64,000 bases of DNA from an uncultured Actinomycetota bacterium (GTDB taxonomy: Bacteria; Actinomycetota; Thermoleophilia; RBG-16-64-13), in contig CAVZSN010000010.1 in assembly GCA_963777945.1 (NCBI GenBank), forward strand, positions 4,473 to 68,472. The letters are read 5' to 3'. Position 1 is the stretch's first letter. Every line of letters begins with the position of its first letter. A model generated the notes under the pieces. That model saw only the letters and a list, made by a program, of their open reading frames with translations. It had not been told where the DNA came from and ran no database searches. The translations under genes and the position numbers were made by a program. Positions 1-64,000 of the stretch are shown piece by piece.

Positions 1-349
1 CGAGCAGCAGATGCTTGCCATCGGTCGAGCCCTCATGGCGGAACCCCGTCTGCTGCTCCTCGACGAGCCTTCGATGGGGCTCGCTCCGATCATCGTGCGC
101 GATATCTTCGCCACGCTACGGAGACTCAACGAGGAGGGCCTCACCATGCTTCTCGTCGAGCAGGACGCCCGCATCGCGTTGACGCTGGCGCATCGCGGAC
201 TGGTGATGGAGCGGGGCAGGTTCGTGCTGGCCGATTCGGCCAAGGCTTTGCTGGAGAATCCCGAGGTGCGCGCCATCTACTTCGGCCGCCGTACCGAGAA
301 CAGGCGGGAAGAGCGGTCGGCGAAAGAGACGTCCAGGGAGAAGGCATGA
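1..349 (+). CDS. livF: Branched-chain amino acid ABC transporter ATP-binding subunit, 5' truncated by the window edge
   Basis: EQQMLAIGRALMAEPRLLLLDEPSMGLAP (signature tail and Walker B), LLVEQ, VRAIYFG C-terminus. Confidence 0.88.
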   Translation, partial: EQQMLAIGRALMAEPRLLLLDEPSMGLAPIIVRDIFATLRRLNEEGLTMLLVEQDARIALTLAHRGLVMERGRFVLADSAKALLENPEVRAIYFGRRTENRREERSAKETSREKA

Positions 350-1645
350 ACGAGATCTGGAACCCTGAGTACGAGAGCATGAGCAGGGACGAACTGCGCG
401 AGTTGCAGTTCAAGCGACTGCAGATGACCCTGCGGTGGACCTACGAGAACGTGCCTCTCCATCGCGACCGCTGGTCGGCCATGAAGCTCAAGCCCGGAGA
501 CATCCGCTCTCTGGAGGACGTCCGGAAGCTGCCGTTCACGGTCAAGAGCGACTTCAAGGCCGCCTATCCCTACGGTCTCTTCGCGCTGCCCCTGGAGAAG
601 GTCATCCGCATACACTCGTCGTCGGGCAACATCTCCAACGCGACCGTGGTCGGCTACAGCCGGGGCGATCTGAACACCTGGTCGGAGCTCTGCGCCCGGG
701 TGGCGGTGGCCGGGGGCGCGCACTCGCACGACGTGGCGCAGATCAGCTTCGAATACGGTCTGACCACCGGAGGCTTCGGCATGCATGCCGGCCTGGAGAG
801 AGTGGGCGTAACCGTGGTGCCCGCCTCGACCGGCAACACCCAGCGGCAGTTGCAGATCATGCGCGATTTCAAGACCACGGTGCTCGTGGGGACGCCTTCG
901 TACGCCATGCACATGACCGAAGTGGCGCCCCGGCTTGGATACGACCTGAAGGCGCTCGATCTGAGGGTCGCTCTGCTGGGCTCCGAGCCCTGGACCAACG
1001 AGGTACGCGCCGAGTTGGAACGGCGTACCGGCATGTCGGCCAGCGACATCTACGGGCTGTCGGAGGTGATCGGACCGGGCGTGTCCTACGAATGCTGGAA
1101 CAAGGACGGCCTTCACATCAGCGAGGACCACTTTCTGGTGGAGGTCGTCGATCCCGCTACCGGCGAGCCGGTGCCCGACGGCAAAGAGGGGGAGCTGGTA
1201 TTCACCTCTCTCACCAAGGAGGCTCTGCCCGTCATCCGCTATCGAAGCGGCGACCTGGCCAGTCTCAGCTACAGGCCCTGCGCGTGCGGACGGGTGTTCG
1301 CGCGACACAGCAAGGTGTACGCCCGGACCGACGACATGCTCATCATCCGGGGCGTGAACGTGTACCCCGCGTCGATCGAGGCGGTGCTCGCCGATATCGA
1401 AGGAGTGGAGCCCAGCTACCAGATCATCGTGTTCCGGGAAGGAGCGCTCGACCAGATCGAGATCCAGATCGAGGTGGAGCTCGTCCTTCTTCGCCGATAC
1501 GGTGCGCAAGCTGCAGGCCTTCCAGCAGCGCGTCGAGGAACGGATGCGCCAGGAGTTGGGCATACGGCCGCGAGTGCGGCTGGTGGAACCGAGGACCATC
1601 CCCGCATCTTCCGGCGCGGCGGGCCGCGTGATAGACAACCGCTGA
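346..1645 (+). CDS. paaK: Phenylacetate--CoA ligase family protein with degenerate catalytic motifs; one indel near 1477
   Basis: [45 protein letters not shown]; shifted-frame C-terminus [10 protein letters not shown]...RVIDNR ends at TGA 1643-1645. Confidence 0.85.
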
Positions 1646-1736
1646 CCGGGCGGCGGGAGCGTTTCTGATACACTGCCCGGACGGCATTGGAGGGGCGGCC
1701 GGGGCCGCCCTTGGAGGATCCCTGGAGGAGAGAACG

Positions 1737-2948
1737 GTGGAGAACCACGATTTCCTGTTCACGTCGGAGTCGGTCAGCGAAGGCCATCCCGACAAGATCG
1801 CCGACCAGATCTCGGACGCCGTGCTCGACGCGGTGCTCAAGGACGATCCGATGGGGCACGTGGCCTGCGAGACACTCATCACCACCGGCCTGGTCGTGGT
1901 GTCCGGCGAGATCAGCACCTCAACGTATGTGGATGTGCCCTCGCTGGTGCGCAAGACCATCGAGCGCATCGGCTACACCCGCGCCAAGTACGGGTTCGAC
2001 GCGTCCACCTGCGGCGTGGTCACCGCCATCCACGAGCAGTCCCCCGATATCGCCCAGGGTGTCCAGGCAGCGCTCGAGTGCCGGGTGGATCCCACCGACG
2101 GGGACGCGCTCGACTGCCAAGGCGCGGGCGATCAGGGCATGATGTTCGGCTACGCCTGCCGCGACACGGCCGAGCTTATGCCCATGCCCATCTCGCTGGC
2201 GCATCGCCTCGTGCACCGCATGAGCGAGGTCCGCAAGGGCAACGTGGTCCCGTATCTGCGTCCCGACGGCAAGAGCCAGGTGACGGTGAAGTACTCCAAG
2301 GGCAGACCCGAGTTCATCACCGCCGTGGTCATCTCCACCCAGCACGCCGACGGCATCGACATCGACACGCTTCTGCGCCCCGACCTCGTCGACCACGTGA
2401 TCAGACCGGTGCTGCCGGAGGGGCTCTACGACCCCGAGTTCAAGAAGACCAAGCTCTTCGTCAACCCCACCGGCAAGTTCGTCATCGGTGGTCCCATGGG
2501 CGACACCGGTCTCACCGGGCGCAAGATCATCGTCGACACCTACGGCGGGTTCGGCCGTCACGGCGGCGGCGCCTTCTCGGGCAAGGACCCCTCCAAGGTC
2601 GACCGTTCGGCCGCGTACGCGGCGCGCTACGTGGCCAAGAACATCGTCGCAGCCGGGCTGGCCGATCGCTGCGAAGTCCAGATCGCCTATGCCATCGGCG
2701 TGGCGCATCCGGTGAGCGTGATGGTCGATTGCTTCGGCACCGAGAATGTGAGCCAGGCGACCATCCAGGAGCTCGTCCTCAGTCACTTCGACCTTCGGCC
2801 GGCCGCGATCATCCGCGACCTCAGGCTGCTGCGGCCCATCTACGAGAAGACCGCCGCCTACGGTCATTTCGGCCGCGAGGACGCCGATTTCACGTGGGAG
2901 AGCACCGACAAGGCGGAGGCCCTGCGCAGCGACGCCGGTCTGAGCTAG
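1737..2948 (+). CDS. metK: S-adenosylmethionine synthetase
   Basis: Intact 403-aa ORF; [35 protein letters not shown]. Confidence 0.98.
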
Positions 2949-2994
2949 GCGGCCGCTCGGTGCACATAGCGACGGGGGCCGCTGGAGGACGCAA

Positions 2995-5221
2995 GTGGCG
3001 CCTATCTCGGTCGAGGACAAGGGGCGGGTCGCCCGCACGGTCGTCCTTCTGCGCCTGCACCACCTAGGCGACCGGCGGTTCGACTACCGCATCCCCCCGG
3101 AGTTGGTCGATTCCGTGCGGGTCGGCTCGATTGTCACTGTTCCCTTCGGAAGCCGGAAGGCCCGAGGGGTGGTGGTAGAGGTCGTGGCGCGAGGCCGAGG
3201 TGCCCCCAGACGGTCTGCGGGACATCGAGGACGTCGCCCCGGATCGCGTCCCTCTCGAGCTTCTCCAGCTGGCGGAGGCCATGTCCGCTCGATATCTCTG
3301 CTCTCTGGAGTCGTGTCTTCGCTTGGTCGTGCCCGTGGGCAGCGCAAACGTGCGCCGGTCCCGACGGCGTCCGACGCCGCGGACTGGGTCGTCCGAGTGC
3401 CGGAGAGCGAGGCGCCGCAACGACTCACGGTGAAGCAGCAAGGAGGTGCTCGACGCCATCCCGATGAAGGACTGCCTGCGCGGGCGCTTCTGCGCGAGGC
3501 GGGCGTGGGGAGAGGCGTGCTGCTCACCCTGTCGGCCAAGGGGCTCATCGCGTTCCAGGAAGGGGAGGAAGGGAGCGATCCCACGGAGGGGGCCGGCCCG
3601 AGCGTCACAGACGCGAAGGACATCCCCGATCTGTGGCCGGAGCAGGAGCAGGGCGGTGGCCGAGCTTACCGCATGCCTTCGACGAGCCCGGTCTGACGTC
3701 CCGCCTGCTGTGGGGGGTGACCGGCAGCGGCAAGACCGAGGTATACCTGCGGCTCATCCGGCATGCGCTCGACCAAGGACGCGGGGCGATCCTGCTGGTG
3801 CCCGAGATCGCCCTCACTCCTCAGACCATCCAGCGGGTAAGGGCCCGGTTCGGCGCGAGCGTCGGGGTGTTCCACAGCGGCCTGCCGCCGGCCCAACGCG
3901 TCCGGGAGTACCGGCGGGTCGCATCGGGGAAGGCAACGATCGTGGTGGGGGCCCGATCGGCCGTCTTCGCCCCTGTGAAAGACCTGGGCCTCATCGTCAT
4001 CGACGAGTCGCATGATGGCTCGTACAAGCAGGAGGAGGAGCCGAGGTATCAGGTCAGGACGGTGGCGGGACTGCGTCTGCAGGAGACGGGCGGACTTCTG
4101 CTGGAGGGAAGCGCCACGCCGGCGGTGGAGACCATGGTGACCCCAGAAGAGCCGGGTGCGCCTCTCGCTGCGCGCCTCCGGGACGCCGCCCGAGGTCGAG
4201 GTGGTCGACATGCGCCGGCAGGGAGCGGGTCTGCTGCTGGCGCCCCGATCCCGGGACGCGCTGGCCCGGGTATTGCGCCGCGGGGAGCAGGCGATCCTGC
4301 TGCTCAACCGCCGCGGTTACGCGGGGTACGTCCACTGCGACACGTGCGGACACGCGCTGATGTGCGCGGATTGCGAGCTGTCGCTCACCTACCACAGGCG
4401 CGATCGGCAGGCTCCTCTGTCACCACTGCGGCCGCGCCTACGCGCAGCCGGCGGCGTGTCCCTCGTGCGGCGAGGCGCCGCTCACGCGCGCGGCCCCGGG
4501 CACCGAACGGCTCGACCGGGAGCTACGAACACTGGTGCCGGGCGACCAGGTGTTCCGCATGGACTCCGACGTGGCCGGGGGCGCCGCCCGCACGCAGACC
4601 ATCCTCCAGACGCTTCGGGGCCGCCTCACCGGGGGTCCTTGTGGGTACCCAGATGGTGGCGAAAGGTCACGACTTCCCCGACGTCACCTTGGTGGTGGTG
4701 GCTGACGCCGATGTGGGGCTGTACGTCCCCGACTTCCGAGCCGCCGAGCGGACGTTCCAGTTGCTCACCCAGGTGGCCGGCAGAGCAGGGCGTGCGGACC
4801 GCCCCGGCCGGGTCCTGGTGCAGACCTGGAATCCCGACGGTGCCCTGCATTAGAATGGCGCTGGAGCGGGATGAGGAAGGCTTCTACCGGGAAGAGTTGG
4901 CCATCAGAGAACGGCTGGGTTATCCTCCGTTCGCCGATCTGATCAGGCTGGTGACATCTTCGACCGGCGCCGAACAGGCTCAAGGGGCTGCTCGACATCT
5001 GCTGGAGGGGCTGAGCCCTCATTTCGGAAGCGGCGAACTCCACGGTCCTGCATCGCTGCCACGTCTGCGTGGCCGGTATCGTTGGCAGGTAGTGGTCGCC
5101 GCCCGCCGCGGAGAGCGGGCGCGGACTCTGGTTGGACAGGGCGCTCGAACAGCTGGAGGAGCCGTATCGCCGGCGCGGCGTCACCCTTCTGGTGGATGTC
5201 GATCCTCTGTCGTTCGCTTGA
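2995..5221 (+). CDS. priA: Primosomal protein N' (several indels)
   Basis: FDYRIP, GVTGSGKTEVY, LVPEIALTPQ, IVIDESHDGSYKQ, CxxC zinc motifs, GTQMVAKGHDFP, QVAGRAGR, ends VDVDPLSFA*. Confidence 0.93.
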
Positions 5222-5253
5222 ACGTCTAGCCACTTCGTTCCTGTGAGGGCAGG

Positions 5254-5805
5254 ATGGCACGCAAGAACGACCCATATCGACAGTCTGGGGACGAAGCTCC
5301 CCTCGAGCGTTTGCGGACCTTGGGCGACCCGGCTCTGCGTCAGCAGACCCACCTCGTCACCGTCTTCGACTCGCGGCTGGAGAGACTTGCCGCGGTCATG
5401 ATGGAAGTCATGCATCGCGAGGAAGGCGTCGGACTAGCGGCGCCGCAGATAGGGGTCCTCAGCCGTGTGATGGTGTGGAGAGATCCCGAGAACGAACACG
5501 AGGAGTACGTCTTCGTGAATCCGGTGGTCACCGTTTCGTCGGAAGCCTGCAGCACGGAGGGCGAGGGTTGTCTCTCCGTGCCCGGCTGCACCGTCGAAGT
5601 CAGCCGTGCCGACGAGGTCACGGTGGAAGCGCAGGACCTCAAGGGAACGCCACTGACGCTCGAGGCCGCTGGGATGGTGGCTCGGATCATGCAGCACGAG
5701 ATCGATCACCTGGACGGTCGTCTGATCTTGGACCGGGCCTCTCCCGAAGAGAGACGCCGGGCCCTCAAGGAACTGCGCGAGCAGTCGCTGGCGAAAGACG
5801 CGTGA
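5254..5805 (+). CDS. def: Peptide deformylase
   Basis: GVGLAAPQIG, EGCLSVPG, QHEIDHLDG; intact ORF. Confidence 0.97.
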   Translation: MARKNDPYRQSGDEAPLERLRTLGDPALRQQTHLVTVFDSRLERLAAVMMEVMHREEGVGLAAPQIGVLSRVMVWRDPENEHEEYVFVNPVVTVSSEACSTEGEGCLSVPGCTVEVSRADEVTVEAQDLKGTPLTLEAAGMVARIMQHEIDHLDGRLILDRASPEERRRALKELREQSLAKDA

Positions 5806-6793
5806 ACTTCGCGTTTGCAGGCACGCCGGACTTCGCGGCCTGGACGCTGGACCACTTGGCGGCCATGGGTCGTCTTCCCTGCCTGGTCATCTCTCAGCCC
5901 GACCGGCCGAGAGGCCGGGGACGCCGCGCGACCCCGCCTCCGGCGGCGGTCGCCGCGACCCGACTGGGCGTGACCGCTCATCCAGCCCGCCGATATCAAC
6001 GATGCGGCCGTGCTCGAGCGTCTGCGGGAGTCGGGGGCCGACGCACTGGTCGTGGCTTCGTTCGGCCAGATCCTGCGCAGCCGCCTTCTCGACGCGATCC
6101 TCTGCCTGAACATCCATGCGTCTCTTCTGCCCGCCTACCGCGGGGCCGCCCCTATCGAGCGGGCTCTGGCGGCGGGCGAGGATCACACCGGGGTCACCAT
6201 CATGCGGATCACCGAGAAGCTCGACTCGGGGCCGTGGGCGCTCAAGACATCCCTTTCCCTCGGCCTCCGCGACGACGCAGGCTCGGTGCGCCGCGCGCTC
6301 GCGTTCCTGGGCGCTCAGGGGGTTCATCAGGCGCTCGCCGGGCTGGAGGACGGCACCGTGGAATGGATGGAGCAGGAGGGCGAGCACTGTCTACGCCGAC
6401 AAGCTCGCCCCGGCGGACTGCGTGCTTGACACTCTCCGTTCTGCCCGCGCGGTCCACGACCAGGTACGGGCCCTCAGCCCCCGCGTGGGAGTACGTGTGG
6501 CAAGTGGCGGCGTGCAGTTCAAAGTCTGGCGCACCTGGCCGTACGGGCAGCCGGGACTGGCGGACACTCCCGTCGAGGCGCGCTCGGTCGCCGGCCGTCC
6601 CGGTCTGCTCCTGGCGGGCTCCCACCGACTCTTCGTCGGCTCCGGCGAGGGATTGGTGGAGCTACTCAGCGTTCAACCTAATGGCAGGAACGTCATGGGA
6701 GCGGCGGCGTTCCTTCGGGGGTATCGGAGGAAGTTGAGCGATCGTCTGGATCCCGTTACCGACATGTCCGCTTCATTGGCGGATGACGCGTAA
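5802..6793 (+). CDS. fmt: Methionyl-tRNA formyltransferase (indels)
   Basis: FAGTPDFA, SQPDRPRGRG, NIHASLLPAYRGAAPI, LDSGP; directly follows def. Confidence 0.93.
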
Positions 6794-6806
6794 GGCGAGG
6801 TATCAG

Positions 6807-7510
6807 GTGTCTATCCCCACGAGCATCTACCGAGAACTCCATCTTCTGCCCTCCATCCTGTCGGCCGACTTCTCCCGGTTGGGAGAGGAGATCGACGCGG
6901 TGATGGATGTCGGGGTGCGGATGATCCACTGCGACGTGATGGACGGGCACTTCGTCCCCAATCTGACCATTGGGCCGGCGGTGGTCGGCGCGATCGCCCC
7001 CGAGGTGCACGACCGGGGAGGCTTTCTCTCGGTCCACCTCATGATCGAGCGGCCCGAGGAGTTCGTCGACGAGTTCGCGCACGCGGGAGCAGACGCGCTG
7101 AGTCTGCATGTCGAGGCTTGCGCCCATCTCTACCACGCCATCGAGTCCATCAAGGCCCTGGGGATGGGAGCCGGGGTGGCCATCAACCCCGGCACCCACG
7201 TCTCGCGGATCGAGGACGTGGCCGGGCTGGTCGACTTCGTGCTGGTCATGACGGTCAACCCAGGTTTCGGCGGACAGCAGCTCATCCCGTCGGCGCTCGA
7301 GAAGGTGCCGGGGGTCAGGGCGTTGGTGCCGGCCGGATGTGGCCATCGAACTTGATGGGGGTGTCCAGCGGGCGAACATCCGCGAGGTGGTCGAGATGGG
7401 AGCCAACTGGATCGTCGCCGGCTCGGCGGTGTTCGGCGCTCCCGACCCGGGGGTCGAAGCGCGAGGCGCTGCAGGCGCTCATGGCGGGAGAGAGCCGGGC
7501 GATGTGGTAG
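6807..7510 (+). CDS. rpe: Ribulose-phosphate 3-epimerase (indels)
   Basis: PSILSADF, HCDVMDGHFVPNLTIG, HLMIE, VMTVNPGFGGQ, ELDGGV, VAGSAVF. Confidence 0.95.
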
Positions 7511-7544
7511 ATTCTCTCCCGCACCTCTGAGGTGCGGAACGATA

Positions 7545-7662
7545 TGTGGTCTTCGGGGTCGGGTGAGATTCCCTACCGGCGGTTACAGCCCGCGAGCCCT
7601 ACGGGGCAGACCAGGTGAGATGCCTGGGCCGACAGTGAAAGTCTGGAAGAGAGAAGACCGGA
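7545..7662 (+). promoter_or_regulatory. FMN riboswitch (RFN element)
   Basis: GGTCTTCGGGGTCGGGTGAGATTCCCTACCGGCGGTTACAGCCCGCGAGC...AGACCAGGTGAGATGCCTGGGCCGACAGTGAAAGTCTGGAAGAGAGAAGACC follows the RFN consensus; P1 is GGTCTTC/GAAGACC; lies directly upstream of ribD. Confidence 0.96.
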
Positions 7663-7682
7663 GCGCGTCTGTCGCTCTACCG

Positions 7683-7714
7683 ACCCCTGGGCCAGGAGGC
7701 TCGAGGGGTTTTTT
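7683..7714 (+). terminator. Intrinsic terminator, expression platform of the FMN riboswitch
   Basis: Stem ACCCCT-GGGCC / GGCTC-G-AGGGGT running into a T6 tract (7709-7714). Confidence 0.8.
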
Positions 7715-7721
7715 GTTGGGG

Positions 7722-8913
7722 TTGGACGCACACGACGTCCTCATGCTCGAGCGGGCGTTCTCTCTGGCGGAGAAGGGCGGGGTTGCACGCAGCCCCAACC
7801 CCGTGGTGGGCGCGGTCATCGTCGGCGACGGCCGGGTTCTGGGCGAGGGTTACCACGTGGGTCCGGGGCGCGACCACGCCGAGATCGTGGCGATCAAGGA
7901 CGCGGTACGCCGCGCGAGGCGCCGGCACTGCAGCGGAGGACGCGCCGCTCGACTCGGACATGGCCCGGGCGGTATGCGCCGGGACGACCTGTACGTGACT
8001 CTGGAGCCCTGCTGCACGTACGGACGTACCCCGCCGTGCACTTCGGCGCTGTCGCCGCCGGGTTCGCTCGGGTGGTGGTGGGCGCGATCGATCCCACTCC
8101 GGCGGTGAACGGTCGGGGATCGAGACATTCTGCGCGAGGCCGGCATGCCGGTCGATCTGGCAGAGGGGGACGCTCGGCCTGCGGATGAAGCGGCAGAACG
8201 ACGGGCTGCGCAAGACGGTGGTCACCGGTCTGCCGTTCGTCACGTACAAGTACGCGATGACGGTGGACGGCCGCACTCGCCACCGATACGCGGCGACTCT
8301 CGGTGGATCTCCGGCCCGGAGAGCCGAGCGCTGGTGCATCAGTGGCGGGCGTGGTCTGACGCGGTGCGTGGTGGGGGCGGGTACCGCGGAGGCCGACGAC
8401 CCTCGGCTGACGGCGCGCGAGGTCGACTGCGACAGGCAGCCTCTTCGGGTCGTGGTCGGCGCGAGCAGACAGCCTCACCCGACGAGAGCGCACTTGTGAG
8501 GACGCGTAGCCGACGGGCCCGGTGCTCGTGATCGCGGGACCAGCGAGACTGGCCGACGCACCGTCGGAGCGAGCTGCAGAGCCTGGGGGCTTGAGGTCGA
8601 CGATCGTCCGGCGACGCGCGGACGGGCTGATCGATCCTCGGTCGGTGGCGCGAGCTTCTCGCCGCCCGGGGGGTGCAGACGGTCCTGCTCGAGGGCGGCC
8701 CCAGGCTGGCCGGGTCGTGGTGGGAAGCGGGCCTCATCGACAAGGTCGCGGCCTTCGTGTGCCCGCAAGTCGCGCCCGGACTCGAACATCGCGGGCGCGC
8801 TTGCGGTCCCGGGGCCGTGCTGCATGGAGGAAGCGTCGGCGCTGCGGGAGGTCGAGATGACGACGGTGGGACCCGACGTGCTGATGACCGGCTACACGGG
8901 GGACGTGTACTGA
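7722..8913 (+). CDS. ribD: Riboflavin biosynthesis deaminase/reductase (many indels)
   Basis: SPNPVVGAVIV, HAE, LYVTLEPCC..GRTPPC, KYAMTVDG, DDPRLTAR, VLLEGGPRL. Confidence 0.93.
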
Positions 8914-9585
8914 TGTTCACCGGGCTCGATCGAAGAGGTGGGTGTCGTCCGGCGTCTGGAGCGCGGGCCGGGAGGGCGGCAGGCTCAGCGTGCGCGCCAA
9001 GACGGTGCTCGAAGGCACGAAGATGGGCGACTCCATCGCCGTGAGCGGCGCCTGCCTCACGGTGATCGCCCTGGACGGTGAGGGGTTCATCGTGGAGTGC
9101 ATGCCCGAGACTCTGACGCGGACCACTCTCGGCCAGGCGGGGCCCGGCTCTCTGGTCAACCTGGAACGCTCGTTGCTGTGGGGAGACCGGCTCGGCGGTC
9201 ATCTGGTCTTGGGACACGTCGACGCCGTGGGTGAGGTCCTCGGCGTCCGCCGCGAGGGGATCGCCTGGGAGGTGCGGGTCTCGCTGCCGTGCGACCTTGC
9301 CGGGCTGCGTCGCCGCGAAAGGGTCGATAGCCATCGACGGCATCTCGCTCACGGTGATGCGCGTGGACGACGAGAGCTTCGAGGTGGGGATCATTCCCCA
9401 CACTCTGAAGGAGACGACACTGCGCGCGGTCGCGGCCGGGTCTGCGGGTGAATCTGGAGGCCGATGTGCTCGCCCGGTACGTGCTGCAGTCAGTGCGGCA
9501 TCGCTGAGCGGCGGGGCGGCTTCGGGGCTTGCCGGCGACCGGAGGTCTTACCGAGGAGTTCCTTCGCGAACAGGGGTTCGCGTGA
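8913..9585 (+). CDS. ribE: Riboflavin synthase, alpha chain (indels)
   Basis: MFTG start overlapping the ribD stop; GDSIAVSGACLTV, VNLER, RLGGHLVLGHVD, KGSIAIDGISLTV, IIPHTL. Confidence 0.94.
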
Positions 9586-9601
9586 ACAGAGGAGCTACAG
9601 C

Positions 9602-10865
9602 ATGAGTGAGCACGTAGGATTCGCCACGATCGAGGAGGCGCTCGAGGAGATCAGAGAGCGGCAGGATGGTCGTGGTGGTCGACGATGAGGACCGGGAGAA
9701 CGAGGGCGACCTCACCATGGCCGCCCAGTTCGTCACGCCCGAGGCGGTCAACTTCATGGCGCGCACGGCCGCGGGCTCATCTGCCTGTCGCTCACGGCGG
9801 AGCGGGCCGAGGAGCTGCATCTGCTGCCCATGGTGCGCAGCAACACGTCGCGGTTCGGCACGGCGTTCACGGTCATCGATCGAGGCGCGCGAGGGGGTGA
9901 CCACCGGCATCTCGGCGGCCGACCGGGCCCATACCATGCAGGTGGCCATCGACCCACGCAGCCGTCCGGAGGACCTGGTGCAGCCCGGCCACGTGTTCCC
10001 GCTGATCGCCAAGAGCCGGCGGCGTGCTCGCGCGCGCCGGCCAGACCGAGGCGGCGGTCGATCTGGCCCGCCTGGCGGGACTGATCCCCGCCGGGGTCAT
10101 CTGCGAGGTCATGAACGACGACGGGACCATGGCGCGGGTGCCGGATCTGCTCGAGTATTGCGCGCCGGCACGGTCTGAAGATGGTCACGGTGGCCGACCT
10201 CATCCGCTACCGCCGGCGCACGGAGAAGCTCGTGCGGCCGGTGGCGGTGGTGCAGATGCCCACTCGGTTCGGCGACTTCGTCGCCCACGGTTACGAAAGC
10301 ATGCTGGACGGCGAACAGCATCTGGCGCTTGGTCAAGGGCGACGTGGCCGGCAAGGAGAACGTGCTGGTCCGCGTGCATTCGGAGTGCCTGACGGGCGAT
10401 GTCTTCCACTCCATGCGCTGCGACTGCGGCGAGCAGCTACAGGCCGCTCTGGAGCGCATCGACAAGGAAGGAGCTGGAGTGCTGCTCTACATGGCCCAGG
10501 AAGGCCGGGGGATCGGCCTGCTCAACAAGCTGCGGGCCTACGAGCTGCAGGAACAGGGGCTCGACACCGTGGAGGCCAACGTCGAGCTGGGATTCGCCCC
10601 CGATCTGCGCGACTACGGTATCGGCGCTCAGATCCTTGTGGACCTGGGGCTCACCTCCATCCGCATCATGACCAACAATCCGCGCAAGCTGGTGGGTCTC
10701 GAAGGCTACGGCCTCACCATCACGGAGAGGGTGCCGCTGGAGGTCAAACCCACCCGGGCCAACGTCAAGTATCTGCGGGTCAAGAAGGAGAAGCTGGGCC
10801 ACATCCTGCATCACCAGGGACTGCAATACCCGGAATCGGACGGAAAGGACGAGAGCGATGGATAG
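9602..10865 (+). CDS. ribBA: Bifunctional DHBP synthase / GTP cyclohydrolase II (indels)
   Basis: [74 protein letters not shown]. Confidence 0.96.
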
Positions 10866-11348
10866 CAAGGGACGGGTCTACGAGGGCGTCCTCACTGGAG
10901 AGGGTCTTCGGTTCGCCGTCGTGGTGAGCCGGTTCAACGAGTTCATCAGCAGCAAGCTGCTGTCAGGAGCCTGGGACTGTCTCACCCGGCACGGCGCCGA
11001 GCCCCGAGGACATCGATGTGGCGTGGGTGCCAGGAGCCATGGAGATCCCGCTCATCGCACAGCGTCTGGCCGCGACCAAGAGGTACGACGCGGTCATGTG
11101 CCTCGGGCGCCGTCATCCGCGGCTCCACGCCGCATTTCGACTACGTCTCGGCCGAAGTGGCCAAAGGAGTGGCCAAGGTGCAGTTGGACGCCGGGTTGCC
11201 GGTCATCTTCGGCGTGCTCACCACCGACAGCATCGAGCAGGCCGTGGAGCGGGCCGGGACCAAAGCCGGCAACAAGGGCTGGGACGCGGCGGTCTCGGCT
11301 CTGGAGATGGCGAACCTCGTCCGCAGGATGGACCAGCCGGAAGCCTAG
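10858..11348 (+). CDS. ribH: 6,7-dimethyl-8-ribityllumazine synthase (indels)
   Basis: [45 protein letters not shown]. Confidence 0.95.
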
Positions 11349-11433
11349 ACGGTCAGGGTCCGTCCGGGAAAGGCTGGGGAAGAGCTGCGGGCGGCGGGCG
11401 GTGGCTGCACCGCACGGTCCGGGCTGCGAACCG

Positions 11434-11628
11434 TCAGGCGACCTTCTGCACTTTGTTCGCCTTGAGGCACTTGGCGCAGACGTACGCTCTGGGTCGGCTC
11501 TGCCGTCGAGTTCGATGCGAACCTTCTGGACGTTGGGGTCCCAACGCCGCGGGGTCGCGCGCATGGAGTGGCTGCGGTTGTTGCCGAAGCTGGGCTTTCT
11601 TGCCGCATATGACGCACACTTTGGACAT
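11434..11628 (-). CDS. rpmB: 50S ribosomal protein L28, zinc-binding form (indels)
   Basis: [45 protein letters not shown]. Confidence 0.93.
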
Positions 11629-11785
11629 GTGAGACTCGCTCTTCGATCTGGGTTGCCGAACGGAGCGCCATAGTATGCCGCATAGGCGGGGCATCTGACA
11701 AGATGAATCGCCGGAAGATGGCGACAGAGCGGGTTGTGCGGTAGGGTATATACCTGAGCATGGTCAACGCGCGATCGGGGAGGAG

Positions 11786-12006
11786 ATGGCCATCTTTACC
11801 AAGGACATGCCGATGATGGAGGCCCTACAGGCCGATCCTCGCGCCAAAGACGTCTTCGCCGCCTACGGTATGGGATGCATCGGCTGCATGGGTGTGAGCA
11901 TGGAGTCCATCGAGGACGGCGCGAAGATGCACGGCATCGATCCCAATGTCGTCGTCACCGACTTGAACAAGCTTGTGCCGAACGAGGGAATCCTCGGGCG
12001 AATGAG
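11786..12006 (+). CDS. DUF1858-type small Cys-containing protein; 3' end approximate
   Basis: [11 protein letters not shown]...[31 protein letters not shown]; RBS GGAGGAG. Confidence 0.75.
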
Positions 12007-12396
12007 CCGAGCACGCGGGCGCACACGTGGGGAGTGCTCCCGAGGCCCGCGGCGGGGGCGTCGGCGGTCACCTCAACGTCAGTGACCGCGCCATCGCGGA
12101 CATCGTGGGCTGGACGGTGCTTGAGTGCTACGGCGTGGTCGGCATGGCCTCTCCCAACCTCCGCCAGGGGGTAGCGGCGCTGCTTTCGCTCGACCGTCTG
12201 CACCAGGGCATCAAGGTGCGAGCAGACCGCCGACCAGTTGCGCCTGAAGCTCTACATCATCGTGGAGTACGGCCTCAACGTCGCAGAAGTGGCGGGTAAC
12301 GTCCGGTCGCAGGTGGCCTACAACGTGGAGAAGATGACGGGGAGGCCGGTCACCGGCCTGCACATCTATGTTCAAGGGGTCAGGCTTGGCGAGTAA
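12002..12396 (+). CDS. Asp23/Gls24 family protein (YloU-like; indel)
   Basis: AIADIVGWTVLECYGVVGMA, LYIIVEYGLNVAEVAGNVRSQVAYNVEKMTG, IYVQGVR; usual position between rpmB and DAK2. Confidence 0.88.
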
Positions 12397-14025
12397 TCCG
12401 GAAGGATCGCTTACCGTGGCTCGGGCCCGGCAACTGCTTGCAGGCGGCTTGGCGGCGCTCGAGCGACACAAGCAGGAGATCAACGATCTCAACGTCTATC
12501 CGGTACCCGATGGCGACACCGGTACGAATCTGGCGCTCACCGTCAAGGGCATGGTCGAGTCCGTGGCCCAACTGCCCGAGGACCTCCCCGAGACGCGAGC
12601 TGTGTTCCGCCATATCGCAGGCTGCCCTCATGGGTGCCCGGGGCAACAGCGGGGTCATCCTGTCGCAGATCGTGCGGGGGGCTATGGAAGTCTTCGGCCA
12701 GGAGGGTCCCGCGACCCAAGATGTGCTCGACCCGCGCCCTCAGGCACGCCACCGACACTGCCTACCGGGCCGTCCGGAAGCCCGTCGAAGGCACCATGCT
12801 GACGGTGCTGCGAGAGATGGCCGAGGCTGCCGCGAAGGCGCCTGAAGCCTCCGAGATCGGGCCCTTCGTCCATCAGGTCGTGGCCGCAGGCTGGAAGAGC
12901 GTGGAGAGGACGCCCACCCTGCTGCGGGTACTTGCCGAGGCGGGCGTGGTCGACGCCGGCGGTTACGGTCTGGTCGTCTTGGTGGAGGGAGCGGCCAACG
13001 GAAAGGTGGGAGGAAAGACGGAGATCTCCGCCCATGTCTCACGGCCGGCCGGTGCCGCGGAGAGTGAGTTCGCGGAGGCTGAGGAGGAGAGCGACTTCAC
13101 CTACTGCACGAGCTTCCTGCTCACGGGTAACGGACTCGACCAGGCTTCGCTCGAGGAGACGTTCGGACGACTCGGCGACAGCCTTCTGGTCGTCGGTGAC
13201 GACCGTCAGTTGAAGGTTCACGTTCACACCGATGAACCCGGCTCGGTCCTCAACATCGCAGCCGCAGTGGGCGTGCTCACCGAGATCGAGATAGACAACA
13301 TGCGCGAGCAGAAGGCGGCGCGAGACCGGCGACTTGCGGCAGCCGCGCGCCAGGCCGTCGCCGACGTGGGACAGACTCAAGTGGTCGCGGTGGTCGCCGG
13401 AGAGGGCAACAAGCTGCTCTTCCGCAATCTCGGAGTGGACCTCATCGTCGAGGGCGGGCAGTCCATGAACCCCTCGATCGAGGATCTCATCCGCGCTGTG
13501 GAAAGCGCCGGCGCGCCGTCCGTCTTGATACTGCCGAACAACAGCAACGTCATCATGACCGCCGAGCAGACTGTGGGACTCGCGGAGCGGGAAGTCATCG
13601 TGGTGCCCACTCGCTCGATCCAGGCGGGTCTCAGCGCTGCGGTGGCCTTCGATAAGCGCAGGTCGGGGGCTGAGAACGCGAAGGAGATGCGCGCGGCCGT
13701 CGAGGACGTCGTGACTGCCGAGATCACCCGCGCAGTCCGCGATTCGTCCATAGACGGTGTCCAGATCAGGGCGGCGGATTTCATCGGGCTGATCGACGAC
13801 CGCGTGGTCGTGGCCGCCGGTGAGTTGGATCCGGTGGTCGTTCATGTCGTGGGCAGGCTCCTCGACGGGGACAGGGTCTCCTTACGGCGCTCATCGGCGA
13901 CGATGAGGACGCCGAGCAGGCCGCCGCAGCGCTCGAGAGGCTCGCGTAGCGCGTATCCCTCCGTAGAGATCGATCTGCACCAGGGCGGACAGCCCTTCTA
14001 CCCCGTCCTGCTGTCAGCCGAGTAA
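12386..14025 (+). CDS. fakA: DAK2-domain protein / fatty acid kinase catalytic subunit (indels)
   Basis: INDLNVYPVPDGDTGTNL, GARGNSGVILSQ, KPVEGTMLTV, VVDAGGYG, KVHVHT, GGQSMNPS, GGQPFYPVLLSAE. Confidence 0.92.
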
Positions 14026-14068
14026 GGGCGGACCCAGGCCAAGCGAGCACGAAAGGAGCGGGAGCGAG

Positions 14069-14928
14069 ATGATCGTCGACCGGACGACGACCGCCATCGT
14101 TGTCGATTCCACCGCCGACCTGCCGGAATACCTCGCCGGCGACCCCAACATCAGCATGGTCCCGCTGACCGTGTACTTCGGTGAGGAGGCCTACCTCGAC
14201 TGGGTGGAGCTCAAGCCTGATGTGTTCTACGAGAGACTCGGCGACCAGCCCGGTGCTTCCTCGTACGTCCCAGCCTTCCGCCGGGGCGTTCCTCGAGCGC
14301 TACAGGGCCTTGCGAGAGAGCTACCAGCGCGTCTATTCCGTGCACCTGAGCGGGAAGTTCAGCGGCACCATCGCGAGCGCCGAGGTAGCTCAGAGCCAGA
14401 TCGACGGTATCCGCGTCGTCGACTCGGAGGTCGCCACCGGCGGGGTAGCTCTGCTGGTGGACAGGCTCATGGAACGGCTGGACCGGGGCGTGCCCGAAGA
14501 GGAGTTCGAGGCCTACATCGCCAAGTTCCTGGCCGAGAAGACCTTCTATTTCCTGCCCACCACCCTCGAGTATCTGTACAAGGGTGGGCGGATGGGACGT
14601 GCCTCGCATCTCATGGGCACGCTTCTCAATATCAAGCCGGTATTGAGCATCGATGGAGGGCGTCATCGACGTCTTCAAGAAGGTCCGCGGCGTGACGCAG
14701 GCGCTGGAGGTCATGCGGAGCGGCTTCGTCGAGCGCACACGGCCCGGCATGAAGACGTATGTGAGCCTGTCCCACTCGTACAACGAACCCGTCCTCGACC
14801 AGCTGCGGGAGTTGCTTGAAGCAGTGGAGGACCGGGATGTGCACGTGATCCCCGTCAGCGTCGTGGGCCCGGTGATCGGCACCTACGTGGGCCCGGGCGC
14901 CGTGGCCCTCTGCTTCATCCAGGAGTGA
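14069..14928 (+). CDS. DegV family fatty-acid-binding protein (FakB-like; indels)
   Basis: IVVDSTADLP, PRTSQPS, HLSGKFSGT, LEYLYKGGR, LNIKPVL, GPVIGTYVGPGA. Confidence 0.92.
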
Positions 14929-17123
14929 GCAGAGCGACAAGCGGCTGCCTCCACTACCCGTTGGGGTCGCAGTCGCCGCTTGTCAACGAAGGTCTCCGCC
15001 ACATTCGCACGTCCAAGCGGACGCTGGACCCTGGTCTGCTGCAGAAACCGGTGGCGAGCCTGCGCGGAGTGGGCGGACCACCGAGCGCCGGTTGCATGGA
15101 CTAGGGCATAGAGACCGTCGGTGATCTACTGCTGCACTTACCGTTCCGCCACGAGTCGCCTGTCACGCCTGGCGATGTGGCGGGGTCTGTGCCTCGGGGC
15201 CGAGATGACACTCCGTGCGCGAGTCCTATCGTGCGCTACCCGGGAGACTGCCCGTCGCCGAGTGAAGGTCCTCGAGGCTCTTGTAAGCGACGAGAGCGGC
15301 AGCGTGGTGGCGCTCTGGTACAACCAGTCCTATCTCGAGCCGCCTTTCCGCGAGAGGCCGGAGGTGCTGCTGAAGGGGGTGCTGGTGCGGCAGCGGGGCG
15401 CACCGGTCTTCCTGGTGAAGCGTCACGAGATCCTCGGCGCCTCGGAGGAGAGCAGGCACATCCTCGGGCTGATACCGGTCTATCCCAGCACGGCCGACTT
15501 GAGCGTCCGCACCATCCGCACCTTGCTGCACGAAGCCGCTCCTCTCGCCATCAACCTGCTCGACCCGCTGCCGCGCCGCGATGCTCGCCCGGCGGGGCTA
15601 CCCGGGCAAGGCAGAGGCGGTTCTCACCAGCCACTTCCCGGCCGACCTGGTCGAGGCCGGTAAGGCGCGAGAGCGTCTGGCCTTCGAGGAGTTGCTGTTG
15701 CTTCAACTCGCGCTGCTGCACCGTCGCCGGTCCCAGGATGCTGCAGGAGCGCGCTCGAGCCCCTCGGCCGCCCGGGGACGCTGTCGACGGCGTTCCTGCC
15801 GAGCCTTCCGTTCACGCCCACAGGGGCCCAGTCGCGGGTGATCGCCGAGATCGAGCGCGACCTCCTCAAGCCTGTCGCCGATGCGCAGGTTGCTGCACGG
15901 TGACGTCGGGTTCGGGTAAGACCATGGTCGCGGCATACTGCCTGCTGCGGGCGGTCGAGCAAGGCGGCCAGGGAGCCCTCATGGCGCCCACCGAGGTGCT
16001 GGCCGACCAGCACTTCCTCGGCTTGGCGGAACAGCTTGGCAAGCACGGGGTGCGGGTGCGGCTTCTCAAGGGCAGCCAGACCGCGGCCGAGAGGCGGGCG
16101 GTGCGCAAGGGTCTGCAGGCGGGAGCGATCGACGTGGTCGTGGGGACCCATGCCCTTATCCAGACAGGGCGTGCAGTTTCGCGACCTGCGCTTGGCGGTG
16201 GTCGACGAACAGCACCGCTTCGGTGTGACCCAGCGGGAGGCCATCGTAGCGGCCGGAGGGGAGGGCAACGGCCTCACACGCTTCACATGTCGGCCACCCC
16301 GATCCCCCGCACCCTCAGCCTGACACTCTACGGCGACCTGGATGTCAGTGTTCTGGACGAGATGCCCCCGGGCCGGCTGCCCGTGTCCGACGCGGCTCGT
16401 GCCTCCGGACGCGATTGGGGAGATGTGGGAAGCCCTGCGCGGGCGAGCTCAGGGCGGGACACCAGGCCTACGTCGTCTGCCCGCTGATCGAGGAAAGCGA
16501 GACTCTTGCAGGCTGCCTCGGCGCGTCAGACGTTCGCCGAGCTGGCAGTCGGACGAACTTCGGGGTCTTCGCCTTCGGCTGCTCCACGGCCAGCTGCCTG
16601 CGGCCGAGAAGGCGGCGGCTATGGCTGCTTTCGTCGCGGGCGACGCCGATGTCCTCGTGAGCACGTCGGTGATCGAGGTCGGCGTGGATGTGAGCAACGC
16701 CACCGTCATGGTCATCCTGGGAGGTCGCCGGTTCGGACTCTCGCAACTTGCATCAGCTTGCGGGGCCGCGTGGGCAGAGGAGCCGAGGCGTCCTATTGCT
16801 TCCTGCCGATCGGCGACGAGGACGAGGTGGCGCTCGAGCGTCTGCGTGTCTTCGCCTGCACTGACGATGGCTTCGCCCTCGCCGAGGCGGACCTTCTGGC
16901 GAGGGGCGCGGGGCAGCTCTTCGGGGAGAGGCAGTCAGGACTGGGCGACCTGCGCGTGGCCTCTCTACTGCGCGACCGTGCGATCCTCGAAGAGGCTCGG
17001 GCCGAGGCCGAACGGATCCTGTGCGGGCCCGCCGGCCTGCCCGCGGGAGGCTCGGCGGAAGCCCTCTTGGATGCTGCCCAGGAACGTTTCGGCAGAGACA
17101 TCCCTCGGTTGGAGCGGGTGTGA
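14925..17123 (+). CDS. recG: ATP-dependent DNA helicase RecG (many indels)
   Basis: [92 protein letters not shown]. Confidence 0.94.
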
Positions 17124-17695
17124 GTCGCAACGCCGGCACCGTGCGCATCGTGGCCGGCTCGAGACGGGGACGCCGCCTCCGGGTACCGGAGGCGGGAGCT
17201 GTCCGGCCTACCAGCGAGATGGTGCGCGAAGCGATCTTCGACGCGTCTGGGCCCCATCGGAGGGCTGACCGTCCTCGACCTCTTCGCCGGGTCTGGAGCA
17301 ATGGGACTCGAGGCGCTATCGCGGGGCGCGGCGCGTTGCGTCTTCGTGAAGCAGGACCGGAAGGTCACTGAGGTGCTTCGATCGAATATCGGCCTGCTCG
17401 ACTACGTCCAGGCAAGCCGCGTGATCAGCGCCGACTATCGGGCAGCGCTGCAGGACTCATAGGCCGCGCAGGGGAGAGGTTCGATTTGCTCTTTGTCGAC
17501 CCTCCCTATAGAATGCTGACCGAAGTGGAAGTAACGCTCGAGCCTCTCGTCGTCGTTGGTATGCGACGGGGGCGTGGTGGTTCTCGAGAGTGACAAGGAC
17601 TCGCATCCTACGCTCGGGACCGTTCCGGTGTTCGATCGGGTCTATGGCGACACCCGAGTCACCATGGTGACGCATAAGGAGGATCTATCCGGTGA
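17120..17695 (+). CDS. rsmD: 16S rRNA m2G966 methyltransferase (indels; end approximate)
   Basis: [55 protein letters not shown]. Confidence 0.92.
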
Positions 17696-18183
17696 AGACG
17701 GTGCTCTGCCCCGGCACGTACGATCCGGTGACCATCGGTCATCTCGACATCATCTCGCGGTGCAGCGCCATGTTCGACGAGGTCGTCGTGGCGGTCGTCG
17801 ACGACTCCTATCGGAAGTCAGCGCTCTTCAGTGCCGGTGAGCGGGCGCACTTCTTGCAGGAGTCGACCAAGCATCTGCCGAATGTGAGAATCGCGATCAT
17901 GCGAGGGCTGGTGGTCAAGTTCGCGCGCGAGGTCGGAGCCCGAGTGATGGTGAAGGGGTTGCGTGCCCTGACCGACTTCGAGTACGAGTTCCAGATGGCG
18001 CAGCTCAACCGCAAGTTGGACCCCGAACTCGAGACGATGTACCTTATGGCTTCAGCCGAGTACTCCTTCCTCAGTTCGAGCGGAGTGAAAGAGATCGCCA
18101 AGTACGGCGGGTGTGTGAGCGACCTCGTCCCGAAGATGGTGGAGCGTCGTTTCGCCGAAATGTATGGACGCGTGGAGGACTAA
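17692..18183 (+). CDS. coaD: Pantetheine-phosphate adenylyltransferase
   Basis: PGTYDPVTIGHLDII, KGLRALTDFEYE, SFLSSSGVKEIA; intact ORF. Confidence 0.97.
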   Translation: MKTVLCPGTYDPVTIGHLDIISRCSAMFDEVVVAVVDDSYRKSALFSAGERAHFLQESTKHLPNVRIAIMRGLVVKFAREVGARVMVKGLRALTDFEYEFQMAQLNRKLDPELETMYLMASAEYSFLSSSGVKEIAKYGGCVSDLVPKMVERRFAEMYGRVED

Positions 18184-18186
18184 GGC

Positions 18187-18705
18187 ATGGATGTTCTCGT
18201 TCTGATCGACAAGCTGGACGATCTGGTCCACGGCGCAAGCACTTTCCCGATGACCGACAAGGTCATGATCGATCGGGACGAGATCTACGACCTGCTCGAT
18301 CAGATGCGGGCCACCATCCCCGAAGAGATCAAGCAGGCGCGCTGGATCGTCAAAGAGCGGCAGGAGATGCTCCAGGAGGCCAAGGAGGAATCGGAGCGGA
18401 TCCTTCGCGAGGCGCGGGAGGAAGCGCAGCGGCTCGCGAGCGAGCAGGAGGTGGTCAGACGCGCCCAGCGGCAGGCGGAGGACATCATCCGCGACGCCGA
18501 AGCCCGCGAGCGCGAGATCCGCCTGGGCGCCGAGGACTACGCCGATGAGATCCTCAAGACGCTCGAGACCAACCTGGACAAATTCCTGGCCGCCGTGCAG
18601 CGGGGCCGCGAACGACTGCAGACCGGCGGTCTTCGCGGGAAGGCGAGTGAGCTCGCCGGCAAGCCTCCGGCATTCGCAGTCAGCGATGATCCTGAATCTC
18701 GCTGA
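18187..18705 (+). CDS. Coiled-coil SepIVA/DivIVA-like protein
   Basis: IDKLDDLV...LLDQMRATIPEEIKQARWIVKERQEML...AEDYADEIL; conserved position between coaD and DUF177. Confidence 0.7.
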   Translation: MDVLVLIDKLDDLVHGASTFPMTDKVMIDRDEIYDLLDQMRATIPEEIKQARWIVKERQEMLQEAKEESERILREAREEAQRLASEQEVVRRAQRQAEDIIRDAEAREREIRLGAEDYADEILKTLETNLDKFLAAVQRGRERLQTGGLRGKASELAGKPPAFAVSDDPESR

Positions 18706-19207
18706 TCTTGCCCTCCGTGGTGGCGAGCGGTACGAGCGCACGTACCCGCTCGATCTGGATCCGGTCATGCTCGGGGGAGACGACTATCGCGTTCTTGTGC
18801 CTGACGGGGTGCCGTCGACCGTCGACCGGGTCACCGGGGGATACCTCGTGACGGTCGCTCTCGACGCCAAGCTCTACGGCCCGTGCGCCCGCTGTCTGGG
18901 AGAGGCCGTCCTCGAGCGTCCACGCCGAGCAGCAAGAGTTCGCGCCCACCGCCAAGGACGGATGGGAAGAGACCGAGAGCAGCGAGTTCATCAAGGATCT
19001 GACGGTCGACGTCGCCGGACTTGCGCGCGAGGCCCTCGTCCTCGGGCTTCCCACTCAGGTCGTCTGCGCGCGACAGCTGCAAGGGGCTATGCTCCCGCTG
19101 CGGCAAGGATCTCAACCAGGGCCCTGCGGCGTGTGGCGACGAGCAGGTCGACGAACGCTGGAGCCGGCTCAAGGACGTTGGACCTCGGTGAGGGCGGGAC
19201 CCCTTGA
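18686..19207 (+). CDS. DUF177/YceD family protein (indels)
   Basis: PCARCLG, CKGLCSRCGKDLN, VDERWSRLKD; upstream of rpmF. Confidence 0.85.
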   Translation: MILNLADLALRGGERYERTYPLDLDPVMLGGDDYRVLVPDGVPSTVDRVTGGYLVTVALDAKLYGPCARCLGEAVLERPRRAARVRAHRQGRMGRDREQRVHQGSDGRRRRTCARGPRPRASHSGRLRATAARGYAPAAARISTRALRRVATSRSTNAGAGSRTLDLGEGGTP

Positions 19208-19232
19208 AATATCGAAGCCGATGGGGTACAAA
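19204..19232 (+). promoter_or_regulatory. Putative sigma-A promoter for rpmF
   Basis: TTGAAA-N17-TACAAA in an AT-rich intergenic stretch. Confidence 0.5.
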
Positions 19233-19270
19233 CTCTCGGTTTCCCTATAGGTGAAGAGTGAGGCGATCGA

Positions 19271-19453
19271 ATGGCAGTCCCCAAGAGAAAGACTTCCCGC
19301 GCCCGCAGAGACGCGCGGCGTGTCGACCCATGCCGGCGTCGGCGCCGAGCGTCGAGCGAGTGCCCACAGTGCCACAGCCCCAGGCTGTCCCATCGGGTGT
19401 GCCCCAACTGCGGCATGTACGACGGCCGACAGGTCGTGAAGGTCGAGGAATAG
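19271..19453 (+). CDS. rpmF: 50S ribosomal protein L32
   Basis: MAVPKRKTSRARRDARR...CPQC...HRVCPNCGMYDGRQV. Confidence 0.96.
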   Translation: MAVPKRKTSRARRDARRVDPCRRRRRASSECPQCHSPRLSHRVCPNCGMYDGRQVVKVEE

Positions 19454-19466
19454 GCGCCGCGGCCAC

Positions 19467-19715
19467 ATGCAGGTAGTCGTACAGGAAGGTGAGGCATCGG
19501 TGAGCCTGACCATGACCATTCAGGCTCCGGACGACAGCTCTGCGCACCATCGTCGCTCAATCATCCTTACCGGACCGGTCAAGGTGTTCTACCGCGATTT
19601 CGAGGTCATCCGGGTGGAAGCTCGGGACGGCGCGCTGGAGATATTGCCGACGGCTGTCGCCTCTATCACCTGGCTTCGAAAGGATCGCCGCTACCAGTTG
19701 AAACTCGGCGACTAG
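19467..19715 (+). CDS. Hypothetical protein (82 aa; start may be downstream)
   Basis: Intact ORF filling the gap between rpmF and the EF-G paralog; no recognised family. Confidence 0.5.
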   Translation: MQVVVQEGEASVSLTMTIQAPDDSSAHHRRSIILTGPVKVFYRDFEVIRVEARDGALEILPTAVASITWLRKDRRYQLKLGD

Positions 19716-19774
19716 TGCCGACCGTGCGCTGTCGTCTCGATTCCCTTCGATCTAGTCAGACGCGAGGAGGATCC

Positions 19775-21865
19775 ATGGCGCTCGTAGACCCTGCCAAGAT
19801 CAGGAACGTCGCGGTGGTAGGTCACCGCGGGGCGGGCAAGACTTCGCTGGTGGAGGCTCTGCTGTTCACTACCGGGGCGAAGAACCGCCTCGGTACGGTC
19901 ATGGACGGCACGACCACCATGGATCACGACGAGGACGAGATCAAGCGGCAGATGACCATCTCCGCCGGGCTTGGCCCATGTCGATTGGGCCGGCCATCGG
20001 ATCAACCTCATCGACACGCCCGGCGAGGCCTCGTTCATCAACGAGGCCCTAGGGACGCTTGCCTGTGGTCGAGGGCGTCTTGATGCTGGTGAACGCCGTC
20101 ACTAAGGTTGAGGTTCAGACCGAACGCCTGTGGAAGCGTGCTCGGGACATGGGCGTGTCTCGGGTGGCCGCGGTGAACATGATGGACCGCGAGCGTGCCG
20201 ACTTCACGGATGCGGTCGCGGCACTGCGCGCACGTTTCGGGGACGAGGTGGTGGCCTGTGGCCCTGCCCATCGGCCACGAAGACGGCTTCAAGGGAGTGG
20301 TCGATCTGGTCGCCATGAAGGCGTATACCTACTCGGGAACGACGGGAAAAGCAGCCGAAGGCCCCATCCCGGATGACCTGTCCGACGCCGCGGCCGAGGC
20401 TCGGGAGCGGTTGGTCGATCGGGTCGCCGAAGCCGACGATGCGCTCTCGGAGAAATACCTGGAGGGCGGAGAGCTTACCCAGCAGGAAGTCGGTGCGGCT
20501 CTGAGGGCTGCCGTTGCTGCGGGTTCGGTCTCCCCGGTCGATCCCTGTGGCGGCTACCAAGAACATCGGTTCCGACCGTTTGCTCGAGACTCTTCTGTCC
20601 GTTCCGTCGCCCGTCGAGCGCGGGGCGCGCACGGCGTTCCGGGTCCCCGGCGGCGAAGAAGTCGAGCTCCGCGTGCGATCAGTCGGCTCCCGCCGCGCTG
20701 TTCGTCTTCAAGACCATCTACGACCAGTTCTCAGGACGGGTCAACCTCGCGCGGGTCTTCTCGGGCAAGATCGCCACCGACACGCAGTTGCTCAACGAGC
20801 GCACCGGCGAGAAAGAGCGTACCGGCAACATCCTGCTCATGCAGGGCAAGGAGACGAAGGCCATCGAGGAGGCAGGGGCCGGCGACATCGTGGCCCTGGC
20901 CAAACTCAAGGAGACAGGTACGGGTGACACCCTGTCCGACCCGGCCCAACCGGTGCGGTTCCCTCGTTACGAGTTCCCGCCGGCGGCCATCTCTTTCGCC
21001 ATCTCTCCCAAGACTCGGGGAGACGAGGAGAAGGTCTCCAACGGCCTGCGCCGCCTGGGGGAGGAAGATCCCGGCCATGGAGCTGCGTTTCGACCCGCAG
21101 ACCAAGGAGATGCTCATCTCGGGCACCAGCCAGGTCCACGTCGAGGTGATCCTCGACAAGCTCAAGCGACGGTTCGGCGTAGAGGTCGAACTCCATCCCC
21201 CACAGGTGCCTTACCGCGAGACCATCCGGAAGAAGGCGAACGCTCAGGGTCGACACAAGAAGCAGACCGGCGGACGGGGCCAGTTCGGTGACTGCTGGAT
21301 CGAGGTAGAACCGCAGCCGCGCGGCGGAGGGCTACAAGTTCGAAGATGCCATCTTCGGCGGTTCGATCCCTCGCAACTTCATCCCGGCAGTGGAGAAGGG
21401 CAGTCGTCGAGGCCATGGAGCACGGCGTGATCGCCGGGTATCCCGTAGTCGACGTGAAGGTCAAGCTGTACGACGGCTCCTACCACACGGTCGACTCCTC
21501 GGAACTGGCATTCAAGCTGGCCGGAGGCCTGGCCTGGAACAAGGCCATGGGCGATGCCTCGCCGGTACTTCTCGAGCCCGTCATGAACGTAGAGGTCGAT
21601 CGCGCCCGAGGAGAACATGGGCGACATCATGGGCGACCTGTCCAGCCGACGCGGACGCCCGCAGGGCAGCGAGAGCATGGGCGAGATGCACATCATCAGG
21701 GCCCAGGTGCCCTTGGCGGAGATGCTCACCTATGCTCCGCAACTGCGCTCGATGACGGCGGGACGCGGTTCCTTCACCATCGAGTTCGATCATTACGAAG
21801 AGGTGCCCGCGCATCTGGTCGAGAAGATCGTGGCCGACGTGAAGGCGCGGAAGGCGGCCGAGTAG
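19775..21865 (+). CDS. Elongation factor G paralog (EF-G2/EFG-II type; indels)
   Basis: [87 protein letters not shown]; lies outside the str operon. Confidence 0.92.
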
Positions 21866-21980
21866 CGCGGCTCGCCAGCCGCGGCGGCCTGCGGTCCCGC
21901 CGGCAGGCTTTCTCCAGAGAGGCACTCAGCCAGTCGTCGACGAGCGGCCCTTCGGGGCCGCTCCGCATATGGCGGCTCCG

Positions 21981-22009
21981 CTAAAGGAATCATGCGCTAC
22001 GCCCGATGA
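21981..22009 (+). promoter_or_regulatory. Putative sigma28/WhiG-type promoter
   Basis: C-TAAA-N16-CCCGATGA versus consensus TAAA-N15/16-GCCGATAA; intergenic, upstream of the RpiR gene. Confidence 0.5.
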
Positions 22010-22071
22010 GAGGGCAGGATGATTGCAATTTCTGTTGTACAATTCAGTAGCATGCAACTCTCCGGCGATGT

Positions 22072-22951
22072 TTGGAGTGGAGTTGGACGACGGCGAGGCC
22101 ACGGCGAGTAAGCGATCTGCTGAGGGAAGGTTTTGACGGGTTCTCCCGCTCGCAGAAGGCGGTAGCTCGCTACATCATCGACCACCTCGAAGAGGTCGGG
22201 CTACCTCAGCGCCGAGGAACTCGGGCGCAAGGGCTCCACCTCGAGTTCCACTGTGGTCCGTTTCGCGCAGTCCCTCGGGTTCGCCGGCTATCCCGAGCTA
22301 CAGAAGGCCGCCCGGGACGAATATCGGCTGGGCGCCACGGCGAGACCGGTCGTCCACGACGACCAGCTGGGCTTCTCGATCGAGGAAGATGTCCTCACCC
22401 GCTCGCTCAAGACCGACGCCCTGAGTCTGGAAGAGACGATCAGCAAGAACACCCTGGAGCGTTTCAACCGCGCCGCCCATCTGCTGGCGGAAGCCAGGCA
22501 GGTGCTCGTGGTGGGTCTTCACGAGGCAGCGGTGGTCGCCCAGCACGCGTCGTACGTGTTCGAATTGCTGGGGATCCCCTGCCTCGCGGTCACCGACAGC
22601 ACCGAATCGAATGTGGCCCGTCTCAGCCGGCTGGGCGCCCGGGGATCTTCTGCTCGCCATCGGCTTCCGCAGGGCTCACTCGGTCACCATCTCGTTCGCC
22701 GACAAGGCGTCCGCAGCAGGGGGCGACCGTCGTGGTGATCACCGACAACTCGCTGTCCGAACTGGCCGGCAAGGGCGACCTCACTCTCTACGCCGATATC
22801 GACTCCACCTTCTTCGCCCACTCGCTTGGTGGGTCCCATCAGTCTGGTCAGCGCTCTGGCCGCAGCCATCTACAGCCAGGACCGCGATCTGTACGACTCT
22901 CGGGTGCGAGCGGTGCGCGATCGGGCGGCCGAATCGGGCTGGTTGCGCTAG
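22072..22951 (+). CDS. MurR/RpiR family transcriptional regulator (HTH + SIS; indels)
   Basis: SRSQKAVARYII, SSTVVRFAQSLGFAGYPELQ, VVITDNSLSELA. Confidence 0.9.
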
Positions 22952-22991
22952 CGGCCTCGTCGCTTGCGAGCGCGAGCGCCGTGCGGTCTCG

Positions 22992-23020
22992 TTGAAGGCG
23001 TCCGAGGCCTCGGCTAAACT
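22992..23020 (+). promoter_or_regulatory. Putative sigma-A promoter for yebC-ruvCAB
   Basis: TTGAAG-N17-TAAACT; the spacer contains the palindrome CCGAGGCCTCGG. Confidence 0.55.
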
Positions 23021-23076
23021 CAGCAGCATGCGAAAGTAGCGACGACGAGCGCGGGCTCGAGCGGAGGTCTATAACG

Positions 23077-23830
23077 ATGTCGGGACATTCAAAGTGGGCG
23101 GGTATCAAGCACAAGAAGGCGCTTGTCGACGCCAAACGAGGCAAGCTCTTCGGCAAGCTGGCGCGGGCCATCACGGTCGCCGCGCGCGAGGGCGGAGGCG
23201 ATCCCGACCACAACGCGGCGCTGGCGCAGGCCATCGTGAAGGCGAAAGACGCCAACATGCCACACGACAACATCGACCGCGCCGTCAAGAAGGGCAGCGG
23301 CGCCGGCGCCGACGCCGAGACCTACCAGCATCTCACGTACGAGGGCTACGGCCCCAACGGGGTGGCCGTCTACCTCACCGCCCTCACCGACAACAAGAAC
23401 CGCACGGCCGCCGACATCCGCTACATCTTCGATCGCAGCGGGGGCAAGCTGGGCACCGACGGCTCGGTCAGCTGGATGTTCGAGCGCAAAGGGGTCATCT
23501 TCGTCGACGCTGCCGGCAAAGACGAGGACGAGGTGATGATGGCGGCCATCGAGGCCGGCGCCGAGGATGTGATCCCCGAAGGCGATGTCTACGAGATCCG
23601 TTGCGACGCCGCCGACTTCATGACCGTCCGCCAGGGCCTGGAGCAGGCCGGCATCAACGTACGCCTCGGCCGAGCTCACCATGATCCCCAAGAACACGGT
23701 GGCGCTGGACGAGAGCGACGCCCGCAAGACCCTTCGTCTCCTCGACGCCCTCGAAGACAACGACGACGTCCAAGAGGTCTACGCCAACTTCGATGTCCCC
23801 GACGAAGTCATGGAAGCCCTGGCCGGGTGA
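23077..23830 (+). CDS. yebC: YebC/PmpR family protein (one indel)
   Basis: [45 protein letters not shown]. Confidence 0.96.
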
Positions 23831-23846
23831 GGGTGGCGCTGCCCGC

Positions 23847-24396
23847 ATGAGGGAGCAGGCCGGCCGGGTGATCCTTGGCCTCGACCCGGGGACTGCCTCC
23901 ACGGGGTTCGGAGTCATCTCTGTCGTCGGCAATCGTCTTCGCGCCGTGGACTTCGGGGTCGTGGAGACGCCGGCCGGAGTGCCGCTGGAGAGGCGTCTGG
24001 AGCAGATCTTCGCCGAGATGAGCGGACTTGCTGGCCAAGCACCAGCCGTCGGCCACCGCGGTCGAGTCCCTGTTCTTCAACGCCAACGTGCGCACCGCCC
24101 TGGCGGTGGGCCAGGCCCGGGGGGTGACGTTGCTCGCCTGCTCGCAGGCCGGGTGCGAGGTGTTCGAGTACACGCCCCAGCAGATCAAGCAGGCGGTGGT
24201 CGGCTACGGCAAGGCCACCAAGGAGCAGGTCATGGAGATGGTCCGCGTGCTCCTCGGCTTGCCCGAGGCCCCGCGCTCCGATCATGCGGCCGACGCTCTG
24301 GGGGTCGCCATCTGCCACGCCAACACCTGCGGCATCCGCGAGGGCGTTCGCAAGAGCCCGCAGGACGCGAGGCCGGCGGGGCGGAGTGCGCGGTGA
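23847..24396 (+). CDS. ruvC: Holliday junction resolvase RuvC (indel)
   Basis: [59 protein letters not shown]. Confidence 0.95.
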
Positions 24397-24988
24397 TCGA
24401 GCGGCTGACAGGACACTGGCCGCAGTCGCGGGCGAAGCGGTGGTCGTCGACGTAGGAGGCGTGGGCTTCCTTGTGGAAGTGTCGGCCGTCACCTTTCGCG
24501 ACCTGCCGGCCGTCGGGCGCCCCGGTCGTGCTACTGACGCATCTCCAGGTGCGCGAGGATGCGCTGCAGCTCTACGGCTTCTCCACCGACGAGGAGCGAG
24601 AGCTCTTCCGGCTGTTCCTGGGGGTGAGCAAGATCGGGCCCAAGCTGGCCCTGGCCGCACTCTCGTCACGGCGACCGGTCGATCTGAAGCGTGCTCTGGT
24701 CGACGGGAGACGTGGCGGTCTTCGCGCTCGATACCCGGCATCGGACGAAAGACGGCCGAGCGACTCATCCTGGAGCTCAAGGACAAGGTCGGGCGAAGCC
24801 GGGTCTCCCGGGCGGCGCGACGGTGTCCGGCGGCCTTGGCGCGGACGACGGCCCGGTGTCGCTGGCGCGGGCGGCCCTGCTCGAGCTGGGCTTCGGGGCA
24901 GCCGAGGCCGACAAGCTACTGGCGCGGGTCGAACCCGATCAGACCGGTGGAGGCCATAATCCGGCAGGCGCTTGCTGGCAAGGCTTGA
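24393..24988 (+). CDS. ruvA: Holliday junction branch migration protein RuvA (indels)
   Basis: [48 protein letters not shown]. Confidence 0.94.
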
Positions 24989-25013
24989 TAGGGCTCGGGG
25001 TAGGGGAGAGGTC

Positions 25014-26063
25014 ATGGCGTCGGAACACGAGAGACTGGCAGACCCCGAGGAGGCTCCTCTCGAGCAGGAGTTGGAGCGCTCGCTGCGACCGCGTTCGCTC
25101 GGCGGCCTTCGTGGGGCAGCCGATGCTGCGCGAGCAACTGGGCATCTTCATCGCGGCGGCCAAGTCCCGGGGCGAGCCGCTCGACCACGTGCTTCTGGCC
25201 GGACCTCCCGGGCTTGGGCAAGACCACTCTCGCCAACATCATCGCCGTGGAGATGGGGGTCAACATCTCCACCACCTCGGGGCCGGCGCTCGAGCGCAAG
25301 GCCGACATGGCGGCCATCCTCACCCATCTGCAGGAAGGCGACGTGCTCTTCATCGACGAGATCCACCGCCTGAACCGCGCCATCGAGGAGATCCTGTATC
25401 CGGCGATGGAGGACTTCGAGATCGACATCGTCATCGGGCAGGGGCCGAGCGCCCGGACCATCCGTCTGGAACTTCCGCACTTCACGCTCATCGGCGCCAC
25501 CACGCGCTCGGGCCTCATCACCACCCCGCTCCGCGACCGCTTCGGGTTCTCGCACCGCCTGGACTACTACTCGGTGGACGATCTCGGCCTCATCGTGCGA
25601 GCGTTCGGCCGGACATCCTGGCGGTGAGCATCGACGCTGAGGGTGCACACGAGCTGGCTCTGCGCTCGCGCGGTACGCCGCGCATCGCCAACCGCCTGCT
25701 GCGGCGGGTGCGCGACTTCGCCCAGGTCCGTCATCAGGGCAGCATCACCGGCGACATCGCTCTGGAGGCCTTGCATCTCTTCGAGGTGGACGACGAAGGT
25801 CTCGACCGGGTCGACCGCGAGATCCTCAATCTCATCCTCCACAAGTTCGACGGCGGGCCCGGTCGGGCTGTCCACCCTGGCCGTCGCCATCGGCGAGGAG
25901 GCCGACACCATCGAGGACGTCTACGAGCCCTTCCTGCTGCAGCGCGGGTTCCTCATGCGCACGCCCAGGGGCCGGGTGCTCACCCGGCTGGGCTACGAGC
26001 ACTGCGGCGTCACGCCGCCGGCGGCGCGCGCAGGAGCCGCGGCCCGGCACCCTTTTCGGCTGA
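25014..26063 (+). CDS. ruvB: Holliday junction helicase RuvB (indels)
   Basis: [66 protein letters not shown]. Confidence 0.96.
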
Positions 26064-26088
26064 GGCGGCGGAGGCCGCGTCACGGCGC

Positions 26089-26624
26089 ATGAGGCCTCCT
26101 GCTTCATACCTGTTGCGGTCCCTGCGCGAGCGCCACTATCCCGGTGTGGAAGTCGCGGGGGCTGGAGGTGACCGGCTTCTTCTTCAACCCGAACATCCAT
26201 CCGCTCCTCGAGTGGCGCCGGCGCGCCACAGGGGCGCGCGACGTGGCTCGAGATGACGCGGCGTCGAGATGGTGGAGGACCCGCCGTACGATCCTGCGGC
26301 GTGGTTCGCCGCCGTGATCCGGCGGGGAGGGGTCGCGGTGCCGGCGCTGCATCGGTCAGCGTCTCATGCGGACGGCCGAAGAGGCGGCCGCCCGCGGCTG
26401 CTCGGCCTTCTCCACGCACGCTGTCGATCAGCCCCTATCAGGACCACGAAGCCATCCGAAGTGCCGGTGAGGAGGCTGCACGCCGTCACGACGTGGAGTT
26501 CCTGTACGAGGATCTGCGGCCCCTCTACGGAGAATCGCGCCGTCTGAGCCGGGAATGGGGCGTCTACCGGCAGAAGTACTGCGGCTGCCTCGTCTCCGAG
26601 TGGGAGCGCTACCGTGGGTCTTGA
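26089..26624 (+). CDS. queH: Epoxyqueuosine reductase QueH (DUF208; indels)
   Basis: [35 protein letters not shown]; adjacent to queA-tgt. Confidence 0.88.
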
Positions 26625-26832
26625 GACATCGGCAAGATCCTCCTTGGGTGGGCGCTCGGCATCATCGTGCTGGGCGGCTTGCTGATGCTCTTCGCCAAGC
26701 TCGGGTGGACGCGGTTCCCCGGCACCTTCGTCTATCGCGGCAACAACGTGACGGTGTATCGTACCGATCGGGCTGATGATCCTGGTGAGCATGATCGGCT
26801 CGCTCATCCTTCACTTCCTGGACCGTCGATGA
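26612..26832 (+). CDS. DUF2905 small membrane protein (indels; start approximate)
   Basis: DIGKIL, LGGLLMLFAKLG.TRFPG.F.YRGNNVTVY.PIGLMILVS; usual position between ruvB and queA. Confidence 0.75.
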
Positions 26833-26866
26833 GCTCTCGTTCGGCTGCTGGACGCGGGTGACGAGC

Positions 26867-27950
26867 ATGCGCCTCGAGGAACTCGATCTTCGACATCCCC
26901 GAAGCGCTGATCGCACAGGAGCCTGCTGGAGCCGCGGGATTCCTGCCGCCTGCTCCATCTGGAGCTGGCGGACGGGCGGCAGCCACACCGTGTTCTCGTC
27001 GTCTGCCCGACCTTCTTCGGCCCGGTGACACTCTGGTGTTCAACGACTCCCGGGTGCTACCTGCCAGACTCGAGGCTCGGAGGGCGACCGGGGGCAAGGT
27101 GGAGCTGCTGTTCCTGCGGCCTGACGGCGCTCAGGTAGCCGAGGGCGAGCGCTGGGAAGCCCTCGCCCGGCCGTCGCATCGTCTGCGCGCTGGGCGAGCA
27201 GGTCATCGCTGCGGCGATGAAGAAGCCTTGATCCTCGCCGAGCGCACGGATGACGGGGGCTGGATCGTGGAGGGGTCGCCCGGTCGCTCGCTGGTGGCCC
27301 TCATGGAGCGGCACGGGCGGCTGCCGCTGCCGCCCTACATCAAGAACGTATCCGGCACGAGCCGGCCAGCTACCAGACCGTCTACGCCGCCACGCCGGGC
27401 TCGGCGGCCGCGCCCACGGCCGGTCTGCACTTCACCCCAGGTCTGCTGGAGCACCTGCGAGAGGCGGGCGTCGAGCTCGGCGTACGTCACCCTGCACGTG
27501 GGTCTGGACACCTTCCAGCCCATCCGCGAGGCAGTGGTCGAGGATCACAAGATCCACCGGGAGGCGTTCTCCGTCGTCGGCGGAAGCGCTGGCGACCATC
27601 CGCACCGCACGCGCATCGGGGCGAAGACTGGTGGCCGTGGGGACCACGGCCACCCGGGTGCTGGAGACGGTCGCGGCCCGCGGTGCTGCTCGACGGGCCT
27701 GAGCGTCCGGGAGGCGGTGGAGCGGCTCCACCGACATCTACATCACCCCGGGCTACCGTTTCCGGGCCGTCGATGCGCCTCATCACCAACTTCCATCTTC
27801 CGCGCAGCACCGTGCTGGCGCTGACCATGGCCTTCGTCGGCGTGGAGCGGCTGCGGCAGGCGTACGCCGAGGCCATCGCCATGGGGTACCGGTTCTTCAG
27901 CTTCGGGGACGCGATGCTGGCGGAGGCGGGCGCCGATGCGGACGTCTTGA
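26867..27950 (+). CDS. queA: S-adenosylmethionine:tRNA ribosyltransferase-isomerase (indels)
   Basis: [77 protein letters not shown]. Confidence 0.95.
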
Positions 27951-29091
27951 CGGTCTCCCCGACTTCCCCTTCACCGTCGAGGCCCGCGACGGCGAGGCCC
28001 GGGCGGGCCTCTTGGAGACCCCGCGGGGGACCGTCCGCACGCCCTGCTTCATGCCGGTGGGGACCAAGGGCACCGTCAAGGCGATGACTCCCGACGAGGC
28101 TGAAGGCCGTCGGGGCTCAGATCGTGCTGGCCAACACCTACCACCTGGCGCTCAGGCCCGGCAGCGAGACGGTCCGCCGTCTGGGCGGTCTGCACGCGTT
28201 CATGCAGTGGGACGGGCCCCTGCTCACCGACAGCGGGGGATACCAGGTCTTCAGCCTCCGAGACACGGCGAAGGTCGACGACAACGGGGTGGCCTTCCGC
28301 TCCATCTACGACGGTTCGAAGCACGTGTTCACTCCCGAGCGCGCCATGGCCGAGCAGCGGGCCCTGGGCGCCGATCTCATCATGTGCTTCGACCAGTGCC
28401 CGCCCGGCACCGCCACGGAGTCGGAGGTGGCCGAGGCGGTGGAGCGCACCTCGAACTGGGCGGAGACGGTGCAAGCAGGCTCATCAGGAGCACGACGGGA
28501 TCGGCACCGACGGGCCGCAGATGCTCCTGGGCATCATGCAGGGGGGAGTGATCCCGCGGCTGCGGAGGACAAGCGCGGAACAGCTGCTGGAGATCGGCTT
28601 TCCCGGGTACGCCATCGGGGGTCTGACGGTGGGGGAGGACCGGGAGCGCCATGCTGGAGACCACCTCGCTGGCCACCTCGCTTCTGCCTGCCGACCGGCT
28701 GCGCTACTTCATGGGCATCGGCGACCCTGAGGGACTCATCGAAGTCATCGCGCGCGGCGTGGACATGTTCGACTGCGTGCTTCCCACCCGCACCGCCCGT
28801 ATGGGCACGGCGTTCACGCGAACCGGCCGCATCAACCTGCGAAACGCCGAGCACGCCCTGTCCACCGAACCGCTGGATCCGGACTGCCCCTGCGCAGGCC
28901 TGCTCGCGGTTCTCCCGAGGGGCCATCACGGCATTTCGTCATGCAGAAGGAGATCCTCGGGATCATCCTGCTTGACCGAGCATAATCTGACCTTCCTCAC
29001 CAGACTGGTGGAGGAGGCCAGACGGGCCATCATGGAGGGGCGTTTCGCCGCGTTCCGGAGCGGTCTCGATGCTGGGTTTTTGGTAAGATAG
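27936..29091 (+). CDS. tgt: tRNA-guanine transglycosylase (indels)
   Basis: [61 protein letters not shown]. Confidence 0.96.
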
Positions 29092-29157
29092 CGTCTCATG
29101 TGTTGGGGCGGGTTCCTGCTCGCCGCCGTGCGAGCGGTCCATCTAGAAGGAGGACAG

Positions 29158-29601
29158 TTGTCCAGTTCAGCAGGTATGTTGATCATCTACGTCGTGGCCT
29201 TCATCGCCATCTTCTACTTCATGGCGATCAGGCCGCAGCAGAGGCAGCGCAAGGCCCACCAGGCTCTGCTCTCTTCGCTCAAGAAGGGCGACCGTATCAT
29301 CACCGCGGCCGGCATGTACGGCACGGTCAAGCGGGTCGAGGAAAACATCGTCGTGGTCGAGATCGCAAAGGGCGTCACCATCAAGATCGCCCGCCGCGCC
29401 GTGGCCGAGATCATCCGCGACCAGGCCGAAGCCCGGGCCGCTGCGCCTGAAGGCCCGTCCCGCGGCAAGAACGCTCCTGCCGAGATCGAGGCGGCCGACG
29501 AGACCGAGGCCACGGACGAGATTGCGACCGCCGACGAGAGCGCTTCGACAGAGGTCGCCTCGGACGAAACCGGCGAGGGGACCGACTCGTCGCAGACCTG
29601 A
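29158..29601 (+). CDS. yajC: Preprotein translocase subunit YajC
   Basis: FYFMAIRPQQRQRK...LKKGDRIITAAGMYGTV; acidic tail; RBS AGGAGG. Confidence 0.95.
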   Translation: MSSSAGMLIIYVVAFIAIFYFMAIRPQQRQRKAHQALLSSLKKGDRIITAAGMYGTVKRVEENIVVVEIAKGVTIKIARRAVAEIIRDQAEARAAAPEGPSRGKNAPAEIEAADETEATDEIATADESASTEVASDETGEGTDSSQT

Positions 29602-29688
29602 CAGGGTCTTCGCGGACAGTAGGCGCGCGCCTTTGCGGCGCGCCGCCATGCCCTAGCGTAATCGAACCGTCTCCAGGAAGGTACGCTG

Positions 29689-31089
29689 TTGTCCAGAGTA
29701 AGGCGTGACGCAGGGATACTGGTGCTCGTGGCGATTCTGCTGGGCGTCGCCGCCTGGCTTCGCGTTCCCGCTACGAGAAGACCAATCTGGGTCTGGATCT
29801 TCAGGGTGGCCTGTCGGTCATCCTCGAGGGCCAGACCAGCGCCAACAACCCCGTCACCGACGACAAGATGGACCAGGCGGTCAAGGTCATCCAGGACCGG
29901 GTGAACCGCCTGGGCGTGGCCGAGCCCGAGATCCAGCGGCAGGGCGACCGACAAGATCAGCGTGCAACTCCCCGGCATCGACAACCCGGAGGAAGCTCTC
30001 AAGGTCATCGGCAAGACGGCCGTCGCTCGAGTTCTTCGACGTCAAGCAGTTCGGCACGCCCTACGCCACCCAGGAGGAGGCCCTGACCGCGGCCGGGGTG
30101 ACCTCCGTCGACGAGCTTCCGGCCGGCACGCAGATGATCCATTGGCCGGTCAACGGTGGCAACCTGTCCGATCAGTGGTTCGTCGTCACCACGCCGGCGG
30201 TGCTCACGGGCGCCATGCTCAAGGGCGCGCAATGGACCTACGACCAGAACAACAGCCCAAGGTCGACATGCAGTTCAACGACGAGGGGGCGAAGACGTTC
30301 GAGGACGTCACCGGCCGCATGGCCGAGACGGCCCAGATCACCGGCGAGGACCAACTCCTCGCCATCGTCCTCGACGGCGAGGTCGCGTCGGCTCCCCGGG
30401 TGACTGGAGCAGATCTCCGGCGGCAGACGCCGAGATCACCGGCAAGTTCACGGTCGACGAGGCCAAGAACCTTGCTTTGGTCCTCGACACCGGGCGACTT
30501 CCGGTCGAACTGAAGGCCGTCAGCCAGAGCAGCATCGGGGCCATCCTCGGCAAGTCGGCGCTCAATCAGGCTCTCATCGCCGGCGCCGTCGGCCTGCTGC
30601 TGGTGATGATCTTCATGATCGCGTACTACCGCCTCCTCGGCGTGGTGGCGAGCATCGCGCTCATCATCTATGGGGTCTTGTTCATCGGAATACTCAACGC
30701 CATCGGGGTCACCATGACCTTGCCGGGCATCGCCGGCATGATCCTCACACTGGGGATGGCGGTCGACGCCAACGTGCTCATCTTCGCGCGCATGCGGGAC
30801 GAAGTGGCGGCCGGCAAGACCATCGGTGCGGCCACCAGCGCCGGCTTCAAGAAGGCCTTCCGCGCGGTGTTCGACTGCAACATGACCACCATCATCACCG
30901 CCGATCATCCTGTTCTGGGCGGCCTCAGGCAGCATCAAGGGCTTCGCCCTGACCCTCGGCATCGGGGTCGCGCTGTCGATGTTCACCGCCGTCCTCGTGA
31001 CTCGGTCGATGCTCACCCTGCTCAGCGGGTGGAAGCCGTTCCGCAACCCCAAGCTGCTGGGCCTGCATGTGCGGGCGCGAAGAACATGA
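29689..31089 (+). CDS. secD: Protein translocase subunit SecD (indels)
   Basis: LGLDLQGG, RVNRLGVAEPEIQRQG, LAIVLDG, LPGIAGMILTLGMAVDANVLIF, IKGFALTLGIG. Confidence 0.94.
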
Positions 31090-32193
31090 AGGTCTACCCC
31101 TTCATGCGCTACAAGTGGTGGTTCCTCAGCACGCTCGGCGCGGTCACGGTGTTCGCGGTCGTCACCATCTTCGTCGTCGGACTTGACTTCGGCATCGACT
31201 TCAAGGGTGGCACCCGCATGGAGGTGGGGCTGGAGCAGCAGGCCACGGTCGACGAGGTCCGCTCGATCGTGAGCGACGCTCGGCGTCCAGGATCCGGTGG
31301 TCCAGGAGGTCACCGGGGCCAGCGGCACCCACTCGTTCATGATCACCGCGCAGGACATGACCGAGGAGCAGTCCAAGCAGGTCCTTGCCGAGCTCGACAG
31401 CCGGTTCGGCACCACGCAAGAGGCCACAGGGACCGAATCGGTCGGGGCCAGCTTCGGCAAGGAGACCACCAACCGGGCCTTCATCGCCTGCGCCATCGCC
31501 ATCGTCGCGATCATCGGCTACCTCACGTTCCGCTTCGAGTTCAAGTTCGCCATCCCGGCCATCGTCGCCCTGCTGCACGACGTGGGCTTGACGCTGGGTA
31601 TCTACGCCGCCAGCAACCGGCTGGTGACCACTGCGACGGTCGCGGCCATCTTGACCATCCTGGGGTATTCGGTCCACGACACCATCATCGTGTTCGACCG
31701 CATCCGGGAGAACACGCCTCTGATGAAGAACGAGAGACGTACGGCGACATGGTCGACCTGTCGATCAGGCAGACGCTGATCCGGTCGATCAATACCACCA
31801 TCGCGCTTGCTCCTGCCGCTTGGTCGCCATCCTCATCTTCGGCGGGCCGACACTCAAGGACTTCGCCTTCGCCCTCACCATCGGCGTCCTCACCGGCACC
31901 TACTCGTCGTTCTTCGTGGCGTCGCCGCTCGTGGTCCTGTGGAAGGAGCGGGAGCCTCGGTATCGCAAGCGCCTCGCCCTTGCGGGTGCCGGAGCGTCCG
32001 GCGTCGCGTACGTGGCAGACGATGCGGCGCCGATAGATATCGACGGCCCGGCCGTGGCGGCCACGTCTGCGCCATCAGCCGCGGCGTGCCCCAGTGACCG
32101 GCGGGCAGAAGCGCCGGGGTCAAGCCGAAGCAGGCGCGGGTTTCGCAGAAGTCGAAGAAAGGTAAGAGCTCTAAGCGACCGCCGGGGAAGTGA
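31086..32193 (+). CDS. secF: Protein translocase subunit SecF (indels)
   Basis: [59 protein letters not shown]; Lys-rich tail ends at TGA 32191-32193. Confidence 0.94.
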
Positions 32194-32227
32194 TCGCGTG
32201 CAGAGGTCTCGTCCTGAGGAGGATGCC

Positions 32228-32642
32228 ATGTTCGACGACGCTGACTCAAGAGGCACAGAAGCGCGAAGCAGCGGGCAGAGTATCCGGGACTTGATCGAAC
32301 GGACCTTCTTGATCGGGGTGGGGGCCGCGGCCTTCACCAAGGACCGCGTCCAGGAACTGGTCGAAGAGTTCGTCCGCCGGGGCGAGCTGAGCGGCGACGA
32401 AGGCCGGGAGATGGTCGACCGGCTCGTCACGCGCAGCCGGGATGAGGCCAGATCGGTGGTCAAGACGCGCCGATTCCTCACTTCAAGGCGCGCTGCGCGA
32501 CTTCGGTGTGACCACCAGGCGCGAGCTCGAAGACCTGGAGCTGCGCGTCCGCCAACTCGAGCATCGCATCGCCCTGCTGGAAGGCCCTCAGCCGGCCGAC
32601 GCTTCGGACTCGGGGGCTGAGGACGCAGGAGCAGCCGACTAG
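32228..32642 (+). CDS. Phasin-like / PHA-granule-associated coiled-coil protein (indel)
   Basis: [33 protein letters not shown]...[16 protein letters not shown]. Confidence 0.75.
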
Positions 32643-32691
32643 AGCCCTGCGGCCGACGAGCCCAGAACGGCCGGCAGCGCAGAGGCGCGTA

Positions 32692-34378
32692 GTGGCCCCG
32701 CCCACGCCAAGACACCCAGGTCTGCTCACCCGCATCCGCAACCTCGAGCGGATACGCGAGGTCTCGGAGGTCGCCTTCCGTCACGGCTTCGGCTACTTCT
32801 TCGAGCGCCACCGGCTCTTTCCATCGATCCGGCATTGGCGCCGGCCCGAGCCCTCCGCCGCCCGCGCAGCGCGGCCGCCACATCCGGGAGATGCTCGACG
32901 AGCTGGGGCCGACGTTCGTGAAGTTCGGCCAGCTGCTCAGCACCCGTCCCGACATCCTGCCGGCCGACATCGTGCAGGAGCTGGTCAAGCTGCAGGACCA
33001 GGTGTCGCCCCTCGAGTTCGCCGTCGTCGGTGAGGTGATCCAGGAGGAGCTCGGTCTCACCGTCGAGCAGGCCTTCGAAAGCTTCGACCGCGAGCCTCTC
33101 GCCGCCGCCTCCATCGGGCAGGTGCACGGTGCCGTGCTGCCCGGCGGAGAGCGGGTGGTGGTCAAGGTCCAGCGACCGGGCGCCCCGCGACAGATCCGGA
33201 AGGACGTAGACGTCCTCCTCCAGTTGGCCGAGGCGCTCGAAGGCCGACTGGAGGTCGGTTTCTCGCCGACGGCCGTGGTCAACGAGTTCGCGCGCTCCAT
33301 CGCCCGCGAGCTCGACTACATCCTCGAGGCCCGCAACGCCGAGCGGTTCGCGCAAGAACTTCCCCGAAGGCGGCACGGTGCACGATCCCTCGCGTCTACT
33401 GGCAGTACAGCACCAGCCGGGTGCTGACCATGGAGCGCATCGACGGGCCCACCCTGAACAGTCCGGAGGTCGCGGCACTGCCGCTGGAGGAACGTCGTGT
33501 CATCGCCGAGGCCGTGGCGGACTGCTGGTTCAGGCAGATCCTGCACGACGGCTTCTTCCACGGGGACCCACATCCTGCCAACATCGCCTATTTGGGCGAG
33601 GGCCGTATCGCCCTCTTCGACTTCGGCACGGCCGGCTTCCTCCGCAGCGAAGACCTCGATGAAGGGGTGAGGCTGTTCCTTCACGTGATGGGCTCCGATA
33701 TTCCCGGGATCAAGCGCTCTCTGCGCCGGCTTGGAGTGGAGTGGAGCCCCTCGGCGGACGAGGCCGTGACCCAGGCCATCGAGGAGGGCTTCAGCCGCTA
33801 CTTCGGCATGTCTTCGCGGAACGTGGACATGACCTCGCTGCTCCGCCAGGTGTTCGACATCGTCTACTCGCTGCGTCTTCGACTCCCCAGTCGGTTTCTT
33901 GCTGCTGGACAAGGCTTTGCTCACGATGGAGGGGGTCGTCAAGCAACTGTATCCCGACCTTGAGATCTTCGAGATGGGTCGTCGAGTACGCCGAGGAGCT
34001 CAAGCGCAGGCGGCTGGATCCCCGTACGATCGCGGGCCGAGCACATCGCTACGCGGCTGAGTATGCCCAGTCTTTCAGGACTACCCGCTGCAGGTCCACG
34101 AGTTGCTCGACGAGATGCGCGCCGGGGAGATGGAGATCAAGTTCCGTCACACGGGACTGGAAGAACGTCATCCACCGCCTGGACGTCATCACCAATCGGC
34201 TGGTGATGGCCCTGGTCAGCATCGCCTTCGGCGTCACCAGCACAGCTGGTGGCGGTGTTCGTCGAAGGCGGGCCCGCACGTAGGCGGGCTGTCGGTGTGG
34301 GGCGTACCCGGTTTCGCGCTCTCACTGTTCTTTGGCGTGTGGCTGATCTACGCGATCATCCGTTCGGGACGCCTGTGA
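32692..34378 (+). CDS. AarF/UbiB/ABC1 family atypical kinase with C-terminal TM helices (indels)
   Basis: LGPTFVKFGQLLSTRPD, PLAAASIGQVH, VVKVQRP, ELDY..EA.N, FFHGDPHPANI, DFG, LIYAIIRSGRL. Confidence 0.92.
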
Positions 34379-34462
34379 GCGCGTAGCCTCAGGCGCTGAG
34401 AGGGTCGGAGCCGCGCCCGCGGCCAAGGCCTGTCCTTCCCGGCCGGCTATAGTGTCTCTGAC

Positions 34463-37048
34463 ATGGATTTCGCTGAGTCTCTCGACACACCCGTTGGAAG
34501 GTGAACCCGTATCCCTGGGTCGCCTCGCGACAGGCTGGCCGAGGCGCTCTGGGGCTGCCGCTCGTCGCCGCCATGGTCCTTGCGGGCCGGGGCTATCACC
34601 GATCCCGTGGAGGCGCGGCGGTTCCTCGAATGCGACGCAGACATCCCCGATCCGTTCTTGTTCGCCCACATGGAGGGAGCTGTAGCGGCCATCTCCGCGG
34701 CCATCGACCGGGGCGGACGGGTCGTCGTCCACGGTGACTACGACGCCGACGGCATCACGGCGACGGCCCTCATGCTCGCTAGGGCTGCGGGATCTGGGAC
34801 TGGAGGCCGAGTGGTATCTGCCCAGCCGCTTCAAGGAGGGTTACGGACTCTCGCGGACGGCGGTCGAGACCATCACCGCCGGCGGACCGGGACTTCTCAT
34901 CACGGTGGACTGCGGAGTCAACTACCCGGACGAGGTGGCACTACGCCAAGGAGTCGCGGGCTCGAAGTGGTGGTCGTCGATCACCACCAGCCCGGCCCGG
35001 TACTGCCCGACTGTCATCTCATCCACGAGGTGGCCGGCGAGTACCCGCACGGGACGCTCTGCGGCGTCGGACTGGCGCTCAAGGTGCTCCATGCCCTTCA
35101 CATGACGCGGCGGGGCGCGGCCGCCGACAGACTGCCGAAGGAGCTTGAGAGCATGCTCGACCTGGTCGCCGTCGGCACCATCGCCGACCTGGCTTCGCTG
35201 ATCGGCGAGAACCGCTACTACGTGCGCGAAGGCCTCAAGCTCATCGCCATCGGCCAGCGCGTCGGGCTGCGCGCGCTGGCCGCGGTCTCGGGCTGCACCG
35301 GCTCGCACGGACTCGGCCACCGTGGCCTACCGTCTGGCCCCACGGCTGAACGCCGCCGGACGGCTCGCCGATCCGTCGCCGCCCCTCCGCCTGCTTGCTC
35401 ACCGAAGACGAGAAGGAGGCCGCCGCGCTCGCCCAGACCTTGCACGAGCTGAACGGGGCCCGGCAGGACGTGGAACGGCAGATACTTGGACGAGGCGGTG
35501 CGAGTGCGTCGAGAGCCAGCGGGCCGCTGCCGCCCGTCATCGTGCTGGCGGGCGAAGGACTGGCACGAGGGGGTGGTGGGCATCGTCGCCGCCCGGCTTG
35601 GTGGAGCGGTACCACCGCCCCGCGATCCTCCTGGGGCATACGGGAAGGTGTGGCCAAGGGATCGGGCCGGAGCATCGCTCGGTACGACATCATGCAGGCG
35701 CTCAACGCCTGCGCTGAGCACCTGACCATCTACGGAGGGCATCCGCAGGCGGTCGGGCTGACGCTGGAGGCCGACCGGGTGGACGAGTTTCGCGCGGCCA
35801 TCGAGCAACACGCGGGAGCGCTGCTCGAGCCCCGGCGACCTGGTGCCTACCTATCCGCGCCGACGCGGTGCTGCGTGGAGAGGACATCAATGCCGATACC
35901 GCGCTGGCGCTGGCATCGCTGGGACCATTCGGCAGCGGCAATCCCCGGCCGCGTCTCTTGCTGGTGGGCGCCGATCTGCAGCAGGCCGAAGCCTACTCGC
36001 GATGGCTCTCACCTGCGCTGCACCGTCCGGGTGGACGGGGTGAGAGCGCGCGGCATCGGCTTCGGGATGGGGGCAAGCCGCCGCGGCACTGCAGGCCGAT
36101 GGCTGCGGCAAGCTGCGTGGGCGTGCAATTCCGGGTCGACTCTTGGCAGGGCTCGCTGCGGCCGGAGTTCCTCATCGAGCATCTCGCCTCGCCGGCGGCC
36201 GGCGCGCGGGCATTGCCTGAGTGCGGACCGGGATGCCCCTCTGGAACGCCGAACGGGAGCGGATCGCAGCGGGAGCGAGGCGATGCGCCGTCATGAGACC
36301 TCCGGCGGAGTCGGTGAGGTGCTGGCGGGTCTCGATCCGCGGCTCGTGCCCGCGACCTGCGGGACCGTCCGGGCACACGAGCGCGCTGGCCCAGGTGCTG
36401 GCCACCGGGCGAGACGACTGCTCGTGGTCGGCTGCTCTCTGCCGCACATGCTCACCGACGCTCGAGAGACGCTCCCGTTCGCGGATCTCTGCCGGCACGG
36501 CCTGGCGTGCCTGGCCGCGGTGCTGCCGCAGGGGTCGCAGGAGCGACGCTGATGGAACGGCCGGGGTGGTGATGACGCGAGTGGGACGTGCTGACGCGCG
36601 CGCCCGAGCTCGGGGCGCGCGCGCACATCGTTGCTGTCGATCCTCCCTACCGGACTGAGCATGTGCGTCGCTGCGGGAAGCGGCGCGCAGAAGGGGGCGA
36701 ACCTCCACCTCTACTACGGGCACGAGGAGCGACAGGCCGACGGCCCGGCTCCTCCGGTATCTCGTCCATCCGCGCTTCGCCATGGTTTGCGCCTACCGGG
36801 CTTTGCGAGGACTCGATTCCAGGCCGAAAGGAGCGTGGTAGAGGCCGAGGTGCTCAGACGGGCCGCGGAGTTGGCCTGGCAGGAGGCCCACGTCGCACGT
36901 CGGGCACGACGCGCTGTCGCGCGGGCGCTGGAGATCCTGCGGAGCAGCTCGGTTTGGACCGGCGTCGAGCGGGAGAGGCTAAACTAGACGCACGCGACAT
37001 CCCGGCCTACGCCGAGGCGGAAGCCGAATATGAGGAGTGCTCCAGACT

Positions 37049-37064
<16 letters not shown>
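34463..37064 (+). CDS. recJ: Single-stranded DNA exonuclease RecJ with long C-terminal extension (many indels)
   Basis: HGDYDADGIT, EGYGL, ITVDCG, VDHH, LCGVG, AVGTIAD, PRLNAAGRL, KGSGRS, GGH..AVG, PFGSGNP.P. Confidence 0.92.
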
Positions 37065-39322
<2,258 letters not shown>

Positions 39323-39454
39323 CGACCGGCTCTTCGTCGCAGGACCGATAGGTCTCGTGGCGGGTCGAGGCCAGCCCGCCTCTGGTAGAATTGCTGGCCG
39401 TGGACGGGCCGCACTGGGCCCGGTCTCGCTACGCTACAGGAGAGGGATCTGGTC

Positions 39455-40092
39455 ATGGAGATACTTTGCGTGCCGGTCGGGCCGCTGCAGGCCAACTGCT
39501 ATCTGGTGTGGGACGAAGCGAACGCCGCCTGTGCTGTGGACCCCGGGGGGAGCCGGAGCGCCTCGCTCGTCTGGTCGAGCGCGAGGGACTTCAGTCTGCG
39601 AGGCGATCCTGGTCACGCATGGACACTTCGACCACGTAGAAGGAGTGCAGGGGTCTGGCGGACGCGACCGGGGCGCGGGTCTACTGCTCGCGCTCGGTGC
39701 AGCCGGTGCTGGCCGGTCGTCAGGGCTGCTCGGCCACCGGTTATCCGGTGCCCTCCGTGGGCGAACCTGCGATCGAGGTCGTCGAGGATGGGAACACGAT
39801 CTCGGTGGGCAGCATGTCGGTCACGGTCATCGCCACGCCGGGGCACACTCCCGGCGATGTGACCTTCGAGGTGGGAGGGGCCCTGTTCTGTGGCGACCTG
39901 CTCTTCCGCCGCTCGGTGGGTCGCACCGACTTTCCCGGCGGCGACTTCGCTCAACTGCTTGCCTCGGTGGCGCGCCTGGTACATGCCTATCCCGGCGAGA
40001 CCCCGGTGTATCCCGGTCATATGGAGTCCACCACGCTGGGAGAGGAACTCGCCCACAACCCATTTCTCGCCGCGCTGAAGGTCCATGGCTGA
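39455..40092 (+). CDS. MBL-fold metallohydrolase (glyoxalase II-like; indels)
   Basis: GPLQANCY, THGHFDH, TPGHTPG, GDLLF..SVGRTDFPGG, YPGH, NPFL; upstream extended -10 TGGTAGAAT at 39383-39391. Confidence 0.92.
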
Positions 40093-41384
40093 ACCATTCA
40101 CCGCACCCAAGGGGACGTACGACGTACTCCCCGAGCATCAGCCGGTGCGCCGCTGGGTGATCAGCTACGGCGGAGAAGGTCTTCTCTCGGTACGGCTACC
40201 GCCGCATCGACACGCCCGCGTTCGAGGATACTCGACTGTTCACCCGAGGGGTCGGCGACTCCACCGACATCGTGCGCAAAGAGATGTATACCTTCGACGA
40301 CCTCGGGGGGCGCAGCATGACCCTTCGGCCCGAAGGGCACGGCGCCCGTGGCGCGGGCGTACGTGGAGCACGGCATGCACACGCTGCCCCAGCCGGTGAA
40401 GCTGTACTACCACAGCCCCATGTTCCGCTACGAGAGCCCTCAGTCGGGACGCTACCGTCAGCATCTACCAGCTTGGGCATCGAGGCGTTCGGATCGGAGG
40501 CGCCCGAAGTCGACGCCGAGGTCATCGGGGTGCTGGCCGCGTTGTACCGGGAACTCGGTCTTCAGGAGATCGAACTGCGTCTCAACTCTATGGGCTGCAA
40601 GGTCTGCCGTCCCGGCTATGCGGCCGCCCTTCGTGAACACCTAGAATCGGCCTCGGCGTCGTTGTGCGCGGAGTGCGCAGAGAGAGCGCACCATCAATCC
40701 GCTGCGCACGTTCGACTGCAAGGTGCCCGCGCTGCCGGGCGGCGCTCGAGCAGGCTCCTCGGCTTGCCGGACTATCTGTGCCCCGCCTGCGCGGAGCACC
40801 ACGCTCGGGTCAAGGAATGCCTCGCGACGCAGGACATCGCCTTCGTCGAGGACCACACCTTGGTCCGGGGCATGGACTACTACACCCGCACCACGTTCGA
40901 GTTCCAGTCCTCCGTGCTCGGGGCGCAGTCGGGAATAGGTGGCGGAGGGCGGTACGACGACCTCGTGGCTGCCATCGGCGGCCCCGCCACTCCCGGTGTG
41001 GGTTTCGGCACGGGCGTGGAACGCATCCTTCTTGCCGTTTCGCGCTGCGGCGTCGAAGGCCCGCCGGCTCCGCAAGCCCACGGTCTACCTGGTTGCCATG
41101 GGGGACGCTGCGCGCGGTGAGGTGTTCGCGCTCGCGCACTCCTTGAGGGCGAGAGGGATCGCGGTGGACCTTGACTACATGAGACGAAGCCCCAAGGGGC
41201 AGATGAAGCAGGCCGGGCGCACAGGGGCGCGCTACGCCTTCATCATAGGAGACGCGGAGATGGCTTCGGGGATGTTCACGGTGCGTGATCTGTCCACGGG
41301 CCGAGAAGACACGCTTTCCAGGGACGCGGCGCTCGCTGCTTGCCGCGGCAGTCCGTGGATGGCCCGAGCCCGGCGGCCGGCTGA
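40085..41384 (+). CDS. hisS: Histidine--tRNA ligase (indels; end approximate)
   Basis: [63 protein letters not shown]. Confidence 0.96.
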
Positions 41385-41410
41385 CACCCCAGAGAGAAGA
41401 GGACTCGACT

Positions 41411-43175
41411 GTGTCATACAGGGACGAATGGTGCGGCACCATCAATGAGGGTGCGATCGGCAGACGGGTGAAGGTCGCCGGCTGGGTCCATCGCCGGCGG
41501 GATCACGGCGGTCTCATCTTCGTAGACCTGCGCGACCGGACGGGGATCGTGCAGTTGGTGATGGAAGCCGACAAGCAGGCCAGCGCTTCATCACCGCGCA
41601 CAGGAACGTGCGCAGCGAGTACGTGATATGCGCGCGAGGGTCGGTCGTCGCCCGGGCACCGGAGCGAGTGAACCCCAATCTGTCCACGGGTGGCGTCGAG
41701 ATCGTGGTCGACGAACTGGAGATCCTGGCCGCTGCGCAGACGCCCCCGTTCTTCCCCGAGGACGAGGTCGACGTGGACGAGACCTTGCGGCTGCGCTACC
41801 GCTATCTCGACCTGCGGCGTCCCCGCATGTTCCGCAATCTGCTCCTGCGTCATCAGGTGGTCCAGAGCGTGCGTCGTTATCTGGGCGAGCAGGGCTTCAT
41901 CGATGTCGAGACCCCCATCCTTACCAAGAGCACACCCGAGGGGGCCAGGGATTTCCTCGTGCCCAGCAGACTGCAGCCGGGCGAGTTCTACGCGCTTCCC
42001 CAGTCGCCGCAGCTTTTCAAACAGCTTCTCATGATCGGCGGTTTCGAGCGCTACTACCAGATCGCTCGGGCCTTCCGGGACGAGGACCTGCGGGCCGACC
42101 GGCAGCCCGAGCACACCCAGATCGATATCGAGATGAGCTTCATCGAGGAAGCCGACATCCAGGGCGTGGTCGAAGGCATGTTCGCGACGGCCTTCAAAGA
42201 GACCCTCGATGTCGATCTTCCACTGCCGTTCCCGCGCCTCACTTACGCCGACGCCATGGCCCGCTTCGGGAGCGACAAGCCGGACCTCCGCTTCGGACTC
42301 GAGATCGTCGACGTGAGCGATCTCGCGGGCGCGATGGAGTTTCGGGTGTTCAGCGAGGCAGTGGCCAAGGGCGGTGTCGTCCGCGGCATCAGCGCGCCCG
42401 AAGGCGGCGCCGGTTCTCCCGCAAGGACGTCGACGACCTGGCCGCCGAGGCGGCTGTCTTCGGGGCGCAGGGTCTGCTGCCGGTGTGGCTCGACGACGAT
42501 GGAGGCATGCGCTCTCCGCTTCTGAAGTTCGTGACCGAGGAGCAGATGAAGGTCTCTCGTGCAGAGGCTGGCCGGCGCGCCCGGCGATCTGCTCCTGTTC
42601 GTGGCCGATCGCAAGGAGGTGGCCGAGCCCAGTCTCGGGGCTCTTCGCCTCGCCCTGGCCTCGCGCCTCGGACTCGAGCGCAGCGGGCTGGCGCTTCGCC
42701 TGGGTGGTCGACTTCCCCATGTTCGAATACGACGCCAAGGAGAAGCGCCTCAAGGCCCAGCATCACCCCTTCACCAAACCTCGTCTCGAACGATCTCGAT
42801 GAGCTCCAGGAGCGACCTCTGGAGCTGGGCACGTACGCGTACGACCTCGTTCTGAACGGCGTGGAGCTAGGCAGCGGATCACTGCGTATCTCCGACCCCC
42901 ACATGCAGGAGGCCGTCTTCGAGGCGCTTGGACTCGACGACGAGCAGATCAAGGTCAAGTTCGGCTTCCTCGTGGAGGCCATGGACTACGGGATCCCTCC
43001 TCACGGGGGCATCGGACTGGGTCTCGACCGCACGGTCATGCTGATGGCGGGCGAGTCGTCCATCCGCGACGTCATCGCCTTTCCCAAGACGCAGAGTGGG
43101 TCTTGCCCCCTCACCGACGCCCCGTCGCGAGTGGCGCCGGACCAGTTGCGCGAGCTCCGCATCCGCACGGTCTAG
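41411..43175 (+). CDS. aspS: Aspartate--tRNA ligase (indels)
   Basis: [81 protein letters not shown]. Confidence 0.97.
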
Positions 43176-43210
43176 GACGGTCGTCCTGCTCGCGAGGTCG
43201 CGCAGAGGCT

Positions 43211-43240
43211 CTCAAGTTCTGCCCGCAAAACGCCGAATAT
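43211..43240 (+). promoter_or_regulatory. Putative sigma28/WhiG-type promoter upstream of the 6S RNA
   Basis: C-TCAA-N16-GCCGAATA in the aspS-6S intergenic region. Confidence 0.55.
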
Positions 43241-43290
43241 CTGAGGTGAGAGCCGCTAGTGTGCGGTCTCGGGGCGGGCGGATAGGCGCG

Positions 43291-43318
43291 TTGCCTGCCA
43301 CAGGGCGTGTGGTACCCT
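43291..43318 (+). promoter_or_regulatory. Putative sigma-A promoter of the 6S RNA
   Basis: TTGCCT-N16-TACCCT with extended TG, ending about 6 nt before the 5' end of the rod. Confidence 0.55.
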
Positions 43319-43323
43319 CGCGG

Positions 43324-43474
43324 TGCTCGACCTTGTGCGTGATCTGGCCCAAACTTGAGCCAACACACTACGCTCGGGAGGCATGTTTTCCTGAACGGCG
43401 AGTCGCCAATCAGGGACTGTCACCCACCTGCTTCGGCAGGTTCAAGCGCATGTCAGACACGGCAAGGTGGAGCA
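43324..43474 (+). ncRNA. ssrS: 6S RNA, Firmicute/BsrA-like
   Basis: Closing stem TGCTC-GACCTTGTGCGTGATCTG pairs with CAGACACGGCAAGGTGGAGCA; CTTGAGC pairs with GTTCAAG; central bubble CAACACACTACGCTC; GGGAG...CACCCACCTGC-TTCG-GCAGGTTCAA resembles B. subtilis 6S-1; T-rich tail; downstream of aspS like bsrA. Confidence 0.88.
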
Positions 43475-43498
43475 TTTTTATTTTGGGAAGGGTAGACG

Positions 43499-44021
43499 AT
43501 GTCGGGACGAAGCAGACAGTCGACCGTGGTCCTTCTCGTCGCCATCGCGTCTGGCCGTCTTTCTTGGGGCTGCGGAGGCGGCGGCCAAGTGGACGACTCC
43601 ACGGTCTCCACCAACGTCGTCAAGACCACCGCACGACGGCCGCGCTCCTCGGTGCAGAGCGAAGTCGACAGCATCCTGTACGAAGCTGGCCGTGACAGAG
43701 GACACTCCTGAGGAGTATGTCGCGGCCATCGGTCAGGCCCGTCCCGTGGTCGTGCTGTTCTACGTTCCCGGCAATGTGGACGACGTCAAGGTGCTCGACG
43801 CGCTTCAAGGCCCTCGCAGTCGGAGTTCCCCGACTACACGTTCCTCACGTACGACTATCAAGATCCCAGCAGCTACGGCGACCTTTCCATGCTGCTGCAG
43901 GTAAACTATCCGCCTGAGATCAGTGCTCATCGACCGGGACGGCACCGTCAGGAATATCTGGAACGGTTATGTCGACGAGGGCACTCTGAGGCAGTGTCTG
44001 ATCAACCTCGGGCAAGGATGA
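43499..44021 (+). CDS. Putative lipoprotein with thioredoxin-like fold lacking CxxC (indels)
   Basis: Hydrophobic N-terminus then SWG-C-GGGG; RPVVVLFYVPGNVDD; LQVNYPPE.VLIDRDGTV..WNGYVDEGTL. Confidence 0.6.
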
Positions 44022-44091
44022 CGCGACCCTGACCTGAGTCTGTAGGCGAGGGCCGGGTCATCCCGGCCCTCGTGCTAGTGAGAGGGTCACT

Positions 44092-45677
44092 GTGCGGTCG
44101 ACCGGTGACGACTCGAGAGAGCCAATGACTCGGCGGGTCTCGCCTACGGGACCCGGGTGGCCGACCGTCTTCGCTCGTGCACCTTCTCCGGGCCGCTCGT
44201 GGGGGCACATGACGCCACGGCGAGGCGGGCAGCAAGGACTGCGGAAGCCTGGTCCGCATCGAGTTGCGGCTTCGAGGCCGGCCCGATCCAGGAGGCCCGG
44301 TACCAGGCCCACGGATGCCCGGCCACTCTCGCCAGCGCCAGTCAGGTGTGCGCCCGCGTTGACCGGCCGACCTTCCTCGAGGCCGCCGTCCGTCAGCCGA
44401 GGCGCGATATCTGCCACGACCTGGGGCTCGTCCCGTCGAAGGAGTACACGGCCGGCGTCGCCCTCGACGCCCTACACGATGCCCTCACGGCGGCCGTCAG
44501 CTCCCCCGCACCTGCGAGGTGGGCCGTCGCGGACCGAGCCCGATGCCCGGGATACCCTGGCGCGAGGGAGTGCTGGTGGGGATGAGCGGGGGTGTTGACA
44601 GCGCGGTAGCCGCTCTTCTGTTGAAGGAGCAGGGCTTCCGGGTGGTAGGCGTCACGCTGACTCTGTGGAACGACCCGGGCGTGGCAGACGAGCGCAGTTG
44701 CTGCTCGCCGGAGAACGTCAGCCGGGCGCGAAGGGTGGCGCACAGCCTCGGGCATCCCTCACCTGGCACTCGACGCGAAAGAGGCCTTCTACCGGCAGGT
44801 GGTGGAGTACTTCGTCTCCGAGTATGCGGCCGGCCGGACGCCGAATCCCTGCGCCAAGTGCAATTCACGGGTGCGGATAGGAGTGCTCGTGGAGGCGGCC
44901 CGTCGCCTGGGCTTGTCCCGGGTCGGCCACCGGTCACTACGCCCGACTCACCGGGAGCCTCCGCCGGACTGGCCCGCGGCGCTCGATCCGATGAAGGACC
45001 AGTCCTACGTGCTGGCGGAGGTGTCTCCGGAGATCCTCGAGCATCTGATATTCCCTCTCGGCGAGATGCGCAAGCCGGAGGTACGGCAGATGGCGGCGCA
45101 GGCCGGGCTCGAGGGCCACTCGGCGCCCGAGAGCCAGGAGATCTGCTTCGTCCCCGACGACGATCATCGGCGCTTTCTACGCGAGCGCCTGGGCGATCTG
45201 CCCGGGCGACATCGTCGACAGGGCAGGCGCGGCGCTCTGGGGCGCCACGAAGGGACGTACAACTTCACCATCGGTCAGCGCAAGGGACTGCGGGTCGCCG
45301 CCGGAGAGCCGCGCTACGTCGTGGCGATCGACGCCAACGAGCGTCGGGTGGTCGTCGGGCACCGCGCGAGAGGCCGAGATGAGTGCGATCCGGGTCGCCG
45401 GAGTCGGTATGGCACCGCAGGCTCGAGCGGTGGCCCGCTCGCCGCACAGGTACGCTCCGCGGGAGCGGCGCTTCCCGTTGCCGAGCTGAGGTGGCCGCCG
45501 ACGAGATCGACAGTCTCTCTGGCAGTACCGGCCGTGGGGGTTGCTCCGGGCCAGACCGCGGTCGTCTACGAGGCCGACGAGGTGATCGTCGCCGGCACCA
45601 TCACCTCCACCGACGGGATGGGCCGGCAGGACTCGATGCTGACCTGCAGAAAGAGCTGGAATTGGCCTGTGGTATAG
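44092..45677 (+). CDS. mnmA: tRNA 2-thiouridine synthase MnmA preceded by an IscU/NifU_N-like domain (fused or overlapping; indels)
   Basis: N-terminal part: [43 protein letters not shown]. MnmA part: [56 protein letters not shown]. Confidence 0.92.
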
Positions 45678-45718
45678 TCGGTGTCGTTTTCAACACGAAG
45701 AGAGAAGAGGGGCCGGAT

Positions 45719-46093
45719 ATGGAGTGGGACGCCAACGCCATCATGGATATCTGCATCGGTATCTTCTTCCTGCTCTTCGGGGCCGGGCTTCTCTACATGC
45801 TTCTGCGACTGGCAGGGGTGTTCAGCCGGACCACCAACATCCTCACCGACGTCAATACGGAGGTCATCCCCCTCCTCGACCAGGGTGGAGACCACCCTCG
45901 ACCGCGTGAATACGAGCTGGACCAGGTCGAGCAGATAACCACGTCGGTGGCTCAGATCATCAAGCTCGCCGAGACTACCTCGACGGCGGTGCACAGCGCC
46001 GTGGCGACGCCCATCAAGAAGTTCGCTGGTCTTTCCGCGGCGGTCACTGAAGGGATCGCGTCGTTTGTTTCAGGGAAACGAAAGGAGAGCTGA
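45719..46093 (+). CDS. DUF948/YtxG-like membrane-anchored coiled-coil protein (indel)
   Basis: N-terminal TM helix followed by helical heptads; upstream extended -10 TGGTATAGT. Confidence 0.7.
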   Translation: MEWDANAIMDICIGIFFLLFGAGLLYMLLRLAGVFSRTTNILTDVNTEVIPLLDQGGDHPRPREYELDQVEQITTSVAQIIKLAETTSTAVHSAVATPIKKFAGLSAAVTEGIASFVSGKRKES

Positions 46094-46354
46094 TGGCGGT
46101 ATTCGTTCGCTTGTCTTGTTCTGGTTACAGGGGTTGCCATAGGCGGGGCTCTTGTCATCGCGCATCGAGTCTCGCAGGAGACGGGGAAGAGCTTTGCTCG
46201 AGGCCTTCGCGGACGTGCCCGCCGAAGCCCAGCGCATCTTCGAGGACGTGAAGGGCGCGGGCCGAAGAGGCCGTCGACCGGGCCCGTCAGGCCTACGAGC
46301 AGAAGCAGGCCGAGATCGGATACGTACCTCGGACGTGGCGGTGCTGCCGAATAG
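46093..46354 (+). CDS. YtxH-like small membrane protein (indels)
   Basis: LVLVTGVAIGGALVIA followed by a helical AEEAVDRARQAYEQKQAE; TGATG coupling to the upstream gene. Confidence 0.6.
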
Positions 46355-46359
46355 GGGTG

Positions 46360-46794
46360 GTGCCAGCTGGCTGAGCCCGAGCGATAGGCCCGATATCGTC
46401 GTCCTTCGTGCTCCTCGAGGAGCGGCACTCGCTACCCGTCATGCGGGTGGTCATCGGAGGGGTGGCGTCGCGCCATGCGCTGTCGGTCGACCGGCTCGAC
46501 GATATCGAACTGGCGCGTCGAGACTCTGCTCGGGGAGGAATCGGCTGAAGGGGCGGATCTCGTTGCTGACGATCTCCGTCGTGAGCGACACGTTCAGGTC
46601 GATCGCTCGATGGGCTCAGCAGCTCAGCGGTCAGGCGAACGCTATCGAGCCCGACGATCCGGGTCGAAGGGTGGAAGAGCGCGGGCTTGACGTCCCGCAT
46701 GCTCCTGGATTCGTCTCGTCGACAGCTACCGAGATCGTGGATGGAGGTCACCGCCGATTCCTTCGCCGTCGAGATGGAGAAACGGATCTTCTAG
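46360..46794 (+). CDS. RsbW/UsfX-like anti-sigma factor (indels; start approximate)
   Basis: LPVMRVVIGGVASRHALSVDRLDDIELAVE...MLLDSLVD...VEMEKR; directly upstream of a SigB/F sigma factor. Confidence 0.7.
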
Positions 46795-46845
46795 GTGCCA
46801 CCGACCGAGACTGCAATGTGGCGGCCGGGAGCACCGGATGTGACT

Positions 46846-47653
46846 ATGGCCTATGGTGACGGATTGAAGACGATGTCCCAGAGCGAGACCTGCTTGTCCT
46901 GGTCCGCGATCGCAAAGATGCCGCAGCCAGAGAGGAACTGATCACGCGCTATCTGCCGCTGGTACGGAGTCTTGCCCGTCGGTTCGCGTCTCGCGGGCAA
47001 CCGGTCGAGGACCTCATCCAGGTCGGAAGCATCGGTCTGATCAAGGCCATCGACCGGTTCGATCTTGACAGGGGCGTGGAACTCTCCACGTATGCCACCC
47101 CGACCATCCTGGGCGAGATCAAGCGATACTTCCGCGACAAGGGCTGGGCCGTGAAGGTCCCCCGGGCCCTGCAGGACCTCAACACCAGGCTCAACAGGGT
47201 CATGGAGTCACTGACCGTGGAACTGCGTAGGTCTCCGACCATCAGTGAGTTGGCGGGCGCAACGGGGGCGACAGAGGAGGAAGTGGTCGAAGCCCTGGAG
47301 AGCGGGCGGGCCTACAACTCCGTCTCGATCTATCTCCGGCGGAAGTCCGGACGAGGACGAATCCGCAGGCTTGCTGGACTGCCTGGGGATGGAGGAGGAG
47401 GCCTACGAGGTCTTCGAGCAGCGCCGGGTGCTGGCGCCCGCCATGGAACGGCTCGATCCTCGGGAGCGATTCATCCTTCACCTGCGTTTCTTCGAGGGTA
47501 TGACCCAGACCCAGGTGGCGGCGCGGATCGGCATCTCGCAGATGCACGTGTCGCGGCTGATACGGAAATCGATAGAGAATCTCCGTCTAGTACATGGCGG
47601 AAGACGAGTCCCCGGAGCCTGGCGGCGCGGGGGAGAGAGGCGAGGTCTGATTC

Positions 47654-47657
<4 letters not shown>
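46846..47657 (+). CDS. SigB/SigF/SigG family RNA polymerase sigma factor (indels)
   Basis: YLPLVRSLARRF, EDLIQVGSIGLIKAIDRFD, YATPTILGEIKRYFRDKGWAVKVPR, LRFFEGMTQTQVA..IGISQMHVSRL. Confidence 0.94.
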
Positions 47658-50285
<2,628 letters not shown>

Positions 50286-50698
50286 GTGCGTGTGCTGGGT
50301 ATAGACGTGGGAGCGAGCCGGACCGGGGTGGCCATCTCGGATCCGTTGGGAGTCACCTGCACGCCGCTGCCGGTGATCCGGGAACGCGATCGGGAGCAGG
50401 CTGCTTCTAAGGGTCGTGGCCCTGGCCGAGGAGCACGGTGCGGGCGAGATGGTGGTGGGGCTGCCGCGCCCGCTTGCAGGAGGGACGAACGCGCAGATGG
50501 ACAGCGGTGATCGCCTTCGCCGAGCGCCTCAGGCAGACGGCTGACGCGATGCCGGTCGTCATGTGGGACGAACGGTTCACGTCCAAACTGGCCAGGACGA
50601 GTCAGCGCGCGAGCGGCGAGCAGGACTCGGTCGCGGCGTGCTATATGTTGCAGGACTATCTTGACTGGCGGTCCGGGCCTAGCTGGAGAGTGATATGA
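50286..50698 (+). CDS. ruvX: Pre-16S rRNA nuclease YqgF / RuvX (indels)
   Basis: VLGIDVGASRTGVAISDPLG, VVGLP, WDERFTS, DSVAACYMLQDYLD. Confidence 0.93.
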
Positions 50699-51826
50699 GC
50701 GACTGGTATTCGGATCTACCACGAGCGGGCGAGAGCTACCCCGTCCAAGAAGAGGAAGCGTCGCTCGGCGAAGGCCTGGGCCACCCGCATCATCGTGGTG
50801 ATCGGCTTCTGTCGCCTTCATGTTCGGCGTCTACACGGTGGTCGACAGAGGGCACGATTGGCTTGCAGGCCAAGGCGAGCGGAAACGACGTCGACCAGTC
50901 TTGCGAGCTCGGTGAAGGTCATCGATCAGTCCGGGCATGACGGCCACGCCAGATCGGCCAGTTGCTCGAGAACAAGGGAGTCGTCTCCTCGGCGGCCGGC
51001 CTTCGTGGACCTGGTCGCATTCCCGAGGAAGCGAGGAGAAGCTCCAGCCCGGCACGTATCAACTTGCCCACCAAGCGCTCAGCTCGTCGCAGTGGTCGCC
51101 AGGCTCGAGACAGGGACGCGCCGCGGCTCCGCACCTTCAAGGTCACCATCCCCGAAGGCCTGGCGGCCAGCCAGGTAGCCTCCCTGCTGGCAAAGGCTGG
51201 TGAGGTCAAGCAGGCCGCCACGTACACCGACTTGGCTCAGCAGCCCGACAAGTTCGTGGTGCCCGAAGATCGGGGGAGACACGCCCAGAGGTCACCACGC
51301 TCGAGGGGCTGCTCTTCCCCGACACGTACGAGTTGATGACCGGGGACGGGCCCGACCGAGCTCATCGGCGCTCAACTGTCGGCCTTCGGCAAGAAGACCG
51401 CCTCGCTCCAGTGGGACAGCTGCGGAGGTCCTTGGACTGTCGCCCTATCAGATCGTCATCGTGGCCTCGATGCTGGAGAAGGAGGCCAACACCCCTGAGG
51501 ACATGGCCAAGGTGGCCGCCGTCATCTACAACCGGCTCAAGAAGAAGATGCGGCTGGACGTCGATGCCACCGTGCGGTACGCACTCGACAAATGGACCGA
51601 ACCGCTCACCGCCGCGGACCTCAAGGTGGATTCTCCGTACAACACTCGGGTGGTCAAGGGACTGCCGCCGGCGCCCATCGCCAACCCCGGGGTGGCCGCA
51701 CTTGAAGCTGCTCTGGAACCGGCGGACGTCGACTATCTGTACTATCTCACCGACAAGGACGGCAAGACGTACTTCACCGCCTCGTACGACGAGTTCGTAA
51801 AGATGAAGAAGGACCTGCTTCAGTAG
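50695..51826 (+). CDS. mltG: Endolytic transglycosylase MltG (indels)
   Basis: LQPGTY, VTIPEGL, LEGLLFPDTY, ASMLEKE, VIYNRL, SPYNT, GLPPAPIANPG, YLYY. Confidence 0.93.
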
Positions 51827-51942
51827 CTCTCGGGTCCCTGACGGACCTGGTGCGCCAGCTTCTTACCTTGGTTTGAGACGAAACCGCCTCCGAGCGGTAG
51901 TCTGCACAGTAGCAGCAGGCAACCGCAGCGGAGGTGGCGTGG

Positions 51943-52810
51943 ATGGGGGCGAACCAGAGCATCAGTAGCCGGACCGGCGTGGTGGGTGTGCTGGGCCACC
52001 CGGTCGGCCATTCGCTTTCTCCTCGCATGCACAACGCCGCCTTCCGGCCGCAGGGCTCGACCTGGTCTATCTGGCTTTCGACGTGCCTCCGGAGCGCCTG
52101 CCCGCCGCGATGCGCGGGCTCCTGCGCCCTCGGGTTTCGGGGCGCCAACGTGACGATCCCTCACAAGGAGGCCGTCCTCGCCCTCCTCGACGACGTGGAT
52201 GCCGGCGGCCGGCGCGTATCGGGTCGGTCAACACGGTGGTCAACGACGAGGGCCGGCTCGTCGGGTACAACACCGATACGAGCGGTTTCGCTGGCGGCGC
52301 TGCGCGGTCTGCGGCCCGAGGGAGCTCGGCGGGCTGACCTGCTTCGTGGCCGGGGCCGGAGGGGCGGCGCGCGCGGTCGTCGCCGCCCTTGATCGACGAC
52401 GGGGCCCGCGAGATCCGCGTCTACAACCGCACGCCCGAACGCGCCGTCGCGCTCTGCTCGGAGGCCGCCTGGGGCGTAGCGCCGCTGCGTTGCCGTTCCC
52501 GAACACGAAGTGTTCGGCGGCGGCGCGCGAGAGCCAGACCTCATCGTGAACGCCACCTCGGTGGGGCTGACCCCATCCGTCAAGGAGTCCGCCATTCCTG
52601 TCGATATTCTCCACAGTCATCACATCGTGATGGACCTGGTCTACGGCCGGGTCCCACGATGCTGGTGAGAGAGGCGAAAGCGCGAGGTGCTACCGCGATA
52701 GACGGCAAGGAGATGCTCGTGATGCAGGCTGCGAGTCGTACGAGCTCTGGACAGGCCTGCAGGCGCCTGTTGACGTCATGCGGACGCAGCATCGTCGATG
52801 GGAGAGGTGA
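51943..52810 (+). CDS. aroE: Shikimate dehydrogenase (indels)
   Basis: GHPVGHSLSPRMHNAAF, GANVTIPHKE, GSVNTV, GYNTD, GAGGAARA, IVNATSVG, DLVY, DGKEMLVMQA. Confidence 0.94.
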
Positions 52811-52811
52811 G

Positions 52812-54564
52812 ATGCCGTCCATGCAGAGCGACCAGAGAGGAGAATGCTGCAGCGGAGGCTGGTAGGCCGGCCGACCGGCGAGGTGCTCGTCGACATGGGT
52901 CTGCTGACCCAGGAGCAGGTCGACCAGGCGGCGGCCGAGCAGCAGGTCACCCATCAGCGCATCGGGGAGATAGCTCTTTCCAAGGGCTGGGTGACCAAGG
53001 GCGATCTCATGCAGGCGCTGGCCCGCCGCCTCGGCGTGCAAGTACCTCGATCTGAGCCGTCACCCGCATCGACCCGGTGGCCCTCGAGCTGATCTCCGAG
53101 CGCGACGCTCGCCGGTACTCTGCGATCCCGGTCAGCTTCGTGGACGAGCACACCGTGCTCGTGGCGATGGCCGACCCCTCGAACATCGTCGCCATCGACG
53201 ACCTGCGCATCCTGACCGGCTTCGATATCGAACCAGGACTGGCCAGCAACGAAGAGATCGTCGAGATGCTCAGCAAGCTGCGCTCTGCCGGACGACCAGC
53301 TCTCGCGAGGACTTCGAAGCAAGGATCGGGGCCGGCGAGGAGGACGTCCAGTCGTCGACGACATGCGCGACATCCGCGAGCAGGTGGAGGCCGCGCCGGT
53401 CGTCAAGCTGGTCAACGGCGTGCTCGCGCGCGCGGCGGACGAAGGCGCGTCGGACATCCACTTCGAGCCCCAGGCCAGGGATCTGCTGATCCGCTTCCGG
53501 CACGACGGCGTGCTCCACGAGATCATGACCATTCCCAAGACGACTGCAGGCCGGGGTCATCTCTCGTCTGAAGATCATGGCCGACCTCGACATCGCTGAG
53601 CGGCGGATCCCCCAGGACGGGCGCATCGGCCTCACCGTGGGCGGCCGGCCCATCGACATGCGGGTCGCCTCGCTGCCCACCGTCTACGGCGAGAAGGTCG
53701 TCATCCGCCTCCTGGACCGCTCCAACGTGATGCTGCGCCTCGAGGAACTCGGGCTTCTCCGAGCAGCGCTCTCAACCGCTACCGCCGCTCGTTCCAGAAG
53801 CCATACGGCGCCATCCTGGTCACCGGTCCGACCGGCTCCGGGCAAGTCCACCACGCTGTACGCCACTCTCAACATCCTCAACACGCGGGACAAGAACATC
53901 ATCACGGTCGAGGACCCGGTGGAATACCGGCTGGCAGGCATCAACCAGGTACAGATCAACCCCAAGGCGGGTCTGACCTTCGCGTCCGGCCTGAGATCGA
54001 TCCTGCGCTGCGACCCCGACATCGTCATGGTCGGCGAGGTGCGGGACAAGGAGACCGCCCAGATCGCCATCGAGTCGGCCCTCACCGGCCACCTGGTGCT
54101 GTCCACCCTGCACACCAACGACGCTCCCGGGCGCTCTCACCCGGCTCACCGAGATGGGTGTCGAGCCCTTCCTGACCGCGTCGGCCGTGGACTGCGTGAT
54201 CGCCCAGAGGCTGGTCCGCAAGCTCTGCGAGTACTGCCGGGAGCCGTACACACCTACCCGGGACATCCTTCGTCAGGTGGGCTTCACCAGCGACGCGATC
54301 GACGAGCAGGGACGAGATCACCCTCTACCGCGCCGTCGGTTGTCCTCGCTGCAACAACACCGGCTACAAGGGCCGCATGGGCGATCTACGAGATCATGCT
54401 GGTGACCGAGGCGATAGAAAGGCTCATCGTCGAGCGCAAGAGTGCCGATGAGATAGGGCGAGTAGCCACGAGCGGAGGGCATGATGTCTCTTCGCCAGGA
54501 CGGCCTTGAGCGCGTGCTCCAGGGGATGACCAGCATCGAGGAGATCTCCCGGGTCATCGTGTGA
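52812..54564 (+). CDS. pilB: Type IV pilus assembly ATPase PilB (GspE/PulE family) with MshEN-like N-terminus (indels)
   Basis: [67 protein letters not shown], CxxC zinc motifs. Confidence 0.94.
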
Positions 54565-54603
54565 CGCGGGAGATACGGACAGACGGACAGGGGAGAGCAG
54601 ACG

Positions 54604-55677
54604 ATGGATATAGGCGAGATCCTGAGAGAAGTGGTCCAGACGCAAGCATCGGACCTTCATCTGGCGGTGGGACTGCCGCCGGTCGTGCGTGTCGACGGCC
54701 ATCTGCGGAACCTCGAAGGCTACCCCGAACTGACGGCCAACGAGGCTCGCGAGCTCATCTACAGCATCCTGAACCAGGACCAGCGTCAGAAGCTCGAGAC
54801 CGACTGGGAGGTCGACCTCTCCTACTCTCTGTACGGCCAAGCCCGCTTCCGGGTCAACGCGTTCTTCCACAAGGGGACGCTCGCGGCGGCCTTCCGGCTC
54901 ATCCCGGTGAACATCAAGACGATCGACGAACTGGCGCTTCCCAAGGTGCTGCACACCTTCTGCCACAAGCCGCGCGGATTCGTGCTGGTCACCGGGCCGA
55001 CCGGCTCGGGCAAGTCGACGACCCTGGCCGCCATCATCGACGAGATCAACGAGACGCAGAGCGGACCACATCGTCACCATCGAGGACCCCATCGAGTTCC
55101 TGCACACCCACAAGCGCTGCGTGGTGAACCAGCGAGAGGTGGGGAGCGACACGAAGGGCTTTCCGCAGTCGCTCTGCGCTCCGCGCTGCGGCAGGACCCC
55201 GACGTCATCCTGATCGGCGAGATGCGCGACCTGGAGACCATCCAGATCGCTCTCGACCGCGGCCGAGACCGGCCACCTGGTGTTCGCCACGCTTCACACG
55301 CAGGACTGCCCGCAGACCATCGACCGCATCATCGACGTCTTCCCGCCTCACCAGCAGGAGCAGATCCGGGTGCAGATAGCCGCCACCCTCGAAGGCGTCG
55401 TCACGCAGCAGCTCCTGCCCAAGACTTCAGGAGCAGGACGGGTGGCCGCCTGCGAAGTCCTGATATCCACGCCTGCGGCCAAGAACCTCATCCGCGAAGG
55501 GCAAGACCCACCAGCTCTACACGGTCATGCAGACCGGCGGCCAGCACGGCATGCAGACGATGAACTCCTGCCTCGCCGACCTGGTTCAAGCGGAGCCACA
55601 TCAGCCGGGAGCTGGCGCTCCGGCGCTCGTCGGTGCCCGACGAGCTCGAGCGCCTGCTGCTGTCCGGCGCAGCCTGA
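54604..55677 (+). CDS. pilT: Type IV pilus retraction ATPase PilT (indels)
   Basis: [77 protein letters not shown]. Confidence 0.95.
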
Positions 55678-55740
55678 CTCGGACTCCCGGTGGGAGTGGG
55701 GGAGAGTGTGGATCGCCGGCGGGCAGCGACCTGCGACTCG

Positions 55741-55770
55741 CTATAGGCCCGGCGCTCCCGGGCCGATATA
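55741..55770 (+). promoter_or_regulatory. Putative sigma28/WhiG-type promoter for pilC
   Basis: C-TATA-N16-GCCGATAT in the pilT-pilC gap, about 53 nt upstream of the pilC start. Confidence 0.6.
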
Positions 55771-55822
55771 GAAGCAGAAGGACTTATCACGATCAGCACA
55801 GCGAACGAGGAGCTGAAGCGGA

Positions 55823-57042
55823 GTGGGAACTTTCACGTATACGGCTAAGAAGGAGCGCGGAGCCCTGTTCACCGGTGAAGCGATGGGCGACTCCAAGGCG
55901 GCGGTCGTCGCCGAACTGCGCCGGAAGGGCCTCACGGTCGTCAGTCTCGAGGAGAAGCGGGGCGTGCTCGACCTCAAGACCATGCTGGAGAACAGCAAGC
56001 GCATCAGCGTGCGCGACAAGGCGGTCTTCGCCCGGCAGTTCGCCACCATGATCAATTCGGGCCTCGCCGTGCTGCGCGCGCTGTACGTCCTCGAGGAGCA
56101 GACCCAGAACCCGCGGCTTCAAGAAGATCATCAAGGCTGGTGCGCGACGACGTCGAAGCGGGCATGCCGCTCTCCGACGCCATGGCCAAGCATCCGGCCG
56201 CCTTCGACCGGCTCTACGTCGCTATGGTGCGAGCCGGCGAGGCGAGCGGCGCGCTCGACCAGACGCTCCTCCGCCTGGCCACTCAGCTGGAGAAGCAGGA
56301 CAGCCTGCGCCGGTCCATCAAGTCGGCCATGACCTATCCGATCCTGATCGCGGTCTTCGCCATCATGGTCATGATCGGCATGCTGCTCTTCATCATCCCG
56401 ATCTTCGCCAACATGTACAAGGACCTGGGCGGGCAACTGCCCGAGCCTGACCCGGATGATGATGGGCGTCAGCAACATGCTGAAGGGCTACTGGTTCATC
56501 ATCTTCCCGGTGATCATCCTGATCGTGTGGGCCTTGATCCGGCTCAAGAACACCGAGCAGGGCCGCAGAGCCTGGGACCGCTTCAAGCTCAAGCTGCCCA
56601 TGAAGCTCGGGCCGCATCATCCAGAAGATCGCCGTGGCCCGCTTCAGCCGGACCCTCGCTACGCTGGTCGGCTCCGGCGTGCCCATCCTGCAGGCCATCG
56701 AGATCACCGGCAAGACCTCCGGCAACACGGTCATCGAAGAAGCCATGGTGGACGTCAAGGAGAGCGTCCGCAGCGGCGAGCCCATCGCCAAGCCTCTGAT
56801 GCGCGTCGCGGTGTTTCCGCCGATGGTCACGCACATGATCTCCATCGGGGAGGAGACCGGCGCGCTCGACTCCATGCTCAACAAGATCGCCGACTTCTAC
56901 GAAGACGAAGTCGACGCCGCCGTGAAGTCGCTCACGTCGATCATCGAGCCGATCATGATGATGTTCGTCGGCGGTCTGGTCGGGCGTCATCGTCATCTCC
57001 ATGTACCTGCCGATGTTCAACATGATGAACCTGGTCAAGTAG
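55823..57042 (+). CDS. pilC: Type IV pilus platform protein PilC (GspF family; indels)
   Basis: FARQFATMINSGL, MVRAGEASGAL, SAMTYP, RFSRTLATL..SGVPIL, IGEETGALDSML.KIADFYE, IEP, MYLPMF. Confidence 0.95.
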
Positions 57043-57069
57043 GACCGAGCTCGCACCGTCGGTTAGGCA

Positions 57070-57094
57070 GCGGCGGCTATCACGGGGCCGCCGC
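57070..57094. terminator. GC hairpin after pilC, possible terminator
   Basis: GCGGCGGC-N9-GCCGCCGC; no U-tract. Confidence 0.35.
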
Positions 57095-57161
57095 CTCGTC
57101 GCCGGGTCCGGCGGCTGCGCCGGCCGGAGTCATCCACGGTCTCCCTCGCGTCTATGTCGCA

Positions 57162-57189
57162 ATGCACGATAATGTGCATTATGTAAACT
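57162..57189 (+). other. dif: dif site (XerC/XerD chromosome dimer resolution site)
   Basis: ATGCACGATAA-TGTGCA-TTATGTAAACT has the 11-6-11 layout; right arm matches the B. subtilis dif arm TTATGTAAACT; AT-rich island at the point where gene orientation converges. Confidence 0.9.
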
Positions 57190-57256
57190 AGCACGATGCC
57201 GACGCACAGCTTGCGCGGCTCGGCCCCTCCCCGGCGGCTCCAGCGCGCGGTGAGTG

Positions 57257-57782
57257 CTAGACGGGGTAGCTCAGCAGGCTGAAGACGTCGTAGCCCTGCG
57301 AGCTTGTCGCGCCCGTCGAAGCTCGGTGAGCTCGATGATGAAGGCGAGTCCGGCCACGACACCGCCCGCCTCTTCGACCAGCTGGATCTTCGCCTTGGCA
57401 GTGCCACCGGTCGCCAAGCAGGTCGTCGTGGATGAGGACTCTCTGTCCCGGCTTGATCGCGTCGGCGTGCATCTCGAGCACGTCGGTGCCGTATTCGAGG
57501 GCGTACTCGCAGCGCTTGACCTTCCAGGGCAGCTTGCCGGGCTTGCGCGCGGCGGCGAAACCTACCCCAGTGGCGTAGGCCAGCGCCGCTCCCAGGATGA
57601 AACCTCGCGCCTCCGCCCCCAGCACCAGGTCGACTCTGCCTGCTCCTCGGGCGTACTCCGCCAGCTGAATCCACGGCGTATCTGAGGGCCTGCGGCTCCT
57701 GCAGCAGCGGCATGATGTCGTGAAAGAGGATGCCTTCCTTCGGGAAGCCCGGGATATGGCGGATGTACTTGTCGAGATCCAT
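57257..57782 (-). CDS. apt: Adenine phosphoribosyltransferase (indels)
   Basis: [47 protein letters not shown]. Confidence 0.96.
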
Positions 57783-57832
57783 GGTGCTCCTTGATCAGGA
57801 ATAGACGGACGCTGACAGGCGTCACGAAGCGT

Positions 57833-58548
57833 CTAGAGCAGCTTGCGCAGCTCCTTGTAGAGCAGCAGACTGCATCAACTGCGACAGGAGCGACCCCAGG
57901 TCCTCCACCATCTTCTCGCCGTACTCGCGCTTGTCGGCGTGCGTCGACCGCAGCGACGGCGTGGTGATCTGCTCCACAAGCGCCGCCTCCCGCTCGACCG
58001 ACGAGCTGAGCAGGCGAAGATTGCGGGGCTCCACCCCGAACCGGACCAGCAGCTGGCAGATGCGGGCGATCTCGAGGTCGCTCTCGGTGAAGACCGCTCC
58101 CTGCTGGCCCGGCCGATCGATAAGCCGATACTCGACGAGCAGGCGCAAGAAGGCCGCGTCGATGCCGGCATTCTCGCAGACCTCTTCCTGTGTATACACG
58201 GCGTCTTCACGCTTGAGGCCGCGGCTCGCCGCCCAGGCGGCCGGATGCGGCAGAGCGGCTGGCCGAGCATCCCGGGCGCAGGGCGCGTCGACGCGCTCGC
58301 GGATGACCTCGAGCGGCAGGTACTCGTCTCGCTGCAGGGTGAGGATCGTGCGCAGGCGCCGGACGTCGGCCGCCGCTGTACTTGCGGTAGCGTCCCGGGG
58401 TCCTGCTCGGGGCCAGGAGGCCCCGGTCCTCGAGGTAGCGGACCTTGGTGATGCTGAGGTCCGGGAAGTCCGACTTGCAGTTGATCGACCACCTGGCCGA
58501 TCGTCGAGCAGGTGCACCGTCGTCTTTCATAGTCGGTCCGGCCCTCAC
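57833..58548 (-). CDS. MerR family regulator (FtsR/Rv1828-like; indels)
   Basis: TIGQVVDQL, FPDLSITKVRYLEDRGLL.P.RT.GRYRKY, LQRDEYLPLEVIRE, FGVEPRNLR; follows an FHA gene as in other actinobacteria. Confidence 0.88.
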
Positions 58549-59028
58549 AGTTCACCGGTGATCTCGTCGGTCTGCTCCAGGAAGGCCAGCTTGAACTTGC
58601 CTATCTGCAGCTCGTCGCCATCGAGGAGCCTGTGGCGCTCGATCCGCTTGCGGTTGACGTAGGTGCCGTTGAGGCTGTTGAGGTCCTCCACCCAGAAACC
58701 CGCCTTCATCGCGGAGGACCCGGGCGTGATGGCGCGAGACGGTGACGTCGTCCAGGAAGAGGTCGCTGTGCGGGCTGCGCCCGATGGTGAGCACGTCGAC
58801 GTCGAGGTCGATGGTCTCCCCTTCGCGGCCGCCGCCGGAGCGGATGAGCAGGACGTGACCTGCCGTCCCCGACAGCGTCAAGCGCTCCTGCGCCGGTGTC
58901 CTCGCGCTCGCCCGCGAAGTACGTGATGGTCGTCTCTTGAGGTCGACGGCTATCAGCCGGCTGCCACAGCGCCGGCAGTAGTTCGAGTCTTCGGTGTTGT
59001 CGAAGCTACAGGTCGGGCAGTCGAGCAT
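58545..59028 (-). CDS. Zinc-ribbon + FHA domain protein (GarA/OdhI-like; indels)
   Basis: CPTC...CRRCG, ETTITY in a shifted frame, IGRSPHSDLFLDDVTVSRHHA, DLNSLNGTYVN, ELQIGKFKL. Confidence 0.9.
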
Positions 59029-59367
59029 CGGTCGTCCCTTCCCGGCTGAGGTGTCGCTGGTGAGTGCTCTCCCCACTCGCTTCGGCTCCTCCGACCGACT
59101 CGCCGTAGTCGGCGAACTGCCTGCGGATCTGCTCCTCGATGCCCTTGATCACTCGCGGGTCCTCGAAGATGCGGCTCGCGCGCCAGGTCGTCGGAATGCG
59201 CGACCACGTACGGGTCGTCGCAGGATGTCGTCGACGTGCCGGCCGCTCTCGACCTGACGTACGATGTAGCGGACCAGGCGCTCCTCGCGCACATCGACGG
59301 AGAGGTCACGAAACCGCTCTCGATACCTCGGGCTGGCGGCTCGCTCTTCTGGCTCACGGTCGACCAC
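59006..59367 (-). CDS. Hypothetical helical protein (indels; end approximate)
   Basis: VREERLVRYIVRQVESGRHVDDIL.DPYVVAH...RVIKGIEEQIRRQF; fills the gap between the RsiG-like and FHA genes. Confidence 0.6.
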
Positions 59368-59380
59368 TCACTTGCTGGGT

Positions 59381-59645
59381 TCAGCCGGCTCGCTGCCGCT
59401 TGCCACTGAGGATGTCGGTGAGCGCCGCCACATCGCCGCATCCAGCACCAGCCCGCCCCCGCGCTGTGCTTGTCGCGGAGCCGCCTGACCATCTCGGCCC
59501 GGACGATGTCGATCTCGCCGTGGAGAAGGCGTCTGCGCTTCGAGAGCTCCCGCTCCTCGGCCGCAAGCGGATCGGCCAGCTCGCGCAGCTCCTCGTCGCT
59601 GTACGACTGGATGTTGATCAGACGTTCGAAAGAAGTGTCGTCCAT
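59381..59645 (-). CDS. rsiG: Single-motif RsiG-like c-di-GMP-binding anti-sigma factor (indel near the 3' end)
   Basis: SDEELRELAD.LAAEERELSKRRRLLHGEIDIVRAE matches E-x3-S-x2-R-x3-(Q/H)-x3-D; C-terminal helix DVAALTDILSGK. Confidence 0.8.
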
Positions 59646-59661
59646 GGTGCTCCACACCCTT

Positions 59662-59698
59662 ACTATAGAGGTTCCCCCCGGAACCTTCAACCTGAGGT
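59662..59698 (-). promoter_or_regulatory. Sigma-A promoter of the rsiG-FHA-merR unit with overlapping dyads
   Basis: Minus strand TTGAAG-N17-TATAGT; dyads AGGTTCC-N4-GGAACCT (59669-59686) and ACCT-N8-AGGT (59683-59698). Confidence 0.6.
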
Positions 59699-59741
59699 GG
59701 AGATACGCACACGTGCGGCCGACGCGGCTACGCGGAAGCGG

Positions 59742-60125
59742 TTACTCTTCTTCGCTGAGGAGCTCCTCGTACTCCTCGGCGCTCATGAGATCGTCGATCT
59801 CGGAGGGATCCGCGAGGCGGACCTTGATGAGCCAGCCATCCTCGAAGGGGCTCTCGTTGATGAGCTCGGGAGCGTCGACGACTTCTTCGTTGACTTCGAC
59901 GACCGAACCGCTCAGCGGTGCGTAGACATCGGAGACGGCCTTCACCGATTCGACCTCGGCGTAGGGCGTCCCTGCCGTGACGTCCGCGCCTACCTCGGGG
60001 AGTTCGATGTACACGATGTCACCGAGTGTCTCCTGGGCGTAGCTGGTGAGACCAAAGACTGCGGTATCACCCTCGACCCGGGCCCAGTCGTGCTCCCTGT
60101 GGTACTTGAGGTTCTTGGGGTTCAC
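59742..60125 (-). CDS. gcvH: Glycine cleavage system H protein
   Basis: YHREHDW, AQETLGDIVYIELP, VESVKAVSDVYAPLSG (lipoyl-Lys), NESPFEDGWL; intact ORF. Confidence 0.97.
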   Translation of the reverse strand: MNPKNLKYHREHDWARVEGDTAVFGLTSYAQETLGDIVYIELPEVGADVTAGTPYAEVESVKAVSDVYAPLSGSVVEVNEEVVDAPELINESPFEDGWLIKVRLADPSEIDDLMSAEEYEELLSEEE

Positions 60126-60261
60126 ATGCGCTCCTTTCTCGCCACCATCGGCTGGCCGTCATGATAGCACAGCGGTTTTTGTCGCTCCGGACGGACGGAC
60201 GACACGCACGGGAGCGGCTTGTATACTCAGTGGCGTGATCCGCGCACAAGGAGGATGAGCG

Positions 60262-60760
60262 ATGCCAAGCCGCAGAGGACTGGTCATCAGCGACGAGCAG
60301 ATGAGGCTGATCGACGGCCGTGCTCGAGAAGCTGCGGATGGTGTCCGGCTCGCAGTTCGCCGCGCTCATCTCCACCAGCGGCCAGCCTATCGCCGTCTCC
60401 CCGCCGGACGTCGCGCTCCGACACGCTGTCTCTGGCGCTCTCGCCGCCAGCTCCTTCGCCGCCACCCGGCAGCTGGCCCAGATACTCAGCGAGCGCGAGT
60501 TCACGCTGCTCGTTCCACGAGGGCAAGGAAGCCAATCTCCACGTGATGCAGGTGACCGACCAGATCCTGCTTCTCATCACCTTCGGCCGCGATACCCAGG
60601 TGGGCCGGGTCCGTCTCTACACCAGCCGGGCGCTCGAGGTCCTCAAGCCGGCTCTCGAGACTGCCGAAAATACCAGTGGAGACGACCAGCGTGGTCGATC
60701 GCGAGTACTCACGCGAGAGTCGGCGCGGCGATAGACGGTCTGTTCTCCGGACAGAGGTGA
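60262..60760 (+). CDS. mglB: Roadblock/LC7 protein MglB (GAP for MglA; indels)
   Basis: LISTSGQPI, DTLSLA, FAATRQLAQILSEREF.LLFHEG, LLITF...QVGRVRL, C-terminal AIDGLFS; RBS AGGAGG. Confidence 0.85.
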
Positions 60761-60787
60761 CGCAGTAGCGGCAGTGGAGAACGACCT

Positions 60788-61374
60788 GTGGCACTGATCA
60801 ACCTCGCCGCGCGAGAGATCAACTACAAGATCGTCTACTACGGCTGCGGTCTGTGTGGCAAGACCACGAACATCCAGTACATCCACCGCCGCGTCAATCC
60901 CGCTGCGCGCGGACGCCTGGTCAGCATCGCCACCGAAGAGGAGCGCACGCTCTACTTCGACTTCCTGCCGCTGTCGGTGGGCACCGTCAAGGGTCTGCGC
61001 ACCCGGTTCCATCTCTATACCGTGCCCGGGCAGTCCTTCTACAACGCCTCGCGCAAGCTGGTGCTGCAGGGCATCGACGGCGTGGTGTTCGTGGCCGACA
61101 GCCAGATCTCCCGGCTGGACGAGAACGTCGACAGCTACCTCAACCTCTGGGACAACCTGCGGTCGCAGGGCGAGGATCTGAGCAGGCTGGGCATGGTGCT
61201 GCAGATGAACAAGCGCGACCTGGGCGACGATCTTCTCGGTGGCCGACCTGACCGAACTGCTCAACCACACCGGCTCGCCGGTGATCGAGGCCTGCGCCCT
61301 CAGCGGCGTCGGGCGTGTTCGAGACCCTCAAGACCGTCTGCAAGCAGGTGATCGCGAAGAGCACCGAGGCCTAG
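60788..61374 (+). CDS. mglA: Small Ras-like GTPase MglA (indels near the 3' end)
   Basis: [75 protein letters not shown]. Confidence 0.92.
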
Positions 61375-61401
61375 CTCGCGACCCGGTGCGTCGCCTCGCC
61401 G

Positions 61402-63910
61402 CTAGTCCGCCCCTCGGCGACGACTTCCGCAGTATCTCCCGGTACTTGTCGGCCAGCTCAGCCGGCCCGCGCGTCGTCCCCCGCTTCGGCGTAGACGTGG
61501 AACAGCGGCTCCTCGGCATCGGGAAGCACCAGGGCCCACTCCGCGTGGTCGAGGAACACCTTGATGCCGTCGACGAGCGAGACCCGGCCATCGTGCAGCT
61601 TCTCCGTCATGCGGCGCATCACGGTACCCTTGAGTTCCCAGGGGCAGTCCGACCTGCAGATGGACCACGTGGGCCACCGGCAGCGGCGCGACCAGCTGCG
61701 ACAGCGGCGCATCGGAGGTGGAGACCAGCTCCAGCACCTTGCCCAGAGCGTAGAGGCCGTCCAGGGAGGGCAGGACCGCCGGGTAGATGTAGCCTCCGTC
61801 GGTGCTGGCGGCGAAGATGGTGTTCGGACGGGTCGCCTCGGCCATCAGGGCAGCCTTGGAGTACTTGGTGCGGCGGATGCTGACGCCGGTGGAGGCGACC
61901 ACCTGCTCGCCGAGCCGGGTGGCATGCAGCGGCAGGGCCGCCACTCCCGCGCCGGCCTCGCGGGCGGCGTGCTGAAGCAGCAGGAGCAGCAGGGCCGAAT
62001 CGGGGATCAGCCGGCCCTTCTCGTCGACCACGTAGAGGTATTCCGCTCCCGGATCGAGGATGGCCCCCAGGTCGGCCTCCATGGCCCGGACCATCTCCCC
62101 CACCCGCGCGGCCGCGGCCGGCAGGCTCTCGCCGAGCGTGAAGCGCGAGCGGCTCCGGGAGAAGGTGTTGAGGGCGATCGTCTCCACCCCAAGCTTGTCC
62201 AGCGTGGCCGGGAAGAAGAAGGCCGGCGCCGAGAGCGAGTAGTCGAGCACCAGCCGGGGCTGCCGCCCCGGATGGCCACGGTGTTCCAGTTCTCGAGCAG
62301 CGAGTTGGTGTAGGTCTCGATGACCCGGGGCGGATAGACGACCTGGCCCATCTCTTCGAAGGCGGCCCGCCGGAAGTCCTCGCGGAAGTAGTGGTTCTCG
62401 ATGGCCCGCTCCCGCTTGCCGTCCAGGGGCACACCCGGCGCCTCGGAGAAGAGGATCTCGATGTGCTCGGGGTTCTCGAGGCTCATCTGCACGTGGATGC
62501 CGCCGACCGCGTTGCCGCTCTTGATGTCGAAGCGGTTGACGGCGAGCGGCGCCGTGGTGAGGTCGCGGACGTTCACCCCGGTGGAGTTGAGGCCGCTGAT
62601 GATGGCCCGCTTGAAGACGCGGCAGGCCTGGTGGGTGTCGCGGCTGGTGGTGACGTAGGAGCCCTTGCTGATGAGCGTGCCGTAGGACATGGCCAGGCGC
62701 ATGGCCATCTCGGGAGTGACGTCGACGTTGGCCAGGCCGCGCACTCCGTTGCGCCCGAAAAGGGTGCTGGGCCCCGCGTCTCCCAGACGATCGACGAGCG
62801 GACGGTCGAGCCCGGCTCGATGTTCTTGAAGCGGGTAGATCTTGACGTTGTTGGCCACCACGGCGTTGCGGCCGACGATCGAGCGGTCGCCGACCACGGC
62901 GCCCTCGGCGATGTGCGCGTTCTCGTGCACCTCCACCCCGTCCACAGCACCGCGCCCGTCGACGACGGCCCCGGAGGCCACGTAGACGTTCTGCGCCCAG
63001 GACCGAGCCGCCGATCTGCGCGCCGGTCCGCACCACGGTGTTGTCGCCCAGCACGGTGTGCGAGAGGATCCGGGCGCCCGGGTCGATGCGGACGTTCTCG
63101 CCGATGACGGCCGGGCCCTCGACGTCGTCGAGGCTCTCGAGCGACGGCGCCCTTGCCCACCCAGATGTTGCCGCGCAGCCGGACGCCCGGCGGAGTCAGG
63201 CGGATCTTGCCGTCGAGCGCGTCGCGGTTGGCCTGCAGGTACTGCTCGAGGCTGCCGACGTCCTGCCAGTAGCCGTCGCAGACCATGCCGTAGAGCGGCT
63301 TGTGCATGTCGAACAGCTTGGGGAACAGGTCGTGGCTGAAGTCGTAGGGCTGCCCCTCGGGGATGTGGTCGAAGACCTCGGGCTCGATCACGTAGATGCC
63401 GGTGTTGACCGTGTCGGAGAAGACCTGGCCCCAGCCCGGCTTCTCCAGGAAGCGCTGGATGCGGCCCTCGTCGTCGACGATGACCACTCCGAACTCGAGC
63501 GGGTTCTCCACGCTCTTGAGGGCGATGGTGACCATCGCCTCGCGCTGCTTGTGGAAGTCGATCACCTTGGTGAGGTCGAAGTCGGTGAGCGCGTCGCCGC
63601 TGATGACCAGGAAGGTGTCGTCGAGAAGGTCCTTGGCCAGCCGGATGGAGCCGGCGGTGCCCGCCGGCGTCTCCTCCACCGTGTAGTCGATGTGCATGCC
63701 CAGGCTGCTGCCGTCGCCGAAGTAGTTGCGGATGAGCCGGGGCAGGAAGGCCAGGGTCATGACCACTTCGTTGATGCCGTGCCGCTGGACCAGTTCGAGG
63801 ATGTGCTGGATGGTGGGCTTGTTGACGACCGGCACCATCGGCTTGGGCTGGTTGGAGGTCAGCGGGCGAAGTCGAGTGCCCTGACCACCGGCCATGACGA
63901 CTGCCTTCAC
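61402..63910 (-). CDS. Mannose-1-phosphate guanylyltransferase / phosphomannomutase-like fusion (indels)
   Basis: [46 protein letters not shown], hexapeptide repeats, [19 protein letters not shown]...W.LVLPD. Confidence 0.9.
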
Positions 63911-64000
63911 GGGAGCCTCCTGGTCGCGGATGACGACGTCACAGCGAGACACTACCCGAAAGAGTAGCAGGGAACGCAGCAGGCCGGAACAGTGCAAGGC

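Follow-up and report, generated by a model that had tools for sequence, protein, structure and literature searches.

The window analysed here, a 64,000-nucleotide stretch of DNA from a soil-type actinobacterium of the class Thermoleophilia, contains a 9-kb cluster close to the chromosome terminus in which type IV pilus motor genes lie near a putative anti-sigma factor gene and an mglB-mglA pair, raising the question of whether these parts act together in the control of pili. An initial annotation had proposed that they do, through three layers of control (transcription via c-di-GMP, RsiG and WhiG, allostery of the PilB motor, and pole switching by MglAB) that might allow reversible twitching. 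Because nearly all genes in the window are frameshifted, gene positions were established by tblastn with the intact orthologues of locus L007, and names were assigned through Pfam and NCBIfam searches on those orthologues. The parts that had been named (pilB, pilT, pilC, dif, a single-motif rsiG and mglB-mglA) were all recovered where the annotation had placed them, as follows.

52580-52607, plus strand: candidate sigma-28/WhiG promoter of pilB (PpilB), TCAAGGAG-N-GTCGATAT, lying within aroE at its 3' end
52812/52847-54561, plus strand: pilB, extension ATPase with N-terminal tandem MshEN (tblastn, three frames; frameshifted)
54604-55674, plus strand: pilT, pilus retraction ATPase (tblastn; frameshifted)
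55742-55769, plus strand: candidate sigma-28/WhiG promoter of pilC (PpilC), TATA-N16-GCCGATAT, in the pilT-pilC spacer (a 2-mismatch match)
55823-57042, plus strand: pilC, pilus platform protein (tblastn, four frame changes; two T2SSF matches in the orthologue, 231.6 bits)
57162-57189, plus strand: dif, with XerC arm, 6-bp centre and XerD arm (28-mer, unique; GC skew)
57260-57782, minus strand: apt, adenine phosphoribosyltransferase (tblastn; profile on orthologue)
57870-58470, minus strand: ftsR, MerR-type regulator (orthologue NF050798, 207.7 bits; cut-off 150)
58560-59028, minus strand: zinc-ribbon and FHA protein resembling OdhI/GarA (score under the equivalog threshold)
59063-59337, minus strand: x98, small protein in the rsiG operon (tblastn)
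59442-59654, minus strand: rsiG, single-motif anti-sigma factor (PF22802, 55.2 bits on window DNA)
59742-60125, minus strand: gcvH, housekeeping (tblastn; Pfam on orthologue)
60271-60751, plus strand: mglB, Roadblock/LC7 GTPase-activating protein (tblastn; frameshifted)
60788-61371, plus strand: mglA, Group-1 MglA small GTPase (tblastn; the frame changes twice close to the 3' end)
61401-63925, minus strand: manC-like fused sugar-1-phosphate nucleotidyltransferase/phosphomannomutase (tblastn, profiles)

The 28-mer is the sole match in the genome when up to 6 mismatches are allowed, and the cumulative GC skew of the contig peaks about 4-9 kb from it; dif is a single 28-bp XerC/XerD site by the GC-skew switch. 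Its position between pilC and apt was kept in all 22 related loci with pilC, and a dif-related site was seen near apt in many other loci. For x98, no Pfam or NCBIfam match was obtained, and the protein atlas gave only unnamed actinobacterial clusters.

A search for whiG/fliA recovered a WhiG orthologue in the window's own genome (C6:8808-9488) as four frameshifted pieces of 79.5, 71.7, 53.8 and 26.3 bits, or about 231 bits together; no piece alone reaches the TIGR02479 cut-off of 189.6. The gene is intact in all five relatives (278-285 bits with the same model), its best NCBIfam name is WhiG, and xerC and rpsB lie on either side of it; flhA was found in none of five genomes. The RsiG orthologue of L007 (98 aa) scored 58.2 bits with PF22802, well over the cut-off of 27, and it and the window gene each carry one motif on a single long helix, E-x3-S-x2-R-x3-H-x3-D, matching residue for residue the R. 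radiotolerans RsiG structures 7LQ2, 7LQ3 and 7LQ4; the motif as published permits Q or H at the H position (PMC8325347). The annotation of the gene as a single-motif rsiG was sustained, and the genome that carries it also has the cognate WhiG. Going by what is known of the family, RsiG is predicted to bind c-di-GMP and sequester WhiG.

A sigma-28 (WhiG) promoter is defined by a -35 T(A/C)AA, a spacer of 15-17 nt and a -10 GCCGATAA, 5' of a gene, together with a mapped transcription start. With the strict motif T[AC]AA-N15-16-G[CT]CGATA, 12 sites were found in the genome, compared with 0-3 for six composition-matched control motifs. Among the 12 were sites at pilB, pilD, an HD-GYP-type HD response regulator gene and two GGDEF genes, one of them of CHASE4-HAMP-GGDEF type, giving three c-di-GMP-turnover genes with an upstream sigma-28-type promoter. 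PpilB, with invariant -35 and -10 blocks and a variable spacer, is kept in 21 of 22 loci (window counted), and at the pilC promoter reported by the annotation 18 of the 20 orthologous loci have a CGATA box 50-62 nt 5' of pilC. Counted against the promoter reading were the non-consensus -35 of PpilC and the location of PpilB inside a coding region. PpilB was one of two further upstream promoters that had been claimed; the other, at 54424-54451, falls in conserved pilB coding sequence, reads GATGA in place of GATA and is unlikely to be a promoter. In the relatives, textbook sites were present 5' of the major pilin gene and of a divergent pilin operon (4/4), and 5' of pilD in two of the three with the pilD region covered. 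PpilB, PpilC and PpilD here, and the pilin promoters of the relatives, are regarded as candidate WhiG promoters on the grounds of sequence and positional conservation. With WhiG present and candidate promoters at pilB, pilC, pilD and the c-di-GMP genes, the transcriptional layer of the proposal drew support from the genome comparisons, and control of the pilus genes by WhiG and RsiG is considered probable.

The link between pili and the sigma factor looks real and is already known from Rubrobacter radiotolerans, in which an (RsiG)2-(c-di-GMP)2-WhiG switch controls a type IV pilus cluster (PMC8325347). A role of MglAB in controlling pili is a guess. As in Rubrobacter, the host is a unicellular actinobacterium without flagella that has a WhiG orthologue together with a single-motif RsiG whose motif residues are the same, and TAAA/TCAA-N15-16-GCCGATAA-type promoters precede pilus and DGC/PDE genes. 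Unlike in Rubrobacter, the pilus genes form two groups around dif (aroE-pilBTC and pilD-MNO-aroC), an operon with fha and ftsR begins with rsiG, and a Group-1 mglBA pair adjoins rsiG; the host also belongs to another class. RsiG homologues have been reported for three cultured Thermoleophilia, with no regulon described for them in the main text (PMC8325347). A survey of WhiG1/WhiG2 in Actinomycetota, which uses the same promoter consensus, predicted that WhiG reads promoters of pilus genes, of regulator genes and of genes for c-di-GMP turnover, the families that its text names with pilus targets being Cellulomonadaceae, Cryptosporangiaceae, Sanguibacteraceae, Rubrobacteraceae and Jonesiaceae; neither Thermoleophilia nor MglA is a word of its main text (bioRxiv 10.64898/2026.01.14.699351). 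The RsiG-(c-di-GMP)-WhiG-pilus logic known in Rubrobacter would here be extended to Thermoleophilia.

The PilB orthologue matched T2SSE (PF00437, 484 bits), MshEN (PF05157, 64.6 bits, over the cut-off) and the MshE-related c-di-GMP motif NF053729 (58.8 bits; cut-off 38), and was slightly below the cut-off of the equivalog TIGR02538 (657 against 675.65 bits); the PilT orthologue scored 500.9 bits with TIGR01420 (cut-off 319.1). MshEN domains are c-di-GMP receptors on pilus and T2SS ATPases such as MshE and PilB2 of Clostridium, the canonical motif I starting R-L-G and motif II ending in Gln. As in these proteins, two 24-residue N-terminal motifs lie 5 residues apart in PilB, the 24 + 5 + 24 spacing being kept; unlike in these proteins, motif I starts P-T-G (Pro as first residue) and motif II ends in Arg, so that neither motif has the full canonical set of contact residues. 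For the proposed allosteric layer the family match is over the cut-off but binding is uncertain, and the odds that PilB binds c-di-GMP, a predicted activity, are judged to be about even.

The search for pilMNO and pilD succeeded, pilD-pilM-pilN-pilO being present 43 kb from pilBTC, and a secretin was found in none of 13 genomes. The search for pilins gave a divided result, with no pilin gene found in the window's own assembly but pilins in all eight congeners and all four other relatives; the pilin cluster of one congener lies about 70 kb from pilT, a distance that here would run past the end of the contig.

MglA aligned with residues 1-189 of Myxococcus xanthus MglA at 232 bits and with Thermus thermophilus MglA at 219 bits. 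It has the TVPGQ G3 motif, an intrinsic Arg adjoining the Thr of G2 and an mglB gene immediately upstream, the signatures given for Group 1 (PMC4316618), and is a genuine Group-1 MglA. The MglB orthologue matched PF03259 (Roadblock/LC7) at 51 bits, over the cut-off, and the Thermus-type equivalog NF052242 at 67.8 bits, below its cut-off of 200. In M. xanthus, the MglA/MglB polarity module acts on type IVa pili via SgmX (PMC7519303). The window resembles that system in its Group-1 signatures, in mglA directly following a Roadblock/LC7 mglB and in the presence of both PilB and PilT, and departs from it in its monoderm host with no secretin found, and in the lack of a detectable cheW/Frz-like system in its own genome, reversals not being in evidence.

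The locus as a whole was best explained, with a probability of roughly 0.6, by an arrangement built on the observed gene identities, synteny, promoter conservation and phyletic distribution. The locus would be the dif-proximal region of a Thermoleophilia bacterium that has neither flagella nor a secretin. Its single WhiG would read sigma-28-type promoters at pilB-pilT-pilC, at pilD-pilMNO and at the pilin operons of relatives, and an RsiG homodimer with bound c-di-GMP would keep WhiG inactive, as experiments showed for Rubrobacter. The rsiG gene, 2.4 kb from pilC, would head a class-wide operon, rsiG-(x98)-fha-ftsR-apt. Promoters of the same type at the HD-GYP-type HD response regulator and at two or three GGDEF genes would provide feedback on c-di-GMP, which PilB may also sense directly through its tandem MshEN motifs. 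Inserted between manC and rsiG in a lineage-specific manner, MglA/MglB would most likely mark the pole where pili are made, a role assigned because of the analogy with Myxococcus and Thermus; any MglAB-pilus link is by analogy only. Considered separately, an action of MglAB on pili is tentatively entertained, as something possible but short of probable; the pole-switching layer, like reversible twitching, is conjecture.

The strongest alternative accepted the WhiG/RsiG-pilus regulon but took MglAB to be unrelated to pili: the pair would have landed in a stable backbone near the terminus and would perform another polarity or cell-cycle task, for example with the FHA/FtsR division regulators or in terminus/septum events. 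The synteny lends weight to this. The pilBTC genes adjoin rsiG/mglBA in just 22 of 80 related loci, the rsiG-fha-ftsR operon was kept in 10/10 loci of six families whether mglBA was present or not, and manC directly abuts rsiG in one MglA-less family. Adjacency of rsiG and mglBA (77 of 80 loci, three families), a point counted for the preferred explanation, traces to a single old insertion into the class-wide manC/rsiG-fha-ftsR-apt backbone near dif. Because of that single insertion and the limited pilBTC adjacency, the 9-kb cluster is not a unit, bearing out the caution in the annotation that its parts are not one operon and that their proximity may be partly coincidental. A gcvH or DUF4388 gene may intervene between rsiG and mglB, gcvH doing so only in the window's own family, and the manC-like gene forms the edge of the conserved backbone.

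Further points on the same side were the lack of a sigma-28 promoter for mglBA in this lineage (a CGATA box 5' of mglB in only 2 of 28 loci), the absence of cheW matches in the window's own genome and the 42 pilT-positive genomes without MglA. Against it, characterised Group-1 MglAs act on motility or pili (PMC4316618, PMC7519303), a PATAN/DUF4388 gene is kept beside mglB in one sister family, and GCCGATA or GACGATAC boxes occur 5' of mglB in two sister families (16/16 and 46/51 loci), GCCGATA being invariant in one and GACGATAC characterising another. In addition, pilT was present in 56 of the 57 MglA-positive genomes of the class, although this co-occurrence is weak and not independent evidence because the distribution is clade-wise, MglA having been found in only three, related Thermoleophilia families among the samples examined. 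On balance, an MglAB unrelated to pili is regarded as somewhat unlikely.

It was also considered that the pili serve adhesion or DNA uptake instead of surface motility, with MglAB fixing their location without a reversal cycle, as has been suggested in discussions of Thermus. The similarity to Thermus MglA agrees with this, as does the failure to find cheW in the window's own genome or in three of four relatives (it was found in the fourth), because of which no Frz-like reversal input is visible. The retraction ATPase PilT is, however, present, in two copies in many relatives, and the sequence offers nothing to separate motility from uptake. Pili for adhesion or uptake are considered unlikely.

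A stronger form of the preferred reading, in which MglAB marks the piliated pole, holds that one clade of Thermoleophilia gained a Group-1 MglA/MglB module by horizontal transfer and linked it to the c-di-GMP/RsiG/WhiG circuit, where, with RsiG, it would set when and at which pole a monoderm builds its pili. It would suppose that mglBA was once WhiG-dependent, because the boxes 5' of mglB survive in the sister families. This extension is decidedly doubtful; if true, Actinomycetota would have their first MglAB polarity system, which would also be the first of its kind to be coupled with a sigma/anti-sigma second-messenger switch.

The frameshifts look like assembly errors and not decay. Single-base insertions amount to about 1% across the assembly, breaking nearly every gene, and comparison with the nearest relative gave 100 non-triplet indels in 8.6 kb, 85 of them insertions on the window side. 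That the locus is instead a decaying remnant with real frameshifts, its pilus, RsiG and MglAB genes being pseudogenes, is scarcely credible: 11 of 13 reference genes hit the window in at least two reading frames and no pilin gene was found in the assembly, but the housekeeping genes alaS, manC and apt are broken equally often and the frameshifts are therefore read as assembly error, the indels are mostly insertions at about 1 per 100 bp with intergenic DNA included, the genome scores only 59% complete despite 2.57 Mb in 11 contigs, and the genes of the orthologous, Illumina-based L007 locus are intact.

Nearly every gene in the window was found to be broken into pieces lying in different frames, and 11 of the 13 reference proteins from an intact orthologous locus of a relative (L007) matched it in at least two frames. 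Comparison with the nearest relative revealed 100 non-triplet indels in 8.6 kb (window 52800-61400), with 85 insertions in the window and 15 deletions, mostly of single bases outside homopolymers and striking housekeeping genes and intergenic DNA alike. Given this profile and a completeness score of 59% for the genome (2.57 Mb in 11 contigs), the frameshifts were taken to be assembly errors and genes were therefore read through their orthologues, being named by scanning their L007 orthologues against Pfam and NCBIfam and placed by matching the L007 proteins to the window. Such an insertion-dominated profile (85 vs 15) is unusual. At most 9% of the words of the pilC-dif stretch occurred in any one public sequencing run. 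With the MglA fragment as query, 393 confirmed relatives were obtained, of which the best 80 were used for locus comparisons; all were MAGs labelled Thermoleophilia, Gaiellales, Actinomycetes or Actinomycetota, save one labelled 'bacterium', and the closest locus was approximately 86% identical across window 50615-63990. All of the genes that the initial annotation had named between pilB and mglA were recovered in this way, together with dif, as listed below.

Features of the pilB-mglA locus and its flanks (window positions)
51972-52807, plus strand, aroE
52812-54561, plus strand, pilB, with T2SSE, MshEN and an MshE-related c-di-GMP motif domain above cut-off
54604-55674, plus strand, pilT
55823-57042, plus strand, pilC
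57162-57189, dif, a 28-mer
57260-57782, minus strand, apt
57870-58470, minus strand, ftsR, above its equivalog cut-off
58560-59028, minus strand, zinc-ribbon/FHA protein gene (fha)
59063-59337, minus strand, x98, encoding a 98-aa protein of no family
59442-59654, minus strand, rsiG
59742-60125, minus strand, gcvH
60271-60751, plus strand, mglB
60788-61371, plus strand, mglA
61401-63925, minus strand, manC-like fusion

The dif 28-mer is unique in the genome and conserved in position, lying at 61.6 kb of a contig whose cumulative GC skew peaks at 65-70 kb. Elsewhere in the window, an FMN riboswitch (7545-7662, 110 bits) and a 6S RNA (43322-43477, 68.7 bits) were also detected.

The single-motif RsiG was recognised in the window DNA itself, with a score of 55.2 bits against a cut-off of 27, and is the sole copy in the genome. 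Its helix, E-x3-S-x2-R-x3-H-x3-D, aligned with the RsiG structures of R. radiotolerans, its motif falling on theirs, and the motif as published permits Q or H (PMC8325347). A WhiG orthologue, the expected partner, was located on another contig (C6:8808-9488) between xerC and rpsB; it is spread over four frames, the pieces of which sum to about 231 bits (cut-off 189.6) with WhiG as the best NCBIfam name, and it is intact in five of five relatives. No flhA was found in any of five genomes, so this sigma-28 factor does not serve flagella. The sigma gene in the window 5 kb upstream of pilB (46938-47586) was rejected as WhiG, as it belongs to the SigB/SigF/SigG family. Across the class, rsiG was present in 110 of 121 genomes. 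It heads a conserved rsiG-(x98)-fha-ftsR(-apt) operon (window 57260-59654), seen in all ten loci compared from six Thermoleophilia families (L109-L118), an arrangement which places the predicted c-di-GMP anti-sigma factor beside a cell-division regulator. The words FHA, MerR and synteny are absent from the text of the RsiG paper (PMC8325347), and x98 had no family in Pfam, NCBIfam or a protein-atlas search.

Scanning the genome for sigma-28-type promoters with up to two mismatches returned 111 sites, most of them noise, while the strict motif T[AC]AA-N15-16-G[CT]CGATA returned 12, as against 0-3 for six composition-matched control motifs. Strict sites preceded pilus genes and genes of c-di-GMP turnover:

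Strict sigma-28 sites at pilus and c-di-GMP-turnover genes
window 52580-52607, pilB
C10:104974, pilD
response regulator with an HD-GYP-type HD domain
CHASE4-HAMP-GGDEF gene
further GGDEF gene

The pilB site lies within the 3' end of aroE, and both of its boxes are unchanged in 21 of 22 loci, around a spacer that varies. It was one of two upstream promoters that had been proposed in addition to that of pilC; the other (54424-54451, upstream of pilT) was rejected, since it has GATGA and is part of the conserved coding sequence of pilB. For pilC itself, the candidate TATA-N16-GCCGATAT at 55742-55769 has an off-consensus -35 element, and a CGATA box is conserved 50-62 nt upstream of the gene in 18 of 20 loci. 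In four of four relatives with accurate assemblies, TAAAG-N-GCCGATA precedes both the major pilin gene and a divergent pilin operon; of the three whose pilD region was covered, two have a textbook sigma-28 site upstream of that gene. The predicted promoters match the situation described for R. radiotolerans, where the pilus cluster accounts for 3 of 12 mapped promoters and DGC/PDE genes for 5 (PMC8325347). A transcriptional layer in which WhiG, RsiG and c-di-GMP would act on pili is therefore of a known kind, control of this type having been published for Rubrobacter (PMC8325347), and is well supported as a prediction. It would extend the Rubrobacter regulon to uncultured Thermoleophilia of soil and sediment, for which concrete candidate promoters are now available for testing. 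Phylum-wide predictions of WhiG targets are given in a 2026 preprint (bioRxiv 10.64898/2026.01.14.699351), the main text of which, supplements aside, contains neither the word Thermoleophilia nor MglA. Further sigma-28-type sites were seen at C3:26116, C4:306812, C9:273747 and C10:394681, with genes for an ECF sigma factor, an NlpC/P60 PcsB-like hydrolase, a secreted CE2_N-like-domain protein and an MFS transporter downstream, and a two-mismatch site lies at window 21982-22009 (TAAAGG...CCCGATGA).

The remaining pilus machinery was sought in the rest of the genome. pilM was located at C10:102995-104053, and an intact relative (L098) gave the order pilD-pilM-pilN-pilO, a 199-aa Ser/Thr-rich membrane protein of no family, and aroC-aroKB-aroQ-efp-nusB. 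As aroE-pilBTC (window 51972-57042) and the pilD-pilMNO-aroC side (C10:~101500-105000) lie about 43 kb apart on opposite strands, the ancestral aro/pil cluster is split around dif. No secretin was found in 13 genomes, consistent with a cell without an outer membrane. The genome's own assembly yielded no pilin by Pfam N_methyl, TIGR02532, a six-frame motif scan or tblastn with pilin ORFs from eight loci of four relatives as queries; pilins were nevertheless present in all four relatives and in eight of eight congeneric genomes. One congener has its pilin cluster and pilT roughly 70 kb apart on a single contig, which would place the corresponding position here beyond the start of contig C10, and the miss was accordingly attributed to the contig end rather than to absence.

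Motor allostery was the second layer of control put forward in the initial annotation. At the PilB N-terminus, two 24-residue motifs are set 5 residues apart, and both MshEN family models pass their cut-offs. In the canonical MshEN motif, the arginine that starts motif I is a contact residue; here motif I starts P-T-G, and motif II ends in R. As the layout is kept and the contact arginine is lacking, binding of c-di-GMP by PilB is plausible but not assured.

The third proposed layer was pole switching by MglA and MglB. Over residues 1-189, the MglA at this locus could be aligned with that of M. xanthus (232 bits) and with that of T. thermophilus (219 bits), and it bears the Group-1 signatures as named in PMC4316618. 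MglA was found in 57 of the 121 class genomes sampled, with 18/20, 19/20 and 19/20 in three families and 0/60 in the other seven, and in 6 of 301 genomes of a phylum sample, all six from the same three families. Among the genomes sampled, Myxococcus-type MglA/MglB within the Actinomycetota thus occurs in only three Thermoleophilia families. A 2014 survey places Group-1 MglA in many phyla without listing Actinobacteria, though its supplements might list such genomes (PMC4316618), and a full-text literature search for MglA with Thermoleophilia found no paper. pilT was present in 98 of the 121 class genomes, including 56 of the 57 with MglA (the one without pilT has a completeness of 88% and is spread over 230 contigs), and 42 pilT-positive genomes lack MglA, so that MglA is nested within the pilus-bearing genomes. 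As it stems from three families that are related to one another, this nesting does not count as independent evidence for a link with pili. A search for cheW drew a blank in the genome and in three of four relatives, so there is no sign of a Frz-like reversal input. That MglAB would steer pili is an attractive analogy; if it does so, pilus polarity could be studied in a single-membrane, secretin-less cell.

The rsiG gene adjoins mglBA in 77 of the best 80 loci, the three exceptions being cut by contig ends, while pilBTC is adjacent in only 22 of the same 80. The rsiG-fha-ftsR backbone occurs with or without mglBA, and in one MglA-less family manC lies directly next to rsiG, so that mglBA represents one insertion between manC and rsiG in an ancestor of the three families. 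The genes now separating rsiG from mglB are later insertions: gcvH in the family of the window and, in a second family, a DUF4388 (PATAN) gene (50 loci and a weak match in one more; for example L049:8666-9265, minus strand), of which no homologue was found in the window's genome. Nothing intervenes in the third family. The 9-kb clustering is largely due to a stable backbone beside dif.

Upstream of mglB, the third family retains an unchanged GCCGATA box in all 16 loci, with no -35 element that could be recognised; in its rsiG-mglB spacer (L113, L114, L162-L175) the invariant TGCCGATA box pairs with a downstream TATCGGC in some loci and could be a promoter or an RNA structure. Most loci of the second family carry GACGATAC at this place, with a CGATA box in 46 of 51. 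Of 28 loci in the family of the window, 25 have CATGATAGC there and just 2 have CGATA, so a claim that WhiG controls mglBA in this genome would not be justified. A site upstream of mglA (60643-60670, TCAA-N16-GCCGAAAA) was rejected, as it lies inside mglB, cannot be told apart from coding constraint and has no counterpart in the other families.

c-di-GMP-I riboswitch aptamers (RF01051, with one RF03167 GGC variant) were found upstream of pilin genes in two sister-family genomes (L120:2310-2390, minus; L127:1720-1800, minus; L128:498-572, plus; L128:1307-1381, plus); neither the window nor the pilin loci of its own family yielded any. Outside the window lies the genome's one perfect sigma-28 site (TAAA-N15-GCCGATAA; C4:237518-237625, equivalent to L097:4519-4625), which precedes a unit of about 65 nt upstream of gatC, comprising a hairpin, an invariant CU-rich, anti-Shine-Dalgarno-like single strand, a GC-rich terminator and a U run. 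No Rfam family matches this unit, and it is too conserved to show covariation. Of 25 further genomes from the family, 14 contain it, 13 of these with TAAAG/GCCGATA promoter boxes, making it a candidate WhiG-dependent small RNA which, with the sister-family pilin riboswitches, points to several stacked c-di-GMP inputs on pili in the class.

Follow-up and report, generated by a model that had tools for sequence, protein, structure and literature searches.

A two-gene unit, mglB followed by mglA, occupies positions 60262-61374 of the plus strand in a 64,000-nucleotide stretch of DNA (referred to here as the window) from an uncultured soil actinobacterium of the class Thermoleophilia, and there is very little doubt that it encodes a genuine, functional group-1 MglA/MglB pair. 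The explanation which best accounts for the evidence as a whole, and which is considered probable, is that the pair is an old, vertically kept polarity switch that most likely serves type IV pili. The pair extends a known system to a new host lineage and is not a new kind of system, and its mechanism is the one that would be predicted by homology.

Work on group-1 MglA and MglB has dealt with diderm bacteria. The 2014 survey of the family, in those of its sections that were available, records group 1 in twelve lineages which do not include the Actinobacteria, and places the Actinobacteria under groups 2 and 5 only (PMC4316618). No literature joining MglA with Thermoleophilia was found, and reports on MglA and MglB in Actinobacteria or Actinomycetota describe no group-1 pair in their titles and abstracts, which cover that literature incompletely. 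The MfpD preprint makes no mention of Thermoleophilia, Rubrobacter, group 1 or MglA-type proteins. The presence of a conserved group-1 pair in an actinobacterial lineage that is widespread in soil and wetland extends the known range of the switch.

Genes were placed in the window by tblastn with the proteins of a relative that is 95% complete (G001), which also served as the reference for intact orthologues; a GC3 filter was too blunt for gene calling. The genome to which the window belongs comprises 2.57 Mb in 11 contigs and is 59% complete by marker genes.

Identity of the gene pair

The first gene of the unit, mglB (60262..60760, plus strand), encodes a predicted Roadblock/LC7 GTPase-activating protein of about 166 amino acids when it is read across seven private single-base indels. 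Its pieces are spread over three frames, the last piece reads AAIDGLFSGQR before 60760, and the true stop probably lies within 60760-60770. The second gene, mglA (60788..61374, plus strand), starts with GTG on the same strand, 27 bases beyond the end of mglB, and encodes a Ras-like GTPase of about 194 amino acids when it is read across two private single-base insertions (61229 and 61310); the segment 60788-61228, which includes the NKRD motif, is in one frame (frame 2), and the remainder is in two other frames. The same pairing of mglB with mglA is found in all six of the other genomes examined.

The first-pass annotation of this DNA had described the pair as lying opposite to its neighbours, with a -10 box of its own, and both observations are borne out. 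The adjoining genes are both on the minus strand: gcvH (59742..60125), which diverges from mglB, is intact, encodes 127 amino acids and is 96% identical to the gcvH of G001 (158.8 bits against GCV_H for the G001 protein), while the GMPP/PMM fusion gene (about 61402-63997) converges with mglA and encodes, in G001, a protein of 802 amino acids with NTP_transferase, Hexapep and PGM_PMM domains. Also on the minus strand are an rsiG-like gene of the single-motif anti-sigma type (59375..59779), which is frameshifted as assembled into four pieces in three frames, and, in the same operon direction, a zinc-ribbon/FHA gene (58563-59112) and a MerR-family gene (57836-58530). The annotation had further remarked that DUF881 genes are usual at this location in actinomycetes; this applies in part, in that two members of the family (G013 and G023) carry two DUF881 genes, along with a VanW gene, in the space between mglA and the GMPP gene.

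The -10 box TATACT is present at 60222-60227 as part of a promoter-like site, ACGACA-17-TATACT (60199..60227, plus strand), which is the sole sigma-70-like site in 59900-61600 (one found, compared with 0.1 expected by chance). The sequence CTTGTATACT is invariant in all six aligned genomes of the family, and similar boxes lie upstream of mglB in G012, G013, G023, G031 and G026. A putative Shine-Dalgarno-like element, AAGGAGGA (60249..60256, plus strand), can be read from the sequence ahead of the mglB ATG at 60262, and each of the six aligned sequences has an AAGGAGG-like purine run before mglB. A search downstream of mglA found no intrinsic terminator.

All four of the group-1 motifs previously ascribed to MglA are present in frame 2 of 60788-61228. 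The P-loop reads GCGLCGKT and the G4 motif reads NKRD, in agreement with the patterns GxxxxGK(T/S) for G1 and NKxD for G4. In the segment ERTLYFDF, the arginine next to the G2 threonine is aligned with the Arg-Thr of the solved M. xanthus and T. thermophilus MglA proteins, and in the G3 segment YTVPGQS the sequence TVPGQ, which is invariant in a 20-sequence alignment, takes the place of DxxGQ. Residues 1-147 of the window's MglA match M. xanthus MglA (6hjh_A) with an E value of 7e-59 and T. thermophilus MglA (3t12_A) with an E value of 2e-55, in both cases with no gaps. For the intact MglA of G001, which is 95% identical to the window's MglA piece, the corresponding values are 5e-70 and 2e-64 over 189-190 residues, and the next match is Arf1 at 3e-6. 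Neither Pfam nor NCBIfam holds a dedicated MglA family model.

The C-terminal IDxLFS element which had been noted in MglB is likewise present, as IDGLFS. When the intact G001 orthologue (166 amino acids) is compared with the solved M. xanthus MglB (6izw_B), the match has an E value of 5e-18 over residues 7-161 and includes the alignment of IDGLFS with IDNLFS; the match of the same orthologue to T. thermophilus MglB has an E value of 9e-12, compared with only 0.003 for a generic Roadblock protein. The G001 protein contains a Roadblock/LC7 domain, with a score of 48 bits against Pfam Robl_LC7 (cut-off 23), and the fragments of the window's own MglB fall below this cut-off (18.1 vs 23) because the frame is broken. 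The sole NCBIfam match is the Thermus-type MglB equivalog model NF052242, which is detected on positions 60513-60689 of the window with an E value of 4e-7. MglB scores 67.2 bits against this model, short of the cut-off of 200, and the protein would be best classified as a relative of this model and not as a member of the equivalog.

Group 1 is defined, in the available part of the 2014 survey, by an arginine next to the G2 threonine together with TVPGQ, and groups 2-5, which include the actinobacterial conservon, are stated there to have a threonine at the position of the arginine (PMC4316618). The present pair is assigned to the group-1 type because it has both the Arg-Thr and the TVPGQ, because MglA and MglB match the solved proteins from end to end, because the genome contains only one MglA-like GTPase match, and because it lacks the hallmarks of a conservon: neither a kinase gene nor a DUF742 gene adjoins the pair, whose neighbours are gcvH and the GMPP/PMM gene, and DUF742, the conservon partner, has no match anywhere in the genome (59% complete by markers). 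An interpretation of the pair as a divergent conservon (Cvn) GTPase pair would have the phylum of the host in its favour, but it is at odds with the lack of kinase and DUF742 genes, with the arginine finger and TVPGQ, and also with the sampling of 373 genomes outside the class, none of which reaches an E value of 1e-30 with this MglA. Its probability is negligible, and the original description of the pair as belonging to the Myxococcus/Thermus type, and not to the conservon type, is upheld.

Frame breaks in the assembled genes

As assembled, both mglB and mglA are closed. An alignment of the window with five other members of its family (G001, G004, G007, G021 and G020) attributes this to nine single-base indels that are private to the window, seven of them in mglB (insertions at 60316, 60411, 60511, 60686, 60718 and 60755, and one deletion after 60436) and two of them in mglA. 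There is in addition a window-private 4-base insertion at 60765-60768. The indels of the pair are not located in long homopolymers. Most of the flanking genes tested also show frame changes when they are compared with the G001 proteins, with at least six in alaS, four in pilC, three in pilT and two each in ruvX and the sigma gene. Exceptions in this comparison are gcvH, a DUF948 gene and a 142-aa ORF, each of which stays in one frame.

Contigs of relatives from four public metagenomes (at least 85% alike) lack the letter in question at, or no more than three bases from, 60316, 60411, 60511, 60686, 60718, 60755 and 61310, and at site 60511 the extra letter is absent in all four of the metagenome runs. 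The window's own strain was not found in the public runs (best share of words 0.09), and the indels were judged against relatives. The ratio dN/dS is 0.039 for the 147 in-frame codons of the window's mglA compared with G001. When G001 is compared with other genomes, the ratio for mglA is 0.036-0.10 within the window's own family (f1) and a second family (f3), and 0.23 against a third (f6); for mglB it is 0.064-0.08.

The indels of mglB and mglA can with high confidence be regarded as assembly errors and not as decay, because the flanking genes are also frame-broken, because the genes are under purifying selection, and because the letters are missing in relatives and in environmental contigs. 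If the pair were instead a decaying relict, consisting of pseudogenes in this genome, then the nine single-base indels and the 4-base insertion that break both frames would be accounted for, but a frequency of frame changes as high as that observed in essential genes such as alaS and ruvX would not, and neither would the low dN/dS of the in-frame part or the absence of the extra letters from relatives and environmental contigs. In addition, a marker completeness of no more than 59% for an 11-contig genome of 2.57 Mb is what is expected if genes are broken across the whole genome. Decay is thus very unlikely, and the term relict, which the first-pass annotation had proposed, does not survive, given that the genes are intact in relatives, that purifying selection on them is strong and that the breaks are common to most of the flanking genes tested. 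The concern that the segment might be misassembled was justified at one level and not at another: the order of the genes is sound, since the window and G001 run colinear for about 20 kb, and the sequence is error-rich at the level of single bases. For annotation, the genes of this assembly need to be read across frame errors, because most of them will otherwise be called pseudogenes.

Distribution and ancestry

The distribution of the pair was mapped by scoring MglA as present in a genome if it contained a match at an E value of 1e-30 or better. In an even sample of the phylum, MglA is present in 8 of 401 genomes, all of which are in the window's class, Thermoleophilia. In a sample of the class itself, it is present in 121 of 301 genomes, nearly all of which come from three families: f1 (44/47), f3 (56/58) and f6 (20/21). 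None of the nine other families of the class contains it (none of 175 genomes; by family, f2 0/58, f4 0/55, f5 0/23, f7 0/29, f8 0/4, and 0/5 in four small families). The window's own order, in which 34 of 37 genomes have MglA, holds only f1, so f3 and f6 must belong to at least one other order. The identities of PilT hint that f1, f3 and f6 may nevertheless form one clade. Among species-representative genomes, the best 80 of 195 related loci are all from metagenome-assembled genomes, and 79 of them carry one of the labels Thermoleophilia, Gaiellales, Actinomycetes or Actinomycetota, the remaining one being labelled just “bacterium”.

The surroundings of the pair are conserved along with it. 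The block formed by the GMPP/PMM gene, mglA and mglB, the rsiG-like gene, the zinc-ribbon/FHA gene, the MerR gene and apt is present in all six of the further genomes (three from f1, two from f3 and one from f6), and in f1 alone gcvH separates mglB from the rsiG-like gene. A quick maximum-likelihood tree was computed from seven Thermoleophilia MglA sequences and 144 representatives of a 50%-identity library, which are unnamed and mostly 300-900 amino acids long; six of the 150 representatives had been dropped because they had fewer than 175 aligned residues. This tree tests only whether the Thermoleophilia form one clade, and it places the seven sequences, together with their own library representative, in a single clade with an SH-aLRT value of 100, within which the two f3 sequences are grouped and f6 has its own branch apart from f1 and f3. 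One of about ten tree neighbours, P0040, has near relatives that are named Acidobacteriota or Terriglobales, which is only a hint; the neighbours in the protein atlas (Chloroflexota, Acidobacteriota, Myxococcota and Nitrospirota) do not discriminate a donor.

The family-wise distribution, the conserved synteny, the single MglA clade, the low dN/dS and the matching G+C content together lead to the conclusion that the module is an old, vertically inherited resident of three uncultured Thermoleophilia families, which span at least two orders and in which selection has kept it. A recent horizontal acquisition, in which the pair would form an island in this organism, could be suspected from its opposite orientation to both neighbours and from the lack of group-1 MglA in any sampled Actinomycetota genome outside the class. 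It is nevertheless highly improbable, because the position and orientation of the pair are the same in three families, because its G+C content (0.63-0.66) is equal to that of its flanks, because the sequences form one MglA clade with the branching just described, and because no mobile-element genes are found among the neighbours scanned. The earlier suggestion that the pair was acquired can therefore be retained at most for an old event, and fails for a recent one.

Putative output and comparison with known systems

Three type IV pilus motor genes, pilB (52853-54561), pilT (54604-55674) and pilC (55823-57039), all on the plus strand and all frameshifted as assembled, are located in the window, and in each of the four f1 genomes examined the genes pilB-pilT-pilC lie about 3 kb from mglB. 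Their orthologues in G001 score 482.6 and 170.3 bits against T2SSE and 220.1 bits against T2SSF (Pfam). A PilM match shares the contig with mglA, some 37 kb away from it, and of 93 genomes from the three families with MglA, 91 have PilT. In f3 and f6, pilBTC were not within the stretch examined around the mgl block. PilT is also much wider than MglA in the class (it occurs in f2, 20/36; f4, 27/33; f5, 10/13; and f7, 11/17), from which it follows that pili do not need MglAB in those families.

Genes for PATAN (DUF4388) proteins follow the family pattern of MglA, with 29/36 genomes in f1, 35/36 in f3 and 20/21 in f6, compared with 0/107 elsewhere in the class. In many f3 genomes a PATAN gene lies directly between mglB and the rsiG-like gene, and there is a conserved PATAN protein of 232 amino acids with an invariant four-cysteine C-terminal domain. 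PATAN genes are described as occasionally near group-1 mglA in the part of the 2014 survey that was available (PMC4316618), a preprint reports in its title contacts of PATAN response regulators with the pilus motor of Synechocystis, and PMC11580455, in its accessible portion, lists two PATAN proteins of M. xanthus as candidates without analysing them. The clean co-occurrence of MglA and PATAN at the level of the family yields a small, testable set of candidate partners.

The rsiG-like gene is beside mglB in all six of the other genomes, with gcvH intervening in f1. Its G001 orthologue scores 59 bits against Pfam RsiG (cut-off 27), and the motif E-x3-S-x2-R-x3-Q-x3-D is readable by eye in the G031 copy, so that by both domain and motif the neighbour qualifies as a predicted single-motif RsiG. 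In the sections of PMC8325347 that were available, RsiG-WhiG is reported to control pilus genes in Rubrobacter, and single-motif RsiGs are reported to occur in Thermoleophilia. A search for sigma-28/WhiG-type promoters (TAAA, 13-17 nt, GCCGATAA, with at most three mismatches in all) found none before mglB in the window, in any of six f1 relatives or in G031, and found one match with three mismatches upstream of mglB in G026. A sigma-28-like site with two mismatches (TATA, 16 nt, GCCGATAT; -10 part at 55762-55769) lies upstream of pilC; in G001 its counterpart, with three mismatches, is equally far from pilC. The sigma gene beside alaS was considered as a candidate for WhiG and rejected, since it belongs to the SigB/F/G family.

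By homology, MglA-GTP would mark one cell pole and engage effectors there, and the chemistry of GTP hydrolysis would be done by the arginine and glutamine of MglA itself once an MglB dimer has bound. This dimer, with a predicted GAP activity, would inactivate MglA at the opposite pole, and the pair would be modulated by the IDxLFS tail at the C-terminus of MglB. The output would most likely be the placement or activity of type IV pili.

Pili are favoured, if only slightly, as the output of the switch. The same genuine switch could instead set the polarity of growth, division or envelope synthesis, or could act with its conserved neighbours in a c-di-GMP-controlled programme. An output of this kind would agree with the identity of the neighbours that all three families have kept (the rsiG-like, zinc-ribbon/FHA and MerR genes), which are regulators and not pilus genes, with the DUF881 and VanW/peptidoglycan-binding genes that adjoin mglA in G013, G023 and f3, and with the presence of PilT in many families that have no MglA. 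It is nevertheless unlikely, since every studied group-1 MglA named by Wuichet and Sogaard-Andersen in 2014 acts in motility, pili or predation, as far as the available text of that survey goes (PMC4316618), since pilBTC adjoin the block in f1, and since the co-occurrence with PATAN points to the pilus motor. A more specific version of the pilus reading, which is tentative and on balance somewhat doubtful, is that lineage-specific partners (the 232-aa PATAN protein, and perhaps an MglC-like orphan Roadblock protein) replace the Myxococcus set, in which case the pair would form the minimal pilus-polarity module of a Gram-positive-type cell and would be genetically tied to a c-di-GMP-sensing rsiG operon. 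If this version is true, then c-di-GMP and the GTPase would jointly decide whether pili are made and where.

Four known systems are relevant to the interpretation of the pair as a polarity switch. The conservon (CvnA-D, or Mfp in mycobacteria, with a group-2 MglA) is like the present pair in that it occurs in the same phylum and joins a small Ras-like GTPase to a Roadblock protein; the present pair differs from it in having no kinase or DUF742 gene, in possessing the catalytic arginine and TVPGQ, and in its large sequence distance. The RsiG-(c-di-GMP)-WhiG switch of Rubrobacter and Streptomyces (PMC8325347, as available in part) is related to the locus through the rsiG-like gene that is the conserved divergent neighbour of mglB, but no sigma-28-type promoter precedes mglBA here, and the sigma gene of the window is not WhiG.

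The MglA/MglB pair of M. xanthus (PDB 6hjh, 6h5b, 6izw and 6hjm) is similar in that MglA aligns with it over residues 1-189 without gaps, with the P-loop, Arg-Thr, TVPGQ and NKRD in common, in that MglB aligns over 155 residues including the IDxLFS tail, and in that the operon order is also mglB then mglA. The host, in contrast, is an actinobacterium of the class Thermoleophilia, in which gliding machinery would not be expected, and the P-loop reads GCGLCGKT in place of the GPGL(C/S)GKT of the solved M. xanthus and T. thermophilus proteins. Compared with the T. thermophilus pair (PDB 3t12, 3t1q and 1j3w), the present MglB has 67 bits against the 200 required by the NCBIfam model of the Thermus type, and the synteny with the rsiG-like operon is specific to Thermoleophilia. 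The T. thermophilus pair is similar in the sequences of both proteins, at the E values given above for G001, and, like the present pair, it consists of two genes that stand alone as a module, in a host that has type IV pili; the Thermus and Deinococcus control genomes also carry PATAN genes.

Assembly quality and the genes around alaS

When compared with the intact proteins of G001, a relative in the window's own family (f1), most of the genes tested between window positions 44000 and 64000 show several reading-frame changes per gene, as in alaS (47654-50282) and pilC (55823-57039). Single-base indels are frequent in the window's assembly, and it is because of them that the marker completeness of the genome (2.57 Mb in 11 contigs) is 59%.

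Immediately upstream of alaS lies a gene for a SigB/SigF/SigG-family sigma factor (window 46795-47631, forward strand; locus L013:4185-5036), which scores 287.9 bits against TIGR02980, for which the cut-off is 234. The 142-aa ORF ahead of this gene has no Pfam match, and is possibly a regulator of the adjoining sigma factor. Also on the forward strand is mnmA, the tRNA thiolase gene (window 44130-45614; L013:1531-3045); the MnmA of G001, which has 504 aa, carries a NifU-like domain at its N-terminus. Past the window's end, G001 encodes a cytidylate kinase and a PlsC-type acyltransferase domain as a single 500-aa protein (L014:8290-9792, reverse strand).

A promoter-like site before pilC

A sigma-28/WhiG-like promoter match (TATA, 16 nt, GCCGATAT) is found upstream of pilC at window 55743-55769 on the forward strand, with 2 mismatches to TAAA/GCCGATAA, and the start of pilC follows about 53 nt downstream. 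The counterpart in G001 reads TATA, 16 nt, ACCGATAC, at an identical distance from pilC.

PATAN, Roadblock and MglA-domain proteins

About 160 kb from mglA is the gene for a conserved protein of 230-233 aa (G000:C10:226909-227373, reverse strand; locus L115:1288-1977) that joins an N-terminal PATAN (DUF4388) domain to a C-terminal part in which four cysteines are invariant; for this C-terminal part an NCBIfam search gave no family match. In an alignment of 17 sequences its orthologues are present in families f1 and f6, and they end in DLPFL or a close variant. In many genomes of family f3 a small PATAN gene, divergent from mglBA, separates mglB from the rsiG-like gene (in G031, at L019:10949-11572, forward strand); this position has no such gene in G026 or in family f1.

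Among the 150 top-ranking representatives of the 50%-identity library (P0002-P0150), the majority are 300-900 aa long with an N-terminal MglA domain; either long fusion proteins of MglA are frequent, or the choice of representatives favours long members.

A Roadblock/LC7 protein of 134 aa (G000:C3:140970-141371, reverse strand; locus L021:1402-1806) is an orphan, with no GTPase gene adjoining its own. At E 1e-10 its relatives were detected only in MglA-bearing families, at 13/15 in f1 and 11/15 in f3, with 0/15 in f6 and 0/45 in other families. This orphan protein may be an MglC-like partner.
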